In this document: positions 1 through 43,116 of the stretch, piece after piece
How the letters are laid out: every line of letters begins with the position of its first letter
Numbering within the stretch: position 1 is the first letter of the stretch
Virus record (IMG/VR): IMGVR_UViG_3300010413_000124
Origin: a virus
Direction: 5' to 3' (one strand)
Length of the DNA: 43,116 nt
The notes under the pieces: model-generated
Database searches by the model: none
What the model was told of the DNA's origin: nothing
Seen by the model: only the letters and a program-made list of their open reading frames with translations
Position numbers and translations under genes: made by a program

Positions 1-8378: not shown

Positions 8379-9395
8379 TTAGGATGGCAACTGTATTGGT
8401 TGACTTCTACCAGTTGCACTACTAGTTAGGTTATAATCACCGGTGGCAACATTCTCATAACCGTCACCGGTATCGGTGCCACTCCAAGTGTTGTTATCTG
8501 CTGTTCTTGTACCAGCTGAGAAATCGAATATTGGGATAGATTCAAATATTTGGCCAGCTGGGACAGCACTTTTTGCTAGATCGCTGTAGCACCCAATGAA
8601 TAGTGTAGGCCCTACAGAATCAGCGATGTACGTGCTGTAGTTGGTGATACGACAGCCGATAAGAATATCGTGTGCGTTGAGATCAAGGGCTTGTGATGCG
8701 TTATTTGTATAACTGTCGAAGATGCAATTGACAAATACTTGAGTTGTAACCGTCGTACCAACGGTGTTGCTGTCGTTGGTTGTACCATTATCGTGGATGA
8801 TACATCCGACATTTGAGCCATAGTTCTGGGCAGCTTGTATTCCACCCGTATTGCCAGTTATTAGACAAAATGCCATTGGCGCACATTTATGTCGTTCTAC
8901 ACCATAACCACCATTATCAACGATTTTGCATTGTATCAATCTTAGCCCCGGCAGGTACGACCCATATATTCCTGCGTCGGTGTTGTCGTGGATATAGAGA
9001 TTACAGAACACACAACCAGCGGAGTTTGTTGTGGAAGCAAAACCAATACCATCGGTAGTGGCATTCTTGATTTCTATTGATTCCAACCATAATTGGTTGC
9101 AGAGGGCACCATCGATAGCGATACAATTAGCTGCTGCCGAGTTGCCGTCGAGTACGAAATATGTGCCGTCTGGGTCTCCGCTAGCATTGCAACCGATGAC
9201 TTTGATATATCCGGTATCATCGCCGCTGTTTGTGTCGAAAGTGATTGCCGTTGTCAACGTCTGTGTGCCCCGGCAATAAATTATATCAGCAGCAGTGGCT
9301 AAGTCCGCCACAGTCTGTAGATCAGTGGCTGCTTTGGCCCAGGTGTCATAAGGGCTTGTATTGCTGCCAGCGGTATCCATGTAGTATATGGTCAT
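8379..9395 (-). CDS. right-handed parallel beta-helix repeat protein (pectate-lyase fold; tailspike/polysaccharide depolymerase-like)
   Basis: Repeated ~22-aa segments rich in N/G/T/I with NxxG and IxxDN patterns (IHDNTDAGIYG, IVDNGGYGV, ITGNTGGIQ, IIHDNGTTND). Confidence 0.55.
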   Translation of the reverse strand: MTIYYMDTAGSNTSPYDTWAKAATDLQTVADLATAADIIYCRGTQTLTTAITFDTNSGDDTGYIKVIGCNASGDPDGTYFVLDGNSAAANCIAIDGALCNQLWLESIEIKNATTDGIGFASTTNSAGCVFCNLYIHDNTDAGIYGSYLPGLRLIQCKIVDNGGYGVERHKCAPMAFCLITGNTGGIQAAQNYGSNVGCIIHDNGTTNDSNTVGTTVTTQVFVNCIFDSYTNNASQALDLNAHDILIGCRITNYSTYIADSVGPTLFIGCYSDLAKSAVPAGQIFESIPIFDFSAGTRTADNNTWSGTDTGDGYENVATGDYNLTSSATGRSQPIQLPS

Positions 9396-9751
9396 TGCAC
9401 GGTGTCCGCATAATGGTAGATGGTTTCAACTAGTTGGCCATCGATCCAGATTTCATCTGTATCCACAACGTGTGCGCAATTCTCATCACAAGCGGTGAGT
9501 CCGCGAGCTACCCACTCTGGATGAATGTTGGTACAGCGTGATACTTGTGTCCAATTTCCGCCAGTGATGGTCCAATTGGGATCTTGTCTTACGTTGACCC
9601 AGTTGCCACCTGTGATGGCAAGTGTTTTTCCGACTAGAATTGGGGTATCTGGTGTGTGTTGTGAAAAATTGCCACCTTTGATGGTTGAACCGTTTGGTAC
9701 TGCGTCTCCGGGGTCGATGAAAGACCAATTACCTTTTGTGATCTCACTCAT
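9392..9751 (-). CDS. hypothetical protein with three GGN(F/W) repeats
   Basis: KGGNFSQ / TGGNWVNV / TGGNWTQV spaced ~20 aa apart; ATGA overlap with the downstream beta-helix gene. Confidence 0.5.
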   Translation of the reverse strand: MSEITKGNWSFIDPGDAVPNGSTIKGGNFSQHTPDTPILVGKTLAITGGNWVNVRQDPNWTITGGNWTQVSRCTNIHPEWVARGLTACDENCAHVVDTDEIWIDGQLVETIYHYADTVQ

Positions 9752-9986
9752 CTTCGTTGATCTTCCAGTCTGATAAGTATTGGTGTAGTTGGACAGCTAG
9801 CCACATTACTGGGTCTTTACTGTTGGCAAGCGTATCACTGCTGCTATTGATCCAACGTTTGCGCTGTTCTGGAGTGAGCTTATCCCATACCGCTTTTCGT
9901 TTGTCCATCTCTGCTTGAAAGGCTTGAAAGGTGGGCAAAGCACCTTGTATTAGCGTTCGTTGGTCAGTCAAGTTTATGACGGTCAT
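9744..9986 (-). CDS. hypothetical protein (first gene of minus-strand 3-gene operon)
   Basis: GGAGA 7 nt upstream of the minus-strand ATG. Confidence 0.5.
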   Translation of the reverse strand: MTVINLTDQRTLIQGALPTFQAFQAEMDKRKAVWDKLTPEQRKRWINSSSDTLANSKDPVMWLAVQLHQYLSDWKINEDE

Positions 9987-10011
9987 AATGTGTCTCCATC
10001 ATATCTTTGCG

Positions 10012-10080
10012 GGTATTAACGGAGATAATACCTCTTGCAACAGTTCCTTTAGGACTGATGTATTATATCTACAAAGATAT
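10012..10080. promoter_or_regulatory. divergent intergenic region with two palindromes (GGTATTA-n7-TAATACC; ATATCT-n4-AGATAT) and a TTGCAA -35-like hexamer
   Basis: Inverted repeats read directly at 10012-10032 and 10065-10080, between the minus-strand operon start (9986) and the + gene at 10114. Confidence 0.4.
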
Positions 10081-10113
10081 GGGGGACTTTGCCATCGTAT
10101 TCAAAGGTGAGCC

Positions 10114-10707
10114 ATGAAACTCGAAATGATCCTCGAACAATACCAAGACCCCCAGATGCGGCTGGCCGTTCGGAACATCCGCAACAGAGCTATTCTCGAG
10201 TCCAAAGTGCCCCAGTCAGGGGCTTACTGGTGGCTCCCGACGCCCGACGGAAGCTGGGAACTAGAAGTCTTCTACGACTCCGAGTACCGTGGCAACACCA
10301 TGCACGACATAATGTGGCGGAAATATGTCCTAGACCGCCTCGCCATACTCTGGAACAAAGACCCCCAGAAACTCCGCCGCCAAATCGGCGACAACTACGC
10401 TGGCCTCCCGCGCGGAAGAGTCGGCAAAGCTATGGGCAAATTCGTCGTATCCCACGGCGACGACGCCCCCATCAAGAACGGTCTAAAAAAGGTGCTCGCG
10501 GCCTTCAATCTAAGTGGGCTAGCAAGGACTGACCCCAAGAAAGTGCAGACCGCCGCCGACGAGCACGAGACAATGTTGGCTGGCGATCCGGACTCCGTGC
10601 AACGAGCCTTGGGTGTAGATCTAGGTCTGAAAGGGAGCTATGGTTCTTCCGCTGGGATGCGGGCGGGTATACTTATGGATTTGGATGATGACTATGAGGA
10701 CTACTAA
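10114..10707 (+). CDS. hypothetical protein
   Basis: ORF track; the overlapping Arg/Pro-rich frame 10089-10532 was rejected. Confidence 0.5.
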   Translation: MKLEMILEQYQDPQMRLAVRNIRNRAILESKVPQSGAYWWLPTPDGSWELEVFYDSEYRGNTMHDIMWRKYVLDRLAILWNKDPQKLRRQIGDNYAGLPRGRVGKAMGKFVVSHGDDAPIKNGLKKVLAAFNLSGLARTDPKKVQTAADEHETMLAGDPDSVQRALGVDLGLKGSYGSSAGMRAGILMDLDDDYEDY

Positions 10708-11183
10708 TGACTAACGATGAACTAAGCGAAGCCTGTCGCCAAATAATTCAATCTAACAACTTTGTTGACGCGAAATTGGACGACCTCGATTCCTGGACGG
10801 CGGGGATCATCCACCAATTCCTAGAAACCGCCAAGTTGCGTTGGCAAGTTGCAAGCGAGTCCGTGGGGCTGGTGCGAATCATCAAAATCTTTGATGATAG
10901 GCTCAGGTATGTCATTTCGATGCCGTATAAGTCCTACGACGAGCAGACTTGCAGCCAGTTCTATTGGATGATTGGCGACGATCCCAACAACGATGATCAT
11001 AGTATCAGTCCTGACGCGGCCAGTGCCTATTTGTTGTCTAAGATACATCCTGGGATTAAGGTGGAAGATATTCGCGGCGAAGACGGTTCATGCTTGACCA
11101 GGATGACGTTGCCAACTGGCGAACACGTTGATGTGGCGTTCCCGCCAGAGTTCTTTTCGGACAAGACCTGGGCTGGGGAATGA
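10707..11183 (+). CDS. hypothetical protein
   Basis: Start overlaps the previous stop (TAATG). Confidence 0.5.
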   Translation: MTNDELSEACRQIIQSNNFVDAKLDDLDSWTAGIIHQFLETAKLRWQVASESVGLVRIIKIFDDRLRYVISMPYKSYDEQTCSQFYWMIGDDPNNDDHSISPDAASAYLLSKIHPGIKVEDIRGEDGSCLTRMTLPTGEHVDVAFPPEFFSDKTWAGE

Positions 11184-11241
11184 TCCAGTTCCGCAGTATA
11201 TCTGTTTCACCGCAAGAAAATATAAGTTGGAGGAATCCACT

Positions 11242-11625
11242 ATGCGGCATGACCAAATCAGATATATTGCGTCTTTACTCACCGAAGATCCAGATGCCTT
11301 CGTGGAACCAGCCGAATTAGATCCCAATCAGTCGGAACAAAACCAAAATATTTGTGTAAGTTGTGATGAAGAGATCGCTCCGAAGGATATTGGCAAATAC
11401 GACGGATTGTGTTACTTATGTGCGAATACGTCTAATTTCCTCGGTTCGACGCAGCGGGGCGGGTATACTTATGCAGATTACGCTGATAGAAAAATGGCCG
11501 AGCCAGGTCCTGTTGTTTTTGCCGCAGCGGGCGAACGAGAAGGGGCTAAGCGTGGTGAAGCACAAAGTAGAGCATATCACGGCCTAGGGTCTACTTATCC
11601 GAATCGATCCGGGCTGAATACATGA
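11242..11625 (+). CDS. hypothetical Cys-rich (zinc-ribbon-like) protein
   Basis: GGAGG 9 nt upstream of ATG 11242; CVSC...CYLC. Confidence 0.5.
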   Translation: MRHDQIRYIASLLTEDPDAFVEPAELDPNQSEQNQNICVSCDEEIAPKDIGKYDGLCYLCANTSNFLGSTQRGGYTYADYADRKMAEPGPVVFAAAGEREGAKRGEAQSRAYHGLGSTYPNRSGLNT

Positions 11626-11626
11626 A

Positions 11627-11905
11627 TTACCGTTCCATAATGGTGAGCACGACTTCTTCCACTGTATCATTGCAGTAGAATTCTATACCATTTATTAATG
11701 ATACTTCGGTTTTTCCTTCCTGGCTTACGACGTTCGTCTTCCTGATGGATACGACGTGTGCTGCATTGATGTAAGCTGGGCCGATATTGGTTTCAATTTT
11801 GACTAGCTTCATGCCTTCGCCGAGATAGCCATATACCCTGGTCCAACCAGCGCCGATGCTTGTGAACAGGCAAACAGCAAAGATTGCTAAGAATAAATTT
11901 CGCAT
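11627..11905 (-). CDS. small secreted protein or lipoprotein (N-terminal signal-like hydrophobic segment)
   Basis: MRNLFLAIFAVCLFTSIGAG...; GGAG upstream of the internal ATG at 11905. Confidence 0.45.
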   Translation of the reverse strand: MRNLFLAIFAVCLFTSIGAGWTRVYGYLGEGMKLVKIETNIGPAYINAAHVVSIRKTNVVSQEGKTEVSLINGIEFYCNDTVEEVVLTIMER

Positions 11906-11924
11906 TTTTTGCTCCGAGGGCGAC

Positions 11925-12194
11925 ATGGAAAAAGAAGCTTTATACGATGCTTTGACTGGACTATCTGCTTACGATGCTGGTGCTACAGATTCTGGCATCC
12001 AGGACGAAGTCTTGCGGCGGAAAGTGATAGAACATTTGAATTCCCTGGATGAACAGGAATTTCGTTTAGTGATCTCTAGATATGTGAGAGATACCTATCT
12101 GACCGACGAAGCTTTGCAGCAAGGGTATGGATTGGAGGATGTTATTGAGTTCGCTGGTTGGATGAGTACCGAGATGGGTATGGACATTGCATGA
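11925..12194 (+). CDS. hypothetical acidic protein
   Basis: ATG 11925 chosen to avoid overlap with the minus-strand gene. Confidence 0.4.
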   Translation: MEKEALYDALTGLSAYDAGATDSGIQDEVLRRKVIEHLNSLDEQEFRLVISRYVRDTYLTDEALQQGYGLEDVIEFAGWMSTEMGMDIA

Positions 12195-12715
12195 ATGTCG
12201 TGATTAAGCGAAATAGGGCTGGCTGCTATTTCTTCCATCATAACGGAATAATGTGGGGTCCCTATTTGTCTGATGCGGATGCCCGAGCAAAGGTTCGCGA
12301 ACTTAGTGATGATATTGCGAAAAAAGCGGCTCGTGCTAGGACGCGGGCGAAATCGCTACATGTTCGGCGAAGCAAGCGCCAGAAGATTGTGGACGAAAAC
12401 AAGAATACCCTCATCGATCAATGGCGGTCGGGTCTCTTCCAAGGACCAGCCTTTTTTCGGAAAATGCCTGGCCCTGCTGGCGTAATGGTATTGGAGCCAA
12501 GAGAGCTTTGTGATCCAAATTGCGAACCAGTTATAGCATGGTTTGGTCCGAAGATTAATCACACTTTGGATAATTTTCGCCCATTGCTCCTTCAGGATGG
12601 TTCATATTATCTCTATGCATATGCTGGTGATATAGTTAATCTCGCTTTTGCTCATCAGTTTCGCATACATATCAAATATATTCTAGATATAACCAAAGAA
12701 GTAGAGGATGCATGA
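12191..12715 (+). CDS. hypothetical protein
   Basis: ATGA overlaps at both ends. Confidence 0.5.
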   Translation: MNVVIKRNRAGCYFFHHNGIMWGPYLSDADARAKVRELSDDIAKKAARARTRAKSLHVRRSKRQKIVDENKNTLIDQWRSGLFQGPAFFRKMPGPAGVMVLEPRELCDPNCEPVIAWFGPKINHTLDNFRPLLLQDGSYYLYAYAGDIVNLAFAHQFRIHIKYILDITKEVEDA

Positions 12716-13215
12716 AGCTACAGCTGATTCTAGAAAATAAGACGCGAGTAGCCCATGTCGGGGCCAGTACCGATCCAAATAACCCAGAACGGGAGATTTG
12801 GGGAGAGAATGACCAATGGCATATCGATACGGTCATGCGTTGGCTTATTGATCGGGACGAGCATGAGTGCCTTTATTACGACCGGCGAGTAGATGATTTC
12901 GTCGATCTGAATGACGGGCGGGATTTCTTGGAGGAGAACAAACGATACGATATTGTTATTCTCCATATGGTCTATTCGCCAGACGATCCGATACGTAATT
13001 CTTACCGTTTCCACCCCAAAAGTTCATCGCCGTTTCGGACTTCTCGGTTGCATACGCGGGAAGCGTGGCGGCGACGCTTGGCCTCTACTGGTGCCAAGTA
13101 CATTTTCACTTTTGGTGATTATGATGAGGTGAGTGGGTTCTATCTTGGTGCTATTCCTGGCTACGAAGGACCGATTGAAGCCAGCGACATGTTTCACGTC
13201 TATCTGAAACGGTAG
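12712..13215 (+). CDS. hypothetical protein
   Basis: ORF track. Confidence 0.5.
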   Translation: MKLQLILENKTRVAHVGASTDPNNPEREIWGENDQWHIDTVMRWLIDRDEHECLYYDRRVDDFVDLNDGRDFLEENKRYDIVILHMVYSPDDPIRNSYRFHPKSSSPFRTSRLHTREAWRRRLASTGAKYIFTFGDYDEVSGFYLGAIPGYEGPIEASDMFHVYLKR

Positions 13216-13288
13216 TACCACTTATATAGTTCGACATCAGACGGACCTCTGTATATATGGACAGTTTTGTTCATATAGGAGGTTCGTT

Positions 13289-14178
13289 ATGAACTATTGT
13301 CTGTTGTTGCCCTTGCTGATTTTCGGTGCCGGAGATACACCGGGAGTATCGGGGCCACCTGGTTGGCATAATAGTTATGCCAAAGCTATGGCTGCTGCCA
13401 AAGCATCTAACACAATGATGGTCGTTTACTTCTACGACGGTCAGAAAAGTGTGCGGGATGATTATGTCTATAAATTGCTGACGACTGATCAGGATTTGGT
13501 GGTGGCTTCTAAGCCTTGTACTATGGCTTATGTTCCCACTGGGTATACCGCTAGTGTTGGCGGCAAAGAAATGCGGTTGTTGGATCATCCCGGTTGTTGG
13601 ATCATCCCGCTTTTTCAGAGTTGCGACGAGGGCCGGGGCTCGTGTTCATTGATTTCGGTGATCCGAAGTCTAAGCATTATGGGCATGTGGTTACTGTCTA
13701 CCCGTTATCTGTCGGGTCGATATACTATATGTCTAATCCCGTCAATAAGAACTATATTCTGCAGCTCTTCAAGCTCCCGCGAGCTTCTCTTAGTCAGAGA
13801 ACTATGATTTGGGCCGTTAGGATTCATCCGGAGCGTCCCCAGAGTACTTATGGGCAGTTCTCGTCCTATTTGGCTGACGAAGCTGAGTCGCATTCGAATT
13901 ACCAGGCCGCTATTGCCAATCAGGGGCACCATAATTGGGATAGTAGGTTTCATCGGATCAATGGGCATTTTCCGGGATTTTTGGCGCAGGAGGTTTGTGC
14001 GGAGAGTTGGCCCGGTAAGGGGTTGTTTGCTGCGGCTATTGATTGTGTGCATAGTTGGCGACAATCTTCGGGGCATTGGGGTGCCGTTCGTTCGCGTCAG
14101 AATTACTATGGCTATGATATCAGTTGTGGCCGGAATGGCATCTGGTATGCAACGGGCATTTTTTCTGCGCGTCGTTAG
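13289..14178 (+). pseudogene. secreted protein gene (signal peptide; possible C-terminal CAP/SCP-like segment) split into ORFs 13289-13807 and 13594-14178 by a 17-bp tandem duplication
   Basis: Removing one 17-nt unit fuses both ORFs in frame (...GGKEMRLLDHPAFSELRRGPG...) into a ~290-aa protein. N-terminus MNYCLLLPLLIFGAG; C-terminal SGHWGAVRS resembles CAP GHYTQVVW. Confidence 0.6.
13574..13607 (+). repeat. perfect tandem duplication, 2 x 17 bp (CGGTTGTTGGATCATCC)
   Basis: Read directly: ...atgCGGTTGTTGGATCATCCCGGTTGTTGGATCATCCcgc... Confidence 0.9.
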
Positions 14179-14308
14179 GGCAAAACTATAGGTGGATATC
14201 GTCTATTGGTGAGGCTGACTGTTCGAGTAATATAGAACGCGCACATCATGGCTACAGCAGAATATAGGAGGGAAGGCAGAAGGAGCTTTTGGTACAGAGG
14301 GTAGACAT

Positions 14309-16066
14309 ATGTCTCTGATGAAACGAGTACTGTTTGTGATTTTGTTGGTCTTGGTCGTTAGCTCAACAGCACTGGCCCAGGGCAACAGAAAATTGATAGA
14401 GCGGAGTGACAACTCCGTTTTTTACACCCAAACCAAGCAAGTGCTTGATGTTTCTCCCGTCGTCTTGATCGACGCCGGTGCAACCAAAGGTAGCGGCGTT
14501 TATGTCGGGACTGATCTGGTTTTGACAGCCGCTCATCTCTTCCCGTCTGGCAGTTCTGCCGTTGTCCATTTCCGAAATGGCACACAAATTCGTGGCACAG
14601 TCTGCGCCAAAGACCAATTTTGGGATCAAGCGATGGTGAAGCTCACCGCTATCCCAAAGAACGTCAAACCAGCCCCAATAGCCACTTCCAACCCGAAAAT
14701 CGGGGAAATCGTGTACGCCGTTGGTTATCCGGGCGGTGAAATGCGGCTTGAGGCAATAACTGGCCGCGTGAAAGATTATGCCAAGCCGAAGGGATACAGT
14801 GTACCCCCTGATTGGTTCTTATTCAGCGGTGGTGCTGCCAAGCCTGGTGCTTCTGGCGGACCGATCTTCAACACCAAGGGTGAAGTGATCGGTAGTTTGT
14901 GGGGTTCTCGCACGGTTGAGATGTCCACAACTGGTATCATGTGTGGTCGTACGAGGAGATTTTGTTCTCCTTTTAGTAATCGGATTTCGCAATGGGGTGG
15001 TTGTGGTCCTAGTGGTTGTGGTATCGGTGGTGGTAGACAAGTCCAAATAGTTCCTCGGAATCCTGGTTACTCACAACCTCCTGGTTACTCACAACCAATC
15101 CTAGAGCCACCAATTATTACCGAGCCTCCCGTGGTGACAGAGCCGCCAGTTGTTACTGAACCGACTCCAACGCCAGTTGATATAACTGCCATCGTCGATT
15201 TAGTCATCGACAAAATCCGACAAGATCCTTCTTTGTTGCCGCCAGGCCCACAAGGCCCAGAGGGGCCGCAGGGTCCGGAAGGTCCTCCTGGTCAAATCAC
15301 GTCTGAGCATATTGCGTCGGTCGTGGACCAATTGAAAAACGACGAGGACTTTTTGGCTTCGGTGCGTGGCCCGGCAGGCCCAGAAGGTCCGCCAGGACAA
15401 AATGGTGCAGATGCCACCATTACTCCTGAGTTGTTGGCGACTATGACGGCGGCGATTCTGCAGAATCTTAAGAATGACCCTGGTTTCATAGCTGAGGTTC
15501 AAGGTCCTCCTGGACCAATTGGTCCAGCTGGTCCGGAGGGTCCAGAAGGCCCAATGGGTCAGACTGGTCCAGCGGGGCCTCCTGCTGAGATTACTGCTGA
15601 GCAGCTTGCGAATATGACTGCTGCTATTCTGCACAATTTGAAGAACGACGAGAATATGAGGGGTCCGGAAGGTCCTCCTGGTCCGGAAGGTCCTCCTGGA
15701 ACTCCGGGTACTACGCCTGACTTGTCTGATTTGATTGCGAGGATTGAAGCTTTGGAGAATGGGTCTGGTGATGTAGATATACCGGATAATTCTGAGTACG
15801 AGTGGTCTCATTTGGTACTTGTTGCTAGTTCAGAAGCGGATTATTGGCCTAGATTATCGGGAGAGTTCGAACGCACCAAAGGTTATTGGAATATGTTGCG
15901 TCATATCGAGCCTCCTGAGGATAGGCAGATCGGGCCGCTACCAATTTTGGTGGCCTATACTGCTGGGAAACCGGCACAAAACTGGGTTGGCTTGCGGGAT
16001 GTCTCGCAGGCATTTTCTCAAATCACTCGCGGCGATTATGACGATTTCATCGTTGCCAAAAAGTGA
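14309..16066 (+). CDS. secreted trypsin-like serine protease fused to collagen-like (GPxGPxG) repeats alternating with three ~25-aa helical repeats
   Basis: Signal peptide MSLMKRVLFVILLVLVVSSTALA; TAAHL (His) and GASGGP (Ser) motifs; PGYSQP x2, TEPPVV x2; collagen stretches GPQGPEGPQGPEGPPG etc.; repeats ITSEHIASVVDQLKNDEDF / ITPELLATMTAAILQNLKNDPGF / ITAEQLANMTAAILHNLKNDEN. Confidence 0.6.
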   Translation: MSLMKRVLFVILLVLVVSSTALAQGNRKLIERSDNSVFYTQTKQVLDVSPVVLIDAGATKGSGVYVGTDLVLTAAHLFPSGSSAVVHFRNGTQIRGTVCAKDQFWDQAMVKLTAIPKNVKPAPIATSNPKIGEIVYAVGYPGGEMRLEAITGRVKDYAKPKGYSVPPDWFLFSGGAAKPGASGGPIFNTKGEVIGSLWGSRTVEMSTTGIMCGRTRRFCSPFSNRISQWGGCGPSGCGIGGGRQVQIVPRNPGYSQPPGYSQPILEPPIITEPPVVTEPPVVTEPTPTPVDITAIVDLVIDKIRQDPSLLPPGPQGPEGPQGPEGPPGQITSEHIASVVDQLKNDEDFLASVRGPAGPEGPPGQNGADATITPELLATMTAAILQNLKNDPGFIAEVQGPPGPIGPAGPEGPEGPMGQTGPAGPPAEITAEQLANMTAAILHNLKNDENMRGPEGPPGPEGPPGTPGTTPDLSDLIARIEALENGSGDVDIPDNSEYEWSHLVLVASSEADYWPRLSGEFERTKGYWNMLRHIEPPEDRQIGPLPILVAYTAGKPAQNWVGLRDVSQAFSQITRGDYDDFIVAKK

Positions 16067-16108
16067 TCGCACATTGTAATAACCTGCTATCGCAGGTGGG
16101 AGTTAACA

Positions 16109-16339
16109 ATGCCTCTTGATGCGGAAGTCGCTGATCTGCTGAAAATGGAAGGAATGAGCGGCGCTCGTGAGTCGGCTCGTCTGACTGGCGCTGTGGACCG
16201 GAACCTCGTGCAGGGTTTGGGCGTGGTCAACACGACTCTGATCCAGCAACACGGTTCGACCGCTGATGATGCGGCCACGATGGCTGCTCTGCGTACGGCG
16301 ATCTACGTGCCCGAACTGGGCAACACGAAGACTGTCTAA
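16109..16339 (+). CDS. small conserved protein, paralog A (76 aa)
   Basis: 72/76 aa identical to paralog B, yet the nucleotide sequence differs at many synonymous sites. Confidence 0.6.
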   Translation: MPLDAEVADLLKMEGMSGARESARLTGAVDRNLVQGLGVVNTTLIQQHGSTADDAATMAALRTAIYVPELGNTKTV

Positions 16340-16361
16340 CGCGGACTGATTGTTGCGGATG

Positions 16362-16396
16362 ATGACCTCGCTCGTTCTTAGAGCGAGCGAGGTCAT
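16362..16396 (+). terminator. 13-bp perfect hairpin (ATGACCTCGCTCG / CGAGCGAGGTCAT) after paralog A; weak U-tract
   Basis: Inverted repeat read directly. Confidence 0.45.
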
Positions 16397-16467
16397 TTCC
16401 ACTAATTAGGCAAGGATGGTGAAGATCTTCACTTTTGTTTTTCTCGTTTTACGAGAAGGAGTAAGTT

Positions 16468-16701
16468 ATGCCTCTTGATGCCGAAGTTGCCGACCTTCTG
16501 AAGATGGAAGGAATGGCGGGAGCTAGAGAATCGGCACGTCTGACCGGTGCTGTGGACCGCAATTTGGTCCAGGGCTTGGGTGTCGTGAATACGACCCTCA
16601 TTCAGCAGCACGGCTCGACGGCTGATGATGCTGCAACGTACGCTGCACTGCGCACGGCGATCTACGTGCCGGAATTGGGTAACGCGAAGAAGCCCACGTA
16701 G
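16468..16701 (+). CDS. small conserved protein, paralog B (77 aa)
   Basis: See paralog A; AGGAG 7 nt upstream. Confidence 0.6.
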   Translation: MPLDAEVADLLKMEGMAGARESARLTGAVDRNLVQGLGVVNTTLIQQHGSTADDAATYAALRTAIYVPELGNAKKPT

Positions 16702-16723
16702 GTATTGTTGCGGTAAGACATTC

Positions 16724-16766
16724 GATGGCTGGTGGCTGGGTGGCCAGCTATCAGCCATCGTTTTTA
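16724..16766 (+). terminator. rho-independent terminator (GATGGCTGG...CCAGC..CAGCCATC followed by GTTTTTA)
   Basis: Hairpin plus T-tract. Confidence 0.6.
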
Positions 16767-16783
16767 TCGTAAAGGCGGTTGAA

Positions 16784-16954
16784 ATGGCTGATCCAGATAT
16801 TGCGAACATCTATGACGAAGTAAGGTTGGAAATCGAATCACATCGTGTGATGAGTGCCAACTTCCAACTGTTTTGCGAGGAGACCATTGGCAACCTCGCT
16901 GCGTTGAAGTTACTAAATGATGAGACCGTCGAAGAATCGGTAAAAAACTCATGA
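16784..16954 (+). CDS. small acidic protein (57 aa)
   Basis: AAGGCGG upstream of ATG 16784; ATGA overlap with the next gene. Confidence 0.45.
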   Translation: MADPDIANIYDEVRLEIESHRVMSANFQLFCEETIGNLAALKLLNDETVEESVKNS

Positions 16955-17541
16955 ACGCTCCAACTGTTGCACCCGAAATTCAGCAAGAGGCCGCTAGGTC
17001 GCTGTTGGAGCGGCTTAGTGAAAAGAACGCATTGGTCCGGTTTTTCCGCTACAATGCTAGCGCTAAGCACGGAGTGCCGATTGACCCACCGCCGTCCTAT
17101 TTCACAGGCCGGAGCGAAAGTACAAGTACGACAACTACGACAACCGAACAGCCGCCCAATAATGGCGTCACAGTCATCGATGACACCAAAAACGGTCAAA
17201 CTGGTCAGACCGGGCAAGGTACTACAAAAGTAGACGTCGCACAAACACCGCCAAATATTTCCGTGAACGTTGCTGCACCACCAGCGGCTGTCGCTCCAGC
17301 ATCCAGCGGTAACGACATTCTCAAGGGAATAATCTACACGTTAGCCGCTCTGGCAGCTCTCGGTGGTGCTATCGCACTCGGGTATGCCATGAGTGGCGGT
17401 AAATCCTCAGATCAAACCAAAGCTCCGACGACCACCACTACCACAGATCAACAGCAACAGGTGGAGAAAAGAATCATTCAAAGCCCGTTGCAGTTTTTGG
17501 AGGACATCGGGGCACATCGCCCGGAGATCGTTGATGAGTAG
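16951..17541 (+). CDS. membrane protein with Thr-rich low-complexity tracts and one TM helix
   Basis: TM segment GIIYTLAALAALGGAIALGYAM; STSTTTTTTEQPP and TTTTTTDQQQQ tracts. Confidence 0.5.
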   Translation: MNAPTVAPEIQQEAARSLLERLSEKNALVRFFRYNASAKHGVPIDPPPSYFTGRSESTSTTTTTTEQPPNNGVTVIDDTKNGQTGQTGQGTTKVDVAQTPPNISVNVAAPPAAVAPASSGNDILKGIIYTLAALAALGGAIALGYAMSGGKSSDQTKAPTTTTTTDQQQQVEKRIIQSPLQFLEDIGAHRPEIVDE

Positions 17542-17884
17542 TGATAATCCTACTGAACTTGACCCCGTACCAGACGACGATACTGAAGAAATCAGAGATA
17601 TAGACGCGGAAAAAGAAATATTCCTCCGCAACTTCATGGCCAGGCAACGAGAATTGCAGAAGAAATCTCTGACTGCTGTAGCCAATCTTGCCACCGCCAA
17701 CATGGAATTGATTCTGCGAAGCGGTATAAACGAAGTAGCCGCCAAACGTACTAGAACAGCCACTCTCACGTCCAAGAATGATGTAATTAGTGACTTACTC
17801 AAAGAGCAGGTCAAACAGCGCGTCGATGGGAACGAACAAATTATCGCACGCATCATGAGAGCTGTGGACATCAATGTCGAGTGA
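17534..17884 (+). CDS. hypothetical protein
   Basis: ATG 17534 overlaps the previous stop; ATGA overlap downstream. Confidence 0.45.
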   Translation: MSSDNPTELDPVPDDDTEEIRDIDAEKEIFLRNFMARQRELQKKSLTAVANLATANMELILRSGINEVAAKRTRTATLTSKNDVISDLLKEQVKQRVDGNEQIIARIMRAVDINVE

Positions 17885-18194
17885 TAGAACAGAACGCCTG
17901 AAGTTTTTCATGGAAAAACTGAAGGAGATGGAAGAAGAAGCCCAGCAGGAGGAATTATCCCTGTGGGGCAGTGCCATAGGCGGCAACAATACCGCAGGCG
18001 GCGTAGATCTATCCAACAGCCCCAAGTATCGTGAAATCATTGCGTTGCTTCACCAGACACCATTATTGGTAAATCCAACCCTGAAATTCATTCAGTCCAA
18101 AATGGTAGCTCTGTCTCGTGCCCAGCTTGCAGCCTTGTACACGGAAGAAGAGATACAAGAACTGATAAAAGAAGCACAAGAGGCGGCGAAGTAA
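17874..18194 (+). CDS. hypothetical coiled-coil-like protein
   Basis: ORF track. Confidence 0.45.
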   Translation: MSSDRTERLKFFMEKLKEMEEEAQQEELSLWGSAIGGNNTAGGVDLSNSPKYREIIALLHQTPLLVNPTLKFIQSKMVALSRAQLAALYTEEEIQELIKEAQEAAK

Positions 18195-18257
18195 AAGATA
18201 CGTAGAGGGGTATGTGGGATTTCCGAACAGAGGACCTTTGTTAAGGAGGGTAAAATC

Positions 18258-18683
18258 ATGATTCGGTTACTTTTGTGCACTGCAATAGTGCTCTGTTGCT
18301 GTGGAATGGTGATAGGACAGGATAGTGTACTTCTGCCAACGCCAGCACAGCAAGATCCAGCTGCACCGGCCCCACAAGGCCCGGTAGTAGCACAACCTCC
18401 TGTTGTGGCAGGGCCTGTCGTGGCAGCCCCCGTCATTGCAGGACCACAACCAGTATGGTTCATCCAGAAGAAGTTCTTGGGCCACGGCTACAGAGCTAAA
18501 CCGGGATGGATCAACGTGGGATGTTGTGCAGCACCCGTTGCACCTCCTGTGATTGCCCAGCCGGTCATGCGGACTGTGATGGTGCCAATGCAGGTCCAAA
18601 CTTACGTGTACCGGGCTCCACAGCCGGTAACGGTTGTGCGACCCGAAGTACGCTACCGGGCTGAGACATACTGGCGCTACTGA
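18258..18683 (+). CDS. secreted Pro/Val/Ala-rich protein
   Basis: Signal-like MIRLLLCTAIVLCCCGMVIG; AGGAGG 8 nt upstream; repeats PVVAQPPVVAGPVVAAPVIAGP. Confidence 0.5.
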   Translation: MIRLLLCTAIVLCCCGMVIGQDSVLLPTPAQQDPAAPAPQGPVVAQPPVVAGPVVAAPVIAGPQPVWFIQKKFLGHGYRAKPGWINVGCCAAPVAPPVIAQPVMRTVMVPMQVQTYVYRAPQPVTVVRPEVRYRAETYWRY

Positions 18684-18723
18684 TGTTCCTCCTGTGGGTG
18701 GTGGGACTGACAGGTTGTTCCCT

Positions 18724-18763
18724 GACAACGCCGCAAGTAGTCGATGCTGCTTGCGGCGTTGTC
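18724..18763 (+). terminator. 14-bp perfect hairpin (GACAACGCCGCAAG / CTTGCGGCGTTGTC), no U-tract; TATAAT immediately downstream
   Basis: Read directly; a terminator, attenuator or RNA-stability element. Confidence 0.4.
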
Positions 18764-18785
18764 GTATAATCAGCAAAAATAGAGT

Positions 18786-19163
18786 ATGAATCTATTAGAC
18801 ATCATATCCAGCGTGGACGATACGTCCGCTATCCTGGAACTGAAAGATCGATTCGAACAATGGGGGCTGACCGTCCAACAAGCCCCATCTGGCAAGATAT
18901 TCATATGCCGCATTCATGAGGGCGAAATCAGTCACGACGCATTATACGAAGATCATTTCCCAGTCGGAATGCCCAATCGCCCCTTATCAGATCGAGTACT
19001 AGAATCGATCGTCGAATTTGTCCAAACCAACAAAAGCGAGCCCAAACAACTCAAAACAATTGAAAAACCTGGGAACTACGGCCTATATGGTGCCAGCATA
19101 CGTGATAACCGAATAAGCAGCGAGCTGGTATCAGCGATCGACGAGTTTTTACAAGACGGGTGA
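18786..19163 (+). CDS. hypothetical protein
   Basis: ORF track. Confidence 0.45.
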   Translation: MNLLDIISSVDDTSAILELKDRFEQWGLTVQQAPSGKIFICRIHEGEISHDALYEDHFPVGMPNRPLSDRVLESIVEFVQTNKSEPKQLKTIEKPGNYGLYGASIRDNRISSELVSAIDEFLQDG

Positions 19164-19167
19164 TAGC

Positions 19168-19731
19168 GTGGTTAAATATAGCTTCCCAGTACCACGATCT
19201 CGCGGCTTGCAGAATACTGCATGCGATATCACTATAAACGACCAAGAAGTCTGCACCAGAGACATCATACTACACTTACTTCTCGGCAGAGTAGCACTCA
19301 CTGACGGAACTACGCACGAGATAGAAACAATATTCAATAATGATCTGAACGTTGTCGAAATAGACATTCCAGACTCTGTTTTGACTATCGTAGAAAATCT
19401 AGGTATTGGCCCTAATTTGCAGCGATATCTCGCCTGGTTATTCGAGGGCGGCCAAGAAGACATTAATAATGTTGGTTATCAGGCGATAACTGGTGATTAT
19501 ACCTTAACACCGTCCGATTCATTACTGGTAGTGACTTCGCCAGCGGTTATTACATTACCAGACATCAGCGAATTCTCAGAAGTCTATGGAAAACGATTTG
19601 ACATTAAATCCAGAACCACCATCGTACAAATAGAAACAAGTGATACTATAGATGATCAAAACATGGTGCAACTAGAATATAATGAAAATTTGACAATTGC
19701 TCCGACTGTTAGCGGGTGGGTGATTTTATGA
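19168..19731 (+). CDS. hypothetical protein (GTG start)
   Basis: ORF track. Confidence 0.4.
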   Translation: MVKYSFPVPRSRGLQNTACDITINDQEVCTRDIILHLLLGRVALTDGTTHEIETIFNNDLNVVEIDIPDSVLTIVENLGIGPNLQRYLAWLFEGGQEDINNVGYQAITGDYTLTPSDSLLVVTSPAVITLPDISEFSEVYGKRFDIKSRTTIVQIETSDTIDDQNMVQLEYNENLTIAPTVSGWVIL

Positions 19732-20966
19732 CTTATTTCACCAATGTTGGATTCAAGGACGTACCGAATTTTGACGCATTCACTAGAATGCGGATTTCTG
19801 CGCCACACTCGTTGTTTGAATCTCAACTTACTTATGACCTGCAGCCTCTACTATGGGAACAATTTGCCAGCGGCACCGGGGCGAGTATCGCTCATGATAC
19901 CACGAACAGATGTGCTTTACTGACGTTCAGCAATACGCCAGTTGGCGGTCAAGCTTATATGCAGACTTATGAGCATTTCCGCTACACCAGCGGGAAGAGC
20001 CAATTGTGCCTGATCACTTTTAATATGAACGGCGGTGCGGATAATACCCTGAAATTCGCTGGATATTCGGATGGAGCCAATGGCATCGAGTTTCAATTGG
20101 ATGGCTCACAAGCTCAAATAGTCTTGAAATCGACAACCACTGAGGGAAGCCAGACGATATTGCAAGAAAATTGGAATGTTGATTCCTTTGACGGAGAAGG
20201 GCCGAGTGGACTCACACTTGATTTTACAAAGACACAAATATTGGTCATCGATTTTCAAGCACTCTACGTTGGACGTGTGAGAGTTGGTTTTGATATCGAT
20301 GGGAAAATTTATCTAGCTCATGTTTTCAATAATGCCAATAATACCACCTATCCATACATTCTGACCGCCAATTTGCCGCTCCGGTGCGGTATGGTTAGCA
20401 GCAATACGGCTTCTACCACCGACACTTCTACGACCACTATGCGATTCATCTGTTCGACATGTGTGGCAGAAGGTGCCGAGTATAGCTCCGAGGGATACAA
20501 CTTCTGTCAAGAAGGAACTGTAGAAGCTGCGAGCGGGGCTAGGACGCACTTATTATCTCTGCAGCCGCGTCTTACATTTAATAGTATCGTCAATAGGACG
20601 AAATTTGTCCTAGAGACGATTGATATAGTAGTGACAGGATCAAATCCTGTTATTTGGGAATTATGTATTGGCACTACGTTGACTGGTACGACGACGTTTA
20701 CTGATGTCAATACCAGTTATTCTGCATTTGCGTATAACGTGGCTGGTACCCTCAGTGGTTCACCAAGTATCGTGGTGGCGAAAGGTTATATACCGGCTAC
20801 TCAACAGAGCCGTGGTGTGATAACAACTAATGTGCCGTTCAGGTATCCTATCTGTTTGGATACCGCTGGTGCTGCTCGAGTGTTGGGCAGATTGACGCTG
20901 TTAGTCACTGGTGTCGGTGGCGTCTCAAATTGTCGAGGGAATTTGAATTGGAAAGAGATCCGGTAA
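19728..20966 (+). CDS. beta-rich hypothetical protein (possible virion/jelly-roll-type structural protein, unverified)
   Basis: 413 aa, S/T/N/G-rich beta-strand-like composition. Followed by a strong terminator, suggesting high expression. Confidence 0.5.
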   Translation: MTYFTNVGFKDVPNFDAFTRMRISAPHSLFESQLTYDLQPLLWEQFASGTGASIAHDTTNRCALLTFSNTPVGGQAYMQTYEHFRYTSGKSQLCLITFNMNGGADNTLKFAGYSDGANGIEFQLDGSQAQIVLKSTTTEGSQTILQENWNVDSFDGEGPSGLTLDFTKTQILVIDFQALYVGRVRVGFDIDGKIYLAHVFNNANNTTYPYILTANLPLRCGMVSSNTASTTDTSTTTMRFICSTCVAEGAEYSSEGYNFCQEGTVEAASGARTHLLSLQPRLTFNSIVNRTKFVLETIDIVVTGSNPVIWELCIGTTLTGTTTFTDVNTSYSAFAYNVAGTLSGSPSIVVAKGYIPATQQSRGVITTNVPFRYPICLDTAGAARVLGRLTLLVTGVGGVSNCRGNLNWKEIR

Positions 20967-20996
20967 ATATAACATAGTGGATGGATCAGGGCATAT

Positions 20997-21030
20997 GGCC
21001 CGGCAGGGTGACTTGCCGGGCCATTATTAT
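20997..21030 (+). terminator. rho-independent terminator (GGCCCGGCAG / CTTGCCGGGCC then ATTATTATT)
   Basis: GC-rich hairpin plus A/T tail. Confidence 0.55.
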
Positions 21031-21041
21031 TGAGGGATATA

Positions 21042-21746
21042 ATGTTAGCTGTTGATTCATTATCGCGATTTGTCGTCTGGGGTATCCCACATCGTTGTAC
21101 GGCGGACGCGCATGTTGAACTTCTTGAACGATGCCTCAAATCAATAAGAGATATTTATCATTGGCATCATATTGTTGTGGTCGATAGTGATTCCCCTAAG
21201 AAGGATCATCTGCCGGGCTTATGTAAGCGGTATAGGGCAGAAGTGGCCAACGTGGTCAACAAGAATTATGAATGCGGTGCGTGGAAAATAGTCTACGAAC
21301 AATATCGAGCCGATTTTTATTGCTTTGTGCACGACAGCTGTTGGTTGGTTCGGCCATTAGGAGATACTCTAGAGCAAGAAATATCGGCCTATCGTTGTGT
21401 TCCGAATAGCCCCACCGATTGGTATGGTGCATCTAGCAGTCATAAAAGAGAAGTACTAAGGTCGTTGAGAGGAACCAAATGGGACCCAGCACCAGATAAC
21501 TTCTGGACATTAGTTGGGCAAATCATGTTTGTGAAATGTCGCGTTATGGATTTGCTGTATGACAATAAGTTCTTCGATTTACTACCAACCAACAAGCATG
21601 GAGCCCAGTCTTGGGAGAGACGTTTGGGAGCCTGCCTTAGTCTAGAAGGCTTTGACGAACAGCTGGCGGAAAACCAAATTGGCTGCTGGAAACACGGCAA
21701 ACCCTATAATCATAAAATGGCCAAAAGCTGGGTAATGAGAGAATAA
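21042..21746 (+). CDS. hypothetical protein, possibly GT-A-fold glycosyltransferase-like (HIVVVDSDSP, FVHDSCW)
   Basis: GAGGGA upstream of ATG 21042; motif resemblance only. Confidence 0.35.
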   Translation: MLAVDSLSRFVVWGIPHRCTADAHVELLERCLKSIRDIYHWHHIVVVDSDSPKKDHLPGLCKRYRAEVANVVNKNYECGAWKIVYEQYRADFYCFVHDSCWLVRPLGDTLEQEISAYRCVPNSPTDWYGASSSHKREVLRSLRGTKWDPAPDNFWTLVGQIMFVKCRVMDLLYDNKFFDLLPTNKHGAQSWERRLGACLSLEGFDEQLAENQIGCWKHGKPYNHKMAKSWVMRE

Positions 21747-21774
21747 ACAAATATACGGTGAAAGAGACTAAGCA

Positions 21775-23283
21775 ATGCCAAAATATTTTGATTTATTGCT
21801 CGATGAGGCCATTGACACCATCTCGGAGAATATCGAGAAGAAATGGCCTCACATCTACAAAGTGCTAAAAGATATAGTAATAAATTCCGGAACGAAAGTT
21901 GAACGTTGGGAAATATTATCAGGCTATTCACACATAGTAACGCAAGAAATCAGAGATAGTGCACGCAAGGCTGCTACAGCAAAAACTTACCAAAGCAATG
22001 GGCTCGCCGGAGTAGCATCTCTAGCCAAGAAAGATGGTGTACCGAGAGAATACAGGCCGCCGACACGATTAGAATACGTGAACGAATACTTCAAAAAGTG
22101 GCTCGTCGAAGCAGATCCCGTGGCTCGTGCTTCTAACGGTCGAAAAACACCATATGTCAATCACATCATGCGATGGTTGCTCAATACTCGGGCGGTCTTC
22201 CCAGATGATGTGAATACCATCCACGAATTACTGAAAGAGTATCAAAAACTCAAACACAATATGGGCGTGGAAGTACCAGATTTGAATGACGTGGACGACC
22301 CAAACAAATTGCGGGCCGTCATCATGAGCTACAACGAAAACAATTCCTATGGTAAATTAACAGACAAGAAGCTGCCAGATATCGTAGATGGGATAGAAAC
22401 ATATCGCCTGGATACTTTCGACGAAGCTCGCGATGTGTTATGCAACAGCGGTTGGTGCGTCCGTTATGAAGATACATTCGAAGATTATGAACCGCCACTT
22501 TACCTATTCGTGAGAAAAGCTGGTGATACTTACAAACGTGTAGCTCTATTCAGCCCAGAATCTGGAGAACTAAAGGACGTTCATAATCAAGATCTTTCGT
22601 CAGAAAACATGGCTAAACTAGCTCCTATCATTGATTATATTCTAGGTGAACCAACCCGCAGAGAAAGAGCAGCCCAAAGAAATTGGATCAATACAGAGCA
22701 ACAGGCCAGGCCCCATTTGGATCTTGACTTGACGATGACCCTTTCGCCGATCTTGCATCTGCTTCCTCACGCTGTAGATCGTTTGAATCCTGAATCACTA
22801 GCGGAAGCAGCTATGTGGCTCTGGAAAAGTGATTCCAGATATGAATATTATAGGGAACCGGCAAAACCGCTGGTTGATCGGTGGCCGAAGTTTATAGAAG
22901 ACAAACTCAAAGAAGAGCCAAGTGCCTTCTTCAGTTATATTGGTGCTATATCTCGTGGTCAACGTATTCCAGAGCTAGAAGAAGAAGCTCTAGATATGGC
23001 CTACACGATGCTACAAGAAAGCACCGAGGGAGTTCTCTTTTTGCTCGAATATTATGGTTCCAGGGAAGATGAATTCAATGGTGGATGGCCCAAGCTTGAA
23101 GAATTATTGAGTATAGTTAAAAAGAACAATTTAGGTCAAGAATTGCTTTCGGTACTACGACATGCCAGCAATTACGGCGTGCGAGCTTTCTTGACGCTTG
23201 CTGGCGATCAAGAATGGTTCTCTAAGGATCGTAATCCTATCCCACGTAAACGACGTTGGCGGGATATTGAACAAGAAACATGA
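21775..23283 (+). CDS. hypothetical protein (502 aa)
   Basis: ORF track; no recognised motif. Confidence 0.5.
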   Translation: MPKYFDLLLDEAIDTISENIEKKWPHIYKVLKDIVINSGTKVERWEILSGYSHIVTQEIRDSARKAATAKTYQSNGLAGVASLAKKDGVPREYRPPTRLEYVNEYFKKWLVEADPVARASNGRKTPYVNHIMRWLLNTRAVFPDDVNTIHELLKEYQKLKHNMGVEVPDLNDVDDPNKLRAVIMSYNENNSYGKLTDKKLPDIVDGIETYRLDTFDEARDVLCNSGWCVRYEDTFEDYEPPLYLFVRKAGDTYKRVALFSPESGELKDVHNQDLSSENMAKLAPIIDYILGEPTRRERAAQRNWINTEQQARPHLDLDLTMTLSPILHLLPHAVDRLNPESLAEAAMWLWKSDSRYEYYREPAKPLVDRWPKFIEDKLKEEPSAFFSYIGAISRGQRIPELEEEALDMAYTMLQESTEGVLFLLEYYGSREDEFNGGWPKLEELLSIVKKNNLGQELLSVLRHASNYGVRAFLTLAGDQEWFSKDRNPIPRKRRWRDIEQET

Positions 23284-23290
23284 GGAATTA

Positions 23291-23452
23291 ATGGAAGCGA
23301 AACGGACTTGCCTCAGATGTAATAAAAAATTTCTCTCCCAAGGACCTTATAATCGAATCTGCCCCATATGCACCAGAAACCCGCCCAAAGTTCATGCCAA
23401 ATCGGTAGGCTCTCTACCGCGCCGCAAAGGAAAAGTTGACAGAGCAATCTGA
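23291..23452 (+). CDS. small zinc-ribbon protein (CxxC...CxxC)
   Basis: CLRCNKKF...CPICTRNP. Confidence 0.4.
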   Translation: MEAKRTCLRCNKKFLSQGPYNRICPICTRNPPKVHAKSVGSLPRRKGKVDRAI

Positions 23453-23465
23453 TGTAGATAACATC

Positions 23466-24641
23466 ATGCGATGTGTCTACCGTGGCGAACAAACCAAGCA
23501 ACACTTTCTAGCCGGAAAATTAACGACTAGCTATATATGTAGTTGCGAATATATCGATCAGCAACGTTGTACGCTCGAATCTAGCACCCCGCAGTTTGCC
23601 ACCTGTGATGGATGCGAAAGCAGGCTGGAATTCTTTCCGGACCCAGAACTGGATTACACTAAAGACCGCTGGCAATATATCTCTGTTGCCAGGCTCAACC
23701 AAGACACCAAACGATTGTTGTCAGTCATACCATCAGACTGTTCTGGGATAGTTGGTGTGCCACGATCAGGTATGATACCAGCCGCTTTGCTTGCTACCCT
23801 CACGCAACTACCACTATTTGAATTCAGCCTTCAACACGGGCTTTGCCAGTTAGGCGAAGGGAGTCGTAACTGGCTAACTCCTCAGAAAGAGATGACAGGC
23901 CCGTTTTTCGTGGTGGATGATTCAATTTATAGCGGCAACGCCATGTCGCTGACAAGAGCTTCCTTTCCGGTCCCAGCGATATTTGCGGCAATATACGTGA
24001 TCCCAGAAATGGCTCATCTTGCTGATTATTATGTGCAAGAATTGCCTAGTCCGCATTTCTTCGAATGGAATATCTTCAATAATGGAATGATAGACGGCCT
24101 AAGCATGGACCCACGATTGCGTGGTGGCGTTGCCATAGACATGGACGGAATCATCTGCTTTGACCCACCCATGCCTGATATGGATGAAGGACCGATAGCA
24201 GATGCTTACGCCGATTGGATAGATAATGCTCAGCCAAAATATATCCCAAGATTCGCTGCAATTCCGTGCATCATCACTTTCCGCCTGGAGAAATGGCGAG
24301 ATCGAACAATCGAATGGCTACGGAAATACAAGGTGAACTGGCGACGCCTCGTGATGTCCACCCATTCTTCTGTAATAGAACGCAATCGAAACTTAGATGT
24401 GGCTGGGCATAAGGCTAGGAATTTTATTGAATCCGGCTGCTCGTTGATGATTGAATCGGACCCGGCTCAGGCTGAGTTGATTCATCAGTTGTCTTGTCGT
24501 CCGGTTCTGTGTCCGGATTCAGAACGGCTGTATCAGGATCATTGTGATTGGGAGGCTCTACTCGAATTAGATCGGTGGCAGCCAACTCTATCTCATAGTG
24601 CCACGGCTTCTCCTTCGCCAGAGGATGATCCGGAGGAATAA
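23466..24641 (+). CDS. ComF-like zinc-finger plus type-I phosphoribosyltransferase domain fused to a C-terminal HAD-like domain
   Basis: N-terminal CSCEY...CDGC; PRTase motifs IVGVPRSGMIPAALLA and FFVVDDSIYSGNAM; then GVAIDMDGIICFD (HAD motif I). Confidence 0.5.
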   Translation: MRCVYRGEQTKQHFLAGKLTTSYICSCEYIDQQRCTLESSTPQFATCDGCESRLEFFPDPELDYTKDRWQYISVARLNQDTKRLLSVIPSDCSGIVGVPRSGMIPAALLATLTQLPLFEFSLQHGLCQLGEGSRNWLTPQKEMTGPFFVVDDSIYSGNAMSLTRASFPVPAIFAAIYVIPEMAHLADYYVQELPSPHFFEWNIFNNGMIDGLSMDPRLRGGVAIDMDGIICFDPPMPDMDEGPIADAYADWIDNAQPKYIPRFAAIPCIITFRLEKWRDRTIEWLRKYKVNWRRLVMSTHSSVIERNRNLDVAGHKARNFIESGCSLMIESDPAQAELIHQLSCRPVLCPDSERLYQDHCDWEALLELDRWQPTLSHSATASPSPEDDPEE

Positions 24642-24975
24642 AGCGACCCATTTCTATGGACTTGTCGCTTTCGGCGATGAAAGCCACGTGCTCAATGCCA
24701 TGCTCCTCCCATCCCAGGATATGAATCCTGTCCAATACTCCGACGCCAGTTCGCATGGCAGTTCTGGCTCGATATATCATTCTCTGGCCGGGAAAATAAT
24801 GTTGAGTAATAACTGGGTTGCCATCCAGATCAACAATCATCAGGGATTTGAGATTTTGCCGGTCGATCTCTTCGCTGCTGTGATCGTCGCTAGATAGAAT
24901 AGAACCGTCGCGGCTAACAGCAACCCATTTTAGCTTAGGGACGTAGCCTTTGCTTGATGCTAGATCTTTATCCAT
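24424..24975 (-). CDS. hypothetical protein; its 3' end overlaps the convergent PRTase gene by ~217 nt
   Basis: GGAGG 8 nt upstream of the minus-strand ATG (24975); acidic low-complexity C-terminal tail. Confidence 0.45.
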   Translation of the reverse strand: MDKDLASSKGYVPKLKWVAVSRDGSILSSDDHSSEEIDRQNLKSLMIVDLDGNPVITQHYFPGQRMIYRARTAMRTGVGVLDRIHILGWEEHGIEHVAFIAESDKSIEMGRFIPPDHPLAKEKPWHYEIELAATDLIRVEPPNHNDPDTAVLNPDTEPDDKTTDESTQPEPGPIQSSTSSRIQ

Positions 24976-25017
24976 GCTGGACCTCCGTAGGGATATTTAC
25001 TAGGACAAAGATATAAT

Positions 25018-25392
25018 ATGCGATTAAGAACTATATCCGAGGGCGACCACAAGCCCACTATTGCCGTTGATTTGGATGGTACTCTAGCCAGGGAGGGAGA
25101 GTTTTGCGCCGACAAAATAGGCGATCCAATCTATAACGCCAAAGAAATCATGGATAAAGTGAAGGGTCTTGGCGTCGGAATAATTATCAACACCTGTCGC
25201 GGCGACGAGAAATTGATCGCTAATTGGCTACAGAAACATGATATACCGTACGACTATATCAACCATAATCCTAACCAGCCTGAAGACACCAGCGACAAAG
25301 TCATGGCGGACCGATACTGGGACAACAAGCAACCGAGTTGGCGCGGCCTGCAATACGCCTATGAAGAGCTAAAAAGGTACTTGAAACGATGA
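25018..25392 (+). CDS. small HAD-superfamily protein (DxDGT motif)
   Basis: IAVDLDGTL. TATAAT ends only 1 nt before the ATG, leaving no room for a Shine-Dalgarno, so possibly leaderless. Confidence 0.45.
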   Translation: MRLRTISEGDHKPTIAVDLDGTLAREGEFCADKIGDPIYNAKEIMDKVKGLGVGIIINTCRGDEKLIANWLQKHDIPYDYINHNPNQPEDTSDKVMADRYWDNKQPSWRGLQYAYEELKRYLKR

Positions 25393-26132
25393 ACTTTGAT
25401 CGTCGATTACAACGGCTCTTTGAGAGCTACCGCCAAGAATCGCTAAACCCAAAACTCTGGGATGGCGAAGAGCTGCGGGAAGATATTAAGACCAATTTGC
25501 TTGATATCGCTGCCGACTTCGCTGAAGAATATCGCATTCCAGAAGACGCTATAGAAGACATTATACTTACCGGTAGCCTGGCTAACTATACCTGGACACA
25601 ATATTCTGATATTGATCTTCACTTAGTGGTTGATTTCTCCAAGGTCAACGACGATAAGGAACTAGTATTCGAGTATTATCGTCTCGCCAAATCCGTCTGG
25701 AACAACAATCATGCCATCGAAGTCTGCGGATACGAAGTAGAAGTCTATGTGCAGGATCATTTAGAGGAACATCATTCCACTGGTGTTTATTCCTTACAGA
25801 CTGACGAATGGTTGGCCAAGCCGCAGAAAGATAGCACCACTCCGCCTAGTCCGAAACGAGTTGATACTAAAGCCGATAATTATATTCTACAGATAAACAA
25901 AATAGATGAGATGATGCAAAAGAACGATCTGGATGCTGCCGATATGGCGGAACGGCTCAAGGATAAAATCAAGAAGATGCGAAAGGCCGGGCTGGAGAGT
26001 GGCGGTGAGTATTCTATCGAGAACCTTGTATTTAAGAAGTTGCGGAACGAGGGTTATCTCGACAAACTGTCTACGTTACGCAAACAACTTTATGATCTGA
26101 AAATGTCGGTACAGCAATGTCCAACAGACTAA
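25389..26132 (+). CDS. nucleotidyltransferase, ANT(3'')/LinB-like (Pol-beta superfamily)
   Basis: ILTGSLANYTWTQYSDIDLHLVV matches the GS-x(9-12)-SDIDL adenylyltransferase motif (compare AadA LHGSAVDGGLKPHSDIDLLV, LinB YGSFTKGEGDQYSDIEF). Confidence 0.5.
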   Translation: MNFDRRLQRLFESYRQESLNPKLWDGEELREDIKTNLLDIAADFAEEYRIPEDAIEDIILTGSLANYTWTQYSDIDLHLVVDFSKVNDDKELVFEYYRLAKSVWNNNHAIEVCGYEVEVYVQDHLEEHHSTGVYSLQTDEWLAKPQKDSTTPPSPKRVDTKADNYILQINKIDEMMQKNDLDAADMAERLKDKIKKMRKAGLESGGEYSIENLVFKKLRNEGYLDKLSTLRKQLYDLKMSVQQCPTD

Positions 26133-26677
26133 AGAACAGTACAGTTTTCTATTCTTCTTGGATTGTTCTCCTCTCGGCAATTTGTGTGTTGTTGGGTGTC
26201 TGCCTCATACGCACTACGTCACAATTGGATTCTATAGAACCACAAGAGCCTGAAGAGATTGAGGTTTTTGAGGCTCAGAAGGCTCTTTATGGTGATGTTG
26301 AGGTGACTGATATAGTATCTGTATATGATGGGGATACTTTTACTATTTCGGTGGATGGCTGGCCACCGATAGTTGGCCAGAAGATAAGTGTGCGTGTGCT
26401 GGGTGTTGATACGCCGGAGATGCGGGATAAGCGGAGAGAAATTAAGCTATTGGCGATTGCCGCGAAGGATTTCACGAGTACGAAGTTGAAGAGAGCTGGT
26501 AAAATTGAATTGTTGAATATGACTCGTGATAAGTATTTCCGCATTTTGGCGGATGTGGAAGTAGATGGAAATAATCTGGGGGAGTTATTGATTGAGAAGG
26601 GTTTGGCGAAGCCCTACGATGGTGGGACGAAAGTCAAGTGGACAATGGAAGACTACAACAAATATATTAACCAATAA
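26117..26677 (+). CDS. membrane-anchored staphylococcal (thermo)nuclease-like protein
   Basis: N-terminal TM segment FYSSWIVLLSAICVLLGVCLI; SNase motifs YDGDTFTI...VRVLGVDTPE...ELLIEKGLAKPY. Confidence 0.6.
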   Translation: MSNRLKNSTVFYSSWIVLLSAICVLLGVCLIRTTSQLDSIEPQEPEEIEVFEAQKALYGDVEVTDIVSVYDGDTFTISVDGWPPIVGQKISVRVLGVDTPEMRDKRREIKLLAIAAKDFTSTKLKRAGKIELLNMTRDKYFRILADVEVDGNNLGELLIEKGLAKPYDGGTKVKWTMEDYNKYINQ

Positions 26678-26780
26678 TTCTCCAGCCTCGTTCAAATGTA
26701 TTTATAAAGGGAAGGATTCGCATTAAGCCATCTTGTATAACATACAGGATGTGGTAGCGGCTGGTGCCGCGTTGCACATG

Positions 26781-26818
26781 GAGCCCATTGTTGTTCGGGA
26801 CGGCAATGGGCTCTTTTT
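26781..26818 (+). terminator. rho-independent terminator (GAGCCCATTG...CAATGGGCTC followed by TTTTTAT)
   Basis: 10-bp stem plus T-tract. Confidence 0.65.
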
Positions 26819-26832
26819 ATAGGTGGACGTAT

Positions 26833-26861
26833 TTGACAGTCGGCATCTTGTCTCTCATAAG
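26833..26861 (+). promoter_or_regulatory. sigma70-like promoter candidate (TTGACA - 17 nt - CATAAG)
   Basis: Downstream of a terminator and upstream of the 26873 gene with AAGGAAAAA ribosome-binding site. Confidence 0.35.
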
Positions 26862-26872
26862 GAAAAAGTATC

Positions 26873-27463
26873 ATGAAGATGTTCTTGGAGCCGACGGACC
26901 ATTCACAATTTCTATTCGACTGTGTTGCCGACAAACCCGACGAAATTCTCATCTCGTCTTTCGGCATCTATGCCGGTATTACTTACAACGGCCAAGATAC
27001 GACTGAGTGGGGTGACAAATACCGATTAGCCACCCGCGATCTCCTCGAAACTATGCGGAAAATTCCGACAGTGCGAATGATGATAGGCGTGGCTAGTTAT
27101 CGCAGTTGTAAGGGCGAAGCATACTGCAAAGATTGTGAATTGCAATACGCAAAAGGGCTTATCAGACTTGCCTACCACGCCGAATTGTTTCCGCAATTTC
27201 AGTGGCGGGTTTCGACGGAGCTGCACTTGAAGTGTGCGATTTTCTATTACGAGGACGGCGTGAGGGGCGTGGCTGGTGGGAGGAATTTCACCGATTCTAG
27301 TTGGGCTGACGTCACGTTTGAATTAACCGGTAAACAAGCCCAAGAGTTAGCTAAACATACTATGGAGCTGTGGGATGCTTCACCAGAATTGAACGATGCT
27401 TCCATCGGGCGGATTCTGGAGAATCAACAGATTTCGCAGAAGACCATGGATTGTTTGTGCTAG
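26873..27463 (+). CDS. PLD/HKD-like domain protein (single HxK...D...GG.NFT motif)
   Basis: HLKCAIFYYEDGVRGVAGGRNFTDS compared with Nuc HAKVMIVDDRVAYVGSANFT. Confidence 0.4.
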   Translation: MKMFLEPTDHSQFLFDCVADKPDEILISSFGIYAGITYNGQDTTEWGDKYRLATRDLLETMRKIPTVRMMIGVASYRSCKGEAYCKDCELQYAKGLIRLAYHAELFPQFQWRVSTELHLKCAIFYYEDGVRGVAGGRNFTDSSWADVTFELTGKQAQELAKHTMELWDASPELNDASIGRILENQQISQKTMDCLC

Positions 27464-28260
27464 CTTTCATTCCGAATAGAACCTTGGCTGGTGTCATTCG
27501 CGGGCATCAAGTAGCTCAGCATCTTGGCCGAGAAGTCAATCCACCCACTGATATGGATTGTACGCGCATCTATATCAAACAATGGCCATCTCCCCAATGG
27601 CCAGAAGGAAGTTATCTAGACGTGATGGACGGGCTCAGTCTACGTGAGCCTATGATGGAATGCCCACATATTCGCATGATAGCTTTCACGGAATCAAGTA
27701 GAAATTATCTGGCAAAATTCTTTCGCCGTGAAGTAGCCTATATTCCGCAGCATCATTGCAATTTCGAGCGATGTCGGCGAGAGCCACGGGAAATAAGGGT
27801 AGTAGGGTTCATTGGCAGCGTCACGAGCTTAGCCTTCTACAGGAAATACAAACTCGACTACGATGTCTGGACGAAAGCGTTTGCAGATGCCGGTTTTGAA
27901 TTTCGTTACAAGTTGATAAACCTGAACACCAATCGGCAAACAGTAATAGATTTCTACAAGCAATTAGACATACAATTATATGCCCAGTATACTAGGTTCA
28001 CGTTCAATCGCTTCAAAGACCAACTAAAGATGATTAATGCTGGATCTTTCGGTATTCCGTCGGTTGCCAAACAAAATGCTGGGGACTGTACCGACTATCT
28101 CCACGCTGAATCGATGGAAGAAATGATTGCCCAGTGTGTCCGATTGCGTGATAATCCGAGCTTATATGAAGACCTATCCCAGAAATTGGTTGAAACAGCC
28201 GAGCCATACCATATAGACAATATCGCTCGCTATTATTTGGAACTAGAGCAGCGGAATTAG
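27457..28260 (+). CDS. hypothetical protein, possibly GT-B-like glycosyltransferase C-terminal domain; start uncertain
   Basis: ORF open from 27370. Candidate starts are TTG 27451, GTG 27457 and ATG 27553. Confidence 0.35.
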   Translation: MLAFIPNRTLAGVIRGHQVAQHLGREVNPPTDMDCTRIYIKQWPSPQWPEGSYLDVMDGLSLREPMMECPHIRMIAFTESSRNYLAKFFRREVAYIPQHHCNFERCRREPREIRVVGFIGSVTSLAFYRKYKLDYDVWTKAFADAGFEFRYKLINLNTNRQTVIDFYKQLDIQLYAQYTRFTFNRFKDQLKMINAGSFGIPSVAKQNAGDCTDYLHAESMEEMIAQCVRLRDNPSLYEDLSQKLVETAEPYHIDNIARYYLELEQRN

Positions 28261-28403
28261 CCGTCCTGGCCCTTCCTTTGGCTTCTCTCGCCTCTTCCTT
28301 TGCTCTGAATACCAAGAGAACCCGCCGCTGTAAGGCTCACGAGAAGGCCCAGGAAACAGTTGGACGGGGATTCCTTGAATGTATTTTTCTCGTGGAGGCT
28401 ATC

Positions 28404-28781
28404 ATGACTGGTCCAGATCTTCTTTGTCTGATGTGGGGAGCATTGGTATTGACCCTCGAGGGACACGGGGATTGGGAGATAGAGTTTTATCCTGGTGGGA
28501 GAGAAGGGATAGTCCTCCGAAGCAGTAAGACACTGGTTATTCATTGGCCGACCGGTGAGCCAGACGTAGCTCTCTTGTTGCACGAAATCTCGCACGTAGT
28601 TAGCGGCACCGGACATGACTCCTGGTTCGCTCACGTGAATATGCGACTGGTGAGAGAATATTACTACCAAATAATGAGCGAAGTAGCGGGGATGGTGAGC
28701 ACGGATGATGAGCACGCCAAAATTACAGGTCGCCAGAACTACTCCATTAGCGATCAAATTGCGGCCCAGCAAATTTGCTGA
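28404..28781 (+). CDS. small HExxH-motif protein (putative minimal metallopeptidase-like)
   Basis: GGAGG 7 nt upstream; HEISH motif; overlaps the rarA-like start by 77 nt. Confidence 0.4.
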   Translation: MTGPDLLCLMWGALVLTLEGHGDWEIEFYPGGREGIVLRSSKTLVIHWPTGEPDVALLLHEISHVVSGTGHDSWFAHVNMRLVREYYYQIMSEVAGMVSTDDEHAKITGRQNYSISDQIAAQQIC

Positions 28782-30126
28782 TATTGTCGGCCAAGATCAT
28801 CTAGTAGGACCTGGCGGCGTCTTCTACGAAATGGCCAATAAGCAGATATTGCAAAACGTTCTGCTTTGGGGGCCTCCCGGTAGTGGCAAAACCACCATCG
28901 CTTTCGCGCTCGCCAATGAAACTGACAGCCACTTCCGAAAACTAGACGCTACGGTTAATGGCATCAAAGAATTGCGGGCCATTATCAAATTCGCAGAAAG
29001 TCAAGACAAACGAGTTATCCTGGCTGTTGATGAGATCCACCGTTGGGCCAAGAACGTTCAAGATACTCTCCTGGCCGCCGTCGAGAACGGTACTATCATC
29101 CTGATTGGTCTCACCGTTGAAACGGCTCGCTTCGCTGTCATCAAAGCTCTCTTGTCCCGTTGTCTGATTTTGGAAACAAAGCCGCTCGACAATCCCGCTC
29201 TTGTCGCCCTGTACAAGCGCGTCAAAGACCATTACAAGACCGAAGGCCGTACGATTTCTATTGACAAAGAAACCGTGAAAAAGCTCATCGTTCGCTCTTC
29301 CGGCGATGCTCGCAAAGTCATCATGGTGCTCGAGACTCTTATCGAAATCATGAGCGATGATGGGGTCATTAAGGACAAAGATCTTGATTTGGTGATGCCG
29401 CACAAGCATCTCTTCTGCGATGCTCTTGGTTCTGAACATTACGATCTGGCCCATTGCTACCAAGAATCCATCCAAAATTCGGACGTGAACGCGGCTATTT
29501 ATTGGCTGGCCAAATGGATTGAATCGGGCGAAGATCCGGCTTATATCTGTCGTCGTATGCTCATCACTGCTTTTGAGGATTGTGCTGGCAATCCTTTTGC
29601 TGCGACGACAGCGATGGCCGCTTCTTATACGACGGAGCGAACCGGTCTACCAGAATGCATGATCCCTATGGCGTTGGCGACTTGTGAGATGGCGATGAGT
29701 AGGCGCAACAAATCAGCTTATCACGCCATCAGTTCTGCCGTGGCCGACGTGCGAGACAAAGCCACGGTACACGTACCCCATGGGTTGCGGGCCGGAACGA
29801 TGGGCTATGTTCGGGCCATCAAGCGTACTTATCTGAAAGGATGGTGCAAAGACTGGGACGTGCTACGGAATATGCCAATTGACCACAACAATGTGGTGCA
29901 GCAAAATGGCGGCATCATGTACGGATGTGGTGTTGAGCATGAGCCAGGTTCTTTTGGAATGTATGACGGACCTACCCCTGACTTATATGCTCTATTGATG
30001 ACTACCGGCCAAGAGAATGCAGTTATCATCCAATTCACTGGCGAGATGGATGAAGTTATCTATAGATGGGACGAAATCGACGAATGGGTCAAAGTGGAGG
30101 AAAGCGATGTTGGACAACCTAACTAG
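28705..30126 (+). CDS. rarA: RarA/MgsA-family AAA+ ATPase (replication-associated recombination protein A-like) with extra C-terminal extension
   Basis: VGQDHLVGPGG, Walker A GPPGSGKTT, Walker B ILAVDEIHRW, TIILIGLTVETARFAV, LLSRC, and MgsA C-terminal-like AIYWLAKWIESGEDPAYICRR. Confidence 0.7.
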   Translation: MMSTPKLQVARTTPLAIKLRPSKFADIVGQDHLVGPGGVFYEMANKQILQNVLLWGPPGSGKTTIAFALANETDSHFRKLDATVNGIKELRAIIKFAESQDKRVILAVDEIHRWAKNVQDTLLAAVENGTIILIGLTVETARFAVIKALLSRCLILETKPLDNPALVALYKRVKDHYKTEGRTISIDKETVKKLIVRSSGDARKVIMVLETLIEIMSDDGVIKDKDLDLVMPHKHLFCDALGSEHYDLAHCYQESIQNSDVNAAIYWLAKWIESGEDPAYICRRMLITAFEDCAGNPFAATTAMAASYTTERTGLPECMIPMALATCEMAMSRRNKSAYHAISSAVADVRDKATVHVPHGLRAGTMGYVRAIKRTYLKGWCKDWDVLRNMPIDHNNVVQQNGGIMYGCGVEHEPGSFGMYDGPTPDLYALLMTTGQENAVIIQFTGEMDEVIYRWDEIDEWVKVEESDVGQPN

Positions 30127-30460
30127 TGTTGCAGATGCTAATGACGTCCTTATCGAGGAAGGTGCACTGTGTATTCTAAACATTACTCAGGGAGACATGA
30201 AAATCTCCTTCGATAAAGACAAACCGGAAGAAGTAGAACACGCTCGCAAGGTCATTGATGACATGCTCAAACGCGGTTATACGATTCTGGTACAATGGGG
30301 TAGCGGGTGGCGGCGAGCCAAGACCTTTATTCCCAGTAGGGACACTTACGTCATCGAAACTAGTGAAAAGAAGGAAGACGGCACCACGGAGGTGAAGAAA
30401 GAAGAAGTACCGGCCAGGAAGGCTCGAGCTATGGCTGTTGCTCCGACGGCGGGAGGTTGA
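30107..30460 (+). CDS. hypothetical protein
   Basis: GGAGG 7 nt upstream of ATG 30107. Confidence 0.45.
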   Translation: MLDNLTSVADANDVLIEEGALCILNITQGDMKISFDKDKPEEVEHARKVIDDMLKRGYTILVQWGSGWRRAKTFIPSRDTYVIETSEKKEDGTTEVKKEEVPARKARAMAVAPTAGG

Positions 30461-30461
30461 T

Positions 30462-30689
30462 ATGAACACTCCCGAACAAGCGGTTGGCGATTTGGCAATT
30501 GGTTTGGGTCAATTGATAGCGGCAGAACATGCACCACCAGAGAGAGATCCGGCCTACAAATGTTTTGTCGAATCTGTATTAGTTCTGGCTTTTCATGCTG
30601 GTGTGTCGAAAGAAAAAGCTATCCAACCTTTTGATGTCTTCACACACCACGCTACCACAATTTGGGACACACTCGAGAAAAACAAATGA
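30462..30689 (+). CDS. hypothetical protein
   Basis: GGGAGG upstream. Confidence 0.45.
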   Translation: MNTPEQAVGDLAIGLGQLIAAEHAPPERDPAYKCFVESVLVLAFHAGVSKEKAIQPFDVFTHHATTIWDTLEKNK

Positions 30690-31555
30690 AAATGCTGCTA
30701 GGATGCACCGGACGAGGCGGGGAGCAATGCATATTCTCAGCTATTGTGGCGGCTTATAAAAAAGGCCATCCGGACTACCACACCTATATTGCTGTACCCC
30801 CTGAGTTTGCCCAGTACTGGCATCATGACAAGAGAGTGACTCTGGTGTTGTTGGAGCATGAAGACCCGAACGCGCCCTATTTCAAAGATCCGATCGGTAA
30901 ATGGCACAGAATTGCTTCCGGCTTTGAATACTCTTTCTCTGAGTTTATTGCTGAGTATGGCAATTGGAAGCCGGAGAACCCCGCAATTGAGAATATCTGG
31001 GAGAAACTCAGGCATCGACCATGTACTCTCGAACAACTGGAGAGAAAAGTCTGTCTGACCCCCGGCGAAGATGACCTCAAGGTAGCAGAAGAAATCAGGA
31101 TGAAATACGGTGAGGATTTGGTGGTGATCTCGCCCAAATCTAACAGTGCTTGCGAAGTTATACCGCCAGCCTGGTACAAGGAATTGGCACATCAAATAGG
31201 CAAGCATTATCCTGTTGCTACTACCGGTCGCGGGCCTGGGTCATATTGTGGACAACCCACTCTGGCTGACGAGGCAATACCAGGCACGATCGATCTTGTT
31301 GGTAGATCAATTCTTTCTTTGTATGCTATGTCTAGTTGGCTTAAGCGGTTTGTTGGGCCGGATACGGCTACTCCGTGGGTAGTAGCGAATATGCCTGGTA
31401 AGCTGTTGGTGATACGTGGGGACGACACGTTCCCTATTTCTAATACCGGATTGGTTGTGAACGGTTTTCGCAGTCCGACTAATACCATGGAATATCATGC
31501 GGTCGGCAAGACGCTTACCGAAGTCATCGATACTTGTCTAGCGTGGATACTATAA
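30686..31555 (+). CDS. hypothetical protein, possible GT9 (heptosyltransferase-like) glycosyltransferase
   Basis: C-terminal GRSILSLYAMSSWLKRFVGPDTATPWVVANMPGKLLVIRG resembles the GT9 donor-binding region; weak. Confidence 0.35.
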   Translation: MKMLLGCTGRGGEQCIFSAIVAAYKKGHPDYHTYIAVPPEFAQYWHHDKRVTLVLLEHEDPNAPYFKDPIGKWHRIASGFEYSFSEFIAEYGNWKPENPAIENIWEKLRHRPCTLEQLERKVCLTPGEDDLKVAEEIRMKYGEDLVVISPKSNSACEVIPPAWYKELAHQIGKHYPVATTGRGPGSYCGQPTLADEAIPGTIDLVGRSILSLYAMSSWLKRFVGPDTATPWVVANMPGKLLVIRGDDTFPISNTGLVVNGFRSPTNTMEYHAVGKTLTEVIDTCLAWIL

Positions 31556-32322
31556 TGGATGAAGAAATAACCGATGAATTCAAAGCAGAACTCAAAGAGA
31601 AAGGGTACGACGAAGAACTTTCGTTTGACCAGGTCAAAAAGCTTCTAGCAACTGCTGCGGAGATGAAGGGGGAGTGGGCTGGCATCCCTTGTGCTTTAGA
31701 AGACATGCGATTGATTATGGAGCCACGATATCCCTACCCAGAAATAGCTAAGACAAAAGCTTCTGAGGAAGAAGACAAAATACTTGCTTTGTTCGACATC
31801 ATCGAAAAGAAGCGCGGCACCAAGGTAGTAAATCAGTGGTATGATGGTAGGCGGGTCATATCTGTCGTTCAGGACAAAAATGGTCGGGCTCACCATCTCA
31901 AATCACCAACCTACGGTGGGCGATCGGTAGACCTCCAAATTAATACTATTGGAGCTGCACGTGCTTGGGATGTGGACGCTGAATTTATTGCTATGATCCG
32001 ATTACGGCAATTGTTGAAGAATTGGCCGTGGTCTAGCTATGTGATGACTGGCTCATTTTTGGAGACTAGTCCTCGCAGCAAGATCATGTACATGTTTCGG
32101 CGTTGTCGGCCTACGCTGGCTTTTGCCAACGATGGTGAAAAAGTGAGGATTTTGGCGGCGCTGTGTTTGCATCCGATAGGGTATTATCAGGACAGCTTTG
32201 CTGGTGTGTTAGTCCCGACAGACGATGTTATCGCCCACTTGTTGCTGATGAGAGCTGATGAGAAGAAATTCTGGTCGAAGGCTAATCAGCATCATCTATG
32301 GGAACCTGAGGCGGGTTGTTAG
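31555..32322 (+). CDS. hypothetical protein
   Basis: TAATG overlap with the upstream gene. Confidence 0.45.
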   Translation: MDEEITDEFKAELKEKGYDEELSFDQVKKLLATAAEMKGEWAGIPCALEDMRLIMEPRYPYPEIAKTKASEEEDKILALFDIIEKKRGTKVVNQWYDGRRVISVVQDKNGRAHHLKSPTYGGRSVDLQINTIGAARAWDVDAEFIAMIRLRQLLKNWPWSSYVMTGSFLETSPRSKIMYMFRRCRPTLAFANDGEKVRILAALCLHPIGYYQDSFAGVLVPTDDVIAHLLLMRADEKKFWSKANQHHLWEPEAGC

Positions 32323-32330
32323 GGGATCAA

Positions 32331-32681
32331 ATGAAAGCTGATACCAAGTCGCGATGGTTAGCTATGTCGCAAGCTGTGGCTGATGGTGAATCGCTTGATA
32401 GCGTAGCAATTCGATTTGAGGTGTCGCTCGGGACGGTGAAAAGGGGCTGCGATGAAAACGGTATCGAATATGAAAGATGCGGCAACAAATGGGTCGTGTG
32501 CCGATCATCTGCTCAGTATACTGGTTTCTGTGCTGCGTGCGGTGAACGTTTTGGTATGAGGAAACGAGCGGAATTGGTCGATATATATGCTGTACCACCC
32601 GTACATAGCGAGTTTGCGTATTGTTGGGAATGTGCTGAGGAAAAATTGCGTGGAATTGTTCCTGCTAGGCAGATTATTTAA
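32331..32681 (+). CDS. HTH (sigma-70 region-4-like) plus zinc-ribbon DNA-binding protein
   Basis: GESLDSVAIRFEVSLGTVKR; CAACGER...CWEC. Confidence 0.4.
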   Translation: MKADTKSRWLAMSQAVADGESLDSVAIRFEVSLGTVKRGCDENGIEYERCGNKWVVCRSSAQYTGFCAACGERFGMRKRAELVDIYAVPPVHSEFAYCWECAEEKLRGIVPARQII

Positions 32682-33176
32682 ATGGCTGAATTTGGCCAAC
32701 CTGTTTTCTATCGATATTTTGAGCACCAGGTCTTGAAAGCAGACACTTTTGGTTTCCGCGATACTATTAATCAAGATGTCTACTTGGTCGTATTCGGTCC
32801 CGACCTAGATAGTATCGCTAATCCAAATGTCGAGCCCATAGGTGTTTACCACTATGCCGGGATACGCCGCTATTTGTGGAGGGACACTTTTTGGACGGAG
32901 TTAGATTGGGATAGACGTGCCATTTCCGAGCGAGTCTCGGAATTATTGTGCAGCAGGTGTAGTAAGGAAGATGGCCTTGCTTACCGTCGGATTCTTGATC
33001 TAATTCATTTGGCGTCCAGATGCGGGGCTCCTAGTCCTACAGATACCCACCCGCCGCTGAATGATGCGTTTTCGCAGGCGGTGCAGGCGGCGTTCAAGTT
33101 CAATATTTGTGATTTTGTGGTGGAGGCTAAGAAGCGGAAGAAATATTGTCGGGCTATGCATAAAATTAATGCCTAA
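32682..33176 (+). CDS. hypothetical protein
   Basis: ORF track. Confidence 0.45.
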   Translation: MAEFGQPVFYRYFEHQVLKADTFGFRDTINQDVYLVVFGPDLDSIANPNVEPIGVYHYAGIRRYLWRDTFWTELDWDRRAISERVSELLCSRCSKEDGLAYRRILDLIHLASRCGAPSPTDTHPPLNDAFSQAVQAAFKFNICDFVVEAKKRKKYCRAMHKINA

Positions 33177-33210
33177 TATTCTGTTTGCAACAGTCCCCCA
33201 GAGGTGAGTC

Positions 33211-33618
33211 ATGCGAAAGGCAAAAGCTTATAAGTCTCTGGAGTTGGGCGGCTATCATGGCCCGATTGACTGGCACTGCCACGACAAAACCAAAATCGTA
33301 TTTCACGAGATCGAGTTTATCGAACCCGTGATGACCGACGAAGGGGAGATGCGATGCGTTCGGATTACTAGTGTGACTGATCTGAATAATCCCAATATCG
33401 ACGTGGCGGTGCTTATACCTGGTTTGCCAACCAATGAGAAAGTGACGGGGAAACTACCCACAATCACCAATAAGCCCGCCGAGCTTTGGTATTGGGAAGA
33501 CAAGTTTTGGCTCAAGGCGGTAGACGGGCTTGGTGTGGATTACTACCAGAAGAAACGATATTTGTTATATGAGGTCGGGATAGGTAACCGAGACGATTTA
33601 TTGGCGTCGTTGGCATGA
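33211..33618 (+). CDS. hypothetical protein
   Basis: GAGGTGAG upstream. Confidence 0.45.
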   Translation: MRKAKAYKSLELGGYHGPIDWHCHDKTKIVFHEIEFIEPVMTDEGEMRCVRITSVTDLNNPNIDVAVLIPGLPTNEKVTGKLPTITNKPAELWYWEDKFWLKAVDGLGVDYYQKKRYLLYEVGIGNRDDLLASLA

Positions 33619-33732
33619 AAACCGCATGCGAAATTCAGGATGAACAATTCTACCTCTTCCGGAAGTATATCCGGATACTTGCTGTAGAGCGAAATGCACC
33701 CCTTCTTTGGGGCGTATGGGAACTGATAAAAT

Positions 33733-34224
33733 ATGCCACAAAACCGGACAGCAATCACCTCAGAAACCCTAAAGATTGAAGCGGCGTGTCATTCTCGTCC
33801 TATTGATTTACGGTTGAGAAGTCAAGGCTGCTATATTGTCATCGATTCTTGCGAGGTATTAGTCCATACCGACGGTGGAACGAAGTCAGCGGTGATAATG
33901 TCGCTGGATACAAATCCCAGGAGGGTTGGTGTACCTGATTCTGATGTGTTATTTTATTTTGCACCGGTACTCGGAGCGCATAGTTTTCATGCTATCCACC
34001 CTACAGTGGTATTTTGGCTCGGGAAATTTTGGACTACGTTCGCGAGTGTTGAGCCATCCTTGCGCGAGATTGCGGAAGCCGTCCAATTGAAGGAAGCGAA
34101 ATTCGGGGTCAATGAATCTCCGTTGCCTTCTCTCCCTGACGAGTATATTACTAATGTCGATCTTGTCTATCCGGTGCAAGTGACAGAAATCCCGGAACTA
34201 GATTGGGAGCCATTCAATGGCTAA
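33733..34224 (+). CDS. hypothetical protein
   Basis: ORF track. Confidence 0.45.
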   Translation: MPQNRTAITSETLKIEAACHSRPIDLRLRSQGCYIVIDSCEVLVHTDGGTKSAVIMSLDTNPRRVGVPDSDVLFYFAPVLGAHSFHAIHPTVVFWLGKFWTTFASVEPSLREIAEAVQLKEAKFGVNESPLPSLPDEYITNVDLVYPVQVTEIPELDWEPFNG

Positions 34225-34423
34225 GCATGAAGATTTCGTTCTGACGCCGCTTGGTGCCGCGATAGTCGAGGCTCTCCCCGATCGGAAACTGGTGAGCAAG
34301 ATCAAAGCGGATTTTCGCCGCCGTTCGGTGTGTCCTGTCTCTGCCATATTCGGTCAAGTTGACGTCGAAGAATTTTATCGGGAACGTGGTCAACAGGTCA
34401 AGGCGACTACTATTAACGACTAA
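34217..34423 (+). CDS. small hypothetical protein
   Basis: ORF track. Confidence 0.35.
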   Translation: MAKHEDFVLTPLGAAIVEALPDRKLVSKIKADFRRRSVCPVSAIFGQVDVEEFYRERGQQVKATTIND

Positions 34424-34482
34424 ATAGTTATGTGCAACAGTCCGGTGCAATTCGGACCGTTTCACTCACGAAGGAGCATAAA

Positions 34483-35814
34483 ATGGCCACAATCAGTACC
34501 ATCAAAGAAGTCATCAACATTTGCCGCGAAGCAAAGGTGACGCCCTTTATCTGGGGCCACCGAGGATTGGGTAAATCCAGCCTCGTCAACCAGGATGCCG
34601 TAGAACACGGCATGGGCTTCATCGATCTGCGTTGTTCGCAGTTGGAAGCCTCCGATATTCGTGGTCTTCCGGATCGTGGCACCGACGGGCGCACCCATTA
34701 CCTGCCGCCAGCTGACATGCCTATCGGCGATATGTCCATCGAACAAATCGAGGAAGACCTGGCGAGCGTCCTGGGGCTTTCCCGAGACAAGGGCGGAAAC
34801 CTGTCCGAGCAGATCGCCAAAACGCTCGCCAAGGCCGATCTGGAGACGGAGCGCAAGTATTACCTGCGGCTCCAGGAACTTCAACCGCATTTCCAGTATG
34901 GCATTCTCTTCATCGACGAAGTCAACCGAGCCCAGGACGACGTTCTGCAAGCCGTTTTCCAATTGGTCTTGGACAACAAGGTCGGCCAGTACGTACTGCC
35001 GCCCGGCTGGCGAATTGTGGCCGCTGGTAACTTCCAGGAAGGATACATGGTTTCTGGCTTCAACGATCCGGCTTTCTTGGATCGATTCTGCCATGTGACT
35101 TTGTCTGCCGGTGAGACGACCCTGGAAGAGTGGGTCAACTACATGAGCGACGTTCATGGCGGAAATGCGGCGGACGTCATCGAATTCGCTTCTCAGAACA
35201 CGAAGCATCTGGATGGCGATATTGCCGGTGAACTCGGCTTTTCGGTCCAGCCTTCACGACGGTCCTGGGAATTGGTGGCGAAAGTGCAAACGGCTTGCCG
35301 CGACAGCAGTTTCTCGCAGACCGCCATCTTCGAGACTTACGCGGGTCTGGTGGGCCGTGAGTTGGCCCAGGCATTCTCGCGCTACAGTTGCCCGGTGAAG
35401 CCTCGCGAATTGATGAAGGACGGCGTGAAGAAGTACGAGGGCAAACTGAAAACGTTGAATCGCAACCAATTGACCGGCCTCATGTGGGGATTGGTCAGCT
35501 TTGCCAAGGCGAAAATCGACGAGGACGATGTTGCTCAGGTCTGCTTGGATTTCGCGAGCTTTATGGTGCATCACGCTCACGACAAAGACGTCGTGGTGGC
35601 TTTTTGCCGAGCCCTGGTGAGCAGCGGAAACCCGAAGGACAACCAGGAAAAGGCTCGGGCAGCGGTGATTGCGAATCCTCGCTTGGCGAACATGATCGCT
35701 CAGTTCAACAAGCAAGTGAAGAACAAGAAAAAGACGTTTGTGGACCGCTTGGTTGAGCGGCCCGAATTGCAGTCGGCTTTGTCGAAGGTGTCTTGGGGTA
35801 CTTTCGGGGACTAG
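34483..35814 (+). CDS. MoxR-like AAA+ ATPase with long C-terminal extension
   Basis: AAGGAG 7 nt upstream of ATG 34483; Walker A GHRGLGKSS; Walker B ILFIDEVNRAQDDVLQAVFQLV; ...RIVAAGNFQEG. Confidence 0.65.
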   Translation: MATISTIKEVINICREAKVTPFIWGHRGLGKSSLVNQDAVEHGMGFIDLRCSQLEASDIRGLPDRGTDGRTHYLPPADMPIGDMSIEQIEEDLASVLGLSRDKGGNLSEQIAKTLAKADLETERKYYLRLQELQPHFQYGILFIDEVNRAQDDVLQAVFQLVLDNKVGQYVLPPGWRIVAAGNFQEGYMVSGFNDPAFLDRFCHVTLSAGETTLEEWVNYMSDVHGGNAADVIEFASQNTKHLDGDIAGELGFSVQPSRRSWELVAKVQTACRDSSFSQTAIFETYAGLVGRELAQAFSRYSCPVKPRELMKDGVKKYEGKLKTLNRNQLTGLMWGLVSFAKAKIDEDDVAQVCLDFASFMVHHAHDKDVVVAFCRALVSSGNPKDNQEKARAAVIANPRLANMIAQFNKQVKNKKKTFVDRLVERPELQSALSKVSWGTFGD

Positions 35815-35822
35815 TCGGCGGT

Positions 35823-35896
35823 GGGCCGGTAGCTCAGTTGGTCAGAGCAGGGGACTCATAATCCCTTTGTCGCGGGTTCAAATCCTGCCCGGCCTA
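35823..35896 (+). tRNA. tRNA-Met (anticodon CAU; elongator-type, or Ile2 if lysidine-modified)
   Basis: GGGCCGG acceptor, D arm GCTCAGTTGGTCAGAGC, anticodon loop CTCATAA, T arm GCGGG-TTCAAAT-CCTGC. Lacks the three G:C pairs of an initiator anticodon stem. Confidence 0.75.
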
Positions 35897-35909
35897 TTTG
35901 GAGGTTAGA

Positions 35910-36116
35910 ATGACGAAAAAACGAAAATCGCATGCACAGAAGAGAGCCGAAGCAAGGAACCGGTACGTCGATAGGAAAATGCAACAGTTGTCGGCACTTA
36001 GCAGCAAGCCAGCGGGGCTGCAGGCCGCTATGGAGTGGCAAATAAACAAATCGTTGGCGGAAGTGCAGGCAGCCAAAACCGAACAAACGGATAAGACCGA
36101 ACAAACGGATGTTTGA
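35910..36116 (+). CDS. small basic protein with tandem TEQTDK repeat
   Basis: GGAGG 7 nt upstream; C-terminal motif EWQINKSLAEVQAAK is shared with the next gene. Confidence 0.45.
   Translation: MTKKRKSHAQKRAEARNRYVDRKMQQLSALSSKPAGLQAAMEWQINKSLAEVQAAKTEQTDKTEQTDV

Positions 36117-43116: not shown

Follow-up and report, generated by a model that had tools for sequence, protein, structure and literature searches.

A gene for a putatively secreted protein with a thioredoxin-like and a CAP-fold domain is interrupted by a perfect 17-bp tandem duplication that shifts its reading frame, and we regard this as probably an ordinary, very recent and private knockout caused by a real duplication rather than as a switch. 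The contig that carries it is referred to as the window, which means the whole 43,116-nt stretch of DNA that was analysed. An initial annotation had left three options for the duplication, namely (i) a recent inactivating mutation, (ii) a reversible ON/OFF switch, or (iii) an assembly artefact; the first is the one that we favour.

Direct reading of the site gives the unit CGGTTGTTGGATCATCC in two identical copies, head to tail, and TRF returned a single array at 13574-13609 (period 17, 2.1 copies, 100% matches) with the same consensus, so that the back-to-back perfect duplication claimed initially is borne out by both (Table 1). In the window, the two units (CGGTTGTTGGATCATCC CGGTTGTTGGATCATCC) are preceded by GGCAAAGAAATG and followed by CGCTTTTTCAG. 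The junction between the units consists of GGATCATCC joined to CGGTTGTTGG, and in the one-unit allele GGATCATCC runs straight into CGCTTTTTC. The second copy is directly followed by CG, the dinucleotide with which each unit opens and a third one would begin, and this gives a 2-bp microhomology that bounds the unit. At the duplication, DNA fold z-scores are about 0, i.e., unusual DNA structure was not found there, and a hairpin-driven duplication was rejected on this ground. With regard to homopolymers, a T5 lies just 3' of the site and the sole run of six in the gene is a T6 close to its 3' end.

Within the whole window, four perfect tandem duplications with a period of 10-40 were counted versus 0.1 expected from mononucleotide shuffles. 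The other three are two in-frame 18-nt duplications in a collagen-like gene and one 10-nt duplication at 32244. The latter (GCTGATGAGA twice, 32244-32263) is located near the 3' end of the ORF 31555-32322, and since the identical 255-aa product is encoded on three independent contigs, it can be considered a fixed natural feature and no lesion.

Table 1. Features of the interrupted gene, its product and the duplicated site; nucleotide positions are those of the window.
Feature	Position	Strand	Basis or remark
Whole interrupted gene	13289..14178	+	290 aa with one unit removed
5' fragment ORF, 172 aa	13289..13807	+	ORF list
3' fragment, native frame, 194 codons with an internal TTG as start	13594..14178	+	ORF list
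17-bp unit, copy 1 (CGGTTGTTGGATCATCC)	13574..13590	+	TRF, direct reading
17-bp unit, copy 2, same sequence as copy 1, with CG (13608-13609) directly 3' of it	13591..13607	+	TRF, direct reading, alignments
SNP-dense patch in the gene, 9 synonymous differences to L007 in 92 nt	13668..13759	+	alignments
Signal-peptide-like N-terminus	about residues 1-25 of the 290-aa protein		
Thioredoxin-like domain without CxxC	about residues 26-135 of the 290-aa protein		
CAP/SCP-fold domain	about residues 160-290 of the 290-aa protein		

The 5' fragment starts from an ATG with an AGGAGG located 7 nt upstream, and its first 101 residues are native and cover the signal-peptide-like N-terminus together with two thirds of the thioredoxin-like domain, counted from the start of the domain; the remaining 71 are read out of frame. 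The 3' fragment lacks a signal peptide and comprises the rest of the thioredoxin-like domain along with the complete CAP-fold domain, and its amino acids are those of the intact allele found in the near-identical assembly L007 (see below); for this part, the gene caller of the source record called only 13804-14178 (124 aa). Deletion of one unit yields an ORF of 873 nt (290 codons), the junction of which reads EMRLLDHPAFSELRRG, and the corresponding peptide MRLLDHPAFSELRRG is the same in the best homolog P0001 and agrees with the family consensus including an invariant His. As such, the initial proposal that the two ORFs are one gene is confirmed by the exact 290-aa protein of L007, and the 1862 homologs together with the fit of the junction peptide to the family consensus establish that a genuine conserved gene is frameshifted. 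In an annotation, a single disrupted gene should be entered in place of the ORFs 13289-13807 and 13594-14178. The exact 172-aa product is on record solely from the window's own JGI/IMG contig, and an exact look-up of the fragment in the contig index returned no record. A scan for promoters and terminators near the gene gave nothing beyond shuffle expectation. Because the two-unit allele would require a -1 shift for rescue, -1 ribosomal slippage was also considered and put aside for lack of support, as the CTTTTTC after the repeat does not fit the canonical heptamer X XXY YYZ and also occurs in the intact allele.

In the comparison with related genomes suggested by the initial annotation, near-identical relatives were retrieved through an exact look-up of the upstream neighbour gene (12712-13215), and independent assemblies from four samples run across the site, namely L005 (JGI 3300009509), L006 (DRR851364), L007 (DRR851344) and L008 (SRR14699985). 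All four carry one unit, and when aligned to the window, each has a single gap of 17 nt, which falls on the repeat (placed at 13574-13590 in the alignments of L005 and L006, with the extra copy being either of the two identical units). Besides this gap, L006 has 0 mismatches to the window over 3939 nt. L007 spans the whole gene and encodes an intact 290-aa product that is identical to the repaired protein of the window, so that all 12 SNPs between the two within the gene are synonymous. Position 13608 is polymorphic, with C in the window, L005 and L006 and A in L007 and L008, the latter two being without the flanking CG microhomology.

An intact gene is likewise present in four more distant homologs: the syntenic L001 (82% DNA identity) and L002 (71%), both of which have one unit when aligned as DNA, L013, a related phage with 56% protein identity in which the gene lies beside a homolog of the neighbouring protease gene, and P0123. 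The DNA of the 17-mer varies among relatives (CGGTTATTGGACCATCC in L001, AGGTTGTTGGATCATCC in L002). With a dN/dS versus L001 of 0.043 for the gene and of 0.014 downstream of the junction, the gene is otherwise under strong purifying selection. The junction between two units occurs in none of 13 fetched loci, and the two-unit allele is private to the window's contig. Neither allele was found in IMG/VR, JGI metagenome contigs and GTDB genomes, collections that are evidently without the present phage (L005 is JGI-derived), and no relatives of the gene were found in IMG/VR.

For a real mutation, the following course is the probable one. In one contig, 17 bp bounded by the dinucleotide CG would have been duplicated in tandem, presumably through replication slippage between these short microhomologies. 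The 17 extra bases would shift the frame after codon 101, within the thioredoxin-like domain, 71 out-of-frame codons would be translated up to the stop, and the secreted product would lose the entire CAP-fold domain. The outcome would be a private, very recent loss-of-function allele, and it is from the frameshift after residue 101 and the missing CAP-fold domain that a loss of function can reasonably be inferred; precise loss of one unit could in principle restore the gene. By our verdict, the gene is non-essential though well conserved elsewhere.

Short tandem-duplication frameshifts that arise via slippage between microhomologies are of the classical Streisinger type, with examples in T4 rII and lysozyme. 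The present case shares with them the perfect head-to-tail, non-triplet duplication, the 2-bp microhomology (here CG), the apparent inactivation of a dsDNA phage gene and the revertibility in principle, and nothing essential is different, the present case being seen in a metagenome-assembled contig. Whether it is a slippage mutation of the textbook kind or an error of the assembly, the event is private to one contig.

An assembly error is the rival that survives best, and we consider it possible, although rather unlikely, that the phage in the sample has a one-unit gene and that 17 bases were added in the assembly or consensus when co-occurring haplotypes were merged. The two-unit allele comes from a single assembly and is known from assembled sequence alone, and the identity of the window to L006 over 3.9 kb save the 17 bases fits a very young mutation and an artefact equally well. 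Furthermore, the C/A polymorphism at 13608 directly abuts the repeat, and a SNP-dense patch, the flanks of which are nearly identical between the window and L007, starts 60 nt 3' of it. Five other assemblies break at or near this patch, with contig ends at 13667-13672 (L005, L006 and L008) and contig starts at 13760 (L003 and L004) and near 13639 (L011). The patch suggests either that two haplotypes co-occur or that a short stretch of the gene has recombined. Given the polymorphism at 13608 and the breaks 30-150 nt further 3', the assembler must resolve haplotypes in this region, and hence an artefact has to be reckoned with. The duplication itself was rejected as the cause of the breaks in the other assemblies, as these are located at the borders of the patch and away from the repeat.

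Against an artefact, however, stands that the one-unit sequence has no internal repeat that would be able to make a cycle in a de Bruijn graph and, as a matter of reasoning only, that a 17-nt overlap mismatches the usual odd k-mer sizes. Compared with independent assemblies over 9712-19066 and 29555-32710, the window shows a few SNPs and no other indel, and the absence of any further indel over ~12.5 kb argues against a generally indel-prone assembly. The sole other non-triplet perfect repeat, of 10 bp at 32244, also occurs in other assemblies and is genuine; with its presence in three independent contigs and the lack of other indels, a contig-wide bias to spurious tandem duplications was rejected. 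A further point for a real mutation is the CG microhomology that bounds the unit, which slippage would lead one to expect.

A reversible ON/OFF switch, by which the phage would gain and lose the 17-bp unit through slipped-strand mispairing and so toggle the secreted protein, is in our estimate very unlikely. It is true that one copy of a perfect tandem duplication can be deleted exactly, which would restore the gene, that the coding sequence 3' of the duplication is intact, so that reversion would restore function, and that contingency loci have recently been described in phages. These known loci are, however, homopolymer tracts of at least 6 bases inside a functional gene, which mutate at ~1e-4 or more (Gomez, Barrick & Waters, bioRxiv 10.1101/2025.10.21.683753). 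What the site has in common with them and with phase-variable simple sequence repeats of bacteria is a repeat in a coding region that causes a frameshift and could be reverted by polymerase slippage. The tract is there a homopolymer or of short units and belongs to the functional allele, whereas the functional allele here contains a single, non-repeated 17-mer (once in each of L005-L008). The ON allele being without a repeat, the change from ON to OFF would proceed at the basal rate of de novo duplication and not at a hypermutable one, and only the opposite direction could be fast. In addition, the DNA sequence of the tract differs among relatives (L001 and L002), the unit number does not vary among close relatives, the gene being intact in all four near-identical spanning contigs as well as in L001, L002, L013 and P0123, the flanking CG microhomology is absent in L007 and L008, and the DNA structure at the site is ordinary (z about 0). 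As such, relatives with one unit, a functional allele free of repeats and the lack of anything recurring at the site speak against this option of the initial annotation. A shade more doubtful again is the notion that gain and loss of the unit constitute a recurrent toggle in the population, i.e., a form of phage contingency via a long, non-homopolymeric unit that arises de novo; if true, the toggle would allow the phage to silence its secreted thioredoxin-like/CAP-fold protein, for example under conditions in which the protein is costly or a target of the host.

Lastly, an old, fixed pseudogene that decays in the present lineage, which the initial annotation had linked to a two-unit allele fixed in relatives and a degraded 3' part and for which the frameshift itself is the sole support, can practically be excluded because the two-unit allele is private and the downstream frame undamaged: relatives carry one unit, no further stops or indels are found downstream, the product of this part is identical to that of the intact allele, and 12 of 12 differences to L007 are synonymous.

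Whatever the origin of the duplication, the gene belongs to a large family. For the repaired protein, 1862 homologs were found at E up to 1e-3, the best being P0001 (288 aa) with 91% identity over 100% of the length and the next showing 76%. The named homologs are from Pirellulaceae, Pirellulales, Thermoguttaceae and Planctomycetaceae, and the family is mainly found in Planctomycetota. As seen among the homologs (P0016, P0022, P0028 and others), it occurs in two forms, one of about 287 aa, to which the present protein belongs, and one of 415-507 aa, and a precomputed Thioredoxin_7/Thioredoxin_2 match exists for most long-form and few short-form members. NCBIfam holds no model or name for the family.

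An AlphaFold2 model built from 108 family members was confident, with a pLDDT of 92.3 and a pTM of 0.89. The N-terminus is hydrophobic and poorly modelled, and a hydrophobic stretch is also found in 58 of the 62 short-form homologs, which is consistent with a putative signal peptide and agrees with the claim of the initial annotation that the repaired protein bears one. The N-terminal half, which that annotation had not assigned, is a thioredoxin-like domain, with a profile match to Thioredoxin_7 (PF13899) and a thioredoxin fold. In the segment aligned to residues 44-62 of the query, a CxxC motif is present in 2 of the 108 members and absent from the query. Since 106 of the 108 members lack the motif at its canonical position, which distinguishes the family from AGR2/AGR3 and Thioredoxin_7 (PF13899) domains, thiol-disulfide catalysis by this domain is unlikely.

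According to the model, the C-terminal domain adopts a CAP/SCP/PR-1 fold, an alpha-beta-alpha sandwich. The initial description of the protein as CAP-like thus holds for the fold and does not extend to membership of the Pfam CAP family by sequence: the repaired protein has no Pfam match at E up to 0.1, 1 of the 108 members matches Pfam CAP (PF00188), at an E of 0.08, and a profile search of PDB sequences with a limit of E 10 yielded no CAP chain. H208, E229, E233 and H257 are invariant in the 108 members and may correspond to the His-Glu-Glu-His tetrad of CAP proteins. Compared with bacterial CAP/SCP proteins such as the extracellular SCP-domain protein of PDB 4ifa and Borrelia burgdorferi BB0689 (PDB 4d53) and with eukaryotic PR-1, GAPR-1 and venom-allergen proteins, the present protein differs in having no significant Pfam CAP match and in the fusion of its CAP-fold domain to an N-terminal thioredoxin-like domain.

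That the gene sits on a phage contig was likewise absent from the initial annotation. The contig encodes a phrog_1645 virion structural protein (E 6e-62) and further phage-type genes, namely a clamp-loader-like/MgsA AAA+ protein, a phrog_1297 ATPase, a DUF2201 protein, a tail-fibre-like fusion of a trypsin-like protease with collagen repeats (see below) and two tRNAs, with the genes mostly on one strand; as terminal repeats are absent, it represents a fragment of a phage genome. The tRNAs are a tRNA-Leu(TAA) at 891-974 and a tRNA-Met(CAT) at 35822-35897, the former of which overlaps the 3' end of the minus-strand ORF 915-1580, so that this ORF may be spurious. No match to the contig was obtained in IMG/VR or among GenBank phages, the latter searched by blastn in distant mode with 12000-16200. 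The cellular homologs are standalone genes on megabase-scale planctomycete contigs beside a CLIPPER-repeat protein, neighbourhoods that gave no functional clue. The host is plausibly a planctomycete, and the phage copy is plausibly an accessory gene derived from it.

Some further genes of the window deserve mention. Directly downstream, 14309-16066 (+) encodes a 585-aa protein with a signal-like N-terminal segment, a trypsin-like protease domain (Trypsin_2, E 6e-25) and subsequent collagen-like GXY repeats, with perfect tandem repeats of 18 nt in them (at 15061 and 15662); its PHROG matches are tail-fibre proteins, and its gene adjoins the thioredoxin-like/CAP-fold gene also in L001, L002 and L013. 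Just 3' of it, a 223-nt direct repeat with 80.7% identity (16109-16331 versus 16468-16690) represents a pair of small paralogous genes with products of about 76 and 77 aa. The 877-aa product of 3998-6631 (+) matches Pfam MVP_shoulder (E 1.6e-17) and, in a phmmer search, eukaryotic major vault protein (MVP) chains (e.g., 4hl8_A and 11dr_A) at an E of about 1e-11 over approximately residues 446-807, and its length is similar to that of MVP (861-893 aa). The first viral MVPs have been reported from human-gut phages (2023 preprint, 10.1101/2023.11.10.566534), and the window contig appears to be a different phage from these. Finally, 7524-8378 (+) encodes a sulfotransferase-family protein (Sulfotransfer_3, E 1.2e-7; Sulfotransfer_1, E 1e-5) and may be an auxiliary gene of the phage.

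Overall, the duplication is of little importance as a mutation, and the thioredoxin-like/CAP-fold family and the few neighbouring genes described above are more notable. A large unnamed family that is invisible to Pfam CAP fuses a thioredoxin-like domain devoid of CxxC to a CAP-fold domain, and the strong purifying selection on the gene in several related phages suggests that its product may have a role at the host envelope during infection.

What the first reader, a model, noticed from the sequence alone, without database searches (positions are those of the whole stretch)
16109..16766. Tandem small paralogs kept almost identical in protein but extensively recoded at synonymous sites, each with its own terminator
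ORFs 16109-16339 and 16468-16701 encode 76/77-aa proteins differing at ~4 residues (MPLDAEVADLLKMEGM(S/A)GARESARLTGAVDRNLVQGLGVVNTTLIQQHGSTADDAAT(M/Y)AALRTAIYVPELGN...). The DNA differs at many third-codon positions. That pattern means old duplicates under strong purifying selection, or selection against recombination between the copies. Each copy is followed by a hairpin terminator, which suggests abundant, separately terminated transcripts (for example a virion decoration, scaffold or immunity protein).
Basis: seen in the sequence. Interest (0 to 1): 0.55.

Follow-up and report, generated by a model that had tools for sequence, protein, structure and literature searches.

The report
Duplicated hyperconserved small phage gene
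Two adjacent copies of a tiny, unusually conserved phage gene of unknown function, each with its own RNA hairpins, are an old duplication probably kept for dosage, and the "recoding" is ordinary synonymous drift seen across the whole gene family.

Summary
ORFs 16109-16339 and 16468-16701 encode 76/77-aa proteins that differ at 2 of 68 core residues. 34 codons differ only synonymously (dS about 1.3, dN about 0.05, dN/dS about 0.04).

The pattern is not special to the pair. It belongs to an uncharacterised, phage-only family of about 130 proteins (70-95 aa) with no Pfam, PHROG, NCBIfam or PDB match. Orthologues at the same protein distance are just as saturated at synonymous sites. So no selection for recoding needs to be invoked.

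Tandem pairs occur in 7 of about 50 genomes, with pS from 0.08 to 0.62. That fits repeated duplication and retention.

The gene always follows the conserved C-terminal domain of an HtrA-like/collagen-like protein (53/61 loci). It is far better conserved than its neighbours (75-85% against 30-50%). AlphaFold predicts one long helix plus a short one.

Best reading: a dosage duplication of a self-contained high-expression cassette for an abundant helical protein that probably assembles with itself or a partner and is functionally tied to the upstream protein. The molecular role is unknown. Interest is modest.

The parts
14309..16066 (+). Upstream partner gene (585 aa): signal peptide, HtrA/DegP-like trypsin domain, three helical-segment/collagen-repeat units, and a conserved C-terminal domain.
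   Evidence: Pfam Trypsin_2 at 6e-25 and Collagen. NCBIfam HtrA/DegP-type hits. Sequence read.
15719..16063 (+). Conserved ~115-aa C-terminal domain of the upstream protein, which is the constant neighbour of the small gene.
   Evidence: A homologue (35-70% identity) ends within 400 nt upstream of the small gene in 53 of 61 loci, whether or not a trypsin domain is detectable. No Pfam or PDB match.
16082..16097 (+). 5' stem-loop of copy A (ACCTGC-TATC-GCAGGT), directly abutting the SD sequence.
   Evidence: An equivalent stem with a different sequence occurs in 17/51 loci, against 2.5 expected by shuffling.
16095..16102 (+). Shine-Dalgarno sequence of copy A (GGTGGGAG), 6 nt before the ATG.
   Evidence: Read from the sequence.
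16109..16339 (+). Copy A, 76 aa.
   Evidence: Scores 133 bits against the family HMM.
16349..16358 (+). ATTGTTGCGG, a 10-mer shared with the 3' flank of copy B. It is either a remnant of the duplicated unit or a conserved 3' UTR element.
   Evidence: These are the only two exact copies in the window.
16362..16396 (+). 3' hairpin of copy A: 17-bp stem, no U-tract.
   Evidence: z -5.8 to -6.6.
16419..16442 (+). Weak palindrome GTGAAGATCTTCAC followed by TTTTGTTTTT. It may act as a second, weak terminator for copy A.
   Evidence: Read from the sequence. Not reported by the consensus scan.
16441..16457 (+). 5' stem-loop of copy B (TTCTCGT-TTT-ACGAGAA), abutting the SD sequence.
16456..16461 (+). 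Shine-Dalgarno sequence of copy B (AAGGAG), 6 nt before the ATG.
   Evidence: Read from the sequence.
16468..16701 (+). Copy B, 77 aa. It carries Tyr at the nearly invariant Met58 position.
   Evidence: Scores 131.6 bits against the family HMM.
16704..16713 (+). Second copy of ATTGTTGCGG.
16723..16765 (+). 3' hairpin of copy B: 17-bp stem, 4-nt loop, followed by TTTTT. This is a canonical intrinsic-terminator shape.
   Evidence: z -7.4 to -8.3.
16784..16954 (+). Syntenic downstream 56-aa gene.
   Evidence: 40-50% identical homologues sit in the same position in related loci.
16951..17541 (+). Syntenic downstream 196-aa protein with a hydrophobic (probably membrane-spanning) segment and conserved N- and C-terminal motifs.

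Best explanation
SHOWN. The two ORFs are real tandem paralogues of an uncharacterised family of small (70-95 aa), stand-alone proteins known only from uncultivated phage-like contigs. The family is under extreme purifying selection everywhere. Proteins stay 75-97% identical while synonymous sites are saturated, both between genomes and between the two window copies. The "recoded" look is therefore simply the age of the duplication combined with a frozen protein.

Each window copy is a complete cassette: a short stem-loop abutting a strong SD sequence, the ORF, and a long GC-rich 3' hairpin. The stems of the two copies share no sequence but keep the structure. The gene is always placed directly after the conserved C-terminal domain of an HtrA-like/collagen-like protein that carries a signal peptide. 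It is by far the best conserved gene in its neighbourhood. Tandem pairs (never more than two copies) occur in 7 of about 50 genomes and have very different ages.

INFERRED. The 5' and 3' RNA structures make a stable, efficiently translated mRNA segment, so the protein is made in large amounts. Duplicating the whole cassette doubles the dose, and the duplication has been fixed repeatedly for that reason. Once the copies have drifted to about 80% DNA identity with no identical run longer than 17 nt, homologous recombination can no longer delete one easily. Old pairs are therefore stable as a by-product, not through selection for recoding.

The protein is predicted to be one 48-residue helix plus a short helix, conserved on all faces from residue 30 to 68. 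It most likely works as an oligomeric or polymeric assembly subunit that acts in fixed proportion with the upstream protein's C-terminal domain, in the phage's late (virion or envelope-directed) gene block. The exact molecular role is not known.
For: - **Coding and selection:** dN/dS is 0.036-0.040 and differences fall 7/4/36 by codon position.
- **Family-wide pattern:** orthologue pairs with dN 0.04-0.06 have mean pS 0.61 (n=24); L038/L040 have dN 0.007 and pS 0.69. The window copies are 75-81% identical in DNA to family members from any genome, about the same as to each other.
- **Family size and nature:** 129 word-indexed hits, and 43 clusters at 50% identity among 1.8 billion representatives, all 70-95 aa. 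No Pfam hit even at E=10, and no PHROG, NCBIfam or PDB match.
- **Relative conservation:** the small protein is 68-86% identical where the protease, p56, p196 and p106 are 30-50%.
- **Linkage:** the upstream C-terminal domain is adjacent in 53/61 loci. The upstream stop codon and the small-gene start are 1-7 nt apart or overlapping in L001, L005, L069 and L070.
- **3' hairpin:** 29/52 copies have z<-3, against 1/47 control segments. Both copies have one in the window, L026 and L027.
- **5' stem-loop:** 17/51 loci have a perfect stem of 5 bp or more ending 8-16 nt before the ATG, against a mean of 2.5 and a maximum of 7 in 300 shuffles. The stem sequences covary.
- **Pairs:** 7 genomes have tandem pairs, with pS 0.08-0.62 and dN/dS 0.04-0.08 for the five complete pairs with pS at or above 0.49.
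- **Old, inherited two-copy state:** L016 groups with L026 copy 2 at 98% bootstrap. Copy-1 and copy-2 orthologues of L026 and L027 group by copy, not by genome (43-49%). The C-terminal tails agree with this grouping.
- **No gene-conversion tract:**
- **Structure:** AlphaFold2 with 128 sequences gives pLDDT 86, with helices at 5-52 and 55-64. Conservation is 0.79 for residues 30-68, 0.57 for residues 1-29 and 0.22 for the tail.
- **Reality of the locus:** identical in five other assemblies.
Against: - There are no expression or proteome data, so abundance is inferred only from RNA structure, the SD sequence and the duplication.
- GC3 of the two copies (0.64 and 0.60) is only slightly above most neighbours (0.40-0.69), so codon bias gives weak support.
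- The first hairpin lacks a U-tract, and no promoter was found. The hairpins could therefore be plain operon-end terminators rather than stabilisers.
- Most genomes manage with one copy.
- The window's own A and B cluster together only weakly (37-70% bootstrap), so it is unresolved whether this pair shares the L026/L027 duplication.
- The upstream protein has a signal peptide, while the small protein has none. A direct physical partnership would need an explanation. In L001 a membrane-spanning helix places the collagen/C-terminal part on the other side of the membrane from the protease.
- The monomer model of a single long helix says nothing directly about oligomerisation, and no fold match exists.
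Confidence: 0.6

Rival explanations
1. Synonymous divergence between the copies was itself selected ("recoding") to stop homologous recombination from deleting or homogenising the tandem repeat.
For: The longest identical run between the copies is only 17 nt and DNA identity is about 80%. Most surviving pairs are strongly diverged, with pS 0.5-0.6.
Against: Paralogue pS equals that of orthologues at the same dN (0.61 vs a mean of 0.61). The spacing of differences is as expected by chance (P=0.68). Young pairs with pS 0.08 and 0.29 exist. Survivorship of drifted pairs explains the data without directional selection.
Confidence: 0.08
2. The two copies are no longer redundant. They have subfunctionalised and form an obligate A/B hetero-oligomer, or act at different times. 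Both are therefore kept by selection on function rather than on dose.
For: Copy B has Tyr at Met58, a position that is Met in at least 90% of the family, reached by changing all three bases. In L026/L027 the copy-1 and copy-2 lineages have distinct tails and residue 48 (H vs A) and have been kept apart for a long time. Each copy has its own 5' and 3' RNA elements.
Against: Most genomes have one copy. Differences between copies are not consistent across genomes: Y58 is unique to the window, and A48 occurs only in the L026/L027/L016 second copies. Pairs of very different ages suggest repeated birth of pairs rather than one ancient specialised pair.
Confidence: 0.15
3. The small protein is an assembly chaperone or adaptor for the trimeric collagen-like protein encoded just upstream. 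This would be analogous to tail-fibre assembly proteins, which are encoded directly downstream of fibre genes and travel with the fibre's C-terminal domain.
For: Strict adjacency to the upstream C-terminal domain regardless of the N-terminal architecture (53/61). Frequent near-overlap of the upstream stop and the small-gene start. A small all-helical prediction. In L069 the pair lies between head-completion and tail/baseplate genes.
Against: Chaperones are usually less conserved than their clients, but here the small protein is 75-85% identical against 35-70% for the domain. Chaperones rarely need dosage duplication or dedicated terminators. The upstream protein appears to be exported (signal peptide).
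Confidence: 0.15
4. The upstream C-terminal domain is a toxic or effector domain, and the small genes are its cognate immunity proteins. This would resemble colicin or polymorphic-toxin loci, which also carry tandem immunity genes and a terminator after them.
For: The architecture matches: an exported protein with a modular N-terminus, a constant C-terminal domain, and an immediately downstream small gene that is sometimes duplicated.
Against: Toxin/immunity pairs diversify rapidly. This pair is under extreme purifying selection (dN/dS 0.04) and is nearly invariant across distant genomes. No toxin family was matched. The locus is a conserved syntenic core of the phage late region, not a variable island.
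Confidence: 0.05
5. The block from the exported HtrA-like protease through the small protein, the 56-aa protein and the membrane protein to a signal-peptide protein is a lysis or envelope-remodelling cassette. The small protein would be its regulator.
For: Signal peptide on the protease, a membrane protein at 16951-17541 and a signal-peptide protein at 18258-18683. In L070 the block sits just upstream of terminase and portal genes. In L069 it sits between head and tail genes. These are positions where lambda-like and P2-like phages keep lysis genes (own knowledge; contexts).
Against: No holin, endolysin or spanin family was detected. Lysis regulators are typically poorly conserved and not abundant. 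The role of collagen repeats in a lysin is unclear.
Confidence: 0.1

Closest known systems
Tandem multicopy genes for small abundant structural polypeptides in bacteria (gvpA copies in cyanobacterial gas-vesicle clusters; pufB/pufA light-harvesting genes with flanking mRNA hairpins). Comparison from own knowledge.
   Same: Very small, highly conserved assembly subunits encoded by adjacent near-identical genes. Stable mRNA hairpins next to the small genes raise their output relative to neighbouring cistrons. The copies differ mostly at synonymous sites.
   Different: No sequence relationship: there is no Pfam hit, including gas-vesicle families, even at E=10. The setting here is a phage. The assembly formed, if any, is unknown.
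Phage tail-fibre assembly proteins and T4 gp57A-type small helical chaperones (own knowledge).
   Same: A small helical protein. Apart from gp57A, such genes typically sit directly downstream of a trimeric fibre-like protein and travel with that protein's C-terminal domain.
   Different: The small protein is much more conserved than the presumed client. It is duplicated and has its own RNA stability or terminator elements. The client has a signal peptide and a protease domain. No homology could be tested or found.
   Same: Small, presumably abundant, and encoded among late genes.
   Different: No sequence or fold match to any viral or PDB structure. The predicted shape is a single long helix, not a compact fold like those of known decoration proteins. 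The gene is not placed next to the major capsid gene in L069 or L070.
Morons of lambdoid phages: autonomous promoter-gene-terminator inserts in late operons (own knowledge).
   Same: A small gene inside a co-directional late block, followed by its own hairpin terminator.
   Different: No promoter was detected, and there is often no room for one. The gene is a conserved, syntenic core component in about 50 genomes rather than a sporadic insert.
Polyubiquitin-type repeats: an identical protein with divergent synonymous sites (own knowledge).
   Same: A hyperconserved protein of about 76 aa. Tandem copies are identical in protein but not in DNA. A variable C-terminal extension follows a conserved end.
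   Different: These are separate genes, not a fused polyprotein. The predicted fold is helical, not a beta-grasp. There is no conjugation machinery nearby. The resemblance is only in the evolutionary pattern.

Membership tests
Tandem paralogue pair maintained by purifying selection | Two homologous, same-strand, adjacent ORFs. | tested here: met
   16109-16339 and 16468-16701. Direct repeat of 233 nt at 80% identity. Only two family-HMM hits in the window.
Tandem paralogue pair maintained by purifying selection | dN/dS far below 1, with substantial dS. | tested here: met
   dS 1.27-1.31, dN 0.047-0.050, dN/dS 0.036-0.040.
Tandem paralogue pair maintained by purifying selection | Both copies intact, with translation signals and the family's invariant residues. 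| tested here: met
   Both have an ATG, an SD sequence 6 nt upstream and all invariant columns (Q35, G36, V39, L44, D53, D54, R62, P68). Copy B has Y at the nearly invariant M58.
Intrinsic (Rho-independent) terminator | GC-rich stem-loop directly 3' of the gene. | tested here: met
   17-bp stems after both copies, z -5.8 and -8.3.
Intrinsic (Rho-independent) terminator | U-tract immediately after the stem. | tested here: inconclusive
   Copy B has TTTTT and was found by the scan. Copy A has TTTCC and was not found. A weak palindrome plus a T-run lies 22 nt further on. Many family hairpins also lack U-tracts.
Intrinsic (Rho-independent) terminator | Transcripts end there in vivo. | not testable with these tools
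   No transcript data are available.
Phage moron | Own promoter upstream of the gene. | tested here: not met
   No sigma-70-like site in 15500-17500. In many loci only 1-45 nt separate the upstream stop codon from the start. Non-sigma-70 promoters are not covered by the scan.
Phage moron | Sporadic presence in otherwise collinear genomes. | tested here: not met
   Conserved synteny from the protease C-terminal domain through the small gene, p56 and p196 to p106 across related loci.
Known capsid decoration/cement or scaffold protein families | Sequence match to a described family. | tested here: not met
   No Pfam hit (E up to 10), no significant PHROG hit (all 128 family members scanned; only five isolated single-member matches, best E 1e-4, four of them to unnamed families), no NCBIfam hit and no significant PDB sequence hit (two noise-level matches, E 1.6 and 2.3).
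Known capsid decoration/cement or scaffold protein families | Fold match to a known viral structure. | tested here: not met
   Foldseek against BFVD gave a best E of 6.8. Against PDB there were no hits. The model has pLDDT 86.
Known capsid decoration/cement or scaffold protein families | Presence in purified virions or proheads. | not testable with these tools
   No cultured relative: no match in 50,697 phage records.
Toxin C-terminal domain with cognate immunity gene(s) | Small gene immediately downstream of the C-terminal domain of a large exported protein. | tested here: met
   53/61 loci. Signal peptides on the upstream proteins.
Toxin C-terminal domain with cognate immunity gene(s) | Rapid diversification of the domain/immunity pair. 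| tested here: not met
   dN/dS is 0.04. The small protein is 60-97% identical across the family.
RiPP precursor peptides in tandem | Conserved leader followed by a variable core of useful length with modifiable residues, plus maturation enzymes nearby. | tested here: not met
   The variable tail after the invariant P68 is only 2-10 residues (for example EK, or ELGNTKTV) with no Cys or Ser/Thr pattern. No modifying-enzyme family is found in the neighbourhood.
Gas-vesicle GvpA-type small structural protein | Match to the Pfam gas-vesicle protein family. | tested here: not met
   No Pfam match at E up to 10 for five family members.

The most novel reading that the evidence does not exclude
The hyperconserved 76-aa helix is the subunit of a so far undescribed phage-made polymer or coat, or a stoichiometric tag. 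It would be built together with the exported HtrA-like/collagen-like protein. The A/B pair in this phage would be a step towards a two-subunit (hetero-oligomeric) version, as hinted by Met58->Tyr in copy B. This would define a new, widespread module in uncultivated sediment and groundwater phages.
Probability: 0.12. Interest if true: 0.6.

Novelty: new member of a known kind. Interest (0 to 1): 0.3.

Why it matters
As an evolutionary pattern it is ordinary: a tandem duplication of a strongly constrained gene, with no sign of special recoding.

What is worth keeping is the gene family itself. It is a tiny orphan protein that is the best conserved gene in its neighbourhood across about 50 divergent uncultivated phage genomes. 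It is always tied to the C-terminal domain of an HtrA-like/collagen-like exported protein. It is framed by conserved 5' and 3' RNA structures and has been duplicated repeatedly.

Such extreme constraint on a single long helix usually marks a densely packed assembly or a conserved target. The family is therefore a reasonable candidate for structural or functional study once a host system exists. It also serves as a warning for scans: "identical protein, recoded DNA" between paralogues should be compared with orthologues before selection on the DNA is proposed.

Tried and rejected
- **Family and structure searches on the small protein found nothing.** This covers Pfam (also at E=10), PHROGs (both window copies and all 128 aligned members), NCBIfam, a PDB sequence profile, and Foldseek against BFVD and PDB. 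The AFDB50 library was unavailable.
- **Rfam on 15800-17100** gave only spurious miRNA-like hits on the second hairpin.
- **tblastn against 50,697 cultured-phage records** gave no match for the small protein or the protease.
- **The genome-contig scan** found only one distant hit, on a MAG contig, so no host could be assigned.
- **RNAalifold on an ungapped-style MAFFT alignment of 34 upstream regions** predicted no consensus pair, because stem positions shift by 1-3 nt. I replaced it with a position-windowed stem count against shuffles.
- **A perfect-stem counter for 3' hairpins** was too strict, since it breaks on G-U pairs. I replaced it with MFE z-scores and a control.
- **A gene-conversion tract test** was negative.
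- **Bootstrapped NJ trees** could not resolve whether the window pair shares the L026/L027 duplication.
- **A homology search with the upstream C-terminal domain** returned only 2 proteins.
- **Searches for window gene homologues in viral contigs** (p416 and the MgsA-like ATPase) hit other contigs and did not help to compare conservation within the same genomes.
- **A literature search** for collagen/trypsin phage proteins gave nothing relevant.
- **Ideas considered and dropped:** RiPP precursor (tail too short), GvpA, moron, a flagellin-like "DDAA" motif (no Pfam support), and a protease inhibitor (conservation far exceeds that of the protease).
Full report
**1. Observation**

ORF A (16109-16339, 76 aa) and ORF B (16468-16701, 77 aa) lie in tandem on the + strand. 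Codon by codon, 37 codons are identical, 34 differ only synonymously and 6 differ in amino acid (including A's stop codon aligned against a sense codon of B). Differences fall 7/4/36 on codon positions 1/2/3.

In the conserved 68-residue core only S17A and M58Y differ. The remaining differences are in the C-terminal tails. Nei-Gojobori estimates are dS 1.27-1.31, dN 0.047-0.050 and dN/dS 0.036-0.040.

The repeated unit starts 10 nt before the ATG (16099-16331 vs 16458-16690, 80% identity). An identical 10-mer, ATTGTTGCGG, follows each stop codon.

Both copies are followed by a 17-bp hairpin: dG -38 and -42 kcal/mol, z -5.8 and -8.3 against shuffles. Only the second has a U-run and is called by the terminator scan. 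The first is followed by TTTCC, then by a weak palindrome plus T4GT5 at 16419-16442.

The 2.2-kb region around the pair is 100% identical in three other public assemblies and differs by a single base in two more. The arrangement is therefore real.

**2. The family**

The small protein has no match in Pfam (even at E=10), PHROGs, NCBIfam or PDB sequences. It does have 129 homologues in the 5.8-billion-protein collection, all hypothetical proteins of 60-94 aa from metagenomes. A profile search of 1.8 billion representatives finds only 43 clusters, all 70-95 aa and never fused to anything else. No cultured phage carries it. One distant copy lies on a MAG contig.

The alignment shows a moderately variable N-terminal third, then a nearly invariant block (DRNLVQGLGVVNTTLIQQHGxTADDAATMAALRTAIxVP, residues 30-68), then a short hypervariable tail of 2-10 residues.

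With 128 sequences, AlphaFold2 predicts a single long helix (5-52) and a short helix (55-64) at mean pLDDT 86. The 40-sequence model gave the same topology at pLDDT 66. Foldseek finds nothing comparable in BFVD or PDB.

**3. The "recoding" is family-wide, not specific to the paralogues**

I extracted 54 distinct coding sequences from 70 related loci and computed all pairwise dN and pS values over the 53 that align in register.
- Pairs from different genomes with dN 0.04-0.06 (n=24) have mean pS 0.61 (range 0.27-0.81). The window pair has pS 0.61.
- L038 and L040 differ by dN 0.007 yet have pS 0.69.
- L031-L033 encode a protein 97% identical to copy A over residues 1-69 from DNA that is only 78% identical.
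- At the DNA level the two window copies are about as similar to each other (80%) as to copies in any other genome (70-81%).
- The differences between A and B are scattered as chance predicts: the longest identical run is 17 nt, the permutation mean is 18, and P=0.68. There is no sign of a conversion tract or of unusually even spacing.

The simple reading is an old duplication in a protein that is almost frozen. Nothing calls for selection on the DNA itself.

**4. Copy number and age of duplications**

A family HMM run on six-frame translations of all loci finds tandem pairs in seven distinct genomes: the window, L026, L027, L001, L071/L072, L041 and L050. It never finds more than two copies, and the two are always adjacent.

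| Pair | pS |
|---|---|
| L041 (47 codons available) | 0.08 |
| L050 | 0.29 |
| L071 | 0.49 |
| L026 | 0.50 |
| L001 | 0.53 |
| window | 0.61 |
| L027 | 0.62 |

For the five complete pairs with pS at or above 0.49, dN/dS is 0.04-0.08.

In bootstrapped NJ trees, L016 groups with the second copy of L026 (98%). The first copies of L026 and L027 group together (43%), and the second copies group with L016 (49%). The C-terminal tails agree (ELGNAKS in the first copies, longer K/P-containing tails in the second copies). In that lineage the two-copy state was therefore inherited and kept while the adjacent protease domain diverged to about 47% identity.

The window's A and B group with each other only weakly (37% on all sites, 70% on positions 1+2). 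Whether this pair shares that duplication or arose separately is unresolved. The L001, L071, L050 and L041 pairs look independent.

Repeated origin and long retention argue that a second copy is often useful, and dosage is the simplest reason. The rare Met58->Tyr change in copy B leaves room for some functional divergence. All three bases are changed at a position that is Met in at least 90% of the family.

**5. Expression anatomy**

A strong 3' structure within 80 nt of the stop codon is a family trait. 29 of 52 copies have z<-3 (median dG -30 kcal/mol), against 1 of 47 control segments taken 400 nt further on. The stems differ completely in sequence between loci. In the window, L026 and L027, both copies have such a hairpin. 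In L001 and L050 the first copy does not.

This is a 4-7-bp stem-loop whose 3' arm ends 8-16 nt before the ATG, right against the SD sequence. Perfect stems of 5 bp or more occur in 17 of 51 loci, against 2.5 expected and a maximum of 7 in 300 shuffles. The stem sequences covary: ACCTGC/GCAGGT, TTCTCGT/ACGAGAA, CCCGC/GCGGG, TTCTCT/AGAGAA, TACCGC/GCGGTA and others. Both window copies have one (16082-16097 and 16441-16457), followed by GGGAG and AAGGAG 6 nt before the start.

No sigma-70-type promoter is found. In many loci the upstream stop codon is only 1-45 nt away, or overlaps the start. The gene is therefore probably co-transcribed with the upstream gene.

I infer that the 5' and 3' structures bracket a stable, well-translated mRNA segment. 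This is how small abundant subunits are over-produced from polycistronic messages in other systems (own knowledge: pufBA, filamentous-phage gene VIII). In the window the whole cassette, not just the ORF, exists twice. This step is inferred, since no transcript data were available.

**6. Genomic context**

The upstream gene (14309-16066) encodes several parts in order:
- a signal peptide;
- an HtrA/DegP-like trypsin domain (Pfam Trypsin_2, 6e-25; NCBIfam HtrA-type hits);
- three units of a helical segment plus collagen G-X-Y repeats;
- a C-terminal domain of about 115 aa with no known family.

That C-terminal domain (35-70% identical) ends directly upstream of the small gene in 53 of 61 loci. 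This includes loci where the N-terminal part is different, or where the domain is a separate 190-aa protein (L005, L069).

Downstream, a 56-aa protein, a roughly 190-aa membrane protein and a roughly 100-aa protein are syntenic but only 30-50% identical. The small protein is 68-86% identical in the same genome pairs.

In L069 the block lies between a lambda-E-type capsid gene with head-completion genes and tail/baseplate genes. In L070 it lies upstream of terminase, portal and capsid genes. In the window it is followed by a protein related to a T4-like cyanophage "virion structural protein". The block therefore belongs to the late region. Whether it is virion-associated or envelope/lysis-directed cannot be decided.

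**7. Most likely mechanism and rivals**

My best explanation has three parts.
- Shown: this is a tandem duplication of a complete expression cassette for an extremely constrained small helical protein.
- Inferred: the protein is made in large amounts, and it acts as an oligomeric or polymeric partner of the upstream protein's C-terminal domain.
- Inferred: the duplication is kept for dose, and it is stable because drift has removed the recombination substrate.

Conservation on all helix faces from residue 30 to 68 fits a densely packed assembly or a multi-partner interface.

Rivals are listed with their own tests:
- selected recoding (little support);
- A/B subfunctionalisation (possible, on the strength of Y58);
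- a fibre-chaperone-like role (fits the gene order but not the conservation or the dosage);
- a toxin-domain/immunity pair (fits the architecture but contradicts the purifying selection);
- a lysis-module regulator (fits the exported and membrane neighbours, but no family support).

**8. Comparison with known systems and verdict**

In what it works like, the nearest analogues are tandem gene copies for small abundant assembly subunits with stabilising mRNA hairpins. In gene order, the nearest analogue is the pairing of a fibre C-terminal domain with a downstream assembly protein.

In membership it belongs to no described family. Every sequence and fold test was negative.

The protein family and its strict linkage to the HtrA-like/collagen-like protein are uncharacterised and mildly interesting.

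Overall interest is 0.3. Novelty: a new member of a known kind.

Noticed in passing
window 3998-6631 (+): An 877-aa ORF carries a Major Vault Protein shoulder domain (PF11978, E 1.6e-17) and a weak vault-repeat hit. This is unusual for a phage-like contig.
   Followed up: no
window 16082-16097 and 16441-16457; about 17 related loci: A small stem-loop abutting the SD sequence of the small gene is conserved in position, with covarying stem sequences across genomes (17/51 against 2.5 expected). It may be an mRNA 5' stabiliser, a processing site or a translational element.
   Followed up: partly
window 14309-16066 (+); L001 4368-5999: The upstream protein combines a signal peptide, an HtrA-like protease, three repeats of a helical segment (ITxExLAxMTAAILxNLKND) plus collagen G-X-Y runs, and an unknown conserved C-terminal domain. 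In L001 a membrane-spanning helix separates the protease from the collagen/C-terminal part.
   Followed up: partly
window 915-1580 (-) and 7524-8378 (+): Two sulfotransferase-like ORFs (phrog_3347; Pfam Sulfotransfer_1/3). They may be glycan or host-surface modification genes.
   Followed up: no
window 891-974 and 35822-35897: tRNA-Leu(TAA) and tRNA-Met(CAT) genes. The tRNA-Leu overlaps the 3' end of the minus-strand ORF 915-1580.
   Followed up: no
window 34432-35814 and 41406-42737: An AAA-type ATPase (phrog_1297) and a DUF2201 metallopeptidase/VWA-like protein. PHROGs labels the second one an HNH endonuclease, but Pfam does not support that name.
   Followed up: no
window 23436-24641 (+): A 401-aa ORF with a weak xanthine phosphoribosyltransferase-like stretch (NCBIfam E 2.6e-9, below the curated cut-off).
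   Followed up: no
L041 1-415; L050 3995-4557: Much younger tandem pairs of the same small gene (pS 0.08 and 0.29). Near-identical DNA copies can therefore exist in this family.
   Followed up: yes
window 16349-16358 and 16704-16713: An identical 10-mer, ATTGTTGCGG, lies just 3' of both stop codons, although the surrounding non-coding sequence has diverged. These are the only two exact copies in the window. It was not seen in the downstream flanks of the 19 related copies inspected by eye.
   Followed up: partly
window 17393-17884 (+): The 163-aa ORF called from a GTG overlaps the end of the 196-aa membrane-protein gene by about 150 nt. The real start is probably further downstream.
   Followed up: no
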